DNA of 64,000 nucleotides. It comes from an uncultured Acidimicrobiaceae bacterium. GTDB taxonomy: Bacteria; Actinomycetota; Acidimicrobiia; Acidimicrobiales; Bog-793. This document shows, piece by piece, positions 1 to 64,000 of the stretch (positions are counted from its first letter, which is position 1; the number at the start of each line of letters is the position of its first letter). The notes below the pieces were generated by a model. It saw only the letters and a list, made by a program, of their open reading frames with translations. It was not told the DNA's origin and made no database searches. The stretch is from assembly GCA_963785415.1 (NCBI GenBank), contig CAWAVB010000001.1:1821125-1885124 (forward strand), read 5' to 3'. The position numbers and the translations under genes are program-made.

Positions 1-57
1 ACCTTCACCTACTCCAACCACTGCACGTCTCATGCGCTCGGTGATTCACATGGCTAG
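1..57 (+). CDS. 3' end of an ORF running in from upstream; possibly a paralog of the TasA/camelysin-like gene at 325..1047
   Basis: Frame 1 reads TFTYSNHCTSHALGDSHG then a stop at 55..57. The TFTY tail and the DNA accttcac.tac match the C-terminus (TPTFTYNYSS*) of the next gene. Only 18 codons are visible. Confidence 0.3.
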   Translation, partial: TFTYSNHCTSHALGDSHG

Positions 58-112
58 CGCACGACGACTTCGAGACTTCGGTCTCGATCGACAAGGTGTT
101 GCGGCTCTGCCC

Positions 113-138
113 GGCGGGGCGTTTATTCCCGCCCCGTC
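113..138 (+). terminator. GC-rich hairpin downstream of the partial ORF (possible terminator)
   Basis: The arm cggggcg (115..121) pairs with cgccccg (130..136) around a T-rich loop tttattcc. There is no clear U-tract. Confidence 0.3.
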
Positions 139-324
139 TGGACCGCACCAACGGGGAGTTCCCCCATGGGAGCTCCCTGGCAACAAACACGAACCCGCCT
201 GGGTTCCTGGACAAAGGCGACGTGATGATCCACAGGCCGTATCTGGTCGCCGGACCTGCGGGGAGCGACTGGCGAACCCGACGCCTCAGTCAGTAGTCCA
301 TCTATTGAAGAGAGGCAGAACGAT

Positions 325-1047
325 ATGAAATTCCGCTTTATTGCACTTATGGGAGTGCTGAGCCTCGCAGGCCTGGGCCTGGTCGGGGCTGGCGCTCACG
401 CCATTTGGACCACATCCTCCACGAGCAGCCAGACGATCACGGCAGGCACGCCCCAAGTCGTGTTGTCATCGGCCGACGCGAGCAACGGTTGCACCACCAT
501 TGCGATTGCCGAAGCCAATCCGGGGCCATGCAGCGGAACACTCACCTTGAATGCACCCGCCATTGTTGGATCGACGTTTGAAACGCCAGCCAGCCAGGTC
601 TGGGTGACTAACACCGGTGACGTCCCGGTGACTGAAACGAGCATCCAGATGGGTGCGTCGAGCGGCGGCTCGTCTGCCGACAACGCGTTGTTTTCCCAGA
701 TGAACGTGTGCCTCCACAGTTGGGACCTAAGTTACAACACCACCTACGCGGGCCCCGGTTGGGTTGAGGCAAACGCGCCTCTGAGTGAGGCCGTGGCTCT
801 GGTCCCGACCGTCGTAGAGAATCCGGTCGTCATAGCACCAGGGGCATCCATCTGGTACTCGATGGAGTTCTACGCAGGGAAAGACTCGGCCTGTGGCACG
901 ACCTGGAGCGATGGCGGGCACACGGCTTCTGCTTTGTCGGGAGCGACGTACCCAAACGTGAACCCCTGGGTTATGCCAGCGAGCCTGACCAACGCGGCTG
1001 AGGGCGGCGTTGTCACTCCGACCTTCACGTACAACTACAGCAGCTGA
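325..1047 (+). CDS. secreted TasA/camelysin-like protein with a SipW-cognate (actinobacterial alternate-type) signal peptide
   Basis: The N-terminus MKFRFIALMGVLSLAGLGLVGAGAHAIWTTSSTSSQTITAGTPQVVL is a hydrophobic signal followed by A-x-W...aGt, as in the signal-peptide family that co-occurs with SipW peptidases. The mature part is Ser/Thr/Gly/Asn/Val-rich. A purine-rich RBS (agagagg) lies upstream and a SipW-type peptidase gene lies directly downstream. G+C is lower than in the rest of the window. Confidence 0.7.
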   Translation: MKFRFIALMGVLSLAGLGLVGAGAHAIWTTSSTSSQTITAGTPQVVLSSADASNGCTTIAIAEANPGPCSGTLTLNAPAIVGSTFETPASQVWVTNTGDVPVTETSIQMGASSGGSSADNALFSQMNVCLHSWDLSYNTTYAGPGWVEANAPLSEAVALVPTVVENPVVIAPGASIWYSMEFYAGKDSACGTTWSDGGHTASALSGATYPNVNPWVMPASLTNAAEGGVVTPTFTYNYSS

Positions 1048-1072
1048 GCAGCCTTAGATAACAGCAGGACAA

Positions 1073-1107
1073 AGTAATGGGGGGATCTTTACGATCCCCC
1101 CATTACT
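1073..1107 (+). terminator. perfect 15-bp inverted repeat hairpin after the TasA-like gene
   Basis: agtaatggggggatc (1073..1087), loop tttac, gatccccccattact (1093..1107), 26 nt after the stop codon. No U-tract follows, so it may be a terminator, attenuator or RNA-stability element. Confidence 0.5.
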
Positions 1108-1316
1108 GCTATCTGGCGTCCAAGTTGGCACGGCATCTGCATACCTCACCGGGACCGAGCCTTGGGTCCGGCACTTCGTTCTTGTGGTAAAGCCGCCGTG
1201 CGATGATGAGGCGAACAGGCCGATGAGGTCACCAATGTTCGCGACGGCCTTCGCGGGTGGAAGGTTCACATTGGCGATTACCTGTGCGACGGCACACCGT
1301 CATCGCAGGAGGGATC

Positions 1317-2378
1317 ATGACAACGGACGACGCTCCTCCGGTGGCCGAGGACGGCACGCCGCCCCCTGTGGCCGAGGGGGACACTTCGCCGGTGGCCGAG
1401 GAGGGCATTCCACCGGTCGCTGAGGACGGTTCGCCGCCCCCTGTGGCCGAGGGGGACACTTCGCCGGTGGCCGAGGACGGTACGCCCCTGGTCGTCGAGG
1501 ACGAGACCCCTCCTGTCTCTGAGATCGGCACGCTTCCGGTCCCTGAGGTCGTCACCACTTCGGTCGCTGACGGCGGTACGCCTGCAGTCCCTGAGGTCGG
1601 CACCCCGCTGGTCGCCGAGGACGGCGCTCCCGTCCTTGAGGGCGACGCGCCTCTGGTCGTCGAGACCGGCACTCCTGGCATAGCTGAGGACGGCCTACGG
1701 GTCGATCAGGAAGGCATGCCGATCACTGCGGGTGGCACTCCGCCAGTCACAGGCGACATCTTCTTGGGCGCGGAGGAGGGCACTCCGAGAACCTCGGCAC
1801 GCCCACGCTCAAAGTACGCAACCTGGGCCAGGCGGCTTCGCATGGTTATCGCCTACGTGCTGCTGCTGGCGGTCCTTGGTGCAGCGGGAATCGCCGCTTT
1901 CGCACTGGTCCAAGGCACCTGGATGGTGTCACCGATCCTCTCGGGCAGCATGCGACCCGGACTCGCCGTCGGCGGAGTGGTCATCAGCCAGCGTGTCCCA
2001 GTGGACAGCCTGCACGTGCGGGACGTGATCGTGTTCGCCGGCCCGTACAAGCCCTCCGAGCAGATCGTGCACCGCATCGTCCGCATCACCAAGGGCCCCG
2101 GCGGAAAGCTCCTGTTCAAAACCCAGGGCGATGCGAACACGGTCCGGGACCCGTGGACCTTATCGATACCTGGGGGCTACGTATACCGAGCACGCTGGAC
2201 GGTCCCGCTCCTCGGCTACGTCGCCAACGCCTATCAGAACCACCGTGGTTTCTTTCTGCTCGGGGTTGGCATCGTCCTGATACTGATCGCTGTCAGCACG
2301 GTTCTTGGCACACGCCCACGCCGCCGCCGCCGACATGCGCGGCGAGCTACTCCGGCTACGTGGAGGAGCCTGCGGTGA
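1317..2378 (+). CDS. type I signal peptidase, SipW/archaeal-like (S26B), with a ~150-aa acidic Pro-rich repeat N-terminus
   Basis: Ser box SGSMRPGL, His box QIVHRIV and GDANTVRDPW are present. Hydrophobic helices sit before (VIAYVLLLAVLGAAGIAAFALV) and after (FFLLGVGIVLILIAVSTVL) the catalytic domain, followed by a basic tail. ATG 1317 is preceded by aggaggga; the ORF-track start at 1257 is less likely. Confidence 0.85.
   Translation: MTTDDAPPVAEDGTPPPVAEGDTSPVAEEGIPPVAEDGSPPPVAEGDTSPVAEDGTPLVVEDETPPVSEIGTLPVPEVVTTSVADGGTPAVPEVGTPLVAEDGAPVLEGDAPLVVETGTPGIAEDGLRVDQEGMPITAGGTPPVTGDIFLGAEEGTPRTSARPRSKYATWARRLRMVIAYVLLLAVLGAAGIAAFALVQGTWMVSPILSGSMRPGLAVGGVVISQRVPVDSLHVRDVIVFAGPYKPSEQIVHRIVRITKGPGGKLLFKTQGDANTVRDPWTLSIPGGYVYRARWTVPLLGYVANAYQNHRGFFLLGVGIVLILIAVSTVLGTRPRRRRRHARRATPATWRSLR
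1335..1784 (+). repeat. coding tandem repeat: about 17-18 imperfect 7-10-aa units (consensus P-P-V-A-E-D-G-T)
   Basis: PPVAEDGT PPPVAEGDTS PVAEEGI PPVAEDGS PPPVAEGDTS PVAEDGT PLVVEDET PPVSEIGT ... PGIAEDGL. A 46-nt exact direct repeat occurs at 1357..1402 and 1432..1477. Confidence 0.9.
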
Positions 2379-2397
2379 TGGACCTTGATGGAACCCG

Positions 2398-2622
2398 GTG
2401 AGTGACTTCCTCGTCATTTACCTCGACTCCATCGACGAGCAGCTCTTGGAGTACCTCGACGAGGACGACGAGCTGAGGCTTGATGCCGCCCAGCGGCTCA
2501 GGTTCTACACGAGAGTCCTACTCGAAGGTTCGATCAGCCCGGACCACGTCATGGAGGACTGGCCGGACTGGTATCAGCTCGCCCCCGCCTTCGTGGCCAC
2601 CTATGGCCCCGATGAGCTATAG
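2398..2622 (+). CDS. small acidic hypothetical protein (74 aa)
   Basis: ORF MSDFLVIYLDSIDEQLLEYLDEDDELRLD... with a GTG start 20 nt after the peptidase stop, on the same strand. No recognisable family. Its coding status rests only on position and the absence of a competing gene. Confidence 0.4.
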   Translation: MSDFLVIYLDSIDEQLLEYLDEDDELRLDAAQRLRFYTRVLLEGSISPDHVMEDWPDWYQLAPAFVATYGPDEL

Positions 2623-2768
2623 AAGCTGGAAGGCGCGGCGGAGTTCCTTGGAGCGATCGAGGAGGACGAGGAAGTGAACCTCACCGAGGCCGACCGGTCC
2701 TACCTCAAGGCCCTTGAGACGTGGCTTGGCATGTATCCAGAGATGCGACCCACCCAGTAGTGGCGAAC

Positions 2769-3365
2769 TCAGCTTTCCGGGAAGCCCCGGTCGATAGCTT
2801 CGAGGAGATCCGCGTCCGACAAGTGCAGGTACCTCGTAGTCGTCGCGATGTTGGAATGGCCCATCACGCGCTGCACGACGTGGATGTCCTCTCCCCGGCG
2901 CACCAGGCTCGTGGCGTAGCTGTGGCGCCACCGGTGGGGAAAGTGGCGACCCGCCACGCCCGCCGAGGTCCCGGCCTCTAGCACCAGATTGTGCAGCGCC
3001 CGGGGTCCGTAGCGACCGCGGAGGCTCCGGTTGCCGTTGGGGTTGGCGAACAAGTACGCGGACTCCGGCAGGCTGGGCCGTAGTGTTTCCCGGTACTCGC
3101 GGAGCACGTCCGCCAGAAGGTGGGGGATGGGGATCACCCGAGGTTTGCGTCCCTTGCCGACGAGCGAGATCTGCCGAGCCTCAAGGTCGACTTCGTCTGT
3201 GCGCAGGGTCACCAGTTCGCTCAGGCGCGGGCCGGTATATCGAAACGTGAGGAGGAGCACCCGGTCCACCTGCGCCGCCGACGAACGCCGCGTGCGGGTC
3301 CTCAAGGATCTCGACCAGGACGTCTCCGGCCGGGACGTCATCGTGACGGCCGGAGACGTCGACAC
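2769..3365 (-). pseudogene. truncated tyrosine recombinase (phage-integrase family); catalytic C-terminal domain only
   Basis: RLSELVTLR, HRWRHSYATSLV and VMGHSNIATTTRYLH (the R..H-x-x-R..H..Y boxes) are present. The N-terminal SAM-like/core-binding domain is missing. Family-like sequence starts near 3269; the first ~32 codons of the ORF are merely antisense to the hpt fragment. Confidence 0.7.
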
Positions 3366-3545
3366 GGGGCTATCGATCCGCTACGTCGTCGACTTCCTCG
3401 AGCGCCGGGGGCCCGCCAGGTCGGTCTGCGCGCTGCTCGACTGGCCGGTCGCCGCATCGTGCCGGTCCCGCTCCGGTCCTGCGGCACCGAGACCGGCGAG
3501 GACTTCCTCCTCGGCTACGGGCTTGATTTCGCCGACCTCTGCTAG
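3292..3545 (+). pseudogene. hpt: hypoxanthine phosphoribosyltransferase 3' fragment, frameshifted
   Basis: One frame reads VRVLKDLDQDVSGRDVIVTAGDVDTGLSIRYVVDFLERRGPARSVCALLDWP. The sequence continues in another frame as RRIVPVPLRSCGTETGEDFLLGYGLDFADLC*, with the frame switch near 3447..3452. The PRPP-loop acidic pair (E-D) is replaced by A-G, and the N-terminal half of the gene is absent. Confidence 0.65.
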
Positions 3546-3596
3546 GAGCCACCCGACGGGTGGACCCGAGGCGCCGCCGGCTCAGCAGCTGCGCGC

Positions 3597-3881
3597 TTAG
3601 GCGGTCTCATCCCTCCTCATCACGAGCCTGGACGATCCCTTCTCGGCATCCAAAGCCAGCTTCCAACGTGGCATCTGGTAGGCGAGCCAGCCGACAAGTC
3701 CCGCCGCCACGAAGAGCAAGGCTCCCCACCAGTAGCCGTAGGCGCAGAAGATGGCCCCGAGGGCGATCAGCCAAAGAGCAACGACGGCGCGAACAGCCGC
3801 AACGCCTTTGACGTGGCGCCACCCAAACCTCGGCACGCGGCGTCTGATGAAGGGCGGAACGGTTCTGGTCGATCCCCGCAT
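3597..3881 (-). CDS. small membrane protein, two predicted TM helices (hypothetical)
   Basis: AAVRAVVALWLIALGAIFCAYGYWWGALLFVAAGLVGWLAY is a hydrophobic hairpin. No family recognised. Confidence 0.45.
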   Translation of the reverse strand: MRGSTRTVPPFIRRRVPRFGWRHVKGVAAVRAVVALWLIALGAIFCAYGYWWGALLFVAAGLVGWLAYQMPRWKLALDAEKGSSRLVMRRDETA

Positions 3882-3963
3882 TGGCCCGTCTTTCTTGTGC
3901 CGGTGTCCCCGGTTGAGGGGTGCTTCTTCGATCGTCTCAGCTTGGGCCCGCCCGCGCAGCTTG

Positions 3964-4782
3964 TCAGCGCATCAATTGTCGCAGCACCCGGTAGCCGATG
4001 GTCGCCAGACCGTTCGTGTCGACGAGCCGGCTGAGCGTTCCCCGGGCTTCGAGCAGGGTGGCGTCGGTGATCCGTGCCTGCCAGTCGACGGCGGAGGCGC
4101 GCAACTCCGGCGTGTCGAGTGCCGGCGCGGCACGCACCTCGGTGATCCCCGGCGGGACGAGGTTGAGGTCTGACGCGTCCCCGGTGAACGCCGATATCGG
4201 CAGGACTCGGTCCGGGGCGAGGACGCCCCGTTCGATTGCGAGTTCGCGAAACGGAAAGCCGACCCGCCGTTCCTCCTCGGGGCCCGGGAGGCGCACAGGG
4301 AGCCGGAGCTCATCGGCGAGATCGAGGTAGACGTCGAAGAACTCCGGCTTCAGTTCCACCCCCCCGAGATGGGCGTCGAGATGGGTCACGTCGAATCCCC
4401 AGAGGATCGACCGGTCGATCTGGGCGCGCCACTCGTGCCGCACCTCGTCGAGATCGGCGTGCTCCCAGACGTCCTCGATCGTCCGGGGGAAGCCCCCTTC
4501 GCCGTCGAGCAGCGACGGGGCGTGGGTGATCGGTCCCCAGCGATAGAGCTCGTGCTCCGCGTTCAACGTGAGGTGGACGCCGACGTCTTCGCCGCGATAG
4601 GCGTGAACGGCGCCCCTCGCCCAGGGGGCGGGGACCATCAGCGAGGCGGACGTGGCGGCACCCTGGCGCAACGCGCCGTAGATCGCGACGTTCGCGGCGT
4701 GCAGGAAGCCGAGATCGTCGCACGTGACGATCAGCACGCGCGCCTCAGGTGCCAGTCCGAGCCGAGCGGCGAGTGAGGTCAT
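3964..4782 (-). CDS. ChbG/YdjC-family carbohydrate deacetylase
   Basis: Family motifs are present: VTCDDLGF...ATSASLMV, VGVHLTLN and VTHLDAHLG. Confidence 0.8.
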   Translation of the reverse strand: MTSLAARLGLAPEARVLIVTCDDLGFLHAANVAIYGALRQGAATSASLMVPAPWARGAVHAYRGEDVGVHLTLNAEHELYRWGPITHAPSLLDGEGGFPRTIEDVWEHADLDEVRHEWRAQIDRSILWGFDVTHLDAHLGGVELKPEFFDVYLDLADELRLPVRLPGPEEERRVGFPFRELAIERGVLAPDRVLPISAFTGDASDLNLVPPGITEVRAAPALDTPELRASAVDWQARITDATLLEARGTLSRLVDTNGLATIGYRVLRQLMR

Positions 4783-4806
4783 CGGTCCAGCGGTGATCGC
4801 GGCCGG

Positions 4807-5298
4807 TCAGTCGCCGATCCGGCTCTGCAGCGAGGCGTCGCGCGCCCGCACGTCGCGCGCCAGGCGTTGCTGGAACTCGACGACAGCCGCGGCGACGCGT
4901 TCGTCGGTGATGCCGATCATGCGCGCGGCGAGCAGTCCGGCATTGCGCGCGCCGTCGATCCCGACGGTCGCCACCGGCACGCCGCGGGGCATCTGCACCA
5001 TCGAAAGCAGCGAATCGAGCCCCGAGAGCGCGGGGAGCGCGATCGGCACGCCGATCACCGGAAGCGACGTGGCCCCGGCGAGCACGCCTGCGAGGTGCGC
5101 CGCGCCACCCGCACCCGCGATGATGACCTGGATGCCGCGGGCACGGCAGTCGCGCGCGTACCCGAGCGCGTCTTCGGGTGTGCGGTGCGCCGAGATGACG
5201 CGCATTTCCCACGGGATGCCCAACTCGTCGAGGGCTTCGGCGGCTTGACGCATCACCGTCTCGTCGGAGTCGCTCCCCATCACGATCGCGACGCTCAT
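4807..5298 (-). CDS. purE: 5-(carboxyamino)imidazole ribonucleotide mutase
   Basis: VAIVMGSDSD, ISAHRTP and IIAGAGGAAHLAGV are present; the 163-aa length is typical. No purK lies adjacent. Confidence 0.93.
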   Translation of the reverse strand: MSVAIVMGSDSDETVMRQAAEALDELGIPWEMRVISAHRTPEDALGYARDCRARGIQVIIAGAGGAAHLAGVLAGATSLPVIGVPIALPALSGLDSLLSMVQMPRGVPVATVGIDGARNAGLLAARMIGITDERVAAAVVEFQQRLARDVRARDASLQSRIGD

Positions 5299-5379
5299 CG
5301 GTCGTCCACCTTACGGCGAGGAAGGTCGTGTCGTCCGACGACGCCGACGGTGCGGGGCGCGCCGTCGCCGGGCGGAGGC

Positions 5380-5919
5380 CTAGTCGCGGCCGCCGAGCGG
5401 AGCGAGCCGCTTCCCGATCAACCCGAGCACCCGCCCGATCGCCATGCCGCCGACGACGTCCGAGGCGTGGTGGATACGGACGTAGACCCTGCTGGTGGCG
5501 ACGACCACCGCCGTCGCGAAGTACAAGGGCGCGAGCCGCTCGTCGCCGTCCGAGAGCAACGTCGCCCCGCAGAAGGCCGCGGTGGCATGACCGGAGGGGA
5601 AGCTCGAGGACAGCGGCTGCCGCAATGGAAGGGGGTGATCGTGGTTGTTCACCGGGCGATGGCGGCGCACGAATGACTTCATGACGACGTTGACGAGAAA
5701 CGACTCGACACCGGTCGCGACGATCGCCCGCAACGCCGCCTTCTCGTGGGTGCGACCGCCGCGCCACGCGCGCAGGAGCGCGAAGACGACCCAGATCAGC
5801 CCGAATTCGCCGAGCGCGGAGGCGGTGTAGAAGACCCGGTCCGCAACGGGGTTCCCGCGGATGTGATCGAACAGCGCGTCGACGCGCTCGTCGAAGTCCG
5901 CGACGAGCTGGTTGGCCAT
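5380..5919 (-). CDS. PAP2-family membrane phosphatase
   Basis: All three PAP2 boxes are present: KSFVRRHRP, FPSGHA and SRVYVRIHHASDV. Confidence 0.85.
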   Translation of the reverse strand: MANQLVADFDERVDALFDHIRGNPVADRVFYTASALGEFGLIWVVFALLRAWRGGRTHEKAALRAIVATGVESFLVNVVMKSFVRRHRPVNNHDHPLPLRQPLSSSFPSGHATAAFCGATLLSDGDERLAPLYFATAVVVATSRVYVRIHHASDVVGGMAIGRVLGLIGKRLAPLGGRD

Positions 5920-5943
5920 CGCGGCCCGAGGTTAGTCGGGCCG

Positions 5944-6744
5944 CTACGCGGTCGCCTCGTTCGTCGCGGGTGCCGCACCCGCAAATGCAGGGCAGAGCGG
6001 CCGGAATGCGCACGTCTTGCACAGAGCCGAGGGACTCGGGCGGAAGTCCCCGGAAGTGCACGCCCGGCCGATCGCATCCCAGACCGCGAGGGCCCGCTGG
6101 CGAACAGCGCGCATTCCCTGATCGGTCGGGGACTCGACGAGGACGACCTCGTCGCGCAGGTACATGAGGCGGACCTCTTGCGGGCGGGTGCCGAGCACCT
6201 CCTCGCACAGCATGGCGTAGAAGTACACACCGGCGAGGCTCGTGCGCGACCGCTCGGGCGGCGGCGCCCGTCCGGTCTTGTAGTCGACAACCGCGAGCTG
6301 ACCACCGCCGAGATCGTCGAGGCGGTCGATGATCCCGCGCAGCTCCACGCCTTCGAGGGTCGCGTGCAGGTCGAGCTCGAGTCCGACGTCGTGCACCGTC
6401 GTCGGGTCCTCGAGGGAGAAATACCGCTCGAGGAGCTCCGTCGCGTCCTCGAGGAGGTGACGCGAGGCGGCGTCGTCGAGCGCCAGCCCGGTGAACTCCT
6501 CCGATTCCGAGATCTCGCCCCACGCCGCGGTGAGCGACTCACGCGCCCGCTCCCGGCTCCGTTCGGGGCCCTGGGCGGAGCTGAAGAGAAGCTCGAGTGC
6601 TTTGTGCACGAGCGTGCCGCGCACTTGCTGGACCGAGGACGGCTCGGGGAGCCGGTCGATGTGCGCGTAACGGAAGGCGAGCGGGCACTGCACGAATCGG
6701 GCGAGCTTCGAAGGGGACAGGGTGCTCGGCAGGGGAAGGGGCAT
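5944..6744 (-). CDS. PD-(D/E)XK RecB-family/Cas4-like nuclease with Cys cluster
   Basis: LSPSKLARFVQCPLAFRY at the N-terminus, an IIDRLD...VVDYKTG nuclease core and a C-terminal CKTCAFRPLCP. The start is moved to the internal ATG at 6744, because the longer ORF (to 6882) overlaps the upstream hydrolase gene. Confidence 0.8.
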   Translation of the reverse strand: MPLPLPSTLSPSKLARFVQCPLAFRYAHIDRLPEPSSVQQVRGTLVHKALELLFSSAQGPERSRERARESLTAAWGEISESEEFTGLALDDAASRHLLEDATELLERYFSLEDPTTVHDVGLELDLHATLEGVELRGIIDRLDDLGGGQLAVVDYKTGRAPPPERSRTSLAGVYFYAMLCEEVLGTRPQEVRLMYLRDEVVLVESPTDQGMRAVRQRALAVWDAIGRACTSGDFRPSPSALCKTCAFRPLCPAFAGAAPATNEATA

Positions 6745-6757
6745 CGCTGTGTTGAGG

Positions 6758-7594
6758 CTACGCCCCGGCTGTGTCCACCGCCGACAGGAAAGCCGCGGCC
6801 AGCGCCGCCGGGTCTTCGCACGGGCCGGAGTGACCGAGTCCCGCGAACTCCTCGACGACGCCGTTGACCAGCCTCGCGGCAATCGTGTCGGCTGCTGCCG
6901 CCGACAGCACGTTCGATGCCGATCCCCGGGCGATCGTCACGGGGCAGCCGATCGCGCCGAGCCGACCGTAGATCTCGAAGTGCCGGGCCGCCTCGTAGAT
7001 GCGCGCCTCGTTCTCGGGTGGGCAGGCGAGTCCGACCGAGCCGTCGGGTAGGTCGACCAGACCGCCCTCGAGGTAACCGGCGAGCGCGTCGGGGTCCCAG
7101 TCCCCGAAGTGCGGGTTCTCGCGGAAGCGATCTGCCGCCTCGGACCGGGACGCGAACACCGCCCGGCGGCGACGCGCGACCTCGGCGATCCCGCCGTCGG
7201 GCGGATCGGGCACCTCCGGGGCAAAGACGATCGGCTCGTAACAGAACAGGCGAGCGAAGGTGCCCGGCTTCCCGGCTTCGACGCCGAGGATCGCTGTCGC
7301 GCCGAGGGAATGGCCGAACGCGACGGGGTGGTCGAATTCGAGCCTGTCCACAGCGATGCGCACGTCGTCGACGAAACCCGCCCAACCGAAATGGGGCGGC
7401 GCCGACGACGCGCCGTGTCCGCGCAGATCGAGCGCCCAGCACGCAAAGCGCGCCGAGAGGTGCCGTGCGAGAGGGCCGAGGCACAGGCCGTTTGCGCCGG
7501 CACCGTGGACGAGCAGCGCGGATTGTCCTTCGCCACCAAGGTCATAGGCGACGAGCTCGACCCCATCGGTGCTCGCGAGTCTCACGGTCGACAC
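6758..7594 (-). CDS. alpha/beta-fold hydrolase
   Basis: LLVHGAGANG and the nucleophile elbow FGHSLGA are present; size is typical. Confidence 0.8.
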   Translation of the reverse strand: MSTVRLASTDGVELVAYDLGGEGQSALLVHGAGANGLCLGPLARHLSARFACWALDLRGHGASSAPPHFGWAGFVDDVRIAVDRLEFDHPVAFGHSLGATAILGVEAGKPGTFARLFCYEPIVFAPEVPDPPDGGIAEVARRRRAVFASRSEAADRFRENPHFGDWDPDALAGYLEGGLVDLPDGSVGLACPPENEARIYEAARHFEIYGRLGAIGCPVTIARGSASNVLSAAAADTIAARLVNGVVEEFAGLGHSGPCEDPAALAAAFLSAVDTAGA

Positions 7595-7671
7595 GCGGGA
7601 ACGCTACCGCCGGCCGGTGCGCGACCCGCCGGCGGGAGGACCGCGGTCCCGGGTCGAGTACAACTAGGGGC

Positions 7672-8316
7672 GTGCAACACCTCCTCACTGAATCGGGCTA
7701 CGCCGCGCTCATCCTTTTCGCCTTCGCCGAGGCCTGCTGCGTGCCGATCCCGTCGGAGGTCACGTTCGGGTTCGCCGGCGTGCTCGCCGCGTCGGGCCGG
7801 CTGAATCTCGCGCTCGTGCTCAGCGTGGGCATCGTGGCCGAGCTCGCCGGGTCGTCGACCGCTTTCGGTGTCGGACGGATCGGAGGCCGGCCGCTCGTCG
7901 AACGTCTCGGCCGGTACGTCCTCCTCACCTCAAGGGATCTCGACCGCGCCGAGCGCTGGTTGTCGGGCAGGGGGGAGTTCGCCGTGACGATCGGCCGCGC
8001 CATGCCCGTCGTGCGCGCGTTCACGTCGATCGTCGCCGGGACGGCCGAGATGCCCCTCTGGCGCTTCGAGATCTTCAACTTCATCGGCACCGTCGTCTAC
8101 ACGAGCGCCTTCGCCGCGGTCGGATACGAGGTCGGCAACGAGTGGAAGCGCATCGCGCACGACTTCTCGATCGCCGGCTACGTGCTCGCCGGACTCGTCG
8201 TCGTCGCCGTCGTGGCGTTCATCGTCGTGAGAGTCCGCGAGTTCCGCCGCGAACACCGCCTGGCGGGTGCGACTCCCGGAACCTCGAGAGACGACGGGGA
8301 CGCAGCGGTCCGCTAG
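7672..8316 (+). CDS. DedA-family membrane protein
   Basis: GYAALILFAFAEACCVPIPSEV...FGRxxP..R matches the DedA/SNARE-associated pattern. The start is set at in-frame GTG 7672; the upstream 250 codons of ORF 6916..8316 are an Arg-rich artefact antisense to the hydrolase. Confidence 0.85.
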   Translation: MQHLLTESGYAALILFAFAEACCVPIPSEVTFGFAGVLAASGRLNLALVLSVGIVAELAGSSTAFGVGRIGGRPLVERLGRYVLLTSRDLDRAERWLSGRGEFAVTIGRAMPVVRAFTSIVAGTAEMPLWRFEIFNFIGTVVYTSAFAAVGYEVGNEWKRIAHDFSIAGYVLAGLVVVAVVAFIVVRVREFRREHRLAGATPGTSRDDGDAAVR

Positions 8317-8381
8317 GAGAGGCTCCAGCACCTACCCGATCGCCGGGCCACGCGCGACCGCGCCTTGGGCTGCGCGCCGCG

Positions 8382-9521
8382 CTAATCCGTGACGAGTGGA
8401 ACCTCGAAGCTCATCTCGGTTCCCGATTCGGCACCGGGCGCGATCGTGAACGATCCTCCGAGGAGCTTGGCGCGCTCGGCCATGTTCGTGAGGCCCCTGC
8501 TCGCGGGGCTCGACTCGGTCGGCAGACCGATGCCGTCGTCGGAGACCGTGAGCCGGAGCCGGTGGTCCGCGACCTCGAGGCCGACATGGACCCGGCTGGC
8601 GTGCGCGTGGCGGGCGACGTTCGTCAGGGCTTCGCGCAGCACCGCGAGCATGTGCCCGGTGACGTGTTCGCTCACCTCGGTGTCGATCGGGCCGGAGACC
8701 GAGACGGATGGTTCGAAGCCCAGGCTGCGGACGGACTCGGCGCACAGCTCCGCCACACGTGTGCTCGGACTGCGTCGGCCGACCGGGAGGGGCTCGAGGG
8801 CGAAGATCGCCGTCCGGATCTGGCGGATCGTGTCGTCGAGGTCGTCGACCGCGGTGTGGATCACCCGCAACGCCTCCGGGGTCTGAATCATCCGGATCGT
8901 GCTCTGCAGCGACAGGCCGGTCGCGAACAGCCGCTGGATCACGGTGTCGTGGAGGTCGTGCGCGATCCGGGCGCGTTCGGCCGCGACGCCGAGCTCGCCC
9001 ACTTTGGCGTGCAACCGGGCGTTGTCGACGACGGTCCCGGCGGCCAGCGCAAGGGCCTGCAGGATGTCGCCGTCCTCCTCGGTGAACTCGTCGGCACCCA
9101 TCTTCTCGGTGAGGTAGAGGTTGCCGAAGACCTCCCCGTGGACGAGGATCGGCACCCCGATGAAGGAACGCATCGCCGGATGGTGGGCGGGGAAACCGAC
9201 CGAGGCCGGGTGTTTCGTGAGGTCGGCGAGTCGCAACGGGTGTTCGGTGTCGAAGATCATCCCGAGGATGCCCTCACCGCGCGGCAGGTGGTCGATTCGG
9301 TCGACCTCCTCGGGGGTGAACCCGACGTTCACGAACTGGGCGAGGCGTCCGGAACCGGGCTCGATCACGGCGAGCGCCCCGTAGCGGGCGTTGACGAGCT
9401 GGCGGGCCTGTTCGACGATGTCGCGGAGCGCGGCATCCAGGTCGAGGTCGGCTTCGAGGACGAGTACGGCGTCGAGCAGCTGCTGGAGGCGTTGCGCGTC
9501 GGACACCCGCCGGTAAGGCAT
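8382..9521 (-). CDS. cytoplasmic GAF-domain sensor histidine kinase (HisKA_3/NarL-partner type, DevS-like)
   Basis: GAF domain (GVPILVHGEVFGNLYLTEK), H-box (RARIAHDLHDTVIQRLF) and ATPase boxes (LTNVARHA, DDGIG, GLTNMAERA) are present. No TM segment. The start ATG at 9521 was checked in frame. Confidence 0.88.
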   Translation of the reverse strand: MPYRRVSDAQRLQQLLDAVLVLEADLDLDAALRDIVEQARQLVNARYGALAVIEPGSGRLAQFVNVGFTPEEVDRIDHLPRGEGILGMIFDTEHPLRLADLTKHPASVGFPAHHPAMRSFIGVPILVHGEVFGNLYLTEKMGADEFTEEDGDILQALALAAGTVVDNARLHAKVGELGVAAERARIAHDLHDTVIQRLFATGLSLQSTIRMIQTPEALRVIHTAVDDLDDTIRQIRTAIFALEPLPVGRRSPSTRVAELCAESVRSLGFEPSVSVSGPIDTEVSEHVTGHMLAVLREALTNVARHAHASRVHVGLEVADHRLRLTVSDDGIGLPTESSPASRGLTNMAERAKLLGGSFTIAPGAESGTEMSFEVPLVTD

Positions 9522-9632
9522 GGCCCAAGCGTGCCACGCGGACCGCCTGGCCACGAAGCGTCGCAACTTTGTGCGATCTGGCGGGACCTTTGACTCTGAC
9601 CCCGTCAGGGAGGCCGAGCGCACAGTTGCCAG

Positions 9633-10217
9633 GTGGGAATCCGAATCATTGTCGTCGACGACAATGCCGCGGTCCGGCAAAGTATCGGGGAACTCCTTGC
9701 CAACGAGGTGGACTTCGAATGCGTCGGCGAGGCCGCGACAGTGGGGGACGCGGAGCTTCTCGTCGAGCACGCGCGCCCGGACGTCATCGTCCTCGACGTC
9801 CGCCTCCCCGACGGCGACGGCGTCGACCTGTGCCGAACGATCCGGTCGCACTACCCGGGCACGGCCTGCGTCATGCTCACCGCCTACACCGATGGCGACG
9901 CGCTCGTCGCCGCGCTCCTCGCTGGGGCGGCCGGTTACTTCCTGAAGCAGATCCGTGGTGGCGATCTCGTCTCGTGCATCCGGACGGTCTCCGCCGGGAG
10001 CCAGTTCCTCGACAGCGCCCTCATGGGCCATTCCGTCGCCTCGCTCGGCACCGGGTCGCAGTACGACCTCGACGCGACGGAGCTCTCGATCGTGCGAGGC
10101 GTGCTCGAGGGTCTGTCGAACGCCGAGATCGCCGCGGAGCTCTCTCTTCCCGAGGCGACCGTCGGCACCCGGCGTTCGCTTTGCTTCGACAAGGTGCGGC
10201 AGCACAGCGCTCGTTGA
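9633..10217 (+). CDS. NarL/LuxR-family response regulator
   Basis: Receiver domain (IRIIVVDD, VIVLDVRLPDGDG, MLTAY) plus a LuxR HTH (LSNAEIAAELSLPEATV). It is transcribed divergently from the kinase. Confidence 0.9.
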   Translation: MGIRIIVVDDNAAVRQSIGELLANEVDFECVGEAATVGDAELLVEHARPDVIVLDVRLPDGDGVDLCRTIRSHYPGTACVMLTAYTDGDALVAALLAGAAGYFLKQIRGGDLVSCIRTVSAGSQFLDSALMGHSVASLGTGSQYDLDATELSIVRGVLEGLSNAEIAAELSLPEATVGTRRSLCFDKVRQHSAR

Positions 10218-10517
10218 TCACGGGCGCCCACGCGATTCCGGGTGCGACGGGCCGCCGAATCCCGGTACTCGTCTGCCATCGCCACTCGGCGCGGTGACAC
10301 CAGCGCCGCCTGTGGCAGATGGACCAAGCGAAACACGGTCTCTGGAAGAGATTCCTGGTATCGCGACGGTGCATCGCGGCATTTGCTACGTCGGCCGAAA
10401 CGGCGATTCACCCGCCGGAGGAGCGACGACCGGCCGCCTCGCCGGGGCGCGCTCGAGCGCGAAGTTCCACCCGCCGCACGTCGTCGTGTTCGGCCGAACA
10501 AGGGCGCTTCCGGTCAG

Positions 10518-10588
<71 letters not shown>

Positions 10589-10693
10589 GCGCCCTCGGAG
10601 TGTAGTTGTGTGAGTTTGGTAACGAATGATCACGCGCCGCGCGGCCAGGCATTGCTGGGCACCCCCTTACGGTGCTGTTAAGGTCTGCAAGCC

Positions 10694-11671
10694 ATGTCTG
10701 TAGCTCTCGGTCTTGATGTCGGCGGGACGAAGATCCTTGCCGTCGCCGTCAACGGTGATGGCAATGTCATCAACGAATTCCGCGTGAAATCATCGAACTC
10801 GCGACGTCGGCTTCTCGATTCCCTCGAGGGCGCGACTGCCACACTTGTCGAGTCGCTCGGACCCCGCTCCGAGGAGCTCGTCGGGATCGGCGTCGGTGTG
10901 CCGGGGCTGCTCGACGGGCATGGGGTCTTGAACGAGGTCCCGAATCTGCCAGCCGTGTCCGGGACTCCGATGACGGCGGAGCTCTCCCGGCGACTCGGCC
11001 ACGTGTTCGAGCGCCGCGAGCGATTCCGCCTCGTCGTCGACAACGACGGGATGTGCTCCGCTGCCGGTGAGATCGCGTTCGGCGCCGCTCGGGGGCTGAG
11101 CGATGCGATCGTCGTGACGCTCGGGACCGGGATCGGCGGCGGCATCATCGCCGGTGGCCAGTTGCTGCGCGGCGGACGGGGCTTTGCCGGCGAGATCGGC
11201 CACATGGTCGTCGACATCGACGGCCCGCTGTGCGGTTGCGGTCGACGCGGGTGCTGGGAGCAGTACGTCTCCGGCTCCGGGCACGCCCGCCTGGCGCGCG
11301 CCGCGGCGTTGTCGGGCAAGGCGACCCGCATCGTCGAGGTGGCGGGCGGGAACGCCGACGGGATCAAGAGCGAGCACATCTTCGAGGCCGCCCGGGCTGG
11401 TGACCTCGAGGCGTGGGGGATCGTCGACACGATCGCGCGCTACCTCGCGCTTGGGATCGCGAATCTGGTCGAGGTCCTCGACCCGTTGGCGGTGATCCTC
11501 GGCGGGGGCATCATCCGTGACGGTGACCTGTTCATGCCCCTGACGAAGAAATACTTCGAGCAAACACGCCGCGGTTCTGGTGAGCGGTCCGTGGCGCTGC
11601 GTTCCGCCGAACTCGGTGACCGGTCCGGCGCGATCGGCGCCGCAGCACTCGCCCTCGGTCTGGTCGTCTGA
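10694..11671 (+). CDS. glk: ROK-family glucokinase
   Basis: LGLDVGGTK, GAARG, and the ROK zinc motif GHMVVDIDGPLCGCGRRGCWEQYVSG are present. Confidence 0.88.
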   Translation: MSVALGLDVGGTKILAVAVNGDGNVINEFRVKSSNSRRRLLDSLEGATATLVESLGPRSEELVGIGVGVPGLLDGHGVLNEVPNLPAVSGTPMTAELSRRLGHVFERRERFRLVVDNDGMCSAAGEIAFGAARGLSDAIVVTLGTGIGGGIIAGGQLLRGGRGFAGEIGHMVVDIDGPLCGCGRRGCWEQYVSGSGHARLARAAALSGKATRIVEVAGGNADGIKSEHIFEAARAGDLEAWGIVDTIARYLALGIANLVEVLDPLAVILGGGIIRDGDLFMPLTKKYFEQTRRGSGERSVALRSAELGDRSGAIGAAALALGLVV

Positions 11672-11680
11672 TCCGACGAG

Positions 11681-11755
11681 TCGGGGAGGCGGGATTCGAA
11701 CCCGCGACCTCCTGCTCCCAAAGCAGGCGCGCTAACCAAGCTGCGCCACTCCCCG
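11681..11755 (-). tRNA. tRNA-Pro (anticodon UGG)
   Basis: Reverse complement CGGGGAG TG GCGC AGCTTGGTTA GCGC G CCTGC TTTGGGA GCAGG AGGTC GCGGG TTCGAAT CCCGC CTCCCCG A. Confidence 0.93.
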
Positions 11756-11933
11756 CCTGACTGATCGTACGGGAGGAAACGCGGGCGCGGATGGTCCGTG
11801 GCCGCGAACCCGTGCCCTCGCGACCTCGACGCCCGCAGTCGTTGCCACGGCTCGCACGACGCGGCCGGGCGCGATGATGCGCCTCGAGTCCGGAATTTGC
11901 GGGACAAAACGACCGGTAGACTCCGGGGTCCAT

Positions 11934-13310
11934 ATGCGAACCTCCGTCGAACCCCTGGACAAGAACCGGTTCAAGCTCACCGTCGAGGTGGACGACGAGG
12001 AGGTGGCCAGGGCCGAGCGGGAGACGCTCACCCGGCTGTCACGCGAGGCGCGCATCCCGGGGTTTCGGCCGGGCCGGGTCCCCCGTCGACTGCTCGAGGC
12101 CCGTCTCGGGCCGAAGACGATCCGCGAGGAGGCGCTGCGCGACGTCCTGCCACGCCTGTACGGCGAGGCGGTGAAAGAGACCGAGCTCGACGTGATCGCC
12201 ACGCCGAAGATCGACATCACCTCCGGAGAGGAGACCGGGCCCGTTGCGTTCGACGCCGTCGTCGAGGTGCGGCCCGAGGTGTCGATCCCGGGCTACGAGG
12301 GGCTCGTCGTCACGGTGCCGACCCCGCTCGTCACCGAGGCCGACATCGACGCGCAGATCGACCGGATGCGCGAGCAGTTCGCCTTGCTCACCGAGGTCGG
12401 TCGTCCAGCCCGCGACGGTGACGTCGTGACGCTCGATGTGCACGGCAGCCGTGACGGGAAGCCCGCTGAAGGTCTCGTCGCCGATGACCTCGTCTACCAG
12501 GTGGGGTCCGGCGGTATCGCGCACGGGGTCGATGAACGCCTCGCCGGCGCGAAGGTCGGCGACATCTTCGAGATGGACGCCGACGACGCCCTGGGCGGGC
12601 CGGCGCACCTCCGCCTGTTTGTGAAACAAGTGCGCGAGAAGGTCCTGCCCGTCCCCGACGACGAATTTGCCTCCGACGCTTCGGAGTTCGAATCGCTCGC
12701 CGAGCTACGCGCCGACCTGTCGTCCAGGCTCTCCGTCGCCAAACGGCGCGAGGCGAACCTGCTGCTGCGCGCCCGAGCAGTGGATGCTCTCTGCGAGCTC
12801 GTCACCGACGAGATCCCGCAGGCGCTCGTCGTTCGCGAATCCCAGCAGCTCCTCGAGGATTTCGTCGAGCGTCTGGCGGCCCAGCAGGTCCTGCTGTCGA
12901 CCTACCTCGAGGTCACCGGGATCGACGAGCAACGGATGCTCGCCGATCTCGAAGCCCAGGCCTCGCGGGAGGTCCGGGCCGATCTCGCGTTGCGTGCCCT
13001 CGTCGCCGCCGAGCGCATCGAAATCGACGAGTCAGAACTCGACGAGGAGATCGTCCACCTCGCCGGACATGCGGGACAAACCCCGGCGCAGCTGCGGTCG
13101 AGCATCGACCGGAGCGGTGGTCTTGACGGACTACGATCGCAGCTCAGAAGGGCAAAGGCACTGAGCTGGCTCATCGAGCACGTTGGCGTTGTCGACGACG
13201 AGGGGAACCCGATGGATCGGGCGGCACTCCGGCTCGACGACGCCGACGGCAAAGCGGTGCACGACGAACCGGACCAGGAAACATCGCCCGTCGAGGAGGT
13301 TGAGCTGTGA
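11934..13310 (+). CDS. tig: trigger factor
   Basis: [19 protein letters not shown]...[10 protein letters not shown] ribosome-binding signature, followed by PPIase and C-terminal arms. It lies upstream of clpP/clpX. Confidence 0.93.
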
Positions 13311-13936
13311 GCGGGTACGACTATCTCGTCCCGACGGTCGTCGAATCATCGAGCAAAGGGGAGCGCGCCTACGACCTGTATTCGCGGCTGCTCCGTGACC
13401 GCATCATCTTCATCGGCACGCCGATCGACGACAACGTCGCCAATCTCGTTTCCGCGCAGATGCTGTTCCTCGAGTCCGAGGACCAGGACAAGGACATCAA
13501 CATCTACATCAACTCGCCGGGCGGGGACATCACCGCGCTCTTCGCCATCTACGACACGATGAAGTACGTCCGTCCCGACAAGTCCACGTTCTGCTTCGGC
13601 CAGGCCGCTTCCGCCGCGGCCGTGTTGCTCGCGTCCGGCACGCGGGGCAAGCGGTTCGCCTTGCCGCACGCCCGGATCCTGCTCCACCAGCCCTACGGGG
13701 GCGCGGCCGGGCAGGCGACCGACATCGAGCTGCAGGCGAAGGAGATCCTCCGCATGCGCGACATGCTGAACGAGATGCTCGCCTCCGACACGGGGCAGTC
13801 GATCGAGAAGATCCAGCACGACACCGATCGCGACTTCATCATGAGTGCGGCTGAAGCGCGCGACTACGGTGTGATCGACGAGGTGATCACGAGCCGGGAG
13901 GCCATCGACGTGCTGTCGGCGGCCGGTGCCGCCTGA
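13307..13936 (+). CDS. clpP: ATP-dependent Clp protease proteolytic subunit
   Basis: INSPGGD is present, with the catalytic Ser in GQAASAAA, His in HARILLHQP and Asp in DTDRDF. The GTGA overlap with the tig stop suggests coupling. Confidence 0.95.
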
Positions 13937-13950
13937 ACGAGGGAGGGTAC

Positions 13951-15225
<1,275 letters not shown>

Positions 15226-16617
15226 CCGCTCGCGCTCCCACCGCTCGCCGGACGGCGAGTCCACCGGATCTCGCAGCGAATCACTGGGAGAGGTGCTCGC
15301 CTGGCTCGACCGGCACATCAACCTCGAAGCCATCGAGCGTGGTGTCGCCGGGCGGGCCGCCGAGCCGACCCTCGAGCGCATTGCGGCGCTCACGGCCGCG
15401 ATGGGCGATCCGGAGCGCTCGTTCCCGTGCATCCACATCACCGGGACGAACGGCAAGACCTCGACGACGCGGTTGTGCACGGCGCTCGTCATGGCCCAGG
15501 GCCTGTCGGTCGGCACCTACACGAGCCCGCACCTCGTCTCGCTGAACGAGCGGATCGCCTGGAACGGCGAACCGATCGGTGACGACGAGTTGTTCGACGT
15601 GCTGAGCCCGCTCGGCGCCCTCGAGGAGTTCATCCGGGCGGAGAACCCGGGGATGCTGGCGCCGACTTGGTTCGAGCTCATGACGGCCGCGGCCTACCGG
15701 TTCTTCGCCGACGTCGCGGTCGACGCCGGGGTGATCGAGGTGGGGCTCGGCGGCCGCTACGACGCGACGAACGTCGCCGACGGCGCCGTCGCCGTCGCGA
15801 CGAACGTCGAGCTCGACCACGTCTCGATCCTGGGCGGCACCCGGGCCAAGATCGCCTGGGAGAAGGCCGGAATCGTGAAGCCGGGCTGTGTCGCCGTCGT
15901 CGGCGACGAGGACGACGACATTGTCGCGGTGTTCGAGGACGAGGCCCGGCGGGTCGGTGCCGCCGCGTTCTGGCGCCGGGGGGTCGAGTTCGACTGCGTC
16001 GGCAACTTCGCGGCCCACGGCGGCCGCGTCGTCTCGGTGCGGACCCCGGGGGCCACCTACGAAGACCTGTTCGTGCCGCTCTACGGCGCCCACCAGGGTG
16101 ACAACGTGGCGATCGCCGTCGCCGCGGCCGAGGCGTTCTTCGGTGTACCGCTCGACGCCTCCGTGGTCGCCGAGGCGCTCGGATCGGCCCGCGTCCCGGG
16201 CCGGCTGGAGGTGCTCGGCCGCCGACCGCTCGTCGTCCTCGACGGCGCGCACAACCCCGCCGGCGCGGCCGCGCTCGGCGAGGCGCTCGGAGAGGACTTC
16301 GGGGTGGTCCGGCGGACCGTGCTCGTGTTCGGCTGTCTGAACGGCCGATCGCCCGGTGACGTCCTCGCCGCCTTGGGGCCCGACCGGATCGCCCACGTCG
16401 TCGCCTGCACGCCGCCCTCGCTCCGGGGAGTGCCCGCCGCCGACGTTGCCGCCGCGGCCGCCGGCCTCGGGCTCGAGGTGAGCATCGCCGACTCGGTGCC
16501 CGAGGCGCTCGCCGCGGCCCGCGGCCTCGTGGGCGCGGACGACCTCGTGCTTGTCACCGGGTCGCTCTACCTCGTTGGTGCGGCGCGGCGGCATCTCACC
16601 AGGTAGGGTCGGCACCG

Positions 16618-17028
16618 ATGGATCGCACACTCGTCATCTGCAAGCCAGATGCCGTCGCCCGCGGCCTCGTTGGGGAACTCATCGGCCGCATCGAGCGCAA
16701 GGGTCTCTGCATCGTCGCCGCCCGGCTGTTGCTCGTCGACGCCGAGCTCGCCAAGCGCCTGTACGAGGAGCACATCGAGAAGCCGTTTTTCGAGAATCTC
16801 GTCGCTTTCATCACGAGTTCGCCCTCGCTCGCGCTCGTCGTCGAGGGACCGCCGGAGGTGTGGACCGTCGTGCGGAACCTGATGGGCCCGACCGATCCTG
16901 CCAAGGCCCCGCCCGGCTCGATCCGGGGCGACCTTGCCACAACGACGCCGGCGAACGTCATCCACGGCTCCGACGGACCCGAGGCCGCGGCACGCGAGAT
17001 CGCACTGTTCTTCCCCGAACTCGGCTAG
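16618..17028 (+). CDS. ndk: nucleoside diphosphate kinase
   Basis: RTLVICKPDAV...NVIHGSD (active-site His); 136 aa. Confidence 0.96.
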   Translation: MDRTLVICKPDAVARGLVGELIGRIERKGLCIVAARLLLVDAELAKRLYEEHIEKPFFENLVAFITSSPSLALVVEGPPEVWTVVRNLMGPTDPAKAPPGSIRGDLATTTPANVIHGSDGPEAAAREIALFFPELG

Positions 17029-17128
17029 CGACCAGCGCTCGCCGTCCTAAGGGACCGACAGGTCGCCTTGTTCGGCCGCGGGCACTGCCCTAACCTGGGC
17101 GGACCGTCGTGTAGCGGGGAGCAGGCCA

Positions 17129-18160
17129 GTGAGGAATGCCACAAGCTGGGGCGTCGCGGGTCGCGACATGGCGGTCGACCTCGGCACCGCGAACACCCTC
17201 GTCTACGTGCGCGGCAAGGGAATTGTTCTGAACGAGCCCTCCGTCGTCGCGATCAACGTCCTCGACGGCCAGCCACTCGCCGTCGGCCACGAGGCGAAGC
17301 GGATGATCGGTCGGACGCCGAGCAACATCCAGGCGATCCGCCCCCTGAAAGACGGCGTCATCGCCGATTTCGAGATCTGCGAGATGATGCTCCGCTACTT
17401 CATTCGCAAGGTGCACCCGCGGCGGTTCTCCAAGCCCCAGATCGTGATCTGTGTGCCCTCGGGGATCACGGGCGTCGAGAAGCGCGCCGTCCAGGAGGCG
17501 GCGGAGTACGCGGGCGCGCGCCGTGCCTACATCATCGAGGAGCCGATGGCGGCGGCGATCGGGGCCGGGCTCCCGGTCCACGAGCCGACCGGGAACATGG
17601 TCGTCGACATCGGCGGCGGCACGACGGAGGTCGCCGTCATCTCGCTCGGCGGCATCGTGACGAGCCAGTCGATCCGCATCGCCGGTGATGAGCTCGACCA
17701 GGCGATCATCGCCTTCGCCAAGAAGGAGTACAGCCTCGCCCTCGGCGAGCGCACGGCCGAGGAGATCAAGATCACGATCGGCTCGGCCTGCGAGCTCGAG
17801 GAGGAGCTGCACGCCGAGATCCGCGGTCGGGACCTCGTCACGGGGTTGCCGAAGATGATCATCACCTCGACCCAGGACATCCGCCGGGCGATCGAGGAAC
17901 CGGTCGCGGCGATCGTCGATGCGATCAAGGCGACGCTCGACAAGACGCCCCCCGAGCTCGTCGCCGACGTGGCGAGCCAGGGTCTCGTCCTCACGGGCGG
18001 CGGCGCGCTCCTCCACGGTCTCGACGTGCGGCTGGCGGGCGAGACGAACATGCCGATCGTCGTGGCGCAGGACCCCTTGAACTGCGTCGCGATCGGCGGC
18101 GGGATGTGCCTCGAGAACATCGACGCCCTCCGCTCCCTGCTCGCCACGTCCAGTCGCTGA
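17129..18160 (+). CDS. mreB: rod-shape actin homolog MreB
   Basis: [29 protein letters not shown] and VLTGGGALL are present. Confidence 0.95.
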
Positions 18161-18179
18161 TCGCCTAGGGGCCCGGCGC

Positions 18180-19010
18180 ATGGCCGCCAACCGACGTACG
18201 AGCCAGCGGTTGACGCTGGTCATGCTCGTCCTCGCCTCGATCACCGTCCTCACGCTCGACTACCACGGCGAGGCGAGCCGCGCGATCACCCACGTCCGCA
18301 ACGCGGTGCGCGACGTCATCAGCCCGATCCAGCGCGGCATCGCCGCGGCGCTGCACCCGGTCGGCGACGTGTTCAGCGGGACGATCCACTACGGGTCGCT
18401 CGAGACCCAGAACCAGCAACTGCGCGAGGAGCTCGGCCAGATCCGCCTGAAGCTCGCCGCCGACGCCTTCGCCACGGCGCAGGCCGGACGCGTCCTCTCG
18501 CTCGCCCACCTGCCCTACGTCGCGGGCATCCCGATGATCGCGAGCGAGGTGATCGCGAACTCGACCTCGAACTTCCAGTCGACCGTCGAGCTCGACGGGG
18601 GTACTTCGTCGGGCATCGGGCCGGGCATGCCGGTCGTCGCCAACGCTGGCCTCGTCGGCACCGTCGTCTCCGCGTCATCGTCGACGGCGACCGTGCTGCT
18701 CGTCTCCGACCCGACGTCGTCGATCCCCGTTGTCATCGGGGGGACGGGCCTGTACCGGGCGGTCGGCGCCGGGTGGGGCCGCGCCCTTTCGCTCGACTAC
18801 GTCGGCGGGTCGACGGCGGTCCACCGCGGCGAGCTCGTCTACACGAGCGGGCTCGGCGGTGGGGCGTTGCCCGCCGGAATCCCGCTCGGTGTCGTGCGGA
18901 GCGTCCGGGTCTCGTCGGAGGGACTGTCGACCGCGGTCACGGTGACGCCACTCGTCAACCTCGACGACGTGCAGTTCGTCGACGTCCTCGAGTGGCTCGA
19001 GCCGGGCTAG
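18180..19010 (+). CDS. mreC: rod-shape protein MreC
   Basis: N-terminal TM, a coiled coil (LETQNQQLREELGQIRLKL), then a Gly/Val-rich beta domain (GMPVV...GLVGTVV). Position after mreB supports the call. Confidence 0.88.
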   Translation: MAANRRTSQRLTLVMLVLASITVLTLDYHGEASRAITHVRNAVRDVISPIQRGIAAALHPVGDVFSGTIHYGSLETQNQQLREELGQIRLKLAADAFATAQAGRVLSLAHLPYVAGIPMIASEVIANSTSNFQSTVELDGGTSSGIGPGMPVVANAGLVGTVVSASSSTATVLLVSDPTSSIPVVIGGTGLYRAVGAGWGRALSLDYVGGSTAVHRGELVYTSGLGGGALPAGIPLGVVRSVRVSSEGLSTAVTVTPLVNLDDVQFVDVLEWLEPG

Positions 19011-19040
19011 GTCGCCGGCCATGGCGCAAAGGGCGCGGAC

Positions 19041-19577
19041 GTGACCGGGGCGAACTGGGCGCGGCTCGTCCTCGTCGTCGCGGCCGGGCTCATCTTGCAG
19101 GTCTCCGTCCTCGATCAACTCACCGTCCTCGGGGCCCACCCCGACGTGATGATCCTCATCGCCGCGGCGGCCGGGATGGCCGCCGGACCCCAGCGGGGCG
19201 CCGTCGCCGGATTCGTGGCCGGGCTCGCCGCCGATCTCGTCGTCAACCTCCCCTTCGGGCTGTCGGCGCTCACCTTCGTCCTCCTCGGCTTCGGCACCGG
19301 TCTTTTGCGGGCGAACCTCGCGGCCCGGGAGGTCGAGACGACGCAGGCCGCGGCGTGCGCCGCCGCCGCCGCAGCCGGGACGATCCTTTACGCCATCCTC
19401 GGCGCGCTCACAGGGAGGTCGGGCATGCTCGGCCTGGTGACCATCTACGCCGTCGTCGACGTCACCCTCGGCGCCGTCGTGCTGGCCTGGCCCGTGCTGG
19501 CGTGCCTGCGGTGGGTCTTTGCTGGGTCGCGGGCGCGCCTCGGCCTCGTGGTGCCCCGCGGCGGGAGCGCCGTGTAG
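19041..19577 (+). CDS. mreD: rod-shape protein MreD
   Basis: Small polytopic hydrophobic protein directly after mreC. Confidence 0.8.
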   Translation: MTGANWARLVLVVAAGLILQVSVLDQLTVLGAHPDVMILIAAAAGMAAGPQRGAVAGFVAGLAADLVVNLPFGLSALTFVLLGFGTGLLRANLAAREVETTQAAACAAAAAAGTILYAILGALTGRSGMLGLVTIYAVVDVTLGAVVLAWPVLACLRWVFAGSRARLGLVVPRGGSAV

Positions 19578-21649
19578 TGCGCTGGCGGCAGTCTTCGCGC
19601 CCCAACAGGCGGCGTCGAGCGGCGCGTTGGGACGGCACGGTCCGCCCGACCAACGCCTTCGGCCCGCCCCCGCCGCCGCCGAAATCCGTCCGGCGCACGA
19701 GGAGGAAGAAGCCCGACCGGGCGGGCGGCCCGCCAGCCGATCGCCAGGGGCCGCGGGTCGGCGTCCGGCTCTCGATCGCCGCGGTCGTGATCGTCGGGAT
19801 GTTCGGGACGCTCCTCGTCCGGCTCTGGTCGCTCCAGGTCCTCCAGGGGCGCAAGCTCGGGAGCGCGGCCGTCGAGACGACGACGCGCAACGTCGTCACC
19901 CCGGCGCCGCGGGGCGAGATCCTCGCCCGCGGGGGCCAGGCGCTCGCCAAGGACACCGCCGAGTGGGTCGTGACCCTGGAGACGACCCCCGGCCTCAACG
20001 GGGCCCGGATCGCCGACCCGGCGGTGAAGCGCCGGCTCGTCGTGCTCATCCCCGGGCTCTCGGTGAAGGGGATCGACGCCGACCTGGCGAGCAACCAGTT
20101 CAGCCCCTACCAGCCGGTCCCGGTGGCGTTCAACGTCTCGCCCGAAGCCGTCCTCTACATCAAAGAGCACCCGTCGCAGTTCCCCGGCGTCGTCGCCCAG
20201 CAGGAGTCGGTGCGCGACTACCCCTACGTCGGCCTCGCGACCCAGACGATCGGCTACGTCCGCCAGATCACCGCCGCTGAGCTCACCCAGTACAAGCGCT
20301 ACGGCTACCAGGAGAACGAGATCGTCGGGCAGGCCGGCCTCGAGGAGGAGTACGAGCTCTTCCTGCAGGGCAAGCCCGGCATCGTGACCGAGGCCGTCGA
20401 TCCTTCGGGCCAGGTCGTGCGGACCGTCTCGACGCAGGCGGCGACGCCCGGCGACTCGATCAAGCTGAACCTCGACCTCGGTCTGGAAAAGGAGGTCAGC
20501 ACGGCGCTCGCCAACGAGATCACCGCCGTGCGCGCCACCGGCAAGGCGGCGCCGCTCGGCGCGGCCGTCGTTCTTGACACCCGCAACGGCCAGGTCCTCG
20601 CGATGGACTCCTACCCGAGCTACGACGACAACTGGTGGGAGACCGGGATGACGGACGCCCGCTACGCGCTCCTCAAAGCGGGGAACGGGTACCCGCTCAA
20701 CAACTGGGCTGTCCAGGGCTTCCAGCCCCCGGGGTCGACGTTCAAGCTCGTGACGGCGACCGCGGCCCTCAACACCGGGCTCATCACGCCGTACTCGATC
20801 ATCGACGACACCGGCACCTATCCCCTCCCGGGTAGCGCGCCGCTCCACGACGCCGACAACGTGCCGCTCGGCGACGTGAACGTGGTGACCGCGCTCACCC
20901 GGTCGAGCGACGTCTTTTTCTACACGCTCGGTGGTCGTTTCTGGGAGGACCGCGACGCCTACGGGATGACGCCCATCCAGAACGAGGCCCATCTCTACGG
21001 GCTCGGGGTGCCCTCGGGGATCGACCTGCCGGCCAGCGAGGTGCAGAACGGCTGGGTCGACAGCCCCCAGACCCGCAAGCTCCTCCACGAGCAGTTCCCG
21101 AAGGTCTACGCCGACACCTGGTACCTCGGTGACAACGTCGAGATGGCCTTCGGACAGGGCGAGACCGTCGTCACGCCGATCCAGCTCGCGACGGCGTACG
21201 CGACGTTCGCCAACGGCGGCACCCGCTACGCGCCCGAGCTCGCCGCCTCGGTCATCTCGCCCGCGGGCAAGGTCGTGAAGCGCTTCGCGCCCAAGGTCCT
21301 CGACCATGTCACGATGTCGGCGGAGACCCGCCAGGCGATCCTCACGGGGCTCGAGGGTGTCGTGCAGAACCCGCTCGGCACCGCGTACGCCGACTTCGTC
21401 GGGTTCAACTTCTCGAAATGGAACCTCGCCGGCAAGACGGGGACGGCGACGGTGACGGTGAATGACGTCATCCAGCCGACGTCGTGGTTCGTCTCCTTCG
21501 GCGGGCCGCGGGGCCAGGCGCCGCGCTACGTCGTCTGCGTCGAGATCAACCAGGCGGGCTTCGGCGCCTCGGCGGCAGCGCCCGTCGTCCGGCAGATCTA
21601 CAACTACCTGTACGCCCACGGGATCGGCAGGTCCCAGGCAGGCAAGTGA
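19577..21649 (+). CDS. mrdA: penicillin-binding protein 2 (elongation transpeptidase)
   Basis: TM IAAVVIVGMFGTLLVRLW and transpeptidase boxes STFK, SSD and KTGTA. The start is uncertain: GTG 19577 sits at the mreD stop and would give a ~70-aa basic/Pro-rich cytoplasmic tail. The upstream 268 codons of ORF 18773..21649 overlap mreC/mreD and are rejected. Confidence 0.88.
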   Translation: MRWRQSSRPNRRRRAARWDGTVRPTNAFGPPPPPPKSVRRTRRKKPDRAGGPPADRQGPRVGVRLSIAAVVIVGMFGTLLVRLWSLQVLQGRKLGSAAVETTTRNVVTPAPRGEILARGGQALAKDTAEWVVTLETTPGLNGARIADPAVKRRLVVLIPGLSVKGIDADLASNQFSPYQPVPVAFNVSPEAVLYIKEHPSQFPGVVAQQESVRDYPYVGLATQTIGYVRQITAAELTQYKRYGYQENEIVGQAGLEEEYELFLQGKPGIVTEAVDPSGQVVRTVSTQAATPGDSIKLNLDLGLEKEVSTALANEITAVRATGKAAPLGAAVVLDTRNGQVLAMDSYPSYDDNWWETGMTDARYALLKAGNGYPLNNWAVQGFQPPGSTFKLVTATAALNTGLITPYSIIDDTGTYPLPGSAPLHDADNVPLGDVNVVTALTRSSDVFFYTLGGRFWEDRDAYGMTPIQNEAHLYGLGVPSGIDLPASEVQNGWVDSPQTRKLLHEQFPKVYADTWYLGDNVEMAFGQGETVVTPIQLATAYATFANGGTRYAPELAASVISPAGKVVKRFAPKVLDHVTMSAETRQAILTGLEGVVQNPLGTAYADFVGFNFSKWNLAGKTGTATVTVNDVIQPTSWFVSFGGPRGQAPRYVVCVEINQAGFGASAAAPVVRQIYNYLYAHGIGRSQAGK

Positions 21650-22001
21650 CCCGTTCCCGCATGTTCATCTGATTGCAACGGTCGACGGCCCGGGGCGCGG
21701 GGGGCCCTGGGTTAGACTGAGCCCAGGATGATCACACCGCAAGCAGGGAAAACGCGCCAGCGACCACTGCGCGTGCCGGAAGCGGCCGTGTCCGTCACCC
21801 GTTGCGCGTGCGGGGCCGGGGGGCCCTGCGCCGTGCAAGCACTCGCCGCTGCCCGGGCGGGAATGTCGGTGCCCGCTTCCCGCGGCGGCAGAACAGATCG
21901 ATGTGGCCCCATCGCGGCACGGCGCGGCGGAAGTTTCGCCTGTGCGCGCGCGGTGGATCCCGCGCACCTTCGCGGTGCGCGTCCTAGAAGGGATCTTTCG
22001 C
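21650..22001 (+). promoter_or_regulatory. long GC-rich leader / promoter region upstream of rne
   Basis: A 352-nt non-coding gap contains several inverted repeats, e.g. gcgcgcggtggatcccgcgcacc...ggtgcgcg. The regulatory role is inferred only by analogy to E. coli rne 5'-UTR autoregulation. Confidence 0.3.
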
Positions 22002-23702
22002 ATGTCCGACCCGACCACCGGTGCCATCGGCACCGGGGAGCCGCGACGCCCGGTTGGCTCCGCGGCGTCCCGTGCGGCGCTAGACACCTCGGGCGCCGCC
22101 CGCAGGGCTGAGGCGCCGCCGAAGCCGAAGATCGGCGACACCCGGCCGGCACCGCCGGTCCGGGGGGCGACCCCCGGGTCCAACGGGGCCGGTCCCCCGA
22201 AGCCGCGTCGGCGCCGCCGCGGCGGCCGCGGGCGCGGCGGGCGGCCACACGCTGCGAAGCCCGAGGCCGAGCTCGAGGCCGTGCCGGCTGCAAGCCGGCC
22301 GGTGCGGGCGAGCGGACGGCCCGCGGCCCGCCCGGCCCGTGCCGAACCGATCGGCCGGGAGCCGGACGACGCCGGAGAGGCGGGCCGGACGGCGACGGGC
22401 CGGCGTCGGGGCCGGGAACGCAAGGGCCGGCCGGTCGGGCGCTACCTCATGTGCGTGCACGTCGCCCAGGACGCGACCCAGATCGCCGTGCTCGAGGGCC
22501 GCTCGCTCATCGAGCACCACGTCGCCCGGGCCCTCGACGACGCCAACCAGATCGACGGCAACATCTACCGCGGCCGGGTGAAGAACGTCCTGCCGGGGAT
22601 GGAGGCCGCGTTCGTCGACATCGGCACGCCGAAGAACGCCGTCCTGTACTGGGGCGACGTCCAGACCGACCGTGACGAAGGGATCGAGCGCGATCCCGGC
22701 ACGACCCGGATCGAGCACCTTTTGCGGCCCGGCCAGACGATCATCTGCCAGGTCACGAAGAACCCGATCGGCGTGAAGGGCGCGCGTCTCACCCAGGAGG
22801 TCTCGATTCCGGGCCGCTTCGTCGTTCTCGTACCGGAGTCGAGCGCCAGCGGCATCTCGAAGCGACTCGACGACCGCGAGCGCAAGCGCCTGCGCAAGGT
22901 GCTCGAGGGGATCCGGCCCGACGGTCACGGGATCATCGTCCGGACGGCCGCCGAGGGCGCGAGCGCCGAGGAGCTGCGCCGGGACATCGCGCAGCTCGTG
23001 AAGATCTGGGACGAGATCGCCGACAAGGCGAAGCACCTCCCCGCTCCGGCGCTTTTGTACTCGGAGCCGCACATCGCCCTGCGCGTGATCCGGGAGGAGT
23101 TCACCGAGGAGTACCGCGGGGTCATCGTCGACGACCCGGACCTTTACGAGCTCGTCCACTCCTACGTCGCCGAGATCGACCCGGCGCTCGCCGACCGTGT
23201 CGAGTACTACGACACGCAAAGCGAGGACCTGCCGCTTTTCGAGCGCCAGCACATCCACGAGCAGCTGCACAAGGCGCTCAACCACAAGGTCTGGCTCGTC
23301 TCCGGCGGGTCGCTCATCATCGAGCGCACCGAGGCGCTGACGGTGATCGACGTGAACACCGGCAAGAACGTCGGCTCGTCGAGCCTCGAGGAGACGGTGT
23401 TCCGCAACAACGTCGAAGCGGCCGAGGAGATCGCCCGCCAGCTGCGCCTGCGGGACATCGGCGGGATCATCGTCATCGACTTCATCGACATGGAGCTGAA
23501 GGCGAATCGCGCCGAGGTCGTGGCGACGTTGCGGAACGCGCTGTCGCGGGACAAGACCCCGACCCAGGTGTTTGAGATCTCCGAGCTCGGGCTCGTCGAG
23601 ATGACCCGCAAACGCGTCGGCGAAGGTCTCCTCGAGGCGCTCAGCGAGACCTGCCCGATGTGCAAAGGCCGCGGGATCATCTTTTCGGAGGACGAGGACT
23701 GA
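22002..23702 (+). CDS. rne: ribonuclease E/G family endoribonuclease with an Arg/Pro-rich N-terminal region
   Basis: S1 domain GNIYRGRVKNVLPGMEAAFVDIG, a catalytic core, and the Zn-link CPMCKGRG at the C-terminus. ATG 22002 is preceded by gaaggga; the ORF-track start at 21903 is also possible. Confidence 0.9.
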   Translation: MSDPTTGAIGTGEPRRPVGSAASRAALDTSGAARRAEAPPKPKIGDTRPAPPVRGATPGSNGAGPPKPRRRRRGGRGRGGRPHAAKPEAELEAVPAASRPVRASGRPAARPARAEPIGREPDDAGEAGRTATGRRRGRERKGRPVGRYLMCVHVAQDATQIAVLEGRSLIEHHVARALDDANQIDGNIYRGRVKNVLPGMEAAFVDIGTPKNAVLYWGDVQTDRDEGIERDPGTTRIEHLLRPGQTIICQVTKNPIGVKGARLTQEVSIPGRFVVLVPESSASGISKRLDDRERKRLRKVLEGIRPDGHGIIVRTAAEGASAEELRRDIAQLVKIWDEIADKAKHLPAPALLYSEPHIALRVIREEFTEEYRGVIVDDPDLYELVHSYVAEIDPALADRVEYYDTQSEDLPLFERQHIHEQLHKALNHKVWLVSGGSLIIERTEALTVIDVNTGKNVGSSSLEETVFRNNVEAAEEIARQLRLRDIGGIIVIDFIDMELKANRAEVVATLRNALSRDKTPTQVFEISELGLVEMTRKRVGEGLLEALSETCPMCKGRGIIFSEDED

Positions 23703-23781
23703 ACCCGCCCCCGGACCCGCCTTGCGACGAACACCGAGGTCGGTCGGGGGACCCCCGCCCGATTGCTACGATGGCGGCCTC

Positions 23782-24135
23782 ATGTACGCAGTGATCGCAT
23801 CTGGCGGAAAACAAGAACGCGTCGAGGTCGGAACCCGTGTCGAGGTCGAGCTCGTCGGCGACGAGGACGACGTCGTCTCGTTCTCGCCGGTCCTCCTCGT
23901 CGACGGCACGACCGTCGTCGCCGGGCGCGGCGCGCTCGCCTCGGCGAAGGTCGCCGGTCGCGTGGTCGGCCGGTCGAAGGGCCCGAAGATCGTCGGCTTC
24001 ACCTACCAGCCGAAGGCCCGGGGCCGGCGGCGTTTCGGTCACCGCCAGCACTACTCGGTCGTCGAGATCACCGCGATCGAGCCGGGTGGGAAGTCGCCCG
24101 CCCGCACGACGCCGAAGAAGTCGCAGGAGGCCTGA
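23782..24135 (+). CDS. rplU: 50S ribosomal protein L21
   Basis: MYAVIASGGKQERVEVG...KIVGFTYQPKARGRRRFGHRQHYS. Confidence 0.95.
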   Translation: MYAVIASGGKQERVEVGTRVEVELVGDEDDVVSFSPVLLVDGTTVVAGRGALASAKVAGRVVGRSKGPKIVGFTYQPKARGRRRFGHRQHYSVVEITAIEPGGKSPARTTPKKSQEA

Positions 24136-24393
24136 GTGTCCAAGACCAAAGGTGGCGGGTCGACCCGCAACGGCCGGGATTCCAATGCCCAGCGGCTCGG
24201 TGTGAAGGCCTCGGACGGTTGTGTCGTCACCGCCGGTGCGATCATCGTGCGCCAGCGGGGCACGCACTTCCACGCCGGGGCGAACGTCGGGCGCGGCGGC
24301 GACGACACCCTGTTCGCCCGGGCGAGCGGCACGGTCCGCTTCGCCGAGCGGCGCGGCCGGCGACTCGTCGACGTCGAGACCGGCGAGGCGTGA
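24136..24393 (+). CDS. rpmA: 50S ribosomal protein L27
   Basis: [23 protein letters not shown]...[15 protein letters not shown]. Confidence 0.96.
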
Positions 24394-24425
24394 GCCGCAC
24401 CTCGTAGCGGGTCGCCTCGACCTGT

Positions 24426-24457
24426 GGCGCACTCCTCCCGAGCCGGTGGAGTGCGCC
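24426..24457 (+). terminator. stem-loop between rpmA and obg
   Basis: ggcgcactcc (24426..24435) pairs perfectly with ggagtgcgcc (24448..24457), and the loop can pair further (ccg/cgg). No U-tract follows, so the function (attenuator or processing site) is uncertain. Confidence 0.35.
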
Positions 24458-24476
24458 CCCTGAGAAAGGCACCGAC

Positions 24477-25760
24477 ATGGCCGGCTTCGTCGACGAGGCC
24501 CAGGTCCACGTGAGGGCGGGAGACGGCGGGGCTGGCGCCGTGTCGTTCCGTCGTGAGGCGCACGTGTCGCGCGGCGGGCCCGACGGGGGCGACGGCGGCC
24601 GGGGCGGCGACGTCTACCTCGAGGCGACGCCCGCGCTCGCCTCGCTCCTCGCCTTCCGGGATCATCCGCACCGGCGCGCCGAGAGCGGCGCCCACGGGGG
24701 TGGGGCTCGCCGCCACGGGCGGGCCGGGCGGGACCTCGTCGTCCCCGTTCCGGTCGGGACCGTCGTGCGCGGGACCGGTGGCGAGATCCTCGCCGACCTC
24801 ACCTCGCCGGGCGACCGCCTGCGGGCCGCCGAGGGCGGGCGCGGCGGGGCCGGCAACGCCCGGTTCCTCACGAACCGCCTGCGGGCGCCGGCCTTCGGCG
24901 AGCAGGGCGAGGTTGGCGAGGAGCGCTGGCTCGACCTCGAGCTGAAGCTCGTCGCCGACGTGGCCCTCGTCGGCTTCCCGAACTGCGGCAAGTCGACGCT
25001 CATCGCCCGGATCTCGGCCGCGAGGCCCAAGATCGCCGACTACCCGTTCACGACGCTCGAGCCGCACCTCGGCGTCGTCCGCCTGGCGGGCGGTGCCGGC
25101 GCCGCGGCGCGGGGCGCGACGGAGTTCGTCGTCGCCGACGTCCCGGGCCTCGTCGAGGGCGCGAGCGAGGGGCGGGGCCTCGGTCACCGCTTCCTGCGCC
25201 ACGTCGAGCGGACGCGCGCCCTTGTCGTGATGGTCGATCTTTCGCCGAGTGAGGGGCGCGCGCCCGCCGACCAGGCCCGCGTGCTCGCCGACGAGCTCGG
25301 TCGCTTCAGCCCGGACCTCGTCGCCCGCCCGCGGGTGATCATCGGCTCGCGGGCGGACATGGTGCCGGGGCCGGCGCGACCCCGTCTTGGGGACTACGGG
25401 GGCGAGCTTGAGATCTCGTCGGTCACCGGCGAGGGTATCGCCGAGCTCGTCGGCCGCCTCGGCGTCCTCGTCGAGGACGCCCGCCGGGACGCCGGGTCCG
25501 CCGTGGCGGCACCCGTCGAGCACCGCCCGGTGCCCGAGGGCGTCGTCGTCCGGCGCGAGGGCGCCGGGTTCGTCGTTCGCGGCCGCGCCGCCGAGCGCGC
25601 CGTCGGCCTGTCGGACCTCACCGACCCCGACGCGGCGGCGCTCGTCCAGCGCCGCCTCCGGCGACTCGGCGTCGACCGGGCGCTCGCCCGCGCCGGCGCC
25701 CGACCGGGAGACGACGTCCGGATCGGCAAGCTCACATTCACCTACAGCGAGGACACGTGA
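24477..25760 (+). CDS. obg: GTPase Obg/CgtA
   Basis: Obg fold FVDEA.V.V.AGDGG.G and GGDGGRGG; G1 GFPNCGKST; DVPGLVEGAS; plus a C-terminal extension domain. Confidence 0.95.
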   Translation: MAGFVDEAQVHVRAGDGGAGAVSFRREAHVSRGGPDGGDGGRGGDVYLEATPALASLLAFRDHPHRRAESGAHGGGARRHGRAGRDLVVPVPVGTVVRGTGGEILADLTSPGDRLRAAEGGRGGAGNARFLTNRLRAPAFGEQGEVGEERWLDLELKLVADVALVGFPNCGKSTLIARISAARPKIADYPFTTLEPHLGVVRLAGGAGAAARGATEFVVADVPGLVEGASEGRGLGHRFLRHVERTRALVVMVDLSPSEGRAPADQARVLADELGRFSPDLVARPRVIIGSRADMVPGPARPRLGDYGGELEISSVTGEGIAELVGRLGVLVEDARRDAGSAVAAPVEHRPVPEGVVVRREGAGFVVRGRAAERAVGLSDLTDPDAAALVQRRLRRLGVDRALARAGARPGDDVRIGKLTFTYSEDT

Positions 25761-25818
25761 TGCGCCGATCGCACGGGGGATGCATCCCGGTCGGGACGGA
25801 TGGACGAGGGGCCGGGCG

Positions 25819-26964
25819 ATGACGGTCGTCGTGAAGATCGGGTCGACGTCGGTGACGGCCGCGGACGGCCGCGTCGACGTCGCTGCCGTCGAGAAGCTCG
25901 CCCGGGAGATCGGCACCCTGTGGCGGTCCGGCCGCCCGGCCGTCGTCGTCACCTCGGGGGCGGTGAGCGCCGGCGTTGCCGCGGTGGAGCCGCCCGCCGG
26001 CCGCCCGGCGGACACGACGACCCTCCAGGCGCTCTCGACGATCGGCCAGCACCGGCTGATGCGCGTCTACGACGACGCCTTCGCCGCCGAGCACCTCTTG
26101 GTCGCCCAGGTGCTGCTCTCGTTGCCGGACTTCGGGGCGCGTCACCAGTACCTGCACGCCCGTGAGACGATCAACCGGCTCATCGAGCTCGGGGCGGTGC
26201 CGGTCATCAACGAGAACGACGCCGTCGCCGACGACGAGATCCGCTGCGGCGACAACGACCGCCTCGCCGCGCTCGTCGCCAACCTCGTCGGCGCCGAGTG
26301 CCTCGTCCTGCTCACCGACACGGAGGGCCTGTTCGACGCCGACCCGAGGCGGTTCGCTGACGCGACGCTCGTCGAGCAGGTCGTCGCCGTCGACGCCGCC
26401 TTCGACGCGGTCGCCGGTGGCGCGGGTTCCCCCGCCGGCAGCGGGGGCATGGCGACGAAGCTGGCCGCCGCCCGCGTCGCGGCGTGGTGCGGCGTGCGCG
26501 CCGTGATCGCCGCCGCCTCCCGTCCCGACGTCGTTGTCGACGCGGTCGCCGGGTCAGCCGGGGTCGGCACGACGATCCTGCCCCGCGACGAACGGCTCCC
26601 GGCCCGCAAGGCGTGGATCGCCTTCGCGCTCCCGGCGGTCGGCCGGGTCGTCGTCGACGACGGTTGCCGCCGCGCCCTCGTTGAGCACGAGGCGAGCCTG
26701 CTCCCCGCGGGCGTCGTCGAGATCGCCACGCCGTTCGGGAGCGACGACCCGATCGAGATCGTCGCGGCGGACGGCGCGGTCATCGCCAAGGGGATCGCCC
26801 GGCGCCCGTCGGACCGCGCCGGCGAGTGGATCGGCCGCCGCTCGGCTGACCTGCCGCCGGACCTCGCGGGTGAGCTCGTCCACCGTGACGACCTCGTCGT
26901 GCTCACCGGGGTGGCCTCGTCCCGGAGAGGCTCGCGTTCGCCGCGTCGGGCCGCGCCCCGGTAG
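25819..26964 (+). CDS. proB: glutamate 5-kinase (with PUA domain)
   Basis: VVVKIGSTSVT, VVVTSGAV and INENDAV are present, with a C-terminal PUA-like segment (VVVDDG...LLPAGVVE). The start ATG 25819 is in frame; the upstream part of ORF 25387.. overlaps obg. Confidence 0.92.
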   Translation: MTVVVKIGSTSVTAADGRVDVAAVEKLAREIGTLWRSGRPAVVVTSGAVSAGVAAVEPPAGRPADTTTLQALSTIGQHRLMRVYDDAFAAEHLLVAQVLLSLPDFGARHQYLHARETINRLIELGAVPVINENDAVADDEIRCGDNDRLAALVANLVGAECLVLLTDTEGLFDADPRRFADATLVEQVVAVDAAFDAVAGGAGSPAGSGGMATKLAAARVAAWCGVRAVIAAASRPDVVVDAVAGSAGVGTTILPRDERLPARKAWIAFALPAVGRVVVDDGCRRALVEHEASLLPAGVVEIATPFGSDDPIEIVAADGAVIAKGIARRPSDRAGEWIGRRSADLPPDLAGELVHRDDLVVLTGVASSRRGSRSPRRAAPR

Positions 26965-26972
26965 CCTTCGCC

Positions 26973-28220
26973 ATGGCCCCGGAACCGCTCGCAGCACTCG
27001 GCCGGCGCGCTAAGGCCGCGGCCCGGAACCTCGCCACCGCGACGACGAGCCAGAAGAACGACGCCCTCGATTACGCCGCCGAGGCGCTGATCGGCGCGTC
27101 CGGCGAGGTCCTCGCGGCGAACGCCCACGACGTCGCCCGGGCCGAGACGGCCGGCGGGACGGAGGCGATCGTCGACCGGCTCCGCCTGAGCGAGGCGCGT
27201 CTCGACGAGATGGCCGGCGGCCTGCGAGCGGTCGCCGCGCTCGCCGACCCCGTCGGTGAGGTCGTCGAGGGTTGGACCCTCCCGAACGGGCTCGCCGTCC
27301 GGCGGGTGCGCGTGCCGCTCGGCGTCGTCGGCATCGTCTACGAGAACCGGCCGAACGTGACCTCGGACGCGGCGGGGCTCTGCGTGAAATCAGGGAACGC
27401 GGCCTTGCTGCGCGGCTCGGCGGGCGCGATCGCATCCAACGTGGCGATCGCGGGGGCCCTGCGATCCGGGATCGCCAAGGCGGGTCTGCCCGCCGACTGC
27501 GTCCTGCTCGTCGAGGACACCCGGCGCGAGACGGTCGCCGAGTTCGTCAGGCTGCGCGGCGTGATCGACTGCCTCGTGCCCCGTGGCGGACCGGCGCTCG
27601 TCGCGCTCGTCGTCGATCAGGCGACGGTGCCGTACGTCATCGACGGCGACGGGAACTGTCATGTCTACGTCGACGCCTCGGCCGACCTCGACGTCGCCGA
27701 GCGGATCGTCGTCAACGCGAAGACCCAGCGTCCGAGCGTGTGCAACGCGATGGAGACCCTGATCGTCCACCGCGCGATCGCGCCCACCGTGCTGCCTCGG
27801 CTCGCCCGGGCCCTCGAGGGCGTCGAGCTCGTCGGGGACGAGGCGGCCCGCGCCGTCCTGCCCGGGATCGGCGTCGCGACCGACGAGGACTTCGCGACGG
27901 AGTTCCTCCGCCTGAAGCTCGCCATCGCCGTCGTCGACGACCTCGACGGCGCGCTCGAGCACATCGCCCGCTACTCGACCGGGCATTCCGAGGCGATCGT
28001 GACGCGCGACTACGAAGCCGCCCGGCGATTCACCCGGGAGGTCGACGCCGCGGCGGTGCTCGTCAACGCCTCGACCCGCTTCGTCGACGGTGGCGAGCTC
28101 GGGCTCGGCGCCGAGATCGGGATCTCGACCCAGAAGCTGCACGCCCGCGGCCCGATGGGGTTGCGCGAGCTCACCTCGGTGAAGTTCGTGATCGAGGGCG
28201 ACGGCCAGGTCCGCGCGTAG
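26973..28220 (+). CDS. proA: gamma-glutamyl phosphate reductase
   Basis: VIYENRPNVT, catalytic Cys in PSVCNAMETL, and NASTRF.DG. Confidence 0.95.
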   Translation: MAPEPLAALGRRAKAAARNLATATTSQKNDALDYAAEALIGASGEVLAANAHDVARAETAGGTEAIVDRLRLSEARLDEMAGGLRAVAALADPVGEVVEGWTLPNGLAVRRVRVPLGVVGIVYENRPNVTSDAAGLCVKSGNAALLRGSAGAIASNVAIAGALRSGIAKAGLPADCVLLVEDTRRETVAEFVRLRGVIDCLVPRGGPALVALVVDQATVPYVIDGDGNCHVYVDASADLDVAERIVVNAKTQRPSVCNAMETLIVHRAIAPTVLPRLARALEGVELVGDEAARAVLPGIGVATDEDFATEFLRLKLAIAVVDDLDGALEHIARYSTGHSEAIVTRDYEAARRFTREVDAAAVLVNASTRFVDGGELGLGAEIGISTQKLHARGPMGLRELTSVKFVIEGDGQVRA

Positions 28221-28291
28221 CGACCAGCGGATCCGAGGCGGCGGGCCGCCGTCGTTTCCGCCGCCATGCGGCGGCCAGTAGGGTGCGGAAG

Positions 28292-29056
28292 GTGAGCCAA
28301 CAAGCGGCATCCGAGGATCCCCTGGCGCGAGCCGACGGCCCGATCGCCGCCGGCACGCGGCTGGCGATCATCCGCCACGGCGAGGCATACGCCAACGTCG
28401 ACTCGGTTATCGGCGGGCACAAGGGCTGTCGAGGCCTCACGCCGCGCGGCGTCGCCCAGGTCGAGGTCCTCGCCGAACGGCTCGCTCGCACCGGCGAGCT
28501 CGCCGGGGCCGCGGCGATGTGGACGAGCGTCCTGCCCCGGGCGATCGAGTCGGCGGCCATCCTCGCTCCCACCCTCGGCGTGTCCGGTTTCGAGCGGAGC
28601 TGCTCGTTCTGCGAACGGCACCCGGGGGAGGCCGACGGGATGACCTGGGTGGACTACGAGGCTCGTTACCAGCGGCGCGGGCTGCCGGGCGACGACCCGG
28701 AGTTCCCGACTTCGCCGGGCGGGGAGAGCTGGATCGACTTCCTCGACCGCGCCGCGGGGGCGCTCACCTCGGTCGCCGTCCGCCACCCGGGCGGGCTCGT
28801 CGTTGTCGTCTCCCACGGAGGCGTGATCGACTCGTCAATGATCCGCTTCCTCGGTCTCGCCGAACACGGCAACCTCGTCCGGCTCCACCCGGGCAACACC
28901 TCGATCACCGAATGGCGTCACACCGGCTCACGTTGGCGTCTTGTGCGCTACAACGACGTCGCACACCTGGCGGGCCTCGCCCACATCACCTCGACGGAAC
29001 CGGAGTGGGTCGACGTCGAGCCGCCGGAGTGGGCCGGGACGAATCAGCAGCTGTAG
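28292..29056 (+). CDS. histidine phosphatase (phosphoglycerate-mutase-like) family protein
   Basis: LAIIRHGEA (RHG motif) and VVVSHGGVI. GTG 28292 is preceded by ggaagg. The upstream part of ORF 27272..29056 overlaps proA out of frame. Confidence 0.82.
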   Translation: MSQQAASEDPLARADGPIAAGTRLAIIRHGEAYANVDSVIGGHKGCRGLTPRGVAQVEVLAERLARTGELAGAAAMWTSVLPRAIESAAILAPTLGVSGFERSCSFCERHPGEADGMTWVDYEARYQRRGLPGDDPEFPTSPGGESWIDFLDRAAGALTSVAVRHPGGLVVVVSHGGVIDSSMIRFLGLAEHGNLVRLHPGNTSITEWRHTGSRWRLVRYNDVAHLAGLAHITSTEPEWVDVEPPEWAGTNQQL

Positions 29057-31143
29057 TCGGGGTCGGCGCCGTAGGGGGAGGCGAGCGCGCCCGGCGTCTC
29101 CTGCAAAAGCACCGGCACGCCGCCGGCGAACAGGTCGTTTGGCGGACTCCCGGGGTTCGCGTAGCGGGCCGTCCCGTTGCACCACAGCGGGAGGACCGAC
29201 GGGCTCGACAGTCCCGACTGGGTGTACGGGGGCTTCGTTCGCGGCACCCCGGCGACCCACAGCGGCAGTTGCGGCCCGGTCGGCACGTAGCTGCCGGCGA
29301 TGATCGGGTACTGCAGGCTCGTCGAGTACAGGCCGACCTGGAGGCCCGCCCCACGCAACGCGTCGAGCGCCCCCTGGATCGTGGCGTCGTTCAGCGTGCT
29401 CGACCTCGCCCAGTAGTGCCCCGTCGCGAAGTCGGAGTGGTCGGTCGGTGAGAGCGCGTCGTTCTCGATGTCGAGCCACCACAGCGAGGAGTGGACGCCC
29501 TGGCTCGTCGCATAGGCGAGCCCGGCGATCGCACCGTTGTACCCGTAGTTGTACGCCGAGCAGAGCGGGCCTGCGGCGCCGGTGAGCTTCGCGCAGTTGC
29601 CCTTGGGCCCGGTCGCCGCCATCTCGCGTCCTGCCGGCGTCGTGTCCGGGGCGTTCACGAACAGGTAGAGCGAGTAGGGCGAGCCAGACGATCCCGCGGC
29701 CTGTGTCGCCCAGGTCGCCTCGGCGGCGAGGCAGGGGTTGTCCGCCCCGTCGAGCCAGCCCGTGACCTGGAGGACCGAGACCGGCGAGGACGGTGGCAGG
29801 CCGCTCCTCGCCTCGTTCGACGTCGGCGTCTTGCACTGGAAAGACGAGATGTCGTAGCCGAAATCGTGGTGCGGGAGCGAGACGAGGCCGCGCCGCAGGG
29901 TGTACGAGCGCATCAGCCCGGTGACGGTAACGCCGGGCGGAGGTGGCTTGTGCGCCAGCGACCCGGCGAAATGGGCATCGCCGTAGCCGAAGATCCTCCC
30001 GTTCGCCGCGGTGAGCCAGTAGCCGCCGCCGTCCGCGGTCGAGACGATCGAGACGAACCGGACCGTCAACTTCAGTGCTGCCGGGGACCCGAGGCTCGTC
30101 GCGTCGCCGAATCGGTAGACGGTGCCGTTCGCGGTGGCGATCCAGTAGCCCCGCCCGTCAGCGGTCGGCGCGAAGCCGACCACCGTGTTGGTCGGCGATG
30201 ACCCCGGCGTCTTCGGCACCGATCCGAGGTCCGGCGCGTTCCCGTAGGCGTAGACGGTGCCGTTCGCCGCGACGAGCCAGTAGCCGCCGTCGCTCGGCGA
30301 GGGCGCGAAGGCGACGATCGGGGACGTCAGCTTGGCGTGGACGAGCGAGCCGCAGAATGCCGCGTCTCCGTAGTTGTAGACCGCTCCGTTCGAGGCGACG
30401 AGCCAGTAACCGTCGCCGGTCGGAGTCGCGGCGATCGCGACGATCGGCTTGCGATTGGCGTGATGGACCGGTGAGCCGAGGAAGCGCGCGTCGCCGAACC
30501 GGTAGACGTTCCCGTTCGCGGTGGCGATCCAGTAGCCGCCGGCGTCAGGGGACTCCGCCCCGCCGATGAACTTCACGTGGAGGTGCCGCGGCGCCTCGGA
30601 TCCGAGGAACTTCACACCACCGAAGGGTTCGATGCCGCCGTTGGACTCAGCGAGGTAGTAGGCGGGTTTCTCGACCGTCGGCACAACGAGGGTCGTCGTT
30701 ACCGCCGGGAGCGTCGTCGTCGTGGACGTTGTCGTGGTGGGCATCGTCGTCGTCGTGGGCGTCGTCGTGGTGGTCGGCGTCGTCGTGGTGGTCGGCGTCG
30801 TCGTCGTTGTGGTCGTGGGCGTCGTCGTGGAGGTCGGCGGCGTCGTCGTGGTCGTCGTCGTCGTGGTGGTCGTCGTGGTCGTCGTCGTGGTGGTCGTCGT
30901 GGTGGTCGTCGTGGTGGTCGTCGTCGTGGTCGTCGTCGTGGTCGTCGTGGTCGTCGTCGTCGGTGCCACGGGATAGGCGCATGTCGTCGCGCCTGGCGTC
31001 GGGGGCAGCGTCGTCGGGTCGGAGGTCGTCGCCGACAGGCGGGCGCCACCGGCGCCACCGCCGAGCGCGCCGAGACCGACGACCAACGCGATGGTCGAGA
31101 TGACGGCGAGCAGGGGGCGGCGCGCCATCGCGGAGCGTCGCAT
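29044..31143 (-). CDS. secreted multidomain protein: signal peptide, Thr/Pro linker with a T40 run, six ~42-aa GYW-type repeats, and a GH25/DUF1906 (Rv2525c)-like C-terminal domain
   Basis: The signal is MRRSAMARRPLLAVISTIALVVGLGALGG. There are six repeats of GYW(L/I)xAxNGxVYx(F/Y)GDAxFxGS. The C-terminal domain carries FGYDISSFQC ... LYLFVNA ... WWLDIEND, resembling GH25-like TIM barrels. The start is ATG 31143 (or 31128). Confidence 0.85.
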   Translation of the reverse strand: MRRSAMARRPLLAVISTIALVVGLGALGGGAGGARLSATTSDPTTLPPTPGATTCAYPVAPTTTTTTTTTTTTTTTTTTTTTTTTTTTTTTTTTTTTTTTTPPTSTTTPTTTTTTTPTTTTTPTTTTTPTTTTMPTTTTSTTTTLPAVTTTLVVPTVEKPAYYLAESNGGIEPFGGVKFLGSEAPRHLHVKFIGGAESPDAGGYWIATANGNVYRFGDARFLGSPVHHANRKPIVAIAATPTGDGYWLVASNGAVYNYGDAAFCGSLVHAKLTSPIVAFAPSPSDGGYWLVAANGTVYAYGNAPDLGSVPKTPGSSPTNTVVGFAPTADGRGYWIATANGTVYRFGDATSLGSPAALKLTVRFVSIVSTADGGGYWLTAANGRIFGYGDAHFAGSLAHKPPPPGVTVTGLMRSYTLRRGLVSLPHHDFGYDISSFQCKTPTSNEARSGLPPSSPVSVLQVTGWLDGADNPCLAAEATWATQAAGSSGSPYSLYLFVNAPDTTPAGREMAATGPKGNCAKLTGAAGPLCSAYNYGYNGAIAGLAYATSQGVHSSLWWLDIENDALSPTDHSDFATGHYWARSSTLNDATIQGALDALRGAGLQVGLYSTSLQYPIIAGSYVPTGPQLPLWVAGVPRTKPPYTQSGLSSPSVLPLWCNGTARYANPGSPPNDLFAGGVPVLLQETPGALASPYGADPDYSC
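30691..30960 (-). repeat. coding low-complexity tract: 40 consecutive Thr codons (30841..30960) followed by 50 aa of T/P-rich linker
   Basis: Counted on the DNA: 40 in-frame ACG/ACC codons between the CCG at 30961..30963 and the CCG CCG at 30835..30840. The sequence then reads PPTSTTTPTTTTTTTPTTTTTPTTTTTPTTTTMPTTTTSTTTTLPAVTTT. Confidence 0.95.
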
Positions 31144-32531
31144 CAAGCCGCCAGCAGCTCTGCGACCCGGAAGGCGAGATCGAGCGCTTGGCGCGCGTTG
31201 AGCCGCGGGTCGCACCTCGTCGTGTAGCGCAGTGAGAGATGCTCCTCGAGGATGTCCTCGGCACCGCCGAGGCATTCGGTCACGGCGTCACCGGTGAGCT
31301 CGACGTGGACGCCGCCCGGCCAGGTTCCCTCCTGACGGTGGACCGCGAAGAAGCCCTTGATCTCACCGAGCACGTCGTCGAAACGCCGTGTTTTCCGTCC
31401 GGTCTCGGCAACGAACGTGTTCCCGTGCATCGGATCGCACTCCCAGACGACGGGGTGCCCGGCGTCCGTGACGGCGCGCACGATTCCCGGGAGCAGCGTC
31501 GTCACGTCGCGGACGCCGAGGCGCGTGATGAGCGTGAGACGCCCCGGCACCTTCTCGGGGTTGAGGGCCGCGCAGAGCGCGACCGCTTCATCCGGCGAGG
31601 CGGAAGGGCCGAGCTTCACGCCGATCGGATTGCGCACGCCGCGCAGGAACTCGACATGTGCGCCGTCGAGTTGGCGCGTCCGGTCCCCGATCCAGAGCAT
31701 GTGCGCCGAACCGTCGTAGAAATCGCCGGTCAGCTGGTCGCGGCGGGTGAGCGACTCCTCGTAGTCGAGGAGCAGGGCCTCGTGGCTCGTGAACAGGTCG
31801 ACCTGCTGGGTGGGGGTGTCGGACTCCAGGTTCACACCACACGCCCCCAGGAATCGCAGGGCGCGGTCGATCGCCTGGGCGGTCTCCTCGTAGCGGAGGC
31901 CCTCGCGGCTCGTGGCGACGAACTCCTGGGTCCAGGAGTGCACCTGCCCGAGCGCCGCGAAGCCGCCCTTCGTGAAGGTGCGCACGAGGTTGAGCGTTGC
32001 CGCGGCGTGCCGGTAGGCGTCGACCATCCGGAACGGGTCGGCGCGGCGTGCCTCGAGGCTCGGCGCGTCGTCGTTCACGATGTGGCCACGGAAAGAGGGG
32101 ATCTCCCCGTCGCCGAGCGACTCGGTCGGCGACGAGCGGGGCTTGGCGAACTGTCCCGCGATGCGTCCGATCTTCACGACGGGGACACCGGACCCATACG
32201 TGAGCACGACGGCCATCTGGAGGATGACCTTCAGCTTGTCGCGGATGGCGTTGGCGTTGATCTCACTGAACGACTCCGCGCAGTCGCCCGCCTGGAGGAT
32301 GAAGGCCCGGCGATCGGCCACATGGCCGAGCGACTCGATGAGACGACGCGTCTCGCCGGCGAAGACGAGCGGTGGAAAGGCGGCGAGCGCGTCGAGCGCG
32401 CGCGCAAGTTGGGCGGAATCCGGCCATTCCGGCCCCTGCTCGGCGGGTCGCGACCGCCAGGAATCGACCGTCCAGGCCGTGGCGTCGTCGGTGGGGCGCG
32501 TACCTACCGGCTCGGGGGCGAACGGGCGCAT
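31143..32531 (-). CDS. aroG: 3-deoxy-D-arabino-heptulosonate 7-phosphate synthase, class II
   Basis: Near-colinear resemblance to mycobacterial/plant-type DAHP synthase: FILQAGDCAESF, LQMAVVLTY, IGRIAGQFAKPRS, WIGDRTRQLDGAHVEF, CDPMHGNT and HVELTGD.VTECLGG. Start ATG 32531 was checked in frame. Confidence 0.95.
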   Translation of the reverse strand: MRPFAPEPVGTRPTDDATAWTVDSWRSRPAEQGPEWPDSAQLARALDALAAFPPLVFAGETRRLIESLGHVADRRAFILQAGDCAESFSEINANAIRDKLKVILQMAVVLTYGSGVPVVKIGRIAGQFAKPRSSPTESLGDGEIPSFRGHIVNDDAPSLEARRADPFRMVDAYRHAAATLNLVRTFTKGGFAALGQVHSWTQEFVATSREGLRYEETAQAIDRALRFLGACGVNLESDTPTQQVDLFTSHEALLLDYEESLTRRDQLTGDFYDGSAHMLWIGDRTRQLDGAHVEFLRGVRNPIGVKLGPSASPDEAVALCAALNPEKVPGRLTLITRLGVRDVTTLLPGIVRAVTDAGHPVVWECDPMHGNTFVAETGRKTRRFDDVLGEIKGFFAVHRQEGTWPGGVHVELTGDAVTECLGGAEDILEEHLSLRYTTRCDPRLNARQALDLAFRVAELLAA

Positions 32532-32673
32532 GGCTCCAGAGTAGGCAACGCGGACCGTCGGCGTGCCGACACCGGGCGTACGCGGTATTCGGCTGTGCCT
32601 ACGCTGGGCGGGGAACGGTTGTGCAGGCCGGGGCGGATCCGCCGTCCAGCCCGTACCCTCGTCCGGGGAGTCC

Positions 32674-33273
32674 ATGCGCATCGGTGTCTTCGGGGGAACG
32701 TTCGACCCGATCCATGTCGGCCATCTCGTCGCGGCCGTGAACGCCCGCCACACGCTCGGCCTCGACCGGGTGCTTTTCGTCGTGGCGAACGAGCCGTGGC
32801 AGAAGGTGGGTGACCGGCCGGTGTCGCCGGCGCTCGACCGTCTGGCGCTCGTCGACGCCGCCCTCGGCGACGTGGACGGGCTCGAGGCGTCGCGGCTCGA
32901 GATCGACCGCGGCGGGCCCTCGTACACCATCGACACGATCGAGGAGCTGCGGCGGCTCGAACCGACGGCGGACCTGTATCTGATCGTCGGGGCCGACGTG
33001 ATCGCCGGGCTCGCGACCTGGGAGCGCCTCGACGATGTCCGGCGCGAGACGACGATGGTCGTCGTCAACCGACCCGGTTCGACGCCGGTGCTGCCGGGGC
33101 GCGACGGTCGGCTCACCGGGTGGAACGCCGTTGCGATTGAGATCCCGGCGCTCGAGATATCGAGCACCGACCTGCGCGAAAGGGCTGCTACGGGGCGTCC
33201 GCTCGACTATCTCATCCCCGAGGGCGCGGTCCGCATGATCAAAGAACGCGGGATGTACGCTCGCGACAGATGA
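32674..33273 (+). CDS. nadD: nicotinate-nucleotide adenylyltransferase
   Basis: MRIGVFGGTFDPIHVGH, SYTIDT and ISST.LR are present. Confidence 0.93.
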   Translation: MRIGVFGGTFDPIHVGHLVAAVNARHTLGLDRVLFVVANEPWQKVGDRPVSPALDRLALVDAALGDVDGLEASRLEIDRGGPSYTIDTIEELRRLEPTADLYLIVGADVIAGLATWERLDDVRRETTMVVVNRPGSTPVLPGRDGRLTGWNAVAIEIPALEISSTDLRERAATGRPLDYLIPEGAVRMIKERGMYARDR

Positions 33274-33352
33274 CGAGCCGCCCGCTGCGCAGACCCGAAA
33301 TTCCCCGGGTCGAAGCGGCTCGCAGTCCCGCATCGACCGGCGGCCTTCCTCG

Positions 33353-33724
33353 TTGACGTCGCCTGCTGCGCTTGTCGCCGCCCGAGCGGCCGCGGCGAAG
33401 ACGCTGGAGACGACGGTCGTGCTCGACGTCGGCGACCTCATCGGCATCACCGACTACTTCATCATCACCGCCGGACGCAATGAGCGGCAGGTCCGGTCCA
33501 TCGTCGACGAGGTCTCCCGGCGGCTGCGCGAGCTCGCCGGCCTCTCGGCGCGGCAGGTCGAAGGCCTCGAGGGCTCGCACTGGGTGCTCCTCGACTACGG
33601 GGACTTCGTCGTCCACGTCTTCGACACCGCGGCGCGGTCGCTTTACTCGCTGGAGCGGCTGTGGGCCGACGCGCCCCGGGTCGTCGTCGACGACTCCGAC
33701 CCGGTTGAGGTCGCCGGGAGCTGA
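33353..33724 (+). CDS. rsfS: ribosome silencing factor RsfS (iojap)
   Basis: DYFIITAGRNERQVRSI...WVLLDYGDFVVHVF....R..Y.LE.LW. Position after nadD supports the call. Confidence 0.9.
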   Translation: MTSPAALVAARAAAAKTLETTVVLDVGDLIGITDYFIITAGRNERQVRSIVDEVSRRLRELAGLSARQVEGLEGSHWVLLDYGDFVVHVFDTAARSLYSLERLWADAPRVVVDDSDPVEVAGS

Positions 33725-33731
33725 GCGTCGC

Positions 33732-34340
33732 TCAAGGGCTCGTTGGAGGTGCAATCGCGCGATAGTCGACGCGATTGACGGAACGGTTCCTGATCACGCC
33801 GCCGTTCGGGAGATAGGCGATCTTCTCGCCGTTCAGCACGAGGTTGACGGCGTCGATCTCGCGGAATTGCGTCAGCGTGTAGACGATCTGCCCGTCGGCC
33901 TGGAACAGCTGGGTCGTGTCGAGGTCGTCGAAAGTCGAGTCGAGGTCGACCGAGGCGACATGGTCGACGACTTTGCCGATGACCGTCACCGTCGCCGCCG
34001 GTGCGACGCTCAGCGCCGTCGTCACGCCGAGCCGGAACTCGGCACTCGTCGGACCCGCGTCGAGGCCGTTCAGCGCCAGCTGGAGTTCGTGATCGAGGGT
34101 GAGCTTCCCCCTCGGCAGGTGGCGGACCGAGGCGACGAGGTAGCCGTTCGTGACGAAAAAGACGTCGATCGCCCGTCCGGGGTGGGGCGTCGTGGGAGGT
34201 GTCGTCGGCGAGGTGAACTGGTTCGCCGGGACGTTGAAAGGTTGCGCCGTCGACTGCAGCGCGATGCCGCAGCCCGACGCGGTGACGGCGAGGACGGCGG
34301 CGCCGAGCGCCACGACCACGAACCGGTGTTGACGCCTCAT
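33732..34340 (-). CDS. lipoprotein with GerMN-like domain (short LpqB-like partner of MtrAB)
   Basis: Signal plus lipobox VLAVTASGC. The mature part (VFFVTNG.L....R...........AL..L..GP) resembles GerMN. Its start overlaps the upstream kinase stop (ATGA). Confidence 0.7.
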   Translation of the reverse strand: MRRQHRFVVVALGAAVLAVTASGCGIALQSTAQPFNVPANQFTSPTTPPTTPHPGRAIDVFFVTNGYLVASVRHLPRGKLTLDHELQLALNGLDAGPTSAEFRLGVTTALSVAPAATVTVIGKVVDHVASVDLDSTFDDLDTTQLFQADGQIVYTLTQFREIDAVNLVLNGEKIAYLPNGGVIRNRSVNRVDYRAIAPPTSP

Positions 34341-35845
34341 CGCGCCGCCCCCCGGTCGGAACCGTCGTCAAGCACCTTCGCCTGTTCCTCTTCGGTCTGG
34401 GAGAGCGGCAGCTCGACGACGAAGCGCGCCCCGCCGGTCGGCGAGTCGGTGACCCACACCCTTCCCCCGTGGAGCCGGACGTGCTCCTGGACGAGCGCGA
34501 GGCCAAGACCGGTGCCGACCCCGGCGCCCCGGCTGCCCGCCGTTCCCGGACCGCGGGCGAAGCGTTCGAAGATGCGATCGCGATCCGCCGACGGTATGCC
34601 GGGCCCGGAATCGTCGACGTAGACCCGAACGGAGTGGTCACTTGTCTCAACGACGATCTCGGTCACCCCTCCGGCGTAACGGTCGGCGTTCTCGATGAGG
34701 TTCCCGAAGACGCGCTCGATCCGGCGCTTGTCGACGGAGAGCTCGCGGTGATCGTCGGCGGGGTTGATCGAAACGGGCAACGGCGCGTGGCCCGCCGGGG
34801 CGACGGCGTGGCGGACGAGGTCGCCGATCTCCACCGGGCTCGTCGCGAAGTCCGCCGAGCGAGCGTCGAATCGCGAGATCTCAAGCAGGTCGCGCACCAT
34901 GCGCTGGAAGCGACGCACCTCGGTGCTCAACAGGTCGAGCGCCCGCTGGGCGCGCTCGGGCAGCTCGTCCCGGCGCGACTCGATCACCGACAGCGATGTC
35001 GCCAGCGTCGTCAAAGGGGAGCGGAGCTCATGAGAGACGTCGGAGGTGAAGCGCGCGTCCCGCTCGATCCGTTGCTGCAGGCGATCGGCCATCCGGTTGA
35101 ACGACGACGTGAGCACGGCGAGGTCGCGCGCGTCGCCCGTCTCGAGCCGAGTGTCGAGCATCCCGCTCGCGATGGACGACGCGGCCGCGGAGACGTCGCG
35201 CAGCGGGCGCAGTGTGCGTCCCGCCGCCCAGCGGCCGAGGGCGGCGCCGAGCAACGTCGTCACGGCCGCCGCGGCGATGAGCGAGGCCAGAAGGACGTGG
35301 AGCGAGGCGTTGGTCTGGCTGAGGCTGAACACCCCGAAGTAGTAGGCGCCATGGGGGATGGCGATCCCGACGGCGAAATGCGGCTCGCCACGGAAAGGGA
35401 ACGTCTGCTCTGCCGACTTCCCGGAAAGCGTGAGCGCGCGCAACGACGCCGGGAGGTTGCTCTGGGGGAACGTCACCGGGGACGAGGGGAACCACGACTG
35501 GAGGGACGTGACGTAGATGAGCGAGTACGACGTCGTCGAGCGGAGATCGTCGGAGAGCCCGAGGACGTCCTCCGTGACCACGGACGGGTCGAGCGCGTAA
35601 ACGCTTTCGTGCAGTGAGGTCGCGTTGGCGATCGCCTGGAGCTCGAAGGAGTGCTCGTCCTGGGAGACGATCGACGAGCTCGTCGTGAAGTAGGTGATCG
35701 ACGTGAGGAGCAGGGAGAGCACGAGCGCGCCCAGTGTGAACACGGCGGTGATGCGGGCGCGCAGCCCGAGATGGATGAGCCGGCCGCGTCCGCGGCGGAT
35801 GCGGCGATGCGGGAGGAGCCGTCGGCGCCGTTCCCCGGCGGGCAT
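34337..35845 (-). CDS. mtrB: membrane sensor histidine kinase (MtrB-like)
   Basis: Two TM helices flank an extracytoplasmic loop, followed by HAMP, the H-box FTSDVSHELRSPLT, and ATPase boxes (NLIENADRYA, DDSGPGI, GTGLGLALV). The start ATG 35845 shares one base with the regulator stop. The gene symbol is assigned by synteny only. Confidence 0.85.
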   Translation of the reverse strand: MPAGERRRRLLPHRRIRRGRGRLIHLGLRARITAVFTLGALVLSLLLTSITYFTTSSSIVSQDEHSFELQAIANATSLHESVYALDPSVVTEDVLGLSDDLRSTTSYSLIYVTSLQSWFPSSPVTFPQSNLPASLRALTLSGKSAEQTFPFRGEPHFAVGIAIPHGAYYFGVFSLSQTNASLHVLLASLIAAAAVTTLLGAALGRWAAGRTLRPLRDVSAAASSIASGMLDTRLETGDARDLAVLTSSFNRMADRLQQRIERDARFTSDVSHELRSPLTTLATSLSVIESRRDELPERAQRALDLLSTEVRRFQRMVRDLLEISRFDARSADFATSPVEIGDLVRHAVAPAGHAPLPVSINPADDHRELSVDKRRIERVFGNLIENADRYAGGVTEIVVETSDHSVRVYVDDSGPGIPSADRDRIFERFARGPGTAGSRGAGVGTGLGLALVQEHVRLHGGRVWVTDSPTGGARFVVELPLSQTEEEQAKVLDDGSDRGAAR

Positions 35846-36543
35846 CACGGGGCGAGCTTGTAGCCGAGACCGCGTACGGTGAGCACGTACCGGGGGTTGG
35901 CGGGGTCGGGTTCGACCTTCGTGCGCAGCCGCCGGACGTGCACGTCGACGAGCCGGCCGTCGCCGAAGTAGTCGTAGCTCCATACCCGCTCGAGGAGCTG
36001 CTCACGGGAGAGCACCTTGCCGTGGTTGGCGGCGAGCTCGCAGAGCAGGAGGAACTCGGTGCGGGTGAGGTGGACCTCTTCGCCGGCGAGCCGGACGACG
36101 CCCGCCTCCGGCATGATTTCGAGGTCGCCGAAGGTGAGCGCGGACGGGCCGCCCTCGGTCGAACGGGCCCGCCGGAGCAGCGCGCGGATGCGTGCCGCGA
36201 GCTCCTTGGGCTCGAACGGCTTCGTCACGTAGTCGTCGGCGCCCGCCTCGAGGCCGGCGACGACGTCGTGGGTGTCGGTGCGCGCCGTCACCATGATGAT
36301 CGGGACCGCGCTCTGACGGCGGACCTCCCGGCAGCACTCGAAGCCGTCCATTCCGGGCAGCATGATGTCGATGATGACGAGGTCGAGGGGCTCGAAGCTG
36401 AGCGATTGGGTGAAGCGCTCGAGCGCCTCCTCGCCGCTGCCGGCCTCGACGACGTCGTAGCCCTCGTCCTCGAGCGCGAGGCCCATCGAGGCCCGGATGC
36501 GTTCGTCGTCCTCGACGATAAGAATCCGACTTGCCATACCCAA
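35845..36543 (-). CDS. mtrA: OmpR-family response regulator (MtrA-like)
   Basis: ILIVEDD, DLVIIDIMLPGMDG and TARTD....G...GADDY..KPF, plus a winged-helix C-terminus (VRRLR.K.E). Confidence 0.9.
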   Translation of the reverse strand: MGMASRILIVEDDERIRASMGLALEDEGYDVVEAGSGEEALERFTQSLSFEPLDLVIIDIMLPGMDGFECCREVRRQSAVPIIMVTARTDTHDVVAGLEAGADDYVTKPFEPKELAARIRALLRRARSTEGGPSALTFGDLEIMPEAGVVRLAGEEVHLTRTEFLLLCELAANHGKVLSREQLLERVWSYDYFGDGRLVDVHVRRLRTKVEPDPANPRYVLTVRGLGYKLAP

Positions 36544-36607
36544 TCTTGTCGCGTCGCGGGCCGCAGTGTTCCCCGGAGTCGTCGCGCGGGTTCGCTACGC
36601 TCGGGTT

Positions 36608-37498
36608 GTGACCTGGGAGTTCGACGCGTTCGTCCAGGCGCTCGGGGCGTCGTCGCCGGCGACCGTCCGGGCGTACCGCTCGGACGTCGACTCGTTCGCC
36701 GGGTGGGCGGCCCGGTCCGGGGTCACGGGGCCCGCCGACGTCGACCGGCTGCTCCTCCGCCGGTACCTCGCGTACCTCGCGACCCGCGGCTACGAGCGCC
36801 GGTCGGTCGCTCGCAAGGCGGCCGCCCTGCGCCGCTACTTCGCCTTCGCCAAGCGGCGGGGGCTCATCGCGGACGACCCGTCGCGCCGCCTGACCGCCTC
36901 CTCGGGCGAGGGGCGCCTGCCCCGCGTGCTCTCGCCCGCCGAGCTCGACGCCCTCCTCGAGGGCTCACCGGACGCGGCACCTCCCGACGATCCCCGCGCC
37001 GAGGCGACCAGGCGGCGCGACGACGCCGTGCTCGAGCTCCTCTACGGCTCCGGCCTGCGGGTGAGCGAGTGCTGCGGGCTCGACGCCGACGGGCTCGACC
37101 TCACCGGCGGGACCGTCACCGTCTGGGGCAAGGGCGGCAAGCAGCGGCGGGTGCCGATGAGCGAGCCGTCCGTCGACGCCTGCCGGAGCTACCTCGGCTC
37201 GGCCCGGGCGGTCCTTTGCGGGCCCGAGTCGCCGCCGCAGGCGGTCTTTTTGAACTCGCGGGGCCGGCGTCTCGGGCCCCGCGACGTGCGCCGCATCATC
37301 GACCGGCGCACGGTCGTGCCGACGCACCCGCACGCCTTGCGCCACACCTACGCCACGCACCTGCTCGACGGGGGCGCGGACCTGCGTGTCGTCCAGGAGC
37401 TCCTCGGGCACTCGAGCCTCAAGACGACGCAGCGCTACACGCACGTCTCCAAAGAGCGCCTCGTTGGCGTCTACAAGAAGGCCCACCCGAGGGCCTGA
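36608..37498 (+). CDS. xerC: site-specific tyrosine recombinase XerC
   Basis: SAM-like N-domain ([10 protein letters not shown]) and catalytic boxes [18 protein letters not shown] and [16 protein letters not shown]. The start is set at in-frame GTG 36608. It sits upstream of rpsB, as in mycobacteria. Confidence 0.88.
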
Positions 37499-37631
37499 CC
37501 GCTGCCGCCATGCGAGCGGCTACCATGCTCCCGAGGCCCGCCCGGGTCTCACGACCAATCGGCCGGACGTGCCCACGGTCGCCTCACGGCGCGACGTCCG
37601 GTTCAGCAGAACCGTTGGGAAGGAGCGACGC

Positions 37632-38420
37632 GTGGCCGTCGTCACGATGAAGCAACTGCTCGAGGCGGGGGTCCACTTCGGACACCAGACCCGCCGCTGG
37701 AACCCGAAGATGAAGCGCTTCCTCTATGGCGAGCGCAGCGGCATCTACATCATCGACCTCCACCAGACCCTCGCCCGGATCGAGATCGCCTACGCGTTCG
37801 TGCGCGATCTCGTGGGGACGGGCGGGACTCTCCTGTTCGTCGGCACGAAGAAGCAGGCCCAGGACCCGGTGGCCGAGTACGCGACGGCCTGCGGCATGCC
37901 GTACGTGAACGAGCGCTGGCTCGGCGGGATGCTGACGAACTTCGAGACTGTCTCGGGGCGTGTCCGCAAGCTCGGCGAGCTCGAGGCGGCGCGTGACTCG
38001 GGCGAGTTCGACGCGCTGCCGAAGAAGGAGGCGCTCATGCTGCGGCGCGAACTCGTGAAGCTCGAGCGCAACCTGGGCGGTATCCGGCGCCTGACGAAGC
38101 TGCCGAACGCCCTGTTCGTCATCGACACGAAAAAGGAGCACATCGCCGTGACCGAAGCGAACAAGCTCGGTATCCCGGTGATCGCCATCGTCGATTCGAA
38201 CTGCGACCCGGACATCATCAACTACGTCATCCCAGGGAACGACGACGCCATCCGCTCCGGCCGCCTGCTGTGCCGCGTGATGTCCGACGCGGTGACCGAG
38301 GGCCGGTTCATCTACTCACGGCGCGCCGCGGCGAACCTCGCGGTCGCCGGCGGTCCGGAGCCGATAGCGCGCCGCACGCGGGACGAGTTCGCGACGGCCG
38401 CGCCGGCGGTGGAGGTCTGA
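37632..38420 (+). CDS. rpsB: 30S ribosomal protein S2
   Basis: [30 protein letters not shown] 37632 is preceded by ggaaggag. Confidence 0.96.
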
Positions 38421-38421
38421 G

Positions 38422-39222
38422 ATGGCCGAGGTCACGGCACAGGACGTGAAGACGCTGCGCGCCGCGACGGGTGCGGGGATCCTCGACGCGCGCCGCGCGC
38501 TCATCGAGACGGACGGCGACTTCGAGAAGGCGAAGCGTTGGCTGCGCGAGCAGGGCCTTGCCGGATCCGCGAAGCGCGCCGGACGCGAGCGTTCCGAGGG
38601 CGCCGTCGCCGTCGTCGTCGACGGGGCCAAGGGTGTCGCCGCCGTCGTCGCGCTGGAGTGCGAAACGGACTTCGTGGCGAAATCGGCGGACTTCGTCCGT
38701 CTCGTCGACACCCTCGCCGAGGCGCTCGCGTCCGGCGGCGAGGAGGCGCTCAACGCCCACGCTGACAGCGTCGACGAGCTGAAGGTCACGCTGAAAGAGA
38801 ACATCGCCGTCGGGGGCCACGCCCGTTTCGAGGCCGAACCGGGGGCGGTGCTCGAGAGCTACCTCCATGTCCAGAACGGGCGCGGCGTGAACGGGGTGCT
38901 CGTCGAGCTCGTCGGGGGGACCGCCTCGCTCGCCCACGACGTCGCGGTCCACATCGCCTTCGGTCGTCCCGAGTACCTCGCCCGGGACGACGTGCCTGCC
39001 GACGTGATCGCCGCCGAACGCGAGACGATCCTCGCCACCACCCGCAACGAAGGCAAACCCGAGGCGCAGCTCGAAAAGATCGTCGAAGGCCGCCTGAACG
39101 GATGGTTCAAGGAGCACGTCCTGCTCGAACAGCCGTATGCGCGCGACGAGAAGGTGTCGATATCCGGGCTCCTCGGTTCGGCCGTCGTCCGCCGGTTCGC
39201 CCAGGTCGTCGTCGGGACGTGA
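38422..39222 (+). CDS. tsf: elongation factor Ts
   Basis: VKTLRAATGAGILDARRALIETDGDFEKAKRWLREQG (UBA-like N-domain). Confidence 0.96.
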   Translation: MAEVTAQDVKTLRAATGAGILDARRALIETDGDFEKAKRWLREQGLAGSAKRAGRERSEGAVAVVVDGAKGVAAVVALECETDFVAKSADFVRLVDTLAEALASGGEEALNAHADSVDELKVTLKENIAVGGHARFEAEPGAVLESYLHVQNGRGVNGVLVELVGGTASLAHDVAVHIAFGRPEYLARDDVPADVIAAERETILATTRNEGKPEAQLEKIVEGRLNGWFKEHVLLEQPYARDEKVSISGLLGSAVVRRFAQVVVGT

Positions 39223-39980
39223 CGTCCCGACACGACGGCCCGGCTGTCGTCGCTGCCGCGGCGCCCCGCTGGCGGCGCGCCGTCCTGAAGATCAGCGGGG
39301 AGGCCTTTGCCAGCTCGGCGTCGGACGAAATGATCGACGCCACGACGGTCAGCCGGATCGCCAAGGAGATCGCCGAGATGACCGACGAGCTCGGCGTGCA
39401 GCTCGCCATCATGATCGGCGGCGGCAACATCTGGAGGGGCCAGTCCGGGGCGGGCGGAGGCATCGACCGCGCCACCTCGGACACGATGGGGATGCTCGGT
39501 ACCGTCATCAACGCGCTTGCCCTCCAGGACGCGATCGAGCGTCAGGGGCGCCCGACGCGCGTGCTCTCGGCGATCCACATGGCCGAGGTATGCGAGCCCT
39601 ACATCCGGCGCCGGGCGATCCGCCACCTCGAGAAGGGTCGGGTCGTCATCTTCGCGGCGGGCATGGGGAATCCGTACTTCACGACGGATACGCCGGCCGC
39701 GCTGCGCGCGGCCGAGATCGAGGCGGAGGTGATCCTCAAAGGGACGCATTCCGGGGTCGACGGCGTGTACAGCGCCGATCCCCGCCTCGAACCCTCGGCC
39801 ACCCGCTACACCGAGGTGGGCTTCATGGAGATCATCTCCCGCGACCTACGGGTGATGGACCTCACGGCAATCACGTTCTGCAAGGACAACGGGCTGCCCG
39901 TCCTCGTGTTCGACCTGATGACGCCCGGGAACATCCGGGGGGCCCTCGCCGGCGAGCAGATCGGTACGCTGATCAGATGA
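39219..39980 (+). CDS. pyrH: UMP kinase
   Basis: VLKISGEA, IGGGNI.RG, FAAGMGNPYFTTDT and GVDGVYSADP. The GTG 39219 start overlaps the tsf stop (GTGA). Confidence 0.94.
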   Translation: MTSRHDGPAVVAAAAPRWRRAVLKISGEAFASSASDEMIDATTVSRIAKEIAEMTDELGVQLAIMIGGGNIWRGQSGAGGGIDRATSDTMGMLGTVINALALQDAIERQGRPTRVLSAIHMAEVCEPYIRRRAIRHLEKGRVVIFAAGMGNPYFTTDTPAALRAAEIEAEVILKGTHSGVDGVYSADPRLEPSATRYTEVGFMEIISRDLRVMDLTAITFCKDNGLPVLVFDLMTPGNIRGALAGEQIGTLIR

Positions 39981-40549
39981 CGGCTGACGCGATCATCGAG
40001 GAGGCGATCGCCGATGCCCGCGAGAAGATGGTCCGTGCGGTCGAGCACGCCAAGGGGGAGTTCGGCGCCATCCGCACGGGCCGCGCCGCGCCGGTCCTCG
40101 TCGAGAAGCTGAAAGTTGACTACTACGGCGCCGAGACCGCCCTGCAGAGCATCGCCGGGATCACCGTGCCCGAGGCGCGCACGCTCGTCATCCACCCCTA
40201 CGACAAGGGCGCGATCAAGGCGATCGAGAAAGCAATCCAGGCCTCGGACCTCGGCTTGAACCCGTCGAACGACGGCGAGGTCATCCGGTTGTCGTTCCCG
40301 CAGCTGAACGAGGAACGCCGGCGCGAGCTCGTGAAGGTGGTCCGTCAGCGCGCCGAGGAGGGCCGGGTCGCCGTCCGCAACGTCCGCCGGCACGCGCGCC
40401 ACGAACTCGAGACCCACGAGCACGAGGGCGCGGTCTCCGTCGACGACGTCGAGCGCGCCGACAAGGAGCTCGACAAGCTGACCCACGAGTTCGTCACCGA
40501 GATCGACCGGCTCCTCACCCACAAGGAGCAGGAGCTGCTGGAGGTCTGA
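39977..40549 (+). CDS. frr: ribosome recycling factor
   Basis: FGAIRTGRA.P.L...KVDYYG, NPSNDG..IRL.FP.L.EERR and NVRR.A. Confidence 0.96.
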   Translation: MTADAIIEEAIADAREKMVRAVEHAKGEFGAIRTGRAAPVLVEKLKVDYYGAETALQSIAGITVPEARTLVIHPYDKGAIKAIEKAIQASDLGLNPSNDGEVIRLSFPQLNEERRRELVKVVRQRAEEGRVAVRNVRRHARHELETHEHEGAVSVDDVERADKELDKLTHEFVTEIDRLLTHKEQELLEV

Positions 40550-40599
40550 CGTCGGGTTTCCGCCCGAGCCATCAGGGTGCGCAGCGGAGGGAACGCAAA

Positions 40600-42117
40600 G
40601 TGGAAGACGACGAAAAGCGGACCCGCGGCGACGATTCGCCCGAGGCCGCCGACCGGGACGACCCGGAGGCCGGCGAGACCCCGGTCCGGCCTCCCGCCGC
40701 ACCGGGCGACGAGGTCCGCGTCGTCGCCGTCGAGGCCGCCGTCGCGGCCGGTCTCGTTCCCGAGCGCCGTCCCCCCTCCCCGGACGAAGCGGGGGCGCGG
40801 CGCGAGTTCGGCCCCTTGGAGGCCGGCGAGGGCGCGTCCTACGAGCTGCCGGACTGGACGGCGCCGCCCACGGGCCAGGTGCCGGGCGTGTTGCGCGGGG
40901 ACTCCGACGCCCCCGGGGCCCTTGAGCGCGGGACCCACGGCCCGACCTGGCGCCAGACCCCGGCCGACTGGGAGGTGGACGAGTCCGGCCTCGAGTACCT
41001 GAGCGATGACCCCGACGCCGCCGATCTGGGGGACGAGTCGTCGGCGATCGCCGGGCGTGGCGAGGATCCGACGGCGAACGCCGACCCGTTCGAGTTCGAC
41101 TTCGACGCGACGACGACGCGGCGCCGGCTGCGCGAGCGCCAGACCGCGGCGTCCGCGGCCGTGACCGCCTCCGGGGACTCCGGGGAGTCCGACGACGTGG
41201 CGTGGGAGCAGGTCGTCGGGGCTTCACGGACCCCGCGGCGGCCCCGGGCGGCCCACCGGGCCGGCTCGCGGGTGGCGCAGCCGCCGCCGGAGAGCCCGCC
41301 GCGACGCAACACCGCCATCGCGACGGCGACGGGCATCGTGCTCGCCGGGGTGGCCGTCCTGTGCTTCGCGAGCGGGCCGTTGCCCGCCCTCGTCCTCGCC
41401 TCGGTCGTTCTCGGCGTCGCCGCCGGCGAGACCTTCGGTGCCGTGCGCCTCTCGGGCTACCAGCCCGCGGCGCTCGTCGGTCTCGTCGCCGTGCCCGCCC
41501 TCGTCGTCGCCAGCTACCTGAAAGGACCCGAGGCCGTTCCGGTCGTCGTCGCGCTCGTCGTCATCCTCGCCGGTGCGTCGCGCATCGTCATGGCCCCCGG
41601 GGAGTCGCCGGTCGACGACCTCGCCGTCACGATGCTGGTCGTCACCTGGGTCGGCGTCCTCGGCTCGTTCGCCGGGCTGCTCCTCAACCCGACGGCGTAC
41701 CCGCTGCGCCACGGGGTCGCCTACCTCGGCGCGGCGGTCGCGCTAACCGTCGCCCACGACGTCGGCTCGTTCGCCGTCGGCTCGAAGCTCGGCCGGCACC
41801 GGCTGGCGCCTCGGGTCAGCCCGGGCAAGACGATCGAGGGCCTGATCGGCGGCACCGTCCTCACGCTCGGGGTCGCGGCCGGGGTCGTCGCCCGGGTCCA
41901 CCCGTTCGGGATCGGCACGGCGCTGGCGCTCGGCGCGGTCGTCGTCGTGTTCGCACCGATCGGCGACCTTTTCGAGTCGGTCGTGAAACGTGACCTCGGC
42001 CTGAAGGACATGGGCCGGCTGCTGCCCGCCCACGGGGGCGTGTTCGACCGCATCGACGCGATGCTCTTCGTGCTGCCGGCGACGTACCTTCTCGTCCGGC
42101 TCGTCCATATCGGATGA
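40600..42117 (+). CDS. cdsA: phosphatidate cytidylyltransferase with a ~237-aa acidic/Pro-rich N-terminal extension
   Basis: The C-terminal ~270 aa is polytopic and carries the CTP-transferase signature SVVKRDLGLKDMGRLLPAHGGVFDRID. The N-terminal part keeps high third-position G+C in this frame, with no competing ORF. Confidence 0.85.
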   Translation: MEDDEKRTRGDDSPEAADRDDPEAGETPVRPPAAPGDEVRVVAVEAAVAAGLVPERRPPSPDEAGARREFGPLEAGEGASYELPDWTAPPTGQVPGVLRGDSDAPGALERGTHGPTWRQTPADWEVDESGLEYLSDDPDAADLGDESSAIAGRGEDPTANADPFEFDFDATTTRRRLRERQTAASAAVTASGDSGESDDVAWEQVVGASRTPRRPRAAHRAGSRVAQPPPESPPRRNTAIATATGIVLAGVAVLCFASGPLPALVLASVVLGVAAGETFGAVRLSGYQPAALVGLVAVPALVVASYLKGPEAVPVVVALVVILAGASRIVMAPGESPVDDLAVTMLVVTWVGVLGSFAGLLLNPTAYPLRHGVAYLGAAVALTVAHDVGSFAVGSKLGRHRLAPRVSPGKTIEGLIGGTVLTLGVAAGVVARVHPFGIGTALALGAVVVVFAPIGDLFESVVKRDLGLKDMGRLLPAHGGVFDRIDAMLFVLPATYLLVRLVHIG

Positions 42118-43328
42118 CGCCAGCCCGCACGGTCGCAATCGTCGGATCGACGGGCTCGATCGGGCTCCAGGCGCTCGACGTCGTGGCGGCGGCCGGCGAC
42201 GCCTACCGCGTCGTCGCGCTCGGGGCGAACCGCTCGGTGGCCGAGCTCGCCCGTCAGGCCGCCGCCCTCCACCCCGAGGTCGTCGCCATCGGGGACGCAT
42301 CGCTCGCGCCCGAGCTCGCCGCGGCGGTCCCACCCGGAGTCGAGGTGCGTGCCGGCACCGAGGGCCTCGCCTCGCTCGGCGAGATCGGCGACGTCGTCTT
42401 GAACGCCGTCGTCGGGTTCGCCGGGCTCGAGGTCACCGTCGCCGCGCTCCGCTCGGGGCGGCGGCTCGCCCTCGCCAACAAGGAGTCGCTCGTCGCCGGG
42501 GCGCCGGTCGTCCAGGTGGCCCGCGCCAGCCCCGGGGCGGAGCTCATCCCGGTCGACTCCGAGCACTGCGCGATCCACCAGTGCCTCGGCGAGCGCCGCC
42601 AGCGGTCGCTCGCGCCCGGGGTCGGGGGTTCGGGCGCGCCGGACGCGCCGGTGGGGGTCGCCCGGCTCCTCCTCACGGCGAGCGGCGGGCCGTTCCGGGG
42701 GCGTCAGGCGGCGGAGCTCGCCGCGGTCACGGTCGCCGACGCGCTCGCCCACCCGACGTGGCAGATGGGCCCGAAGATCACGATCGACTCCTCGACGCTC
42801 ATGAACAAGGGCCTCGAGGTCATCGAGGCGCACGAGCTGTTCGGGGTGGACTACGAGCGCATCGAGGTCGTCGTCCACCCGCAGTCGATCGTGCACTCGA
42901 TGGTCGAGTTCTGCGACGGGGCGACGATCGCCCAGCTCTCCCAGCCCGACATGCGGCTCCCGATCGGCTACGCCCTGGCGTACCCGGAGCGGATGGCCGC
43001 CCCTTACGGCAGGATCGACTGGCGCGATGTCGCCCACCTCGACTTCTCGTCGCCCGACCCCGAGACCTTCCGCTGCCTCGGGCTGGCGATCGAAGCCGGA
43101 CGGGCCGGCGGGAGCGCGCCGGCCTGGCTGAACGCGGCCAACGAGGTCGCTGTCGCCGCTTTCCTCGCCGGGCAGATCCCCTGGCCGGGGATCGCCGGGG
43201 TCGTCGCGACAACCCTCGCCGCCCACGAGCCGACCAAACTCGTCGACGTCGACGACGTGCTGGCCGCCGACGCCGCGGCGCGCGCCATCGCGCGCCGGGC
43301 GCTGGCGAGCGAGAATCGGAGCGCGTGA
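42114..43328 (+). CDS. dxr: 1-deoxy-D-xylulose 5-phosphate reductoisomerase
   Basis: VAIVGSTGSIG, LANKESLV, PVDSEH.AI.QC and HP.W.MG.KITIDS.T are present. Confidence 0.96.
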   Translation: MTPARTVAIVGSTGSIGLQALDVVAAAGDAYRVVALGANRSVAELARQAAALHPEVVAIGDASLAPELAAAVPPGVEVRAGTEGLASLGEIGDVVLNAVVGFAGLEVTVAALRSGRRLALANKESLVAGAPVVQVARASPGAELIPVDSEHCAIHQCLGERRQRSLAPGVGGSGAPDAPVGVARLLLTASGGPFRGRQAAELAAVTVADALAHPTWQMGPKITIDSSTLMNKGLEVIEAHELFGVDYERIEVVVHPQSIVHSMVEFCDGATIAQLSQPDMRLPIGYALAYPERMAAPYGRIDWRDVAHLDFSSPDPETFRCLGLAIEAGRAGGSAPAWLNAANEVAVAAFLAGQIPWPGIAGVVATTLAAHEPTKLVDVDDVLAADAAARAIARRALASENRSA

Positions 43329-44662
43329 GCGCCATCCCGGCACAACCCCCGGCGGACGCCGAACCAACGAACTCGAGCGCCCTGTTGCGGCTCGCGGCCT
43401 TCGCCGCGGCGGTGATCGTCCTCGCCGTGGTCTTGCACGGTCTCGACGTGCTGATCGTCGTCGCCGCGCTCGTCGTCATGGTGATGCTCCACGAGTTCGG
43501 CCACTTCGTCGCCGCGAAGGCGTCGGGCATGAAGGTCACCGAGTACTTCTTCGGCTTCGGGCCGCGCCTGTGGTCGATCCGGCGCGGCGAGACCGAGTAC
43601 GGCGTGAAGGCGATCCCCGCCGGCGGCTACGTGAGGGTCGTCGGCATGACGATGCTCGAGGACGTCGATCCCGCCGACGAGGCGCGCAGCTACCGCCAGG
43701 CGACCTTCCCCCGCCGGCTCGCCGTCGCGGTCGCCGGGTCGGCGATGCACTTCATCATCGCTTTCGGGCTGCTCTGGGGGATGGTCGCGTTCACCGGGCT
43801 CCCGGTCGCCGTCCCGAGCCGGGAGGTGACGGGACTCGTCGCGTTCGTGAACGAGCCGAACCCCGCCCGCGACGCCGGGGTGCGGGTCGGCGACGTCCTC
43901 GAGGCGGTCGACGGGCACCGCTACTCGTCGATCCCTCCGTTCATCTCGTTCATCGAGGACCACGCTGGGACCGAGCTCAGCCTCGTCGTCGAGCGCGACG
44001 GCCGCCTCGTCACGCTCCACGTCCGGCCGGTCGACGGGCGGATAGCCGACGTGAGGTCGACGTCCGGCCGGCTCGTCCCCGAGAAGACGGGCAGACAGCC
44101 GGTCGGCGTGATCGGGATCTACCTTGGCGGTCAGCGGCTCGTGACGGCGAACGCCTTCGACGCCCTCGGCCGGGCGGGCACCGTGCTCGGCCGGGAGTTC
44201 GCCTGGACCGGCGAGGGGATCGGCCAGGTCTTCTCCTTGCACGGGTTGCGTTCCTTCGCGCACGACGTCGCGACGGCGAACCGGACCGCGCCGTCAAAAC
44301 CGGTCTCGGGCACCTCGGGCAGCACCGCGTCGACGGGTTCGGGCGAGATCCTGTCGCTGCCGGGCGCGGTCGAGATCGCGGTGCAGGCGCTGCAGATCAA
44401 CGTGACCGACCTTTTGTCGATCCTCGTCGCCATCAACGTGTTCGTCGGTCTCGTCAACCTGTTCCCGATGCTGCCGCTCGACGGGGGCCACGTCGTGATC
44501 GCCGTCTACGAGCGGATCAGGTCGCGGCGCGGCCGCCCCTACCACGCCGACGTGAACAAGCTGATGCCGGTCGCCTACGCCTTCCTCATTTTCATCGTGG
44601 CGATCGGGATCGGCGCCCTCTACGTCAACCTGCTGCAGCCGCCCCACCTCCCGGGCGGCTGA
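43325..44662 (+). CDS. rseP: M50 site-2 zinc metalloprotease (RseP/Rip1) with PDZ domain
   Basis: HEFGHFVAAK, GGYV...GM, a PDZ segment (GVRVGDVLEAVDG) and NLFPMLPLDGGHV. The GTG 43325 start overlaps the dxr stop. Confidence 0.92.
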   Translation: MSAIPAQPPADAEPTNSSALLRLAAFAAAVIVLAVVLHGLDVLIVVAALVVMVMLHEFGHFVAAKASGMKVTEYFFGFGPRLWSIRRGETEYGVKAIPAGGYVRVVGMTMLEDVDPADEARSYRQATFPRRLAVAVAGSAMHFIIAFGLLWGMVAFTGLPVAVPSREVTGLVAFVNEPNPARDAGVRVGDVLEAVDGHRYSSIPPFISFIEDHAGTELSLVVERDGRLVTLHVRPVDGRIADVRSTSGRLVPEKTGRQPVGVIGIYLGGQRLVTANAFDALGRAGTVLGREFAWTGEGIGQVFSLHGLRSFAHDVATANRTAPSKPVSGTSGSTASTGSGEILSLPGAVEIAVQALQINVTDLLSILVAINVFVGLVNLFPMLPLDGGHVVIAVYERIRSRRGRPYHADVNKLMPVAYAFLIFIVAIGIGALYVNLLQPPHLPGG

Positions 44663-44744
44663 CCAGGCCCGGGTGGGTCGGGCGGTCGAGCGGCCGTAGG
44701 CTAGTGGCGAGGCCGCGGACGCGCCGGCCCGAGGAAGGACTGAC

Positions 44745-46004
44745 GTGGAGATCGCGGAGCTGAACATGGCCCCGAGGAAGCCGACCCGCCGGATCAACGT
44801 CGGCTCGGTGCCGATCGGCGACGGTGCGCCCATCTCGGTGCAGTCGATGACGACGACGAAGACGGGCGACGTCGAGGGGACGCTGCAGCAGATCTACGAC
44901 CTCGCCGGGGCCGGCGCCGACATCGTGCGCTGCACCTGCAACGACGCCGAGGCCGCCGAGGGTCTCGCCCGCATCGTGCCGCGCTCGCCGGTGCCGATCG
45001 TCGCCGACATCCACTTCCACGTCGAGATGGCGCTGGCGGCTCTCGAGGCCGGTGTGCACGGGCTCCGCCTCAACCCGGGCAACCTCCGCAAGCCCGAGGA
45101 GATCCGGCTCGTCGCCGCCGAGGCGCGCGACCGGGGCGTGCCGATCCGCGTCGGCGTGAACGCCGGGTCGCTCCATCCCGACCTTTACAAGAAGTACGGC
45201 GGCGCGACGCCCGAGGCGCTCGTCGAGTCCGCCCAGATCGAGCTCGCCTACTTCGCCGAGGTGGGCTTCGAGGACGTGAAGATCTCGGTGAAGGCCTCGA
45301 ACGTGCCGCTCATGGTGGCCGCGTACCGACTCGCCTCGGAGACCTTCGACCACCCCCTCCACCTCGGCGTGACCGAGGCCGGCCCGCTCCCCGGAGGGCT
45401 CATCAAGACGACGGCGGGCATCGCGACGCTGTTGTGCGAGGGGATCGGCGACACGATCCGCTTCTCGCTCACCGCCGACCCCGTCGAGGAGGCGCGTGCC
45501 GGCCGCAAGCTCCTCGAGGCGCTCGGGTTGCGCGAGCGCCGCGGCCTTGACCTCATCGCCTGCCCGTCGTGCGGGCGCACGGAGATCGACGTCATCGAGG
45601 TCGCGCGGCTCGCCCAGGAAGCGCTCGAGGCGCGCCAGATCCCGCTCCAGGTGGCCGTCATGGGCTGTGTCGTCAACGGCCCGGGCGAGGCGCGCGGCGC
45701 CGACATCGGGATCGCCGCCGGTCGCCACAAGGGCCACCTGTTCATCAAGGGCAAGATCGTCCGCGTCGTGCCCGAGGACGAGATGGTCGACGCCCTCGTC
45801 ACCGAGGCGGAGCGGATCGTCGCCGAGGGGGTCGAGGCCCGTCTCGCCGCCGCCGACGCGGGGGCCGAGGCCGAGGCCGCGGCGGACCGGCAGATCCTCG
45901 TCGCCCAGAAAGGCGCCGACGCGAACGGCTCCGAGGAAGTCGTCGTGAAGATCCGCCAGACCCTTGCGGACCTCGCGGGCGACGACCCGGGCGGCGACGC
46001 CTGA
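44745..46004 (+). CDS. ispG: 4-hydroxy-3-methylbut-2-enyl diphosphate synthase
   Basis: PISVQSMT, VRCTCND, RLNPGN and the CPSCGR...GCVVNGPGE Fe-S ligands are present. There is a ~35-aa Ala/Glu-rich C-terminal tail. Confidence 0.95.
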   Translation: MEIAELNMAPRKPTRRINVGSVPIGDGAPISVQSMTTTKTGDVEGTLQQIYDLAGAGADIVRCTCNDAEAAEGLARIVPRSPVPIVADIHFHVEMALAALEAGVHGLRLNPGNLRKPEEIRLVAAEARDRGVPIRVGVNAGSLHPDLYKKYGGATPEALVESAQIELAYFAEVGFEDVKISVKASNVPLMVAAYRLASETFDHPLHLGVTEAGPLPGGLIKTTAGIATLLCEGIGDTIRFSLTADPVEEARAGRKLLEALGLRERRGLDLIACPSCGRTEIDVIEVARLAQEALEARQIPLQVAVMGCVVNGPGEARGADIGIAAGRHKGHLFIKGKIVRVVPEDEMVDALVTEAERIVAEGVEARLAAADAGAEAEAAADRQILVAQKGADANGSEEVVVKIRQTLADLAGDDPGGDA

Positions 46005-46105
46005 GGCGGACACGCCGCCGCACGGCGCGGCCGGGGACCCGTAAGGTCGCCCCCAGCTTCGGCCGGTAGTATGCCGACCGTTCCGACTAGGGAGTAGGCG
46101 ATCTC

Positions 46106-47125
46106 ATGGCTTCACGGAAACGGCGTTCGCGTCGCGCCGCGCGTCCCCAGCAACCCGGTTCCGGCCCGCGGCGGCTCGGCGCCCAGGCGGCGCCCACGCC
46201 GCGCTCGGCGAGCGCCGACCGCCGCTACCAGCGCTCGCACCGCCAGGGCTCGTCGCGCCTTAGCTGGGTCGCGGTCGGCGTCGTCATCGTCGTCGCCGCC
46301 GTGCTCGTCATCGTGAAGGTCACGAGCTCGAACAGCTCCGGGAGCGGTGGTGTCGCCTCCGGCGACCACCCGGCCAGCGCCCCGGCGCAGGTCGTCGCCG
46401 TGATGACGAAGATCCCGCTGTCGACGTTCAACGCCGTCGGCACCGACGGTCAGGCGGACCCGTTCGTCGAGACGAAGGACCAGCCGACGCTCGCCCAAGA
46501 CGGCCTCGCCCGGGTGGTCTACGTCGGTGCCGAGTTCTGCCCCTACTGCGCCATTCTGCGCTGGTCGCTCGTCGCCGCGCTCAGCCGCTTCGGCACCTTT
46601 ACGGGGCTGAAGGAGACCTCGTCGACGGTCGATGTCGCACCGATCCCGACGTTCTCCTTCCTCGGCTCGACGTATACGAGCAAGTACATCCGCTTCACCC
46701 CCTACGAAACGGGCGACCGCAACGGCGCGGCGCTCCAGACGCTGCCGGCCAGTGTGGAGAAGCTCTATACGACCTACGACGGCACCGCGACGACGTCGAC
46801 CCCGTTCACCAGGGGCTCCGGGTCGGGGATCCCGTTCCTCGACATCGCCAACGAGCACGTCTCGTCGGGTGATGCGGCCTTCCTCGACCCGACGGTCGAC
46901 CCGCTCGCCGGGGGCGGCCCGGGGATGCTGAGCATCGCGCAGGCGATCGCCCATCCGAGCTCGGCGGTCGCCAAGGCGATCGACGCGACGGCGTTCATCA
47001 TCGAGGCGAACTACATGACGGCGGCGATCTGCCGTTCCGACGGCGGCAGGCCGTCGAGCGTCTGCGCGACGCCGGGGGTCCGGGCGGCGGAGAAGGTGAT
47101 CGCCGCGGCGAAGAAGATCTCGTAA
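46106..47125 (+). CDS. membrane-anchored DUF929-like thioredoxin-fold protein with CPYC motif
   Basis: A basic N-terminus and a single TM (WVAVGVVIVVAAVLVIV), then VVYVGAEFCPYCAILRWSLVAALSRFGTF. Confidence 0.8.
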   Translation: MASRKRRSRRAARPQQPGSGPRRLGAQAAPTPRSASADRRYQRSHRQGSSRLSWVAVGVVIVVAAVLVIVKVTSSNSSGSGGVASGDHPASAPAQVVAVMTKIPLSTFNAVGTDGQADPFVETKDQPTLAQDGLARVVYVGAEFCPYCAILRWSLVAALSRFGTFTGLKETSSTVDVAPIPTFSFLGSTYTSKYIRFTPYETGDRNGAALQTLPASVEKLYTTYDGTATTSTPFTRGSGSGIPFLDIANEHVSSGDAAFLDPTVDPLAGGGPGMLSIAQAIAHPSSAVAKAIDATAFIIEANYMTAAICRSDGGRPSSVCATPGVRAAEKVIAAAKKIS

Positions 47126-47127
47126 GG

Positions 47128-47745
47128 GTGCCGAAACCCCCGACCGCGGCGCGCGGACGACGCGTCGCGACCCCGCCCCCGCCCCCCCCGCCGCCGCGGC
47201 GGAGCGTCTTCGGCGTCTTCGCCCTGCCGACACGCGACCGCCGCCTGCGCCCGCTCCCGGCCGCGCCGGGCGGCGCCCCCCGGCCGCGGTTCAGCGCGCG
47301 GATGCTGGTCACACTCGGGTCGTCGATCGCCGGTCTCGGGATCGCCTCGTATCTCACGCTTGCCCACTACACGTCGGTCGTGTCGCTCGTGTGCCCGAAT
47401 TCCGGCGCCATCAACTGCGACGCCGTGACGACGAGCTCGGAATCCTACCTCCTCGGCATCCCGGTCGCCGTCCTCGGACTCGCCTACTTCGTGGTCGTGC
47501 TCGCCTTCGCGCTGCCGCCGGTGTGGCGCGCACGTCACCCCTACGTCGCCCCGGCGCGACTCGCGCTCGCCATCGGGGGGATCGGGTTCGTCTGCTACCT
47601 GCTCTACGCCGAGCTCTACGAGGTCGGCAAGCTCTGTCTGTGGTGCACCGCGGTCCACGTCCTCACGCTCGTCATTTTCATCGCGGTCGTGACGGGATGG
47701 GACGAGACGGTGGCGTATTCCCGCGAGGACGACGCCGAAGCCTGA
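47128..47745 (+). CDS. vitamin K epoxide reductase (VKOR) family membrane oxidoreductase
   Basis: Loop Cys pair CPNSGAINC, the active-site CLWC in the last helix, and four hydrophobic helices. The start is uncertain: GTG 47128 gives a poly-Pro/Arg N-terminus, and ATG 47302 is the alternative. Confidence 0.82.
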   Translation: MPKPPTAARGRRVATPPPPPPPPRRSVFGVFALPTRDRRLRPLPAAPGGAPRPRFSARMLVTLGSSIAGLGIASYLTLAHYTSVVSLVCPNSGAINCDAVTTSSESYLLGIPVAVLGLAYFVVVLAFALPPVWRARHPYVAPARLALAIGGIGFVCYLLYAELYEVGKLCLWCTAVHVLTLVIFIAVVTGWDETVAYSREDDAEA

Positions 47746-47765
47746 CGAAGCCCGGCGCGTTGCGG

Positions 47766-50321
47766 TCAGGTGGCCGGTGGCGCGCCGATCGTGTCGGTGA
47801 GGGCGAGCTCGATCACGGTGCAGTCGGGGTCGGCCTGCCGGAAGACGTCGACGATGTGCGGGTGGCAGGTGAACGCGAGCACCTGGTGGGAACGAGCCAG
47901 GTTCCCGATCGCGCGCCCGACGGCGGTGGCGCGACCCGGGTCGAAGTTGACGAGCACGTCGTCGAGGACGAACGGCAGCGAGACGGTGCGCTCGGCGTGG
48001 GTCGCGGCGAGGCCGAGCCGCAGGCACAGGTAGAGCTGCTCGGCCGTCCCGCGACTCAGCGATCCCGAATCGACCCGCTCGCCGCGGGCGGTGATCGCAT
48101 CGATGCCGTGGTGCGCGGCGCGCTCGTCCTCGTGCGCGACGAGCTGGACGTAGCGGCCGGCGGTCACGTCGCCGAACAACTCGGCGGCGCGGGCGATCAC
48201 GGCGGGCTGCTTCTCGCGCTCGTAACGGGCGAAGGTCGCCTCGATCAGCGCCTGGGCGAGACCGAGCACGGTCCATTCGCGCAGCGCGTCCTCGAGCTCG
48301 GTCGCGAGCGTGGCGCGCTCGATCTCGAGCCTGGCGATCTCGTCCGAGGACCGGAGGGCGTCGAGTGATTGTTCGGCGTCGCGCTCGGCGTCGCGGGCGT
48401 TCTGGAATGCGGCTTCGGCGGCGGCGACCTCGGCCTTGATCGCCGAGCTCTGTGATTCCCAGTTCGCCGGATTTCCCGTGGCGAGCTCGTCGCGCAACCG
48501 GTCGGCCTCCGGGCCGAAGCCCGCCGCCTTGGCGAGATCCGAGTTCGCCCGGTCGATCGTTTCTTGCAGGCCGCGGCGTTCGCCCCGCGCCTGCTCGGCC
48601 TCGACGAGTGCCGAGGCCAGCTGCCGGGACGTCTCGACGGCTGCCCCGGCGCTTTCGAACCCGCAGGCCTCGGCGGTGCGGCGGACGGAGGCATCGAAGG
48701 CCTCGACGGTCGCAGTCTCCGCTTCGATCGCCCGGGACAGCCGCCGATGCGCGGCATCGCGCTCGGCGATCTTGGTCTCGAGCTCGGCGAGGCGATGGTC
48801 GAGCTCGTCAAGGCGCCGCCGCGCCTCCCGTTCCTCGTCGAGGCGGGCGGCGACCGCAACGACCTCGACGAGCGCAGGGGAACGGTCGAGGCCGAACGAC
48901 TCGGCGACGCGGGCGATCTCCGTGGCAAGGCGCTTCGGGTCGACGGGCGTGAGACGCGAGTCCACCCGGTCGGGAACCGCGGTGGTCCGGGTCCGCGCTC
49001 CGGCGACGATGAGCGCCGCCGCCGCGCCGAGGGCGACGGCGGCGAGAGTGCCGATGGCGCCGAGCGCGGCATTGTGCTTCGAGAACTCGAACGCCGCGAC
49101 GAAGGCGGTGGCGACGAAGGCGGCGGCGACGAACGCCATCGCGATTGCGGGCCGCGACACCCCTGGTGAGCGTCTGGCGAACCGTTCCATCGTCTCTTGC
49201 TGGCCCTGCGCGGCGAGCAGATGGTCGCGCTGGTCGATGAGGCCGCGCAGCAGCTGCGCATCCCGATCGGCGTGGCGCAGCTCGGCCTCGTTTCGGGGTG
49301 CCCCGCCCAGGTCGTTGTCGCCGCCCGGCCCTTCGAGCGCCGACACGGGCGGACGGGACCCTTCGAGGCGCGTCCGCTGCTCGACGAGGTCCGCTTGCGA
49401 CCGCTCGATCCCGGCCAGCTCGACCCGACTCTGGCGCAGCGCTCCGAGACGGAGCTCGTGGGCCGAGCATTCGGCGTCCAGGCGCCGGATCTCCGACGCG
49501 AACCCGGTGAGCTGCTCGGCGGCCGCGCTCGGCGGTCCGAGGGCTTTGAGCCCCGCCTCAGCGTCGCGGATCCGGTTCCAATAAGGCCAGCACGACCGCA
49601 GGTGGTCGAGCTGGCCGTCCCGACGACGGAGATCGTCGAGGCGCTCCCGGGCGGACCCGGTCTCCGTCTGCAGCCGCCGGTATTCGGCCTCCGCCGAGGC
49701 GTATCCCTCGGCCGCGGCGCGCGTCGTGCGCAGCCGCGTCTCGACATCATCGATCCGGTGGCGCAGCTGGTTGGCGCGGGCGTCGGAACTGCGTTGGCGG
49801 ACGATCGCCGCCCGCCGGTTCTCGAGCTCGCGCATCGCGCGTGTCGCCGACCGGCCGGCCCCGAGCACTCCGGCCGTGAAGACGAGGTCCCGCACGTCGT
49901 CGTCGTCGAGGGTCTCGAGCGAGGTCAGCTCGTCGAGTCCGAAGGCGAAGATCGAACGGAACAGCCCGGCGTTCGCGCCCCCGAGCAGCGCGTGCAGCTC
50001 CGCGTCGCCGCCGAGGCGTCCGTCGGGGCCCGTGACGACGGGGTTGCGGGCATCGGCGTGCCGTTCGATCACCCAGGGCCGGCCGTCCTCGTCGAGGAGT
50101 CGCAGCGACCCGCCGTGCCGGCCCCCTCGCAGCGGCGGGCGAGCGTTCTGGCGGCTTCTCCGGTCCGGGAAGCCGAAGAGTACAGCGCGCACGAAATCGA
50201 GGAGGGTCGACTTGCCGGTCTCGTTCATCCCGTAGACGACGGTGAGGGAGGGCGCGAGTCCATCGAGGTCGAGGTCCGCGAGCGTGCCGTAGCCGTCCAC
50301 GTGGATCCCGGTGAGCTTCAC
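47766..50321 (-). CDS. Rad50/SbcC-like AAA ATPase (YhaN / Rv1278-like) with a central hydrophobic hairpin
   Basis: Walker A GMNETGKST, long Ala/Arg/Glu-rich coiled-coil arms, the signature LSRGTAEQL and Walker B PFVLDDVLVNFD. Two hydrophobic segments lie at residues ~391-441. The GTG start overlaps the upstream gene's stop. Confidence 0.85.
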   Translation of the reverse strand: MKLTGIHVDGYGTLADLDLDGLAPSLTVVYGMNETGKSTLLDFVRAVLFGFPDRRSRQNARPPLRGGRHGGSLRLLDEDGRPWVIERHADARNPVVTGPDGRLGGDAELHALLGGANAGLFRSIFAFGLDELTSLETLDDDDVRDLVFTAGVLGAGRSATRAMRELENRRAAIVRQRSSDARANQLRHRIDDVETRLRTTRAAAEGYASAEAEYRRLQTETGSARERLDDLRRRDGQLDHLRSCWPYWNRIRDAEAGLKALGPPSAAAEQLTGFASEIRRLDAECSAHELRLGALRQSRVELAGIERSQADLVEQRTRLEGSRPPVSALEGPGGDNDLGGAPRNEAELRHADRDAQLLRGLIDQRDHLLAAQGQQETMERFARRSPGVSRPAIAMAFVAAAFVATAFVAAFEFSKHNAALGAIGTLAAVALGAAAALIVAGARTRTTAVPDRVDSRLTPVDPKRLATEIARVAESFGLDRSPALVEVVAVAARLDEEREARRRLDELDHRLAELETKIAERDAAHRRLSRAIEAETATVEAFDASVRRTAEACGFESAGAAVETSRQLASALVEAEQARGERRGLQETIDRANSDLAKAAGFGPEADRLRDELATGNPANWESQSSAIKAEVAAAEAAFQNARDAERDAEQSLDALRSSDEIARLEIERATLATELEDALREWTVLGLAQALIEATFARYEREKQPAVIARAAELFGDVTAGRYVQLVAHEDERAAHHGIDAITARGERVDSGSLSRGTAEQLYLCLRLGLAATHAERTVSLPFVLDDVLVNFDPGRATAVGRAIGNLARSHQVLAFTCHPHIVDVFRQADPDCTVIELALTDTIGAPPAT

Positions 50322-51622
50322 GGCTCGTCTCCGGCGATCGCATCGAGCGCGGTCGTCGTCGCCTCGTCGAAGAGCTGGGCGAGGGTGTCACCGTCTCCGG
50401 CGATCCCGTCGAGCGCGCCCACCAAGGCGCGCGGCGCGCCGGCAACGGCCCGGCTGGCGAGTTCGGCGGCGGCGGCCGGATCCGAACCCACGTTCTCGGC
50501 GAGCTCGACAAGGTCCGCCGCGAAGTCGCCGCGGCGGCGGATCGTCTCGAGGTCGACGATTCCCTTCGTCAGATCCTCGATCTCGTCCCACCAGCAGAAC
50601 GGCTGGCGGTCGCCCGTCTCCTCGCGCAGTGCCCGTACGAGATCGTCCGTCGCGCCGGGCCGGGCGAGGAGCGCGTGCAGGACACCGCGTCCGGTGAGCC
50701 GGGCGCGCAAGATGACCGAACGTCCCTCTGCTGCGGCGAGGCTCGCCGCCCCTTGCTCGCCGAGGTTGTCAACGAGGGAAGGGAGGTCGGGGACGCCTTC
50801 GATCGTGCTCTCGATCTCCTCGAAGCGGACGCGGTCGCACGGCACGAACTCGGCGTCGTCGACGACGCCATGGCGGACGTGGACGACGATCGCCCCCTTG
50901 GCGCTCTGTTCGCTCGGCTTGGGGCTGCGGGCCTGGCTGTTCCCGGGGTAGACGATCCAGGGATCCCCGGGTCCGTTCCCTTTGATCACCTGGCGGAGGT
51001 GGATGTGGCCGAGCGCCCAGTAGTCGAGGCGGCGGGATCGGAGGTCGTCGAGGCTGCAGGGGCTGTAGGCGTCATGGTCCACGCTCCCTTCGAGGTTGCA
51101 ATGCAGCAGCCCGACGTGGACTCCGGGTCCGTCGGGGCGCCGGAACCGCAGGGAGAGGTTCTCGGTCGTCCTCCGGGTGGCGTAGCTGATGCCCTGGACG
51201 GTGGCGATCACCGCACCGTCGTTCTCCACCGGGACGAGCCCGACAGATTCGGTGCCGAAGATCGTCACGCCTCGGGGCCAGGAGCCGATCGCCGACCAGC
51301 CTGTCGACACCGGGTCGTGGTTGCCGTGCACGACGAAGCTCGGGATCCCTTCTCCGGCGAGGAGCGCGAGCCCCTTGTGGAAGCGCACCTGGGCGCGAAG
51401 CCCGCGCTCGGGCCCGTCGTAGACGTCACCGGCGACGACGACGAACGCCGCCCTGCGTTCGAGGGCGAGCTCGACGATGGAGTCGAAGGCCTGCAGCGAG
51501 GCCTCCCGCAGTGCTTCGGCGACGTGGTGCGGAAGGTCGTGGACGTCCCGGAACGGTGTGTCGAGGTGCAGATCGGCCGCGTGGACGAAACAGAACGACG
51601 CCTCGGGGCTGTCGGCCATCAC
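50318..51622 (-). CDS. Mre11/SbcD-like metallophosphoesterase (YhaO / Rv1277-like DNA repair exonuclease)
   Basis: Calcineurin-like motifs are present: FVHAADLHLD, AGDVYD, VHGNHD and ALGHIH. Confidence 0.87.
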   Translation of the reverse strand: MMADSPEASFCFVHAADLHLDTPFRDVHDLPHHVAEALREASLQAFDSIVELALERRAAFVVVAGDVYDGPERGLRAQVRFHKGLALLAGEGIPSFVVHGNHDPVSTGWSAIGSWPRGVTIFGTESVGLVPVENDGAVIATVQGISYATRRTTENLSLRFRRPDGPGVHVGLLHCNLEGSVDHDAYSPCSLDDLRSRRLDYWALGHIHLRQVIKGNGPGDPWIVYPGNSQARSPKPSEQSAKGAIVVHVRHGVVDDAEFVPCDRVRFEEIESTIEGVPDLPSLVDNLGEQGAASLAAAEGRSVILRARLTGRGVLHALLARPGATDDLVRALREETGDRQPFCWWDEIEDLTKGIVDLETIRRRGDFAADLVELAENVGSDPAAAAELASRAVAGAPRALVGALDGIAGDGDTLAQLFDEATTTALDAIAGDEP

Positions 51623-51703
51623 GTTGAGGCTACCGATCGGCTGCCTCGTACCCCGGTTTCAGACCGAGCCGGTCGCGTGCCCGCTCCCGAAAGGCTCGCC
51701 GGG

Positions 51704-53605
51704 TCAGGAAGGTGAGAGCCGCCGAAGGTCCTTTTGCACGTCCGGCCAGATGAACGAGCCTTCGAACCTGACCGGCGGCACGCCGAGCGCCGCCTCGAAG
51801 TACTCGAGCACGTATTTCACGGGTGGGCCCTGACGCACAACGGTGACCGCACCGACGTCGTAGCGACGGAGGAAGATGCGGAACTCGCGTGTCGTCGCGG
51901 CGTCGTGGGGCGGCGGTGGGCTCGGGCTGCCGTAGAGCCAGTAGACGAGCGCCTTTTCGACGGCGTCGGGCGGAATCAAGAGCGCGGCGTCGCGCAACGG
52001 CTTGCCACCGGCCCGGTTGGAGACGGAGCCGCGGAAGGCGATCAGCTTGAAGCGCATGTCACTCGCCGCCTGCCAGAGCAGGGCCTGGTCGTTGAAGCCC
52101 ACGTAACCGATGGGCAGCGGGTAGGAGAGGACGACCGAGCCGGGGCGCAAAGGAGAGCCGGCCGCGGTGAACAGCGCGGGCACCGCGGGATCGGTCGACG
52201 CGTACGGCAGGGCGGGGAGAAGCGGCACAAGCGCCAGGGCGAAGACACCGAGACTGGCGAGCCGCCGGCTGAGCTGACGCCGCGCGGACTGTCGTTCCGG
52301 CTCCGCGTCGCCGGGTGACCCACTTGTCGCCGCGGCCCGGCGCGGGCGCCAGAGACCGGTGAGGATGCCTTCACGCGCCATTTGATCGAGCCCGATCGCC
52401 GAGACGACCGCGATCGCGAGGTACATGAGGAACGAGTAGCGGAGGTCAAGCGCGCCGTTGAGGAGCGGGATCCTCGTGATGAGGTCGTAGGGCAGCCGGA
52501 CGCCGTGTCGTTTCGCCCCGAGTGTGATCACCCAGGCACCGAAGGCGACGACGGCGAACAGCTGGACCTGGGCGACCCGTCGGCACCGGTACACGATGTA
52601 GGCGAGCAGCACGAGCAGGGGGATCCCAACGTAGGTCGTCGACTCGACTCCGTTTTGCAAGGTGAGCGCCATCCCCTTGGCCAACCAGCTGCCGAACCCG
52701 AAGTGCTCCAGGTTCGTCGGGTAGATGAGCGACCCGAGGCTCGATCCGTAGCTCTCGAGTTCGGCAAGCGGGTGGGGCGCGCCGCTCACGTGGTAGGGCC
52801 CGCGGAAGTAGACCCAGAGCGGGTACCCCGCGATGACGATCGCGGTGATGACGGCCGCCGCGGCTCCCCGGCCGATGTCCCTGAGCCGCTCGCGGGTCGC
52901 CACGGGGTGGAGGACGACGAGCACGACGAGGCAGAGGGCCGTGGCGAACAGGGTGATGCCGAGGATCTCCGCTGAGATCATGAACTGCGCGGCGACGACG
53001 AGGCCCAGCACGATGCCGTTGCGGACGACGTGACGTCGTCTGATAAACACCTCGTCGATAAGCGCCGCGATGATCGGGGGCAACGGGATGAACGTCAGGA
53101 AGAGGTGGGACTGGGACTGCCCGACCATGAAGGGCGAGAACTCGTAGACGAGGCCGCCGATGAACGCGGCGGGCCACCACTTCGTCCAGCGCCTCAACAC
53201 GAAGCACATCGAGATTCCCGAGAGGGCAAGCGCCAGCCGCATGAGCAGGCTGAACGTCGAGAGAGCCCCGAAAAGGAGCGTGAACGGAGCAAAGACGATG
53301 CCGAGCAGCGGTGTCGACGTGTTGTTCATGAGGTTCACGCCGTAGGGCCAATCAGCCCAGTTCGTGTACAGCGGGTTGAGGCCGTGGGCGAGGGCGTACG
53401 CCGGCCAGGCGAGGGACCACACCCCCCCGGGGATGTCGCCGCAGGCGCAGGGCGGCAGGGTGGCGCTCGTCGCAGGCGGGTGGACGCCGTAGACGAAGGC
53501 GGCGAGGACGCAGTAGACGAGCGCGCAGAGCGCCGGCGGGCCGTAACGCCGCAGTCGGACCCGGCGGCGGGTGGTGATGTGCTCGATGGCCGTGAAATCG
53601 CTCAT
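51704..53605 (-). CDS. large polytopic membrane protein with a C-terminal extracytoplasmic domain (possible GT-C-type transferase)
   Basis: More than 10 hydrophobic helices are followed by a ~190-aa soluble C-terminus. The start is ATG 53605 (MSDFTAIEH). No named family recognised; the function is a guess from architecture. Confidence 0.7.
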   Translation of the reverse strand: MSDFTAIEHITTRRRVRLRRYGPPALCALVYCVLAAFVYGVHPPATSATLPPCACGDIPGGVWSLAWPAYALAHGLNPLYTNWADWPYGVNLMNNTSTPLLGIVFAPFTLLFGALSTFSLLMRLALALSGISMCFVLRRWTKWWPAAFIGGLVYEFSPFMVGQSQSHLFLTFIPLPPIIAALIDEVFIRRRHVVRNGIVLGLVVAAQFMISAEILGITLFATALCLVVLVVLHPVATRERLRDIGRGAAAAVITAIVIAGYPLWVYFRGPYHVSGAPHPLAELESYGSSLGSLIYPTNLEHFGFGSWLAKGMALTLQNGVESTTYVGIPLLVLLAYIVYRCRRVAQVQLFAVVAFGAWVITLGAKRHGVRLPYDLITRIPLLNGALDLRYSFLMYLAIAVVSAIGLDQMAREGILTGLWRPRRAAATSGSPGDAEPERQSARRQLSRRLASLGVFALALVPLLPALPYASTDPAVPALFTAAGSPLRPGSVVLSYPLPIGYVGFNDQALLWQAASDMRFKLIAFRGSVSNRAGGKPLRDAALLIPPDAVEKALVYWLYGSPSPPPPHDAATTREFRIFLRRYDVGAVTVVRQGPPVKYVLEYFEAALGVPPVRFEGSFIWPDVQKDLRRLSPS

Positions 53606-53780
53606 CGGGGGAGCGGATAGCCGGTCCCGGCGGTGACGAACTGTGGCCGGGTCACGCGCGTCCGTCATCGAAGGTGGCCCGGGCACGCACTTTCGGGGAC
53701 AGTACCACCCGCTCGTTCGTGGCCCGTGCGGGGCGTCGCCACGCCTATACGCTTGGACCTTCAGCGGACGGAGGCAAGCG

Positions 53781-55166
53781 ATGGGTTTCGATCTCAACGA
53801 GGTACTGGCGAGCCACAAGGGCGAGAACTTCCAGCTGTACGGCCGGAACATCAACCCCCAGCTGGTGAATGTCCTCCGGTCGATCGGCTTTGACCGCTTC
53901 TACGCGCGGGCCGAGGGCGCCTACCTCTATGACGACGAAGGCCGCCGCTACCTCGACTTCCTCTCCGGGTTCGGGGTGTTCGCCCTCGGCCGGAGCCATC
54001 CGGCCCTGAAAAAGGCCCTCCACCAGGCGATCGACGCCGACCTGCCGAACCTCATCCAGATGGATGCCGCGCTGTTGCCAGGAGTGCTGGCGGGCGAGAT
54101 CCTGAAGCGTTGTCACCCCGGAATGGGGCGAGTGTTTTTCACGAACTCCGGAGCTGAAGCGGTCGAGGCCGCGCTGAAGTTCTCCCGCTATGCGACGGGG
54201 CGGTCCCGGGTTCTGCACTGCGAACACGGCTTCCATGGCCTCACGCTCGGCGCGCTCTCAGCGAACGGCGGTTCCGAGTTCCGCAAGGGCTTCGGGCCGC
54301 TGATTCCCGGTTTCGTCCAGGTGCCTTTCGGCGATGCCGAAGCCCTCGAGCGAGAGCTGCGTTCGCGTGACGTCGCCGCCTTCGTCGTCGAGCCGATCCA
54401 GGGCCATGGTGTCTTCGTCGCGCCGCAGGAGTACTGGGACGCTGTCTCTGAATTGTGTCGCCGTTACGGGACCCTGCTCATCGCCGACGAGGTGCAGACC
54501 GGGCTCGGGCGCACGGGCCGCCTGTGGGCACACGAGCACTACGGCCTCGTCCCGGACATCGTGACGTTGTCGAAGGCGCTGTCGGGCGGGTTCGTCCCGA
54601 TCGGGGCGATGGTGTGCTCGACGAAGGTCTCCAACAAGGTCTACTCGTCGATCTCGAGGGCGCTCGTCCACTCCTCGACATTCAAGAACAACCAGCTCGC
54701 GATGGTCGCCGGGCTCGCTACGCTCGCGACGATCGACGACGAGAACCTGGTCGACCGCGCTCGGATGAACGGTGACGCCTTCGACAAGGCGCTCGCGCCG
54801 CTCGTCGAGCGCCACGAGACCTTCCAGTCGGTGCGCGGCAAGGGGCTGATGGTCGGACTCGTCTTCGGCGAGCCGACGTCGTTCCGCCAGCGGACGCGCT
54901 TCCGGCTGCTCGAGGCGGCCCGGACGGGGCTGTTCTCGCAGATCGTCGTCGGGCCGCTGTTCACCCGGCACGGGATCCTCACCCAGGTCGCGGCCGACTC
55001 GATGAACGTCGTGAAGTTGCTCCCGCCCCTCATCATCGGCCAGTACGAGGTCGACTACTTCGTCGCCGCCCTCGACGACGTACTGACGGACGCTGAGAAG
55101 AACTCGTCGTTGATCGTCGAGTTCGGCAAGACGCTCGTCAAGGGCTCGTTCCGGCGCGCCGGTTGA
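53781..55166 (+). CDS. class III pyridoxal-phosphate-dependent aminotransferase
   Basis: FTNSGAEAVEAALK, IADEVQTG.GRTG and the PLP-Lys in DIVTLSKALSGG. ATG 53781 is preceded by ggagg. Confidence 0.88.
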   Translation: MGFDLNEVLASHKGENFQLYGRNINPQLVNVLRSIGFDRFYARAEGAYLYDDEGRRYLDFLSGFGVFALGRSHPALKKALHQAIDADLPNLIQMDAALLPGVLAGEILKRCHPGMGRVFFTNSGAEAVEAALKFSRYATGRSRVLHCEHGFHGLTLGALSANGGSEFRKGFGPLIPGFVQVPFGDAEALERELRSRDVAAFVVEPIQGHGVFVAPQEYWDAVSELCRRYGTLLIADEVQTGLGRTGRLWAHEHYGLVPDIVTLSKALSGGFVPIGAMVCSTKVSNKVYSSISRALVHSSTFKNNQLAMVAGLATLATIDDENLVDRARMNGDAFDKALAPLVERHETFQSVRGKGLMVGLVFGEPTSFRQRTRFRLLEAARTGLFSQIVVGPLFTRHGILTQVAADSMNVVKLLPPLIIGQYEVDYFVAALDDVLTDAEKNSSLIVEFGKTLVKGSFRRAG

Positions 55167-56236
55167 AACCGAGAATCAGGCGCAGCGGTACGACCGCATC
55201 CGACCGACGCTCCGCGCGGCCCCTTGTCGCGATCGGCGTCCTCGCCTGTGTCCTCGCGGCCTTCGGCGGTGTGTCCGTGGGACCCGGCGACGCGTCGACG
55301 ACACCCTCGCCGACGACAACCCTGCCCGTTGCGATCAGCATCCCGGGTTCAGCCGCCGGTGGGGCGTTCGCGGCGCTCGGTCCGGTCAGGCGCATCGATG
55401 TGCTGCCCGTCGCTCTAGGCGGAGTCGTGCCGAAAATCCTCGCCAACGGGACGATGCCGGCCCGCTCGTTGGGCGTCGCGTACCGTCAGTTCGGCTCGGG
55501 GCCCGATCTGCTTCTCATCACGGGCGAGCACGGCTCCATGACCTCGTGGGACCCGCAGGTGCTCGTTGCACTTGGCGCGTACTACCGCGTGACGGTCTTC
55601 GACCTCCCCGGAGTCGGCTACACGGCGCCGAGCCCGAGCGCCGAGACGGTCCCGCGTCTCGCGGACCTGACGGCGGGACTGATCTGGTCATTGGGGTTGT
55701 CCCAGCCGACAGTGGTCGGCTGGGGGTTCGGCGGGGAGATCGCGATGTCCCTCGTCGAGCGCCATGCGGGTCTTGTGTGGCGCCTCGTCCTCGCCGACGC
55801 GACAGCCGGGGGCCCGAAGTCCTACCGGCCGGCCGGAGCAGTCTCGACGATGCTCGCGTCGGGGTCGGCGACGACGGTCGAGCTCTCTCACCTCTTCTTC
55901 CCGGCGAGCGCGCAGTTGGCGCGCTCGAACTGGCTCGCCGATATCGGTCAGGTCAGCCCGGACGACATCACCGCACCGGCGATCGAGGCAGAAGGCTCCC
56001 TCGTTGCCCAGACCGATCGCACGAGCGCCGTGGCGCACGGCCTCGGGACGATAGGGATCCCGACGCTGATCGTCGCTGGATCCGCGGACGTGGTCGTGCC
56101 GGCCACCAACTCCCGCCAGCTCTCGCGGGCGATCGCCCACTCGAGGCTCGTCATCTTCTCCGGCGCCGGATACGCGAGCATCTTCCAGTACTCGTCGGAG
56201 TTCGTGAGCGAACTGACGATATTCACGAATTCGTGA
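55163..56236 (+). CDS. secreted alpha/beta-hydrolase-fold protein lacking the canonical nucleophile Ser
   Basis: Signal/TM LVAIGVLACVLAAFGG and a Thr/Pro linker. LLLITGEHGS matches the fold, but the elbow reads VVGWGFGGEIA instead of G-H-S-x-G. The TTG start overlaps the aminotransferase stop. Confidence 0.7.
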   Translation: MKPRIRRSGTTASDRRSARPLVAIGVLACVLAAFGGVSVGPGDASTTPSPTTTLPVAISIPGSAAGGAFAALGPVRRIDVLPVALGGVVPKILANGTMPARSLGVAYRQFGSGPDLLLITGEHGSMTSWDPQVLVALGAYYRVTVFDLPGVGYTAPSPSAETVPRLADLTAGLIWSLGLSQPTVVGWGFGGEIAMSLVERHAGLVWRLVLADATAGGPKSYRPAGAVSTMLASGSATTVELSHLFFPASAQLARSNWLADIGQVSPDDITAPAIEAEGSLVAQTDRTSAVAHGLGTIGIPTLIVAGSADVVVPATNSRQLSRAIAHSRLVIFSGAGYASIFQYSSEFVSELTIFTNS

Positions 56237-56315
56237 CGGCTCCGCCGTGCTGTCTCCCGATCCGTGGATGCGAGTTCCGGTGAAGGGCATCCTGCCCCAC
56301 GGTTAATCTCTCGTC

Positions 56316-57377
56316 GTGACCGACGCCACCCGCCGCCACGACCCTGAACTGCGTGGATTCGCGAGCGACAACTGCGCGCCCGTCCACCCCGACGTGCTCG
56401 CAGCCATCGAGCGCGCGAACGGAGGACACCAGGACTCCTACGGGGACGACGCCTATACCGCGCACCTCCAACAGATCTTCAAGCGCCACTTCGGCGAGAA
56501 GGCTCAGGCGTACCCGGTGTTCAACGGAACCGGCGCGAACATCGTGAGCCTCCAGGCGATGACGGAACGCTGGGAAGCCGTGATCTGCGCGACCTCGTCG
56601 CATCTCAACACCGACGAGTGCGCCGCAGCCGAACGGGTGGCCGGAATCAAACTCCTCACACTCGACGCACCCGACGGCAAGATCGCCGCCGATTCCCTCG
56701 CCGTCCACGCCTGGGGATGGGACAACCAGCACCGGGCCTCACCGCGGGTCGTCTCGATCACGCAGTCGACGGAGCTCGGCACCTGTTACACGCCCGACGA
56801 GATCGCACTGATCTGCGCGCGGGCTCACGAGTTCGGCATGAAAGTGCACGTGGACGGTGCACGCCTCGCCAACGCCGCGGCGACGCTCAGGGCCGGTTTC
56901 AAAGCGTTCACGACGGACGTCGGAGTCGACGTCATCTCCTTCGGCGGCACGAAGAACGGGCTGCTTTTCGGCGAGGTGATCGTCGTTTTGAACCCCGAGG
57001 CGGTCCGGGGGATGCCGCACCTCCGCAAGGCGGCGATGCAGCTCGCCTCCAAGATGCGCTACGTGTCGGTGCAGTTCGAGGCACTGCTCGCGGGGGATCT
57101 CTGGTTGCGGAACGCGCAGCACGCGAACGCGATGGCACGTCGGCTGGCGGCGCAGGTCGGGCGCCTCCCCGGCGTCGAGGTCGCGCGGCCCGTCGAGGCC
57201 AACTCGGTGTTCGCCAGGTTGCCCGCCGCCACGACCGTCCGGCTCCAGGAGCGGTACCACTTCTACGTCTGGGACCAGGCGACCGGCGAGGTCCGCTGGA
57301 TGACGGCGTTCGACACGACGGAGGCCGACGTCGACGCGTTCGCCCAGGCGGTGGCCGAGGAGCTGCGGTCGGCCTGA
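56316..57377 (+). CDS. ltaE: low-specificity L-threonine aldolase (beta-eliminating lyase family)
   Basis: FASDN, YGDD., NGTGAN and the PLP-Lys in ISFGGTKNG. Confidence 0.85.
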   Translation: MTDATRRHDPELRGFASDNCAPVHPDVLAAIERANGGHQDSYGDDAYTAHLQQIFKRHFGEKAQAYPVFNGTGANIVSLQAMTERWEAVICATSSHLNTDECAAAERVAGIKLLTLDAPDGKIAADSLAVHAWGWDNQHRASPRVVSITQSTELGTCYTPDEIALICARAHEFGMKVHVDGARLANAAATLRAGFKAFTTDVGVDVISFGGTKNGLLFGEVIVVLNPEAVRGMPHLRKAAMQLASKMRYVSVQFEALLAGDLWLRNAQHANAMARRLAAQVGRLPGVEVARPVEANSVFARLPAATTVRLQERYHFYVWDQATGEVRWMTAFDTTEADVDAFAQAVAEELRSA

Positions 57378-57515
57378 CCGGCGGCTGCCGAACACCTCCG
57401 CCGCCGTCGACCGCACCGGACGAGGCATCCTTCGGCGGCCCCCTCCGGGACGGTCCCGCGCCGGCCGAAAGACGTTCGGCGACCGGACGCGGCAAAGTGG
57501 GGGTGGAGGAGCCCG

Positions 57516-57752
57516 ATGGCGAAACGGCGCAAGCGGGAACCGCGGGCAAGGGACGAGGCGGACGACGTCCCGGTCGTCGAGGGACCGGCGGCGTTCGTCC
57601 GCGAGGACGCCGCCGACGTCGCCTCGCGCGACAACGAGGTCGACTTCGACGACGAGTTCGAAGACGAGGTCCCGCCCCTCGACGTCGTAGAAGCGGCTGA
57701 GGTCGACGCCCTGCTCGACGATCCCGAGTCGCTCGACGACGAAGGGACCTGA
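57516..57752 (+). CDS. small protein with a basic head and a strongly acidic tail (hypothetical)
   Basis: MAKRRKREPRARDEADD...DFDDEFEDEVPPLDVVEAAEVDALLDDPESLDDEGT. A strong RBS (ggaggag) lies 5 nt upstream, and third-position G+C is high. Confidence 0.55.
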   Translation: MAKRRKREPRARDEADDVPVVEGPAAFVREDAADVASRDNEVDFDDEFEDEVPPLDVVEAAEVDALLDDPESLDDEGT

Positions 57753-57931
57753 GCAACCCGCGCCGGCTGAGAGAGACCCGCTGCCCTTGACCCGTTCCTC
57801 GGGGCGGGCGATGCGGATGACGCGGTCGTGGACGATCAGGTGGCCAAGGTCGTCTACGGTTCCTCCAGCATGGACGGAGCGCCGCGGGCGGCCAGCATGA
57901 AGGTGTTGCGCGCGCGACCGAGCATCCGGCG

Positions 57932-59824
57932 GTGGTGACCGGTTCGGATCCGGTTCGACCCGCCCGCGGGAGCCGGGTCGGGGTCGCCGTCGAGGTGTTG
58001 TCCGTTCTCGTCTCGCCGGCGTTCTTCTACGCGTTGCTCCGCCTGCGCGGGATGGCACCCTCGCCGCTTCCGGATCCGAGCATGCACACGACGTTCATCG
58101 TCGACCCGCGCGACATCTTTACCCGGTACTCAGCGGCTTTCGCCGCGACCGATCGGATGCGGGAAGGGGCGCGGGTCGGATTCCTCATTCCCGCCAGGGC
58201 GGCGTACCTGCTCTTTGGAGCGGTCGGCGGCTTCTTCACTTTCCGGTACGTTCTCGCGCTCGCCGCGATCGTGCCCCTCTACCTGCTGCTCCGGCGCCTG
58301 TACGGCCGGTGGGCCGGTTACCTCGCGATCGCCGTCGTCATGAGCAATCCCGTCTTCGTGACCGCCTGGGGCACCGATTACCCGGATTCGGCGGCGATCT
58401 CGTACCTCACGGGCGGGATCTGCGCGCTCGCCATGGGGTGCCGGCCGGGACGGCGCGCCTGGTGGCTCGTCGTGAGCGCAGGCCTGTTCACCCTGGCGGT
58501 CTGGTCGCACGGCGCGGCGGTGCCGCTCGTGGCCGCCGCTCTCGTCGCCTACGGCGTCGTGCGCGTCGTGCGCGAGCGCGCGCATCTCCTTTGGGATGCG
58601 GGCGTTCTCTTTGTCACGGCCGTGGCGGTGACCGGCGCGCTCGCCGTCTCGTCGCGGGCGCTGCTCGGACAGCTCAACTTCATCACCCCGACGCTTGCCG
58701 CGGCGCGGTTCCTGAACACCCCCTCCCAGGTGCTCCTCTGGCACTCGAGCAACTGGAGGTGGGTCCTATACGACGTGTATCTGCTCGTCCCCCCGGCGGT
58801 GCTCGTCGCGTTCATCATCGTGTTCGCCCGCCGCCCGAGACAGGTCGGCACGGCTCAGCTCTTCTTCGGTCTCGCCGGCGCCCTGGGTTTCGGTGCCGCC
58901 GCGCTTCTGCAATTCGTCGGCACGGTGTGGACTCTCGAGTACGCCTTCTTCTCCTCGGTGCTCTGGTCGGTGGCCGTCGTTCTGCTCGCTCTGACCCTTG
59001 CCGAGCTGGCCAGACCGTCGCTCGCGCCCGGTGTCGTGCGGGGACGTCCGCGGGATCGCGCGCGATCGTCCGGCGCGTTGGCGAGAATTCCCCTCGTCGC
59101 AGGGCAGGCCCTTCCCGCGGTGCTCGTCGTGGCGGTCGCGCTCGCCTACGAGACGGACCCCCACGTTCCGGCGATGACATTCGGCTCGTGGGGCTGGGTC
59201 GTGGCGGTGATCGTTGTTGCTGTCGCGCTCGCCTGGCGCTTGAATGCCCTGTCCGCGGCACGCCGGGGGATCCGGCGGGGGACCGAGGCGCTGCGGCGGC
59301 AGGTGGTTCCGCTCGCGGCGCTCGTTGTGGTCGCGGGTGCCTGCCTGATCCTCACGGTCGCCCCGCGCGCCGCCCACCCGCCCATCCCCGGCACGGTGGC
59401 GAACGACCCCCCGCCCGCCTACGCACGAGCGCTCGGGGGCAGCGACACGGCGTACCTCGACGAGTACCGGGTGGTCACCGAGCTCCCCGGCTTCGTCGGC
59501 CACGCCGCCTACGCCGGTGAGCAGCTCCTGATGTGGTACCCACACGACCAGCTCGGCGCGCTGACGTCGCCGATCGGCATCTTCCACGCTGGGTTCGATT
59601 CGCTCCCCGGCACCTTCCCGGCGCTTGAAGGCGACGCCATGGGCGAGATCGAGCACCGGCACGCCGCGCAGATCCTTCTCATGAGCGTCACGGGAAACGG
59701 CTTCGCCCAGGCGGTGCATTCTCTGGCTCAGTTCGAACCGCATGTCGCCAGGCGCGCCGTCCTGGCTGACGGCGGGGTGCGCCTGCACCTCTGGCTTGTC
59801 GACCTCGGAAGCTACTTGCGCTGA
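57932..59824 (+). CDS. large polytopic membrane protein (possible GT-C-type glycosyl/arabinosyl-transferase-like)
   Basis: About 12 or more hydrophobic helices precede a ~150-aa C-terminal soluble domain. The start (GTG 57932) is uncertain. No named family recognised. Confidence 0.65.
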   Translation: MVTGSDPVRPARGSRVGVAVEVLSVLVSPAFFYALLRLRGMAPSPLPDPSMHTTFIVDPRDIFTRYSAAFAATDRMREGARVGFLIPARAAYLLFGAVGGFFTFRYVLALAAIVPLYLLLRRLYGRWAGYLAIAVVMSNPVFVTAWGTDYPDSAAISYLTGGICALAMGCRPGRRAWWLVVSAGLFTLAVWSHGAAVPLVAAALVAYGVVRVVRERAHLLWDAGVLFVTAVAVTGALAVSSRALLGQLNFITPTLAAARFLNTPSQVLLWHSSNWRWVLYDVYLLVPPAVLVAFIIVFARRPRQVGTAQLFFGLAGALGFGAAALLQFVGTVWTLEYAFFSSVLWSVAVVLLALTLAELARPSLAPGVVRGRPRDRARSSGALARIPLVAGQALPAVLVVAVALAYETDPHVPAMTFGSWGWVVAVIVVAVALAWRLNALSAARRGIRRGTEALRRQVVPLAALVVVAGACLILTVAPRAAHPPIPGTVANDPPPAYARALGGSDTAYLDEYRVVTELPGFVGHAAYAGEQLLMWYPHDQLGALTSPIGIFHAGFDSLPGTFPALEGDAMGEIEHRHAAQILLMSVTGNGFAQAVHSLAQFEPHVARRAVLADGGVRLHLWLVDLGSYLR

Positions 59825-59966
59825 CGATCCCGCTGGTCATCCGAGAGCCTGAGCGCCCGAGTCATCGCAGCGTGTCGCACCTCTCCGTTAGCGAACCGTG
59901 AGCAACGGATGCGATAAGGCTCGGACGTCCACCTGCCGTCTCGCGCACCTGCGGTTCGAGAGCTCG

Positions 59967-60048
59967 TGCGGGCGAGAGGACTCGAACCTCCAACCCCGAA
60001 GGGACCGGGACCTAAACCCGGCGCGTATGCCAGTTTCGCCACACCCGC
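59967..60048 (-). tRNA. tRNA-Leu (anticodon UAG)
   Basis: Reverse complement GCGGGTG TG GCG AAACTGGCATA CGC G CCGGG TTTAGGT CCCGG TCCCTTCGGGGTT GGAGG TTCGAGT CCTCT CGCCCGC A. The long variable arm is typical of class II tRNAs. Confidence 0.92.
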
Positions 60049-60140
60049 ATGGGGCAACGGGCACCCAAGCAAGCCGCTCAGTGCAGGAGTTTACCGACGC
60101 TTGGGTCGCGGCTGGGGCGTGCTCGGGTTAGCCTCGGACC

Positions 60141-60764
60141 ATGACTGAAGAGCTCTCCGTGCCGTCCGGCGGCGTCAAGGCGTCGCTCAACCTGACCGCG
60201 GACCCGTCGGCAGACGTCTATCAGCGCCTGCTACGGGAGCGGATCGTCTTCCTGGGGACCCAGGTCGACCAGAACTCGGCGAATGCCATCTGTGCGCAGT
60301 TGCTGCTGCTCGAGGCCGAGGATCCAGACCGGGACATCTCGGTGTACATCAACTCGCCCGGCGGATCGGTGACCGACGGACTCGCGATCTACGACACGAT
60401 TCAGTATGTCCGGTGCGACGTCTCGACGATCTGCCTCGGGCTCGCCGCCTCGATGGGTCAGTTCCTCCTGTGCGCCGGCACCCCTGGCAAGCGGTACGCA
60501 CTGCCGCACGCCCGGATCCTGATGCACCAGCCGTCGGGTCAGATGCAGGGCCAGGCGGCCGACATCGCGATCCAGGCGGAACAGATCGTCTACCTTAAGC
60601 GGATGATGGCCGAGCGCATCGCGTTCCACACGGGCCAGACCGTCGAGCGCATCGAGGCCGACTCGGACCGCGATCGTTGGTTCACCGCAGACGAAGCCCG
60701 TGAGTACGGCTTCATCGACAAGGTCATCGACCGGTCGAGCGCACACGCGGGCAAGCACCACTGA
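60141..60764 (+). CDS. clpP: second Clp protease proteolytic subunit paralog
   Basis: INSPGGS is present, with the Ser in GLAASMG, His in HARILMHQP and Asp in DSDRDRWF. It has a ~25-aa N-terminal extension relative to the clpP at 13307. Confidence 0.93.
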
Positions 60765-60842
60765 TCGGGCGGCGTTCGGTCGGTCGCCCAGCCGCCGAAC
60801 GTCTGGTGAGTCTCTCCGACCGGCGCTACGGGGTGATTGGTC

Positions 60843-62480
60843 TCAGACGGACCTTCGCGAGAATCCGCAGGTCGCCACGCCGTCGTGGGTGGCGTTCTGA
60901 TGGAACATCGGCCACGCCGGAGGCACCGTCGGCGGATTCGGAATTTCGTACGACACGAGCCTGCCCGTGTACTTGAACGCCGCGGGACCGCCGCAGGCTT
61001 CGATCACGCTCCAGCCGGTACTGGAGCCCGTTCCGAGGACGTCGGCGACCGCGACGGCGTTGAAGACTCGGCAGCCGGGGTCGATCGCCTCGCCGGCGAA
61101 AGACGTCCCGAACAGGTACGCCCCCGTCTGCCCGCTGATCGCGTAGAGGCCCGCGCCCGAACCGATGAGAACGTCGTTCGACGTTCCGGCCTGCAACGGG
61201 ACGAGAACCGGTGACGAGAAAGTGGTCGGGCCGCGCAACTCATCAGTCCAGAGCCGCCGACCGCCGCCGTTCCAGGCCGTCACCATGGACGTGTTCGATC
61301 CGAGACAGCTCGCATTGGTGACGCCGGTGCACACCCACGAGGTCTCGACGACCGCCGGCGTGCCGGTGCTGTTGATGATCCCGATCGCCGGGGAACCGAG
61401 CGACGGTCCGGTCGTCTTCACGGGCCAGCCGCGTACCGGTGCGCCGTTGTCGGCGTAGTAGGCGAAGATCCTGTAGGTACCCGAGGGGAAGGGCTGCCAG
61501 TAGAAACCGGTTCCGACGACGACCACGGCCCGTCCTGTCGCGTTAATCACCCCGACCGCGGGGCTCGACCAGATGGTCTGGCTCTCGCAGTGCTGCCAAA
61601 CGATCGTCGGCGCCGTGCCGACGTAGCGGTAATCGGTGATCCAGCCACCTCGGCAACCGTGCCAACCATGAGCGTCGCCGCCGATGAAGATGCTGTCGCC
61701 GATCGTTCCGGGGACCCGGTAGAGCGCCGGAGACGACCAGATCGTGTCGGTGTTGTTGATCGGGAATCCAGGCAGGAGCCTCCCGGCGGGCGTGAGCGCG
61801 TAGATGTGGTGGTCCCACGATCCGAAGACGATGTCCTGTTGCCCGCTTGCCGTGAGGCTGCCGACGGCGGGCGTGGAAATGACGCCGACGGCGGTACCGG
61901 GCGAGCTGTGAACGTGGAAGATGAATCGGGTCGCCCCGCTGAGCTGGAAGGCCTCGACCTCGCGCGCCGTGTTGTTGACCCACGTCGAGGCGGCACCGAC
62001 GATGATCGATGGCGGCTTGTTCGGTCCGTCGAGGAAGGCGATCGTGGGGCTCCCCTCGATGGCGACGCAGGCTCCAGAGGGCGCGGCGAGCTTCTCCGGC
62101 CAACCCGGGAGTTCCTCACCGGTCGCGGCGTCAAAGACGTTCAGCCTGCCGCTCTCGTCGCCGACTGCGATGATCGTCATGCCGTGCCAGTCCGCGACGG
62201 TCGGCGAACTCTGGGCCACCGCACCCGGCAGGCACGTGACCCATGAGGCTTTGGGCCAGCTGATGCCGTGACCCTGGAGGACGGAACAGCTGGACTGACG
62301 CGGTGATACCGCGCCGGCAGGTGCCGTCGCGGACGTGCCGATGCCGGTCGTCGTGGCGAACGCGACAAGCGCGACCACGGTGAGGAGTCGGACGGAGCGG
62401 AACCATTTGTGCCGAAGGCCGCAGAATCGACTGAGGGCGGACGGGCTCGCGAGCCGAACCATGACGCGGACGCTAGCCAT
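60843..62480 (-). CDS. secreted beta-propeller repeat protein (FG-GAP/PQQ-like repeats)
   Basis: Signal LLTVVALVAFATTTGIGTSA. Repeats of the type SSPAVG....G....VV.GS/W..H.YAL recur, and the C-terminal motif is PAWPMFHQNATHDG. The start is uncertain (62480, 62462 or 62537). Confidence 0.78.
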   Translation of the reverse strand: MASVRVMVRLASPSALSRFCGLRHKWFRSVRLLTVVALVAFATTTGIGTSATAPAGAVSPRQSSCSVLQGHGISWPKASWVTCLPGAVAQSSPTVADWHGMTIIAVGDESGRLNVFDAATGEELPGWPEKLAAPSGACVAIEGSPTIAFLDGPNKPPSIIVGAASTWVNNTAREVEAFQLSGATRFIFHVHSSPGTAVGVISTPAVGSLTASGQQDIVFGSWDHHIYALTPAGRLLPGFPINNTDTIWSSPALYRVPGTIGDSIFIGGDAHGWHGCRGGWITDYRYVGTAPTIVWQHCESQTIWSSPAVGVINATGRAVVVVGTGFYWQPFPSGTYRIFAYYADNGAPVRGWPVKTTGPSLGSPAIGIINSTGTPAVVETSWVCTGVTNASCLGSNTSMVTAWNGGGRRLWTDELRGPTTFSSPVLVPLQAGTSNDVLIGSGAGLYAISGQTGAYLFGTSFAGEAIDPGCRVFNAVAVADVLGTGSSTGWSVIEACGGPAAFKYTGRLVSYEIPNPPTVPPAWPMFHQNATHDGVATCGFSRRSV

Positions 62481-62791
62481 CCCGGTCGAGTTCATATGGG
62501 GCCTTTTGTCACCAAAACGTGCCATCGTTTGGTCCATTTGTGCGGGGACCCCGGGGAAGGGATCATCTGGCCCGGCCCGAACGACGAGTTCGCGGCCACA
62601 ATCCGCCTACGCTACGCCGCGCATCGAATCCAGCGCCGTCGCGAAGATGCCGGTGTTGCCGTCTCGTCGAGCGGCCCACGTGCCCTTCGGCCGGGCATGT
62701 CTGAGTCGTACCCGGTTCGCAGCCGGACATCGCGCGGCGGTGTGACACGGGTTCTCCAGCGACAGGCTCGGGGTTCCAGGAAACCTGGGCT

Positions 62792-62875
62792 TCAGGTCGC
62801 GACCCCGTCGGGCGCCGCGTTCTCGTGGAACATCGGCCACGCCGGTTGCTCCGACGGGCACACGGGAAGCGACAC
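62792..62875 (-). pseudogene. 3'-terminal relic of a paralog of the beta-propeller gene
   Basis: The minus-strand frame reads VSLPVCPSEQPAWPMFHENAAPDGVAT*, compared with VSYEIPNPPTVPPAWPMFHQNATHDGVAT at the end of 60843..62480. An in-frame stop lies 16 codons upstream. The DNA at 62793..62845 matches 60868..60920 at 45 of 53 nt, by my own alignment. Confidence 0.6.
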
Positions 62876-63018
62876 CGACGCGGATCGACCGAGCGGGCGC
62901 GATCGGTCATTACGCGAAGCTACTCACACCACCGGTGTCCGGTGGGGATTGTTCGTCGCCTACGCTTCTCCTCGTCGGGTGCGGTTGTGCAGGGAGTTCA
63001 GGGAAGAAGGCGGCCGGC

Positions 63019-64000
63019 ATGGCGCGAAAGACGAGGAAGCGGGTGCGGCTCGCCTTCGTCACGCCAAGGTACGGTCCCGGCGTCGTAGGAGGCTCCGAGG
63101 CCGTGATGGCCGAGGCGGCACGCGGCTTCGTTCGTCGCGGCTACGAGGTCGAGATCCTCACGACCTGCGCCCGGTCGCATTTCAGCTGGGCGAACGAGTT
63201 CGACGACGGGACCTCGGAGGATGCGGGGGTGGTCATCCGGCGTTTCCCGACGGTCACGTCGCGCCGTCGTCTTGTCGCTTCCGGGCTCGAACAACGTGTC
63301 CAACGCGGCGAGCGGTTAGGCGCCGCGGCGGAGATCGCCTGGGTGAACAGTCGGTTCCGCGTGCCCGAGTTGTACCTCCACCTGCTCGCCGAGGCGCGGC
63401 GCTACGACGCCATCGTGTTGTCTCCGTACCTGTTCTGGTCGACGATCTACGGCGCCCAGGTCGCCCCCGAGCGCTCGATCGTGATGCCGTGCCTGCACGA
63501 CGAGCCGTACGCGCGGCTTTCGGTCGTTCGCTCCACGCTCGCCTCGGTCGCGGCGGTCTGGTTCCTCTCCGAGCCCGAGCACCTGCTCGCCCACCGCATC
63601 GCGCCCGACCTGCCGCCGCGCCACGGCGTCGTCGGCGCGGCCGTCGAGGTCCCCGATTCCTACGACCCGGCCGGGTTCCGGGAGCGTCACGGCCTGCGGC
63701 GGCCCTTCGTCCTCTTCGCCGGCCGGCGCGAGGGCGGCAAGGGCTGGCGTGAGCTCCTCGCGGCCTACGCCGCCGCCGTCGTCGGCAACGACGCCCCCTT
63801 CGACCTCGTGACGGTCGGCGTCGGCGCCCCCGAGATCCCCGAGGGGCTCACCGGACGGGTGATCGACCTCGGCTACCTCGACGAGGACGAGATGCCGAAC
63901 GCCTTCGCCGCGGCCGAGGCGCTCGTCCAGCCGAGCGCAAACGAGAGCTTCTCGCGCACGTTGATGGAAGCGTGGCTCGCCGGGACCCCCGTCATCGCCT
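63019..64000 (+). CDS. GT-B glycosyltransferase (GT4-like), 5' part; runs off the window
   Basis: This ORF is absent from the supplied track because it has no stop in the window. My translation from ATG 63019 is MARKTRKRVRLAFVTPRYGPGVVGGSEAVMAEAARGFVRRGYEVEILTT ... PFVLFAGRREGGKGW ... EALVQPSANESFSRTLMEAWLAGTPVIA (E-x7-E-type motif). Confidence 0.8.
   Translation, partial: MARKTRKRVRLAFVTPRYGPGVVGGSEAVMAEAARGFVRRGYEVEILTTCARSHFSWANEFDDGTSEDAGVVIRRFPTVTSRRRLVASGLEQRVQRGERLGAAAEIAWVNSRFRVPELYLHLLAEARRYDAIVLSPYLFWSTIYGAQVAPERSIVMPCLHDEPYARLSVVRSTLASVAAVWFLSEPEHLLAHRIAPDLPPRHGVVGAAVEVPDSYDPAGFRERHGLRRPFVLFAGRREGGKGWRELLAAYAAAVVGNDAPFDLVTVGVGAPEIPEGLTGRVIDLGYLDEDEMPNAFAAAEALVQPSANESFSRTLMEAWLAGTPVIA

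What the first reader, a model, noticed from the sequence alone, without database searches (positions are those of the whole stretch)
1..2622. TasA/camelysin-like secreted protein(s) with a dedicated SipW-type signal peptidase: candidate uncharacterised surface-fibre module
Seen in sequence: a 240-aa secreted protein has a signal peptide ending ...GAGAHAIW..ITAGT. A partial upstream ORF ends with the same TFTY tail, suggesting tandem paralogs. An S26B (SipW/archaeal-type) signal peptidase with Ser and His boxes follows, then a small acidic ORF, all on one strand, separated by a perfect 15-bp hairpin. G+C is visibly lower than in the rest of the window. Established knowledge: in Bacillus, tapA-sipW-tasA builds biofilm fibres, and archaeal bundling pili are TasA-like subunits. 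The actinobacterial alternate-type signal peptide family is known only from genomic co-occurrence with such peptidases. Inference: this is a horizontally acquired fibre or matrix-forming secretion module whose product and role in this lineage are uncharacterised.
Basis: partly seen in the sequence, partly recalled or inferred. Interest (0 to 1): 0.65.

Follow-up and report, generated by a model that had tools for sequence, protein, structure and literature searches.

The report
Riboswitch-controlled TasA-like fibre gene cassette

Summary
Window 325-1047 encodes a 240-aa secreted protein. A perfect 15-bp hairpin follows at 1073-1107, then an ER/archaeal-type (SipW-like) signal peptidase at 1317-2378. 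All lie on one strand in DNA of lower G+C.

The protein belongs to a small family (377 representatives among 1.84 billion proteins) found mainly in uncultured Acidimicrobiales. No Pfam model captures it. Its predicted fold matches the TasA fibre best, and a SipW-like gene follows it in all 26 related loci.

Three points need correcting:
- The upstream "TFTY" ORF is not a TasA paralog. It is the tail of an Ig-repeat fragment belonging to a 685-aa multi-Ig protein. That protein shares only the signal peptide and N-terminal strand, in the manner of TapA.
- The "small acidic ORF" is a nonsense-truncated copy of a conserved 121-aa gene that also occurs without the module.
- A c-di-GMP-II-class riboswitch (209-292) lies 32 nt upstream of the start codon. 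The same aptamer precedes fibre genes in 20 of 26 loci, and GGDEF genes flank several modules.

Best reading: a c-di-GMP-gated fibre cassette assembled by donor-strand exchange, carried on a 9.3-kb IS30-associated unit. Polymerisation and ligand binding are inferred, not shown.

The parts
1..57 (+). Last 18 codons plus stop of an Ig-like repeat fragment (TFTYSNHCTSHALGDSHG*). It is a remnant, or the frameshifted C-terminus, of the upstream 685-aa multi-Ig protein, whose body lies outside the window.
   Evidence: the full ORF is L003 9407-9733, in a different frame from the 685-aa ORF (L003 7524-9581). One extra C in the C5 run at about L003 9551-9555 would join them. Big_13, E 6.8e-6; the 685-aa protein is 71% identical to the 240-aa protein over residues 1-42 only.
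92..150 (+). Conserved structured intergenic element, CAAGGTGTTGCGG-[GC hairpin]-CCGCACCAAC. It contains a terminator-like hairpin with a T run at 104-120.
   Evidence: terminator-like site; the same element follows the big Ig gene in L009 (6894), L026 (7801) and L034 (7738), with different inner-stem sequences.
184..208 (+). Hairpin motif CAAACACGAACCC-GCCT-GGGTTCCTGG, directly 5' of the aptamer.
   Evidence: the pattern is present in 11 fetched loci; it sits immediately upstream of type-A aptamers in many loci; it is included in metatranscriptome contigs.
209..292 (+). c-di-GMP-II-class (clan CL00127) riboswitch aptamer.
   Evidence: RF01786, 49.4 bits (GA 53.5), E 4e-9 to 8e-8, full model 1-84; the only such hit in the 64-kb window; equivalent aptamers in related loci score above GA; 92 bits with model R1; covariation, including the pseudoknot.
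283..316 (+). Predicted expression platform. The P1 3' strand GCCUC (283-287) can pair with the Shine-Dalgarno region GAGGC (312-316) around the small hairpin UCAGUAG/CUAUUGA (290-308).
   Evidence: in the free fold and when the P1 5' strand is blocked, the SD is paired. When P1 is forced, the SD pairing is released. An equivalent pairing is predicted in L012 8901, L025 7884 and L027; aptamer-to-ATG spacing is about 30-34 nt in the closest loci.
325..1047 (+). TasA-superfamily fibre subunit candidate, 240 aa. Signal peptide is residues 1-26 (325-402). Predicted SipW cleavage is AHA|IW. The conserved N-terminal strand is residues 27-44 (403-456).
   Evidence: AF2 pLDDT 87.5; best PDB match 8aur_A, TasA fibre, E 2.3e-5; weak TasA, M73 and TIGR04088 links in family members; residues 27-44 are more conserved (0.70) than the rest of the mature protein (0.49).
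1073..1107 (+). Perfect 15-bp stem-loop (AGTAATGGGGGGATC-TTTAC-GATCCCCCCATTACT) followed by GCTATCTGG. Probably a partial terminator or a 3' stabiliser for the subunit mRNA.
   Evidence: a hairpin with the same GGGGGGATC core, a co-varying outer stem and a downstream TCTATCTGG lies after TasA-like genes in L009, L012, L014, L015, L019, L027, L032, L033 and L036.
1317..2378 (+). SipW-like (ER/archaeal-type, S26B) signal peptidase I, 353 aa. Residues 1-165 (1317-1811) are an acidic Pro-rich PPVAEDGT-type repeat. Two TM segments flank the catalytic domain. Ser211 is at 1947-1949, His252 at 2070-2072 and Asp272 at 2130-2132.
   Evidence: TIGR02228 66.2 bits > 51.85; alignment to SEC11A/C; tandem repeats; the N-terminal extension is conserved in Acidimicrobiales homologs; pI 4.05, 33 D+E, 28 P.
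2398..2760 (+). Conserved acidic ~121-aa gene, interrupted by an in-frame TAG at 2620-2622. The called 74-aa ORF is its first part. Not a demonstrable part of the fibre module.
   Evidence: more than 200 homologs, 77-91% identical, about 120-128 aa, with Gln at the stop position; homologs in L038-L042 have no TasA-like or SipW neighbour.
2769..3365 (-). N-terminally truncated tyrosine recombinase (integrase) fragment.
   Evidence: Phage_integrase 97 bits. It matches only XerC model positions 119-292.
3963..3971 (.). Right-hand boundary of the 9.3-kb IS30-associated unit. GTCAGCGCA is joined to the IS30 left end in contig L004.
   Evidence: L004 1-8109 equals L003 5539-13647 at 100%, and L004 8095-9314 equals L003 4319-5538. 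L003 13647 corresponds to window 3971.

Best explanation
The region is the 3' two-thirds of a cassette for a fibre or matrix scaffold of the TasA superfamily. The host is an uncultured actinobacterium, most likely Acidimicrobiales.

Proposed mechanism, with shown and inferred steps marked:
1. A c-di-GMP-II-class riboswitch lies in the leader at 209-292. The aptamer is shown by sequence, structure and covariation. Its ligand is inferred.
2. Without ligand, the 3' strand of helix P1 pairs with the Shine-Dalgarno sequence. With ligand, P1 closes and translation of the 240-aa subunit turns on (inferred from folding).
3. The subunit is exported by Sec and cut after AHA by the dedicated SipW-like Ser/His peptidase encoded downstream. 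The enzyme class is shown. That the subunit is its substrate is inferred from invariant gene linkage.
4. The freed, highly conserved N-terminal strand (residues 27 to about 44) inserts into the beta-sandwich of the next subunit, as in TasA, giving a non-covalent fibre (inferred).
5. The upstream 685-aa multi-Ig protein carries the same signal peptide and N-terminal strand but has no acceptor domain. It would act like TapA, donating the first strand and ending up at one fibre end as an adhesin or anchor (inferred).
6. The conserved strong hairpin after the subunit gene limits read-through, so that much subunit and little peptidase are made (inferred).
7. The whole unit lies on a 9.3-kb IS30-associated segment that also occurs as a circularly permuted contig (shown).
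For: Fold and family:
- The AF2 model is confident (pLDDT 87.5, pTM 0.77).
- The only PDB match with E <= 0.001 is the TasA fibre 8aur (E 2.3e-5, probability 1.0). Second is the Pyrodictium cannula fibre.
- Of 58 family members, 32 touch Peptidase_M73, 28 touch TIGR04088 and 18 touch the TasA model. Three members pass the TIGR04088 cutoff.
- hhalign aligns window residues 9-111 to TasA 9-89, placing IWTTSSTSSQTITAGT on the TasA donor strand AFNDIKSKDATFASGT (donor strand = residues 28-38 per PMC9674648).
- The post-cleavage strand is the most conserved part of the mature protein (0.70 against 0.49).

Linkage:
- In all 26 distinct related loci, one to four TasA-like genes are followed on the same strand by a SipW-like gene.
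- A large protein with the same signal peptide lies upstream in at least 10 loci.
- The peptidase passes TIGR02228 and aligns to the SEC11 Ser/His/Asp residues.

Riboswitch:
- Rfam hits were found in the window and in 8 of the 9 other loci scanned; 11 hits are above the gathering score.
- With model R1 there are 41 hits, all on the gene strand, in 20 of 26 loci, and one in the 64-kb window.
- Pairs are 79% formed against 69% in shuffles (0 of 500 reach it). The pseudoknot pair changes C-G to U-A ten times.
- Spacing to the ATG is about 30-34 nt in the closest loci. An SD-sequestering alternative fold is predicted.

Independent c-di-GMP link:
- PAS-GGDEF genes directly follow SipW in L019 and L026.
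- A TPR-GGDEF gene directly precedes the module in L007.
- A PAS-GGDEF-EAL gene lies in L028.

Expression:
- Peat metatranscriptome contigs 88-99% similar cover the aptamer and the subunit gene.

Mobility:
-.
Against: - The window protein passes no curated protein-family cutoff. It has no Pfam hit, and TIGR04088 scores 9.9 bits against a cutoff of 19.
- M73 hits in relatives cover only the N-terminal ~45 residues and score 13-19 bits against a cutoff of 22.5.
- hhalign probability is only 52%.
- A profile search of PDB sequences found nothing.
- The Foldseek TM-score to TasA is only 0.45.
- Nothing here shows polymerisation. The multimer model that would test it could not be run.
- The window's aptamer is 4 bits below the Rfam gathering score and has two mismatches in P3, although the same variants occur in other members.
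- Several related aptamers score best with the GCG/GAG variant models. From memory, the ligand of those variants has not been established.
- SD sequestration appears in only about half of the leaders folded.
- No cell-wall anchor signal (LPXTG) is present in either secreted protein, so attachment is unexplained.
Confidence: 0.68

Rival explanations
1. The 240-aa protein is a SipW-processed secreted or surface protein that does not polymerise. It might be a monomeric adhesin, a coat protein or a camelysin-like protein. The riboswitch then simply places it in the c-di-GMP surface regulon.
For: Similarity of the globular part to TasA rests on a single fold match with TM 0.45. No sequence profile links the globular domain to TasA. 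c-di-GMP-II riboswitches are known upstream of non-fibre surface-anchor proteins (PMC9481103).
Against: The most conserved part of the mature protein is the N-terminal strand, which aligns to the TasA donor strand and is not packed in the monomer model (residues 27-44: no strand, block-mean pLDDT 58-81). The same strand is grafted onto an unrelated multi-Ig protein. That makes sense for strand donation but not for a monomer. The top two fold hits are both donor-strand fibres.
Confidence: 0.2
2. The fibre model is right, but the riboswitch senses a ligand other than c-di-GMP (another cyclic dinucleotide or an unknown compound), or it is an OFF switch.
For: Many related aptamers score best with the Rfam variant models RF03170 (GCG) and RF03169 (GAG) rather than RF01786. 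The window aptamer is below the RF01786 gathering score. Folding supports SD sequestration in only about half of the leaders.
Against: The bulged AA between the two pseudoknot segments (GGCG-AA-CC) is invariant, as in the canonical GUGC-AA-CC consensus. GGDEF and EAL genes directly flank modules in four loci. RF01786 is the best-scoring model for the window aptamer and for several other hits.
Confidence: 0.15
3. The cassette is a decaying remnant in this genome and no longer works.
For: The big Ig gene ends in a frame-shifted repeat fragment. The 121-aa gene carries a nonsense codon. The integrase is truncated. No intact aptamer was detected directly upstream of the big Ig gene in this organism, although one is present there in L012 and L025.
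Against: The subunit gene, its aptamer, the hairpin and the peptidase gene are all intact. They are identical in assemblies from four samples. Closely related transcripts are present in peat metatranscriptomes. The frameshift sits in a C5 run in the four assemblies, so a homopolymer error in assembly cannot be excluded.
Confidence: 0.1
4. The protein is a ribosomally synthesised peptide precursor, as the JGI annotation of homologs suggests ([quoted passage not shown]).
For: JGI gives this name to many homologs.
Against: That name is only the label of the signal-peptide model. The mature part is a confidently folded 214-residue beta-sandwich. No modification enzymes are linked to it.
Confidence: 0.01

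Closest known systems
Bacillus subtilis tapA-sipW-tasA biofilm fibre operon (PMC9674648, PMC10151520)
   Same: A secreted beta-sandwich subunit with a SipW-type signal peptide, followed by a conserved N-terminal strand. A dedicated ER-type signal peptidase in the same operon. A second secreted protein that shares only the N-terminal strand (TapA there, the multi-Ig protein here). The predicted fold's best PDB match is the TasA fibre.
   Different: Gene order is big protein, subunit, peptidase. The globular domain is not detectably homologous by sequence. The partner protein is a 685-aa multi-Ig protein, not a single V-set domain. Control is by a c-di-GMP-II-class riboswitch rather than the SinR/SlrR repressor circuit (that comparison is from memory). 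The peptidase carries a 165-residue acidic Pro-rich N-terminal extension. The host is a high-G+C actinobacterium.
Clostridium perfringens sipW-bsaA-bsaB-bsaC (PMC11580942, PMC7395162)
   Same: A remote TasA homolog with a dedicated SipW, several paralogous subunits in related loci, and a large accessory secreted protein in the operon.
   Different: BsaA locks subunits with an Asn-Glu-Lys isopeptide bond. The mature protein here has a single, non-conserved Lys and no Arg, so that lock is excluded. There is no link to type IV pilus genes.
Archaeal TasA-superfamily fibres: AbpA, AbpX, cannulae (CanA) and Tafi (PMC9245690; 10.64898/2026.01.04.697558; 10.1101/2024.12.30.630787; PMC12337348)
   Same: Donor-strand fibres built from small beta-sandwich subunits. 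They are often encoded beside a TIGR02228-type signal peptidase and predicted tip or minor subunits. The cannula fibre is the second-best fold match.
   Different: This cassette is bacterial, exported by Sec rather than Tat, and its peptidase has two TM segments (the AbpX-linked enzyme has ten). No riboswitch is reported in the papers read here on those systems.
c-di-GMP-II riboswitches upstream of surface and pilus genes in Clostridia (Rfam RF01786; PMC9481103)
   Same: The same aptamer class, placed in the 5' leader of genes for surface structures. Several aptamers occur per locus.
   Different: It is found here in Acidimicrobiales and other Actinomycetota. The pseudoknot is GC-rich and falls between RF01786 and the RF03170/RF03169 variants. 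The predicted control is translational with a platform of about 32 nt. It is linked to TasA-like/SipW operons, and no paper in the searched library holds both terms.
NCBIfam TIGR04088 (SipW-dependent-type signal peptide) and TIGR04089 (alternate-type signal peptide)
   Same: An N-terminal signal peptide plus a conserved following segment, co-occurring with SipW-type peptidases.
   Different: The window protein is below the TIGR04088 cutoff (9.9 against 19 bits), and only some relatives pass. TIGR04089 is matched weakly by 3 of 58 members.

Membership tests
TasA/camelysin (Pfam PF12389 Peptidase_M73; NCBIfam NF046066 TasA) | Sequence match to the family model above its curated cutoff | tested here: not met
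   The window protein has no Pfam hit. Relatives score 13-19 bits against a cutoff of 22.5, over the N-terminal ~45 residues only. For NF046066 the best E-value among members is 9e-4, and the members scored singly reached at most 15.7 bits against the 450-bit equivalog cutoff.
TasA superfamily (fold level) | Beta-sandwich/jelly-roll subunit fold similar to TasA | tested here: inconclusive
   AF2 pLDDT is 87.5. The Foldseek top hit is 8aur_A, the TasA fibre (E 2.3e-5, probability 1.0), but TM is only 0.45.
TasA superfamily | N-terminal donor strand directly after the signal-peptidase cut | tested here: inconclusive
   hhalign places residues 27-44 on the TasA donor strand (E 1.4e-4, probability 52%). 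This is the most conserved mature segment and is shared with the multi-Ig protein.
TasA superfamily | Polymerisation into fibres | not testable with these tools
   Needs a multimer prediction or an experiment.
TasA-type operon | Dedicated SipW-type peptidase encoded next to the subunit gene | tested here: met
   Window 1317-2378. The same arrangement holds in 26 of 26 related loci.
TIGR04088 SipW-dependent-type signal peptide | Score at or above the 19-bit cutoff | tested here: not met
   The window protein scores 9.9 bits. Relatives P0058, P0042 and P0071 pass at 19.9-23.6 bits. 28 of 58 members match at E <= 1.
TIGR04089 alternate-type signal peptide (actinobacterial) | Match to the model | tested here: not met
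   No hit for the window protein. 3 of 58 members match, best E 0.0044.
Signal peptidase I, archaeal/ER type (TIGR02228; MEROPS S26B) | Score above cutoff, and a Ser/His (not Ser/Lys) catalytic pair | tested here: met
   66.2 bits against 51.85. SGSM, VHRIV and GDAN align to the SEC11A/C catalytic boxes. The bacterial P-type model TIGR02227 scores only 24.9 bits against 47.
Bacillus SipW equivalog (NF046067) | Score at or above 190 bits | tested here: not met
   58.3 bits. It is related to SipW but is not the Bacillus ortholog.
c-di-GMP-II riboswitch (Rfam RF01786, clan CL00127) | Score at or above the gathering score of 53.5 bits | tested here: not met
   The window hit scores 49.4 bits (E 4e-9, full-length model). 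Aptamers at the equivalent position in related loci score 56-64 bits. The second aptamer of the same locus, just outside the window, scores 53.8 bits.
c-di-GMP-II riboswitch | P1-P2-P3 helices and pseudoknot, supported by covariation | tested here: met
   23 of 28 pairs change on both sides. 79% of cells are paired against 69% in shuffles and 33-44% when the partner is slid. Pseudoknot pair C-G changes to U-A ten times. The alignment was fitted to the model, which favours the structure.
c-di-GMP-II riboswitch | Binds c-di-GMP | not testable with these tools
   Only indirect support: GGDEF/EAL genes flank modules in 4 loci.
BsaA-type isopeptide-locked fibres | Conserved Asn-Glu-Lys triad | tested here: not met
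   The mature protein has 1 Lys (K186, a variable column) and 0 Arg.
Sortase-dependent Gram-positive pili | LPXTG-type sorting signal | tested here: not met
   No [LIVN]PX[TSA]G motif in the 240-aa or the 682-aa protein. No sortase gene in the locus.

The most novel reading that the evidence does not exclude
A self-contained, IS30-mobilisable "biofilm fibre cassette" specific to peat and soil Acidimicrobiales. Each structural gene (tip or nucleator Ig-adhesin and fibre subunits) is individually gated by its own c-di-GMP-II-type riboswitch acting on translation. This would be an RNA-only link from c-di-GMP to a TasA-superfamily matrix fibre in Actinomycetota. It might use a GC-adapted aptamer subtype and a signal peptidase whose long acidic cytoplasmic tail has a role of its own.
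Probability: 0.35. Interest if true: 0.7.

Novelty: new variant of a known kind. Interest (0 to 1): 0.55.

Why it matters
Acidimicrobiales are abundant in peat, fen and soil and are almost entirely uncultured. How they attach or build a matrix is unknown. This cassette gives a concrete, testable model made of a few parts: a subunit, a dedicated peptidase, a candidate TapA-like Ig adhesin and an RNA switch. All of these can be expressed in a heterologous host.

It extends the TasA donor-strand fibre theme to a sequence family that Pfam does not capture. It also ties that family directly to c-di-GMP through a riboswitch. In the literature library searched, c-di-GMP-II riboswitches were linked to other surface proteins, mainly in Clostridia, and never to TasA-like/SipW operons.

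The aptamers lie between the canonical class and the GCG/GAG variant classes. They could therefore help settle what those variants bind. The apparent mobility of the whole unit suggests that matrix-forming ability can move between strains.

Tried and rejected
- Profile search of the family against PDB sequences: no hit even at E <= 10.
- Pfam and NCBIfam on the window protein: nothing significant.
- Genome-collection scan with the 58-sequence alignment failed for lack of conserved blocks. The scan with the single protein found no relative. It succeeded with a 17-sequence alignment.
- The sigma-70-type promoter scan of 1-3500 found none, so the promoter of the subunit gene is not located.
- The exact hairpin sequence occurs only in copies of the same locus. 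Its conservation showed up only when each intergenic region was folded.
- I tried to test strand exchange with a single-chain dimer (mature-linker-mature, paired alignment).
- I tried to look for the circular junction of contig L004 in sequencing runs.
- Tandem TasA paralogs in this locus: rejected.
- The small ORF as a module component: rejected.
- A BsaA-like isopeptide lock and sortase anchoring: rejected.
- Supplementary files of the paper that lists the riboswitch variants are not held. The statement that the GCG/GAG ligands are unknown therefore rests on memory.

Full report
**1. What is in the window**

On the + strand, searches show the following:
- A short ORF tail at 1-57 (TFTYSNHCTSHALGDSHG*).
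- A 267-nt non-coding stretch.
- A 240-aa ORF at 325-1047. Its N-terminus is MKFRFIALMGVLSLAGLGLVGAGAHA|IWTTSSTSSQTITAGT.
- A perfect 15-bp stem-loop at 1073-1107. The MFE of the 86-nt region is -38.5 kcal/mol, z = -5.15, and none of 200 shuffles folds as well.
- A 353-aa ORF from the ATG at 1317 (preceded by GGAGGG) to 2378.
- A 74-aa acidic ORF at 2398-2622.

On the - strand, 2769-3365 is the C-terminal half of a tyrosine recombinase. G+C is 0.61-0.65 in the first 3 kb against about 0.70 in the rest of the window. GC3 is 0.72 for the subunit gene and 0.74-0.77 for the peptidase gene. The neighbouring housekeeping genes have GC3 of 0.86-0.92.

**2. The 240-aa protein**

Neither Pfam nor NCBIfam places it. 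It has no Pfam hit, and TIGR04088 scores 9.9 bits against a cutoff of 19.

A search of 5.8 billion proteins gave 156 relatives. None has a precomputed Pfam domain, and many carry JGI's label for the TIGR04088 signal peptide. A full HMMER profile search of 1.84 billion cluster representatives found only 377 proteins at E <= 0.001. This is a small, self-contained family.

In named genomes, the relatives are almost all uncultured Acidimicrobiales or Acidimicrobiaceae MAGs from peat, fen, palsa and Danish soils. A few are Nocardioides or Propionibacteriales MAGs. The locus itself is held by soil, peat, wetland and freshwater-sediment metagenomes.

When family members are scanned individually, 32 of 58 touch Peptidase_M73, 28 touch TIGR04088 and 18 touch the TasA equivalog. 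The M73 matches cover only the first ~45 residues and stay below the gathering score. Three members pass the TIGR04088 cutoff.

Profile-to-sequence comparison with B. subtilis TasA gives E 1.4e-4 at 52% probability, over the signal peptide and the first strands only. I checked that TasA sequence against PDB 8aur and 5of1.

An AlphaFold2 model built on the family alignment is confident, with pLDDT 87.5 and pTM 0.77. Its only PDB match at E <= 0.001 is the cryo-EM TasA fibre, 8aur_A (E 2.3e-5, probability 1.0, TM 0.45). The next match is the Pyrodictium cannula fibre, another donor-strand polymer of the TasA superfamily.

The protein is thus TasA-like at the level of the signal peptide, the N-terminal strand and the overall fold. 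It is not a member of PF12389 by that model's own threshold.

**3. Evidence bearing on polymerisation**

In TasA, residues 28-38, directly after the SipW cut, form the donor strand. TapA carries a similar N-terminal strand that nucleates the fibre (PMC9674648; PMC10151520). Here:
- The segment right after the predicted cut (residues 27-44) aligns to the TasA donor strand.
- It is the most conserved part of the mature protein, with mean majority-residue frequency 0.70 against 0.49 for the rest.
- It is left unpacked in the monomer model, with no strand and block-mean pLDDT of 58-81.

The mature protein has one non-conserved Lys and no Arg, four Cys, and a pI of about 4. This excludes the Asn-Glu-Lys isopeptide lock described for C. 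perfringens BsaA (PMC11580942). There is no LPXTG motif.

Polymerisation itself is inferred.

**4. The peptidase**

Residues 166-353 pass the archaeal/ER-type signal peptidase model TIGR02228, at 66.2 bits against a cutoff of 51.85. They are far below the bacterial P-type model. The best PDB sequence relatives are human SEC11A and SEC11C. The SGSM (Ser211), VHRIV (His252) and GDAN...D boxes align to them. This is the Ser/His chemistry of SipW-type enzymes.

Two hydrophobic segments flank the catalytic domain, and an Arg-rich tail follows.

Residues 1-165 are an acidic, Pro-rich tandem repeat of the PPVAEDGT type, with 33 D+E, 28 P and pI 4.05. By the positive-inside rule this region should be cytoplasmic. 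Homologs in other Acidimicrobiales loci have the same kind of extension in variable length. They share the start MTT(D/E) and a conserved DIF(L/V)G...TPR...SK motif before the first TM segment. I have no explanation for its role.

**5. The upstream ORF and the true operon**

The same locus occurs in long contigs from four metagenome samples. These supply the sequence upstream of the window. Window position 1 corresponds to L003 position 9677.

Upstream lies a 685-aa ORF (L003 7524-9581). Its first 42 residues are 71% identical to those of the 240-aa protein, covering the signal peptide plus FTTSTTSSQTITAGT. There is no other similarity. The rest consists of Ig-like repeats, two MBG_2 domains and two Big_3_5 domains.

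The ORF tail at window 1-57 belongs to a 108-aa ORF in another frame (L003 9407-9733). It encodes the last 45 residues of one of those Ig-like repeats (Big_13, E 6.8e-6). One extra C in a C5 run would fuse it to the 685-aa frame. It is therefore either a homopolymer error in the assemblies or a real scar.

Either way, "TFTY" is the end of an Ig-domain strand, not a TasA-like C-terminus. The "tandem paralog" idea fails for this locus.

Tandem TasA-like paralogs are nevertheless common in the family. I scanned all fetched loci with HMMs of the family, of its signal peptide region, and with the peptidase. The results were:
- All 26 distinct loci have one to four TasA-like genes followed on the same strand by a SipW-like gene.
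- At least ten loci have a large (about 400-1070 aa) protein with the same signal peptide upstream.

A protein that has the strand but no acceptor domain is what TapA is to TasA. I therefore read the multi-Ig protein as a nucleator and end-located adhesin or anchor. This is an inference.

**6. The small acidic ORF**

It has more than 200 homologs that are 77-91% identical and about 120-128 aa long. Reading through the window's TAG at 2620-2622 restores the full conserved sequence up to 2760, and homologs have Gln at that position. It is thus a nonsense-interrupted copy of a conserved Acidimicrobiales gene.

Homologs in five other contigs have no TasA-like or SipW gene nearby. One is again next to an integrase fragment. 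A truncated piece does follow SipW in L009, so the junction is old. The gene is still not a consistent part of the module.

**7. The riboswitch (the main addition)**

While folding the intergenic regions I saw repeated conserved elements in the leaders, so I scanned against Rfam.

*Rfam hits.* Window 209-292 matches the c-di-GMP-II riboswitch RF01786 over the full model. It scores 49.4 bits, the gathering score is 53.5, and E is 4e-9. It is the only riboswitch hit in the 64-kb window. In nine other loci scanned with Rfam, hits of the same clan sit just upstream of TasA-like genes and of the big Ig-protein genes (no hit in L026 lies next to a TasA-like gene). Eleven hits are above their gathering scores, and they fall under RF01786, RF03170 and RF03169. 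One of these is a second aptamer of this same locus, about 670-680 nt upstream of the 685-aa gene (L004 1233-1316, 53.8 bits).

*Own model.* A covariance model built from 17 of these hits found 41 matches in 456 kb. All are on the gene strand, and they fall in 20 of the 26 distinct loci.

*Covariation.* On the resulting alignment, 79% of cells pair, against 69% in shuffles (0 of 500 reach that) and 33-44% when the partners are slid. 23 of 28 pairs change on both sides. The pseudoknot pair changes from C-G to U-A in ten sequences. The alignment was fitted to the model, which favours the structure. The invariant GGCG-AA-CC keeps the bulged AA of the canonical consensus GUGC-AA-CC.

*Expression platform.* The distance from the aptamer to the start codon is about 30-34 nt in the closest loci. 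That leaves no room for a terminator. In thermodynamic folds of the window leader, the P1 3' strand GCCUC (283-287) pairs with the SD region GAGGC (312-316), unless P1 is forced to form. Equivalent pairings are predicted in L012 8901, L025 7884 and L027 (a shifted form appears in the free fold of L034), but not in the leaders that carry the AGCAGTTCATTGCGAGG platform. I therefore predict a translational ON switch, with moderate confidence.

*Independent support for c-di-GMP.* PAS-GGDEF genes directly follow SipW in L019 and L026. A TPR-GGDEF gene directly precedes the TasA-like genes in L007. A PAS-GGDEF-EAL gene lies in L028.

*Expression in nature.* Peat metatranscriptome contigs at 88-99% similarity cover the aptamer and the subunit gene. 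These are contigs of related strains, so they show that such genes are expressed in nature and no more than that.

**8. The hairpin**

The exact sequence is unique to this locus. However, a hairpin at the same place follows the last or major TasA-like gene in at least nine diverged loci. It has the same GGGGGGATC / GATCCCCCC core and different but complementary outer stems (AGTAAT/ATTACT, GTGGT/ACCAC, GTAGT/ACTAC). It is usually followed by TCTATCTGG.

It lacks a clean T run. Its position, between a structural gene needed in bulk and an enzyme needed in small amounts, fits a partial terminator or a 3' stabiliser. This is an inference. Roske et al. note that TapA and SipW are much less abundant than TasA.

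**9. Mobility**

In the chromosomal contigs, an IS30-like transposase and a Peptidase_A4 gene lie upstream of the operon. Contig L004, 9,314 bp and from a fourth sample, is a circular permutation of L003 4319-13647:
- L004 bases 1-8109 equal L003 5539-13647 at 100%.
- L004 bases 8095-9314 equal L003 4319-5538 at 99.6%.
- The two ends of L004 are contiguous in L003.
- A novel junction joins window position 3971 (GTCAGCGCA, at the stop codon of the neighbouring YdjC gene) to the IS30 left end.

This fits an excised circle or a tandem copy of a 9.3-kb unit. The unit carries IS30, Peptidase_A4, both riboswitches, the Ig protein, the subunit, the peptidase, the interrupted 121-aa gene, the integrase fragment and a 94-aa ORF.

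The low GC3 of the core genes adds to this, as do the different chromosomal contexts of related modules, many of which sit next to transposases or recombinases. The likely donors are other members of the same lineage.

**10. Comparison with what is known**

TasA homologs (PF12389) were already reported in Actinobacteriota by genome surveys (PMC9245690). A 2026 cluster analysis places Actinomycetota sequences in the bacterial TasA cluster (10.64898/2026.01.04.697558). The co-occurrence of SipW-type peptidases with special signal peptides is captured by TIGR04088/04089. c-di-GMP-II riboswitches upstream of surface proteins are known in Clostridia (PMC9481103).

I found no experimental study of a TasA-like system in Actinomycetota in the library. 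I also found no paper that holds both a c-di-GMP riboswitch term and TasA, SipW as a subject, or camelysin.

The finding is therefore a new variant of a known kind. It is a distinct, unannotated TasA-superfamily family with a TapA-like multi-Ig partner, riboswitch gating of each fibre gene, and carriage on an IS30-associated unit.

**11. Verdict**

- The best explanation has confidence of about 0.68.
- Interest is 0.55.

Noticed in passing
window 1-3971; L003 4319-13647; L004 whole contig: Contig L004 (9,314 bp, from a different sample) is a circular permutation of the chromosomal segment IS30 + Peptidase_A4 + fibre operon + integrase fragment. A novel junction joins window 3971 to the IS30 left end. 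This fits an excised circle or tandem copy of an IS30-associated unit.
   Followed up: partly
window 2398-2760 (+): The 74-aa ORF is a nonsense-interrupted copy of a very conserved ~121-aa acidic Acidimicrobiales protein of unknown function (TAG at 2620-2622 where homologs have Gln; homologs are 77-91% identical). The homologs occur without the fibre module, once again beside an integrase fragment.
   Followed up: yes
window 1317-1811 (+): The SipW-like peptidase carries a 165-residue acidic, Pro-rich tandem repeat (PPVAEDGT-like; DNA periods 24 and 75) at its predicted cytoplasmic N-terminus. Related Acidimicrobiales enzymes have the same extension in variable length. I cannot assign it a function.
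   Followed up: partly
L003 9540-9585, just upstream of window position 1: The 685-aa multi-Ig ORF and the Ig-repeat fragment that runs into the window differ in frame by one base at a C5 run. The run is identical in four assemblies. It is either a homopolymer error in assembly or a real frameshift scar.
   Followed up: partly
window 92-150 and 184-208; L009 6894 and 7913; L026 7801; L034 7738; L027 4731-4787: Two further conserved leader elements. One is CAAGGTGTTGCGG-[hairpin]-CCGCACCAAC after the big Ig gene. The other is one or two copies of GGCAGCAAACAGGGACCC-N-GGGTTCCTGG directly 5' of the aptamer. They have no Rfam match and their roles are unknown.
   Followed up: partly
L004 1233-1316 (= L003 6771-6854), outside the window: A second aptamer subtype ("type B": CCCAGCGAGGGAAGC...TAGCGAACCCG) lies about 570-680 nt upstream of the big Ig-protein genes in several loci. 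Its P1 and pseudoknot co-vary relative to the type found in front of the subunit genes. In this organism no intact aptamer was detected directly upstream of the big Ig gene; only 3'-part-like sequence is recognisable there.
   Followed up: partly
L019 10590-11711; L026 12550-13674; L007 5632-7086; L028 41-2326: Diguanylate cyclase genes (PAS-GGDEF, TPR-GGDEF, PAS-GGDEF-EAL) lie directly beside related fibre modules. No ORF of 180 aa or more with a GG[DE]EF motif occurs in this 64-kb window.
   Followed up: yes
L015 4037-5353; L031 4595-5920; L033 3746-4954; L035 9611-10807; L036 11563-12762: In one branch of the family, a longer (about 400-440 aa) TasA-like protein sits directly upstream of the SipW gene; in four of the five it lacks a match to the family signal-peptide model, and in L015 the match is weak. 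It may be a minor or anchoring subunit.
   Followed up: no
window 403-1044 (mature subunit): The mature subunit has 1 Lys and 0 Arg in 214 residues, a pI of about 4, and four Cys that could form two disulfides (two Cys conserved across the whole family, two only among close relatives). This composition suits an acidic, protease-rich environment such as peat.
   Followed up: no
L003 5541-6104, upstream of the window: A Peptidase_A4 (acid-active glutamic peptidase family) gene lies inside the same IS30-associated unit, upstream of the fibre operon.
   Followed up: no
window 10517-10588, 11680-11755, 59966-60048 (-): Three tRNA genes (Gly-TCC, Pro-TGG, Leu-TAG). None is adjacent to the integrase fragment, so there is no sign of tRNA-targeted integration.
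   Followed up: no
window 181-900, laid with peat metatranscriptome contigs: Metatranscriptome contigs 88-99% similar cover the riboswitch and the subunit gene. Word depth is very high over the aptamer and signal-peptide region, probably because many paralogs and strains share these segments.
   Followed up: partly

Follow-up and report, generated by a model that had tools for sequence, protein, structure and literature searches.

An open reading frame spans positions 29044..31275 on the minus strand of the window (the whole 64-kb stretch of DNA that was analyzed), and an ATG at 31143 yields a protein of 699 aa plus a stop codon. This start codon shares bases with the TGA stop of the class-II DAHP synthase gene just upstream (TGATG), and the N-terminus that it produces (MRRSAM followed by a hydrophobic stretch) agrees with that of the orthologue P0002. 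The protein consists of four parts, namely a signal-like N-terminus, a Thr/Pro spacer, six units of a repeat here called GYW, and a C-terminal domain of ~283 aa. The initial annotation had read the same layout, and the open reading frame, the residue composition, and the N-termini of orthologues bear it out. No paralogue of the propeller or the barrel described below was found elsewhere in the 64-kb window. The features are as follows.

29044..31143, minus strand: whole coding sequence of a predicted modular exported wall hydrolase (open reading frame; N-terminus kept in orthologues)
31042..31143, minus strand: putative signal peptide or N-terminal membrane anchor, aa 1-34 (read from sequence)
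30673..31041, minus strand: Thr/Pro-rich low-complexity spacer, aa ~34-157 (composition)
29893..30672, minus strand: predicted six-bladed beta-propeller of 42-aa GYW units, aa 158-417 (AF2 model, Foldseek, periodicity, unit HMM)
29047..29892, minus strand: divergent GH25-like barrel, putative muramidase, aa 418-699 (AF2 model, Foldseek, hhalign)
29851..29853, minus strand: codon of D431 (GYD431IS), equivalent to Cpl-1 D10 by alignment (hhalign)
29464..29472, minus strand: codons of D558-I-E560 (WWLD558IE560), a DXE motif ending strand 4, equivalent to Cpl-1 D92/E94 (hhalign)
29056..29064, minus strand: codons of D694-P-D696 (DPDYSC, at the C-terminus), aligning with Cpl-1 D182 in FDKN (hhalign)

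Residues 1 to 34 comprise an Arg-rich n-region (MRRSAMARR), a 20-aa hydrophobic core, and GGAGGA, and the same arrangement of n-region and core is repeated in orthologues with complete N-termini. From these features we infer that the segment may be cleaved as a signal peptide after export by either the Sec or the Tat route; read by eye, the sequence has ARRPLL after MRRS and no clear S/T-R-R-x-F-L-K consensus. The 124-aa spacer contains 84 Thr (68%), 45 of them consecutive, together with 15 Pro, and at the DNA level it corresponds to an imperfect ACG/ACC tandem array (30712-30962); the T/P/S linkers of orthologues are very variable in length. By analogy with what is generally known of Thr/Pro linkers in actinobacteria, the spacer may be O-glycosylated and wall-spanning.

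The GYW units start at residues 161, 203, 245, 287, 332, and 374, with lengths of 42, 42, 42, 45, 42, and ~42 aa. Units 2 to 6 have 11 to 20 of 23 core residues in common in pairwise comparisons, and the degenerate unit 1 has only 8 to 10 of the 23 in common with the others. The identity autocorrelation at lag 42 was 0.32, compared to a maximum of 0.166 among 1000 shuffles, and a single-unit HMM trained on unrelated family members detected 6 units in the 699-aa protein, such that register, periodicity, and HMM all agree with the six ~42-aa units, the degenerate first one included, that had been annotated initially. The accompanying suggestion of a six-bladed propeller is likewise borne out by an AF2 model of the region (mdc343353bcc4; pLDDT 93.9, pTM 0.90), in which there are six strand groups with three DSSP strands per blade, and the ring is closed by pairing of the C-terminal strand (aa ~407-417) with N-terminal strands within the same blade. 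Foldseek searches with this model recovered beta-propellers exclusively, with 1093 propeller matches at E<1e-3. As modeled, the repeat region would thus be a toroid of antiparallel blades with ring closure, the general definition of a beta-propeller.

Searches of Pfam and NCBIfam with the whole protein and with each half returned nothing above threshold for the repeats, and nothing at all from NCBIfam, in keeping with the earlier statement that they could not be assigned to a named family. Matches to DUF5818 (E 4e-4) and Reg_prop (E 0.06) fell below the gathering scores, covered ~20 residues, and were not taken as membership. PDB sequences gave no match to the 699-aa protein as a single query, either with phmmer or with a profile search; a full-length profile did match, over the repeats, the C-terminal beta-pinwheel of GyrA (3no0, E 1.5e-5) and the RLD of HERC2 (E 0.035), but we set a relation to either aside as a likeness of periodic pattern, because neither fold ranked high in Foldseek. 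A literature search on the GYW repeat sequence and on propeller wall-binding domains found nothing relevant.

The blade register of the GYW unit (hydrophobic strand, G-aromatic strand, and G-x-V-y-x-f-G hairpin) resembles that of RCC1 and BLIP-II propellers, but the GYW ring has six blades of 42 aa in place of seven blades of 50-60 aa. RCC1-type Pfam models (PF00415, PF13540, and PF25390) had no match in the 699-aa protein, and the relative P0088 reached only 24.7 bits against such models, where the cut-off is 150. RCC1 membership was rejected, since hhalign gave nonsignificant comparisons (P 0.015-0.06) with the true RCC1 domains that P0268 and P0272 contain. In these two proteins, RCC1 domains and GYW modules coexist as separate modules.

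The C-terminal domain, in which FGYDISSFQC begins at residue 428 and WWLDIEND is also present, was modeled as an 8-stranded barrel whose helices mostly follow strands 2 to 5 (AF2 model m42e10b87847b; pLDDT 95.3, pTM 0.93). Foldseek against the PDB placed GH25 lysozymes on top (2x8r, 6zm8, 6zmv, 2ixv, and 1jfx; probability 1.0, E 1e-4 to 1e-3, target-normalized TM 0.59-0.63), albeit with loose superpositions (rmsd ~6 A, query-normalized TM 0.45-0.49) that reflect a domain ~90 residues larger than GH25; lower-ranked matches include GH20, GH3, and GH30 barrels. The top 28 matches in BFVD were phage lysozymes, save a few unnamed proteins, one PlyB-like endolysin, and one uncharacterized Ralstonia phage protein. 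A profile of the barrel family aligned with 7 phage GH25 domains across the whole barrel (hhalign, P 2e-6). Of the acidic residues, D558 and E560 are invariant in every alignment made, D431 does not vary among 60 orthologues and is kept at 90% or more across the wider family, and D694/D696 (D280 and D282 when the domain is numbered separately) likewise reach at least 90% conservation. DXE is the catalytic motif of GH25, whose fold is defined likewise (PMC7954357); in the model, the domain appears to have both the GH25 fold and the DXE motif together with the N-terminal Asp of GxDxS.

Like Cpl-1 of phage Cp-1, Streptomyces cellosyl, and fungal GH25 enzymes, the barrel starts with GxDxSxxQ, connects its last three strands chiefly through loops, ends strand 4 with DXE, and has an Asp late in the sequence, in the region of the C-terminal strand. 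Unlike GH25, it is ~283 aa long instead of ~190-210 aa, resembles the known structures with a TM of only 0.45-0.63, and carries large insertions with Cys residues, located between strands 3 and 4 and close to the C-terminus, that could alter the shape of the groove. It also has six family-conserved Cys (C437, C471, C517, C528, C655, and C699), the last of which is the very last residue of the protein. Nor does it have a significant sequence match to the GH25 model PF01183 or any PDB chain: Pfam gave 0 matches to the barrel even at E 10 and NCBIfam none above threshold, leaving the GH25 gathering score unreached, and the sole match of the family profile among PDB sequences was GH25 cellosyl 1jfx, at a nonsignificant E of 0.021. 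Another profile of the domain (A3) matched only an antibody among PDB sequences, which we judged to be chance. The initial annotation had nonetheless foreseen both a GH25-like fold with acidic residues and several Cys, and the 8-stranded model, the invariant Asp and Glu at GH25 catalytic positions, and the six Cys agree with it.

The spread of the GYW repeat and its fusion partners, a survey proposed at the outset, turned out to be wide, with the module present in 17,390 clusters at 50% identity. What had been termed a novel targeting propeller, for which there is no Pfam or NCBIfam model, is therefore not peculiar to one protein. Cellular fusions were counted among the 120 best matches to a canonical six-unit query (ten verified), in which the partners were NlpC/P60 (12), CHAP (9), YkuD (5), VanY (5), M23 (3), AMIN-like (2), Amidase_2 (1), 3D (1), and CAP (15) domains; further partners are Amidase_3, a beta-lactamase-like domain (P0104), PG_binding_1 with YkuD, SpoIID, and CHAP. 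Units also occur on 63 IMG/VR viral contigs, whose GYW proteins carry an N-terminal Amidase_2 in 39 of 63 cases, a canonical GH25 in one (E 1.7e-18), and VanY in one; here the units are C-terminal and number only 2 or 3 per protein, and the C-terminal repeat domain of phage endolysins is classically a wall-binding domain. In one viral locus (L098), the endolysin-type GYW gene immediately follows those for the tape-measure, Dit, and minor-tail proteins. With the canonical repeat as query, tblastn gave no match among INPHARED phage records or PLSDB plasmids.

Judging from these domain assignments, the partners of GYW that could be identified are most often peptidoglycan enzymes and the amidases of phage endolysins, and the sharing of the module by many such proteins gives independent support for a wall-targeting role; domain co-occurrence suggests that it most likely anchors wall enzymes to the cell wall. 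Known modular systems join a catalytic domain to wall-binding repeats, such as the choline-binding repeats of Cpl-1 and LytA, LysM, SH3b, and PG_binding_1. As in modular Gram-positive autolysins and endolysins, the GYW repeats accompany varied peptidoglycan-cleaving or cross-link-editing domains and sit on either side of them, in host enzymes and phage lysins alike. An accessory module common to different peptidoglycan enzymes, endolysins included, is the hallmark of a modular wall hydrolase, and GYW appears from its sequence distribution to be such a module. Unlike the known wall-binding repeats, this candidate wall binder is covered by no curated family model and is predicted to be a closed beta-propeller with six blades, built from 42-aa units.

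Related stretches in GTDB species genomes numbered 470, nearly all of them from Acidimicrobiales MAGs. Among the 80 such loci listed, which include one from a Limnocylindrales MAG, 52 have the DAHP synthase gene immediately upstream, and 78 encode the propeller ahead of the barrel. Locus L001 shows the gene order rsfS-nadD-DAHP synthase-X-His phosphatase-proA-proB-obg, which recurs in L002 in interrupted form. The coding sequence thus appears to be core and vertically inherited, with a fixed place between the genes for class-II DAHP synthase and a histidine phosphatase, and such a gene at a fixed locus would most likely serve wall growth, turnover, or cell separation and not attack on other cells. 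Arabinogalactan, which the initial annotation had entertained as a substrate, finds no support, because the host belongs to the Acidimicrobiales and is not a mycolate actinobacterium.

The same annotation had likened the C-terminal domain to both GH25 and Rv2525c, and the GH25 part of that comparison is the better supported. A glycoside-hydrolase-like domain of the Rv2525c/DUF1906 type, which might not be lytic, would share with our protein predicted export from an actinobacterial cell and a barrel of the same broad GH25-related type, and the RR in the N-terminus recalls Tat substrates; the PF08924 model of this group also matches 2 of 53 members of the barrel family weakly (best E 0.046). We nevertheless consider this identity very unlikely. 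PF01183 matches are commoner and stronger, although still weak (4 of 53, best E 0.002), PF08924 has 0 matches in the 699-aa protein itself, the only PDB profile match is the GH25 cellosyl, and all GH25 acidic residues align with the barrel. Among the top 50 PDB matches in Foldseek there are five GH25 enzymes and no Rv2525c structure, and the trend is for the barrel to lie nearer GH25 proper than Rv2525c/DUF1906. It is also unlikely, if less so, that the barrel hydrolyzes a glycan other than peptidoglycan (a secondary wall polymer, an exopolysaccharide, or an environmental polysaccharide) with the propeller as a generic lectin or surface-display module. GYW is fused to GH43, sulfatase, subtilase (S8 protease), Ig-like, NHL, RHS, and CAP domains, and therefore could serve more generally in surface display or protein binding, while the barrel's insertions could remodel the groove and its lower Foldseek matches, as noted, extend to other glycoside hydrolase families. 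Against this stand the top named fold matches, nearly all muramidases or lysozymes in both the PDB and BFVD, the predominance of peptidoglycan enzymes and endolysin amidases among the identifiable GYW partners, and the position of this syntenic core gene outside any polysaccharide-utilization cluster. The barrel domain itself occurs elsewhere as a standalone protein or fused to fn3 or, in P0216, to LysM, and the last of these also argues for a peptidoglycan substrate.

The propeller could instead be a protein-protein or regulatory module that binds penicillin-binding or beta-lactamase-fold proteins as BLIP-II does, or that docks on the divisome, and not bind the wall. BLIP-II has three-stranded blades of ~40 aa each, similar to the short three-stranded blades of our model, there are faint RCC1-like signals (the HERC2 RLD match above and a WD40_RLD match with an E of 1.8e-5, far under the gathering score), and the fusion partner in P0104 has a beta-lactamase fold. 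The nonsignificant RCC1 alignments count against such a role, as do the absence of BLIP-II from the top 50 Foldseek matches of the propeller and the classically wall-binding nature of C-terminal endolysin repeats, where phages have no obvious need for host-protein docking; overall, we regard it as improbable.

We therefore favor, with reasonable though not strong confidence, the reading that the gene, from an uncultured soil/peat Acidimicrobiales bacterium, encodes a core syntenic autolysin that combines a new wall-targeting propeller with a divergent GH25-like muramidase. The initial view of a cell-envelope hydrolase or binding protein is supported by the GH25-type barrel, its acidic residues, and the fusions of GYW to peptidoglycan enzymes and endolysins; the modular wall hydrolase is a known kind of protein, of which the propeller and the divergent barrel are new variant parts. 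In such an autolysin, the N-terminal signal or anchor would export the protein from the cytoplasm, the long and probably glycosylated spacer would extend its reach into the wall, and the six-bladed propeller would hold it there on peptidoglycan or a wall-linked polymer. The barrel would cleave the MurNAc-GlcNAc glycan strand via D558-x-E560, aided by D431 and D694/D696 and probably stabilized by three disulfides, in the service of wall growth, turnover, or cell separation. More tentatively, and with slightly more doubt than belief, we propose that GYW is an undescribed lineage-wide wall-binding beta-propeller that acts as the principal wall-targeting module of the autolysins and peptidoglycan-editing enzymes of Acidimicrobiia and of their phages' endolysins, that phage forms with 2 or 3 units trimerize or dimerize, respectively, to a six-bladed ring, and that the barrel, as a distant relative of GH25, founds a glycoside-hydrolase family of its own.

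Although almost uncultured, Acidimicrobiia abound in soils, peat, fresh water, and the sea. Our analysis defines two uncurated domain families, the GYW propeller and the divergent barrel. If these readings are true, the propeller would be a new structural type among endolysin wall-binding domains and a handle with which to label or capture uncultured Acidimicrobiia, and the barrel would widen the sequence space of GH25-type muramidases. If GYW were named as a module accessory to peptidoglycan enzymes, many proteins would gain an annotation at once, and the autolysin, LD-transpeptidase, and carboxypeptidase repertoire of Acidimicrobiia would be flagged. At least 17,000 protein clusters with this propeller are now labeled "hypothetical" or misnamed "ribosomal protein L24E"; the matches of the repeat to Ribosomal_L24e are subthreshold and spurious.

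The initial annotation placed the start of the putative hydrolase gene at the ATG at 31143, and both the sequence context and the N-terminus of the product uphold this choice: the ATG overlaps the TGA of the upstream gene, which encodes a class-II DAHP synthase (PF01474; E 1e-198), in a TGATG motif at 31141-31145, and translation from it begins with MRRSAMARRPLLAVISTIALVVGLGALGGGAGGA, a layout shared with complete orthologues (e.g., P0002). Judging from sequence, the overlap suggests translational coupling and co-transcription of the DAHP synthase and hydrolase genes. At two orthologous loci (L001 and L002) the called genes lie several hundred bases apart and do not overlap; possibly the gene callers began within the Thr-rich region. 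The 699-aa product has four parts.

Layout of the putative hydrolase gene and its product
29044..31275, minus strand: hydrolase ORF as called
N-terminal: signal-like segment, basic and hydrophobic
124 residues: Thr/Pro spacer (84 Thr, 45 of them in one run; 15 Pro)
Starts at aa 161, 203, 245, 287, 332, and 374: repeat region, six units of ~42 aa
283 aa, C-terminal: GH25-like barrel domain

Underlying the spacer is an imperfect ACG/ACC array at 30712-30962 (trinucleotide, period 3, with a higher-order period of 36), a poly-Thr tract that may be liable to length change by slippage. Linker length spans widely among orthologues, from about 20 to 230 aa.

Searches of the C-terminal domain against Pfam, NCBIfam, and PDB sequences returned no match, even at permissive thresholds. 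An AlphaFold2 model built from an alignment of 60 homologues has high confidence (pLDDT 95.3, pTM 0.93) and eight strands with helices mainly after strands 2 to 5, and its top PDB matches in Foldseek are GH25 muramidases, led by 2x8r (A. fumigatus), 6zm8 (Acremonium), 6zmv (Trichobolus), 2ixv (Cpl-1), and 1jfx (cellosyl), with probabilities of 0.99 to 1.0 and TM scores of 0.59 to 0.63 when normalised to single-domain targets (0.38 against the 338-residue Cpl-1 chain). Of the top 28 Foldseek matches in BFVD, all are phage lysozymes but a PlyB-like endolysin, an uncharacterised protein of a Ralstonia phage, and a few unnamed proteins. An hhalign comparison of the family profile with seven phage GH25 domains, Cpl-1 among them, covered the entire barrel (P 2e-6), pairing GYD431IS with Cpl-1 D10, WWLD558IE560 with D92/E94, and D694PD696 with D182. 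D558/E560 and D92/E94 form the DXE motif, described as the catalytic pair of GH25 (PMC7954357). Across 60 orthologues and a broader set of 53 relatives, D431, D558, E560, D694, and D696 show either no variation or at least 90% conservation. The wider-family profile had a sole PDB match, to cellosyl (E 0.021). The domain therefore keeps the acidic residues of GH25 but is ~90 residues longer, and because it falls short of GH25 membership by sequence threshold, we term it GH25-like and not a GH25 member; as a fold assignment alone, a very divergent GH25-type barrel is highly probable. Six cysteines are conserved, the last being the C-terminal residue, and disulfides would be expected in the barrel.

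Identity autocorrelation in the repeat region reaches 0.32 at lag 42, versus a maximum of 0.166 over 1000 shuffles, and an HMM of the unit derived from other proteins detects six units in the hydrolase protein; the 42-aa periodicity is not due to chance. The canonical unit is GYWLVAsDGGvFsFGDAxFxGSxGgxxLNxPIVGMAxTPDGx. The initial annotation suggested a six-bladed propeller that it could assign to no named repeat family, and both points hold: the AlphaFold2 model of the module is a confident six-bladed propeller (pLDDT 93.9, pTM 0.90), with the long first and last strands in one common blade, and no Pfam or NCBIfam model covers the module in the hydrolase protein or its canonical relatives. 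Foldseek recovered only generic propellers (E about 1e-7) and no distinct family. Weak RCC1-like and GyrA-CTD signals were lost once profiles were compared directly against genuine RCC1 domains. We found no description of the GYW propeller in the searchable open-access literature. The module is abundant: a phmmer search of 1.84 billion cluster representatives matched 17,390 proteins at E<=1e-3, of which 6,240 reach E<=1e-30. Its misannotation is systematic. Several GYW proteins (P0401, P0403, P0415, P0417, P0423, P0448, P0463, and P0480) bear the JGI name "ribosomal protein L24E," and for others the name given is "Ni/Co efflux regulator RcnB" or "ligand-binding sensor domain"; the match of the repeat to PF01246 is spurious and sub-threshold (about 23 bits versus a cut-off of 27).

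We took a census of partner domains among the 120 best cellular matches to a canonical six-unit query, 10 of which were re-checked by hmmscan. Most are ~400 to 440 aa and consist of one propeller and one small domain. Identifiable partners, which can be found on either side of the propeller, include NlpC/P60 (12), CHAP (9), YkuD LD-transpeptidase (5), VanY (5), and M23 (3), with Amidase_2, 3D, and AMIN-like domains also present. Further partners are Amidase_3, a beta-lactamase-fold domain, PG_binding_1 with YkuD, and SpoIID. The commonest single identifiable partner is CAP/YkwD (15 of the 120; e.g., P0386, P0402, and P0435), and its association with a module that putatively binds the wall may hint at what bacterial CAP domains do. 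GYW propellers also lie at the ends of giant surface proteins with RHS-repeat-associated or "titin"/Ig-domain annotations (P0244, 2409 aa; P0287, 2725 aa), and P0268 and P0272 place the propeller beside genuine seven-bladed RCC1 domains in one polypeptide.

GYW units also occur on 63 IMG/VR viral contigs, at the C-terminus of proteins that are mostly 220 to 330 aa long. Amidase_2 is the N-terminal domain in 39 of 63, and canonical GH25 and VanY domains occur in one protein each.

Examples of endolysin-like GYW proteins in IMG/VR viral loci (L094-L152)
L098:5578-6363: gene downstream of tape-measure, Dit, and minor-tail genes
L119:5563-6237: endolysin-like GYW protein
L146:5245-6396: canonical GH25 (PF01183, E 1.7e-18) with C-terminal GYW units

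Lysis cassettes usually follow the tape-measure, Dit, and minor-tail genes, and phages of Gram-positive bacteria have endolysins whose non-catalytic C-terminal domain binds the wall; the C-terminal position of GYW units in these phage proteins is therefore the strongest indirect support here for wall binding. The short viral proteins have two units (31 proteins) or three (25), versus six in cellular proteins, which suggests that the phage forms could assemble six-bladed rings as trimers or dimers, since 2 and 3 both divide six.

We propose that the hydrolase would be exported from the cytoplasm, that its Thr/Pro spacer would be glycosylated, that the GYW propeller would bind the wall, and that the barrel would perform muramidase chemistry. 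A putative wall-anchored GH25-like autolysin is a reasonably probable reading of the protein as a whole, while the putative wall-binding role of the propeller is an evenly balanced call. The propeller could be a protein-docking module, and its partners do include non-wall domains (GH43, sulfatase, S8, Ig-like, and NHL) alongside the peptidoglycan enzymes and phage endolysin-like proteins.

For the barrel, the initial annotation named GH25 and Rv2525c together; Foldseek and hhalign bear out the GH25 fold, and among the 53 relatives PF01183 has weak matches in 4, versus 2 for the Rv2525c-like model PF08924. An Rv2525c-like domain, which might not be lytic, is one less likely rival reading, and a barrel acting on a non-peptidoglycan glycan is another. 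Many known proteins likewise join a catalytic domain to a repeat that targets the wall, and what is new in the putative autolysin is which two domains are joined: its barrel falls outside curated GH25 models, and the abundant, uncurated propeller appears to be the accessory module that peptidoglycan enzymes of Acidimicrobiia and of their phages share.

A search of GTDB species genomes for the C-domain family confirmed 470 stretches. The 80 listed come from actinobacterial MAGs of peat and soil (labelled as uncultured Acidimicrobiales, Acidimicrobiaceae, or otherwise), with the exception of one Limnocylindrales MAG; the closest match among them is MAG "SPRUCE 161" (93% identical). In 78 of these 80 loci the order is propeller then barrel, and in 52 DAHP synthase is immediately upstream. 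The gene order rsfS-nadD-DAHP synthase-hydrolase-His phosphatase-proA-proB-obg-rpmA-rplU-RNase E is conserved. This neighbourhood and distribution indicate that the hydrolase gene is an old, vertically inherited core gene; some genomes have a second copy elsewhere. A putative 570-aa ORF in 70% G+C sequence (35938-37650, plus strand) had no Pfam match at E 1e-3. Two genes lie just past rsfS.

33732-34340, minus strand: Germane-domain protein
34337-35983, minus strand: HAMP/HisKA/HATPase sensor kinase

This region (33732-35983), close to the hydrolase gene, resembles an envelope two-component locus of the MtrA-MtrB-LpqB type. At L001, a response regulator precedes the Germane-domain and sensor kinase genes. 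The hydrolase gene (minus strand) and a convergent histidine-phosphatase-family gene (plus strand, ORF end 29056) share 13 bases at their 3' ends (29044-29056).
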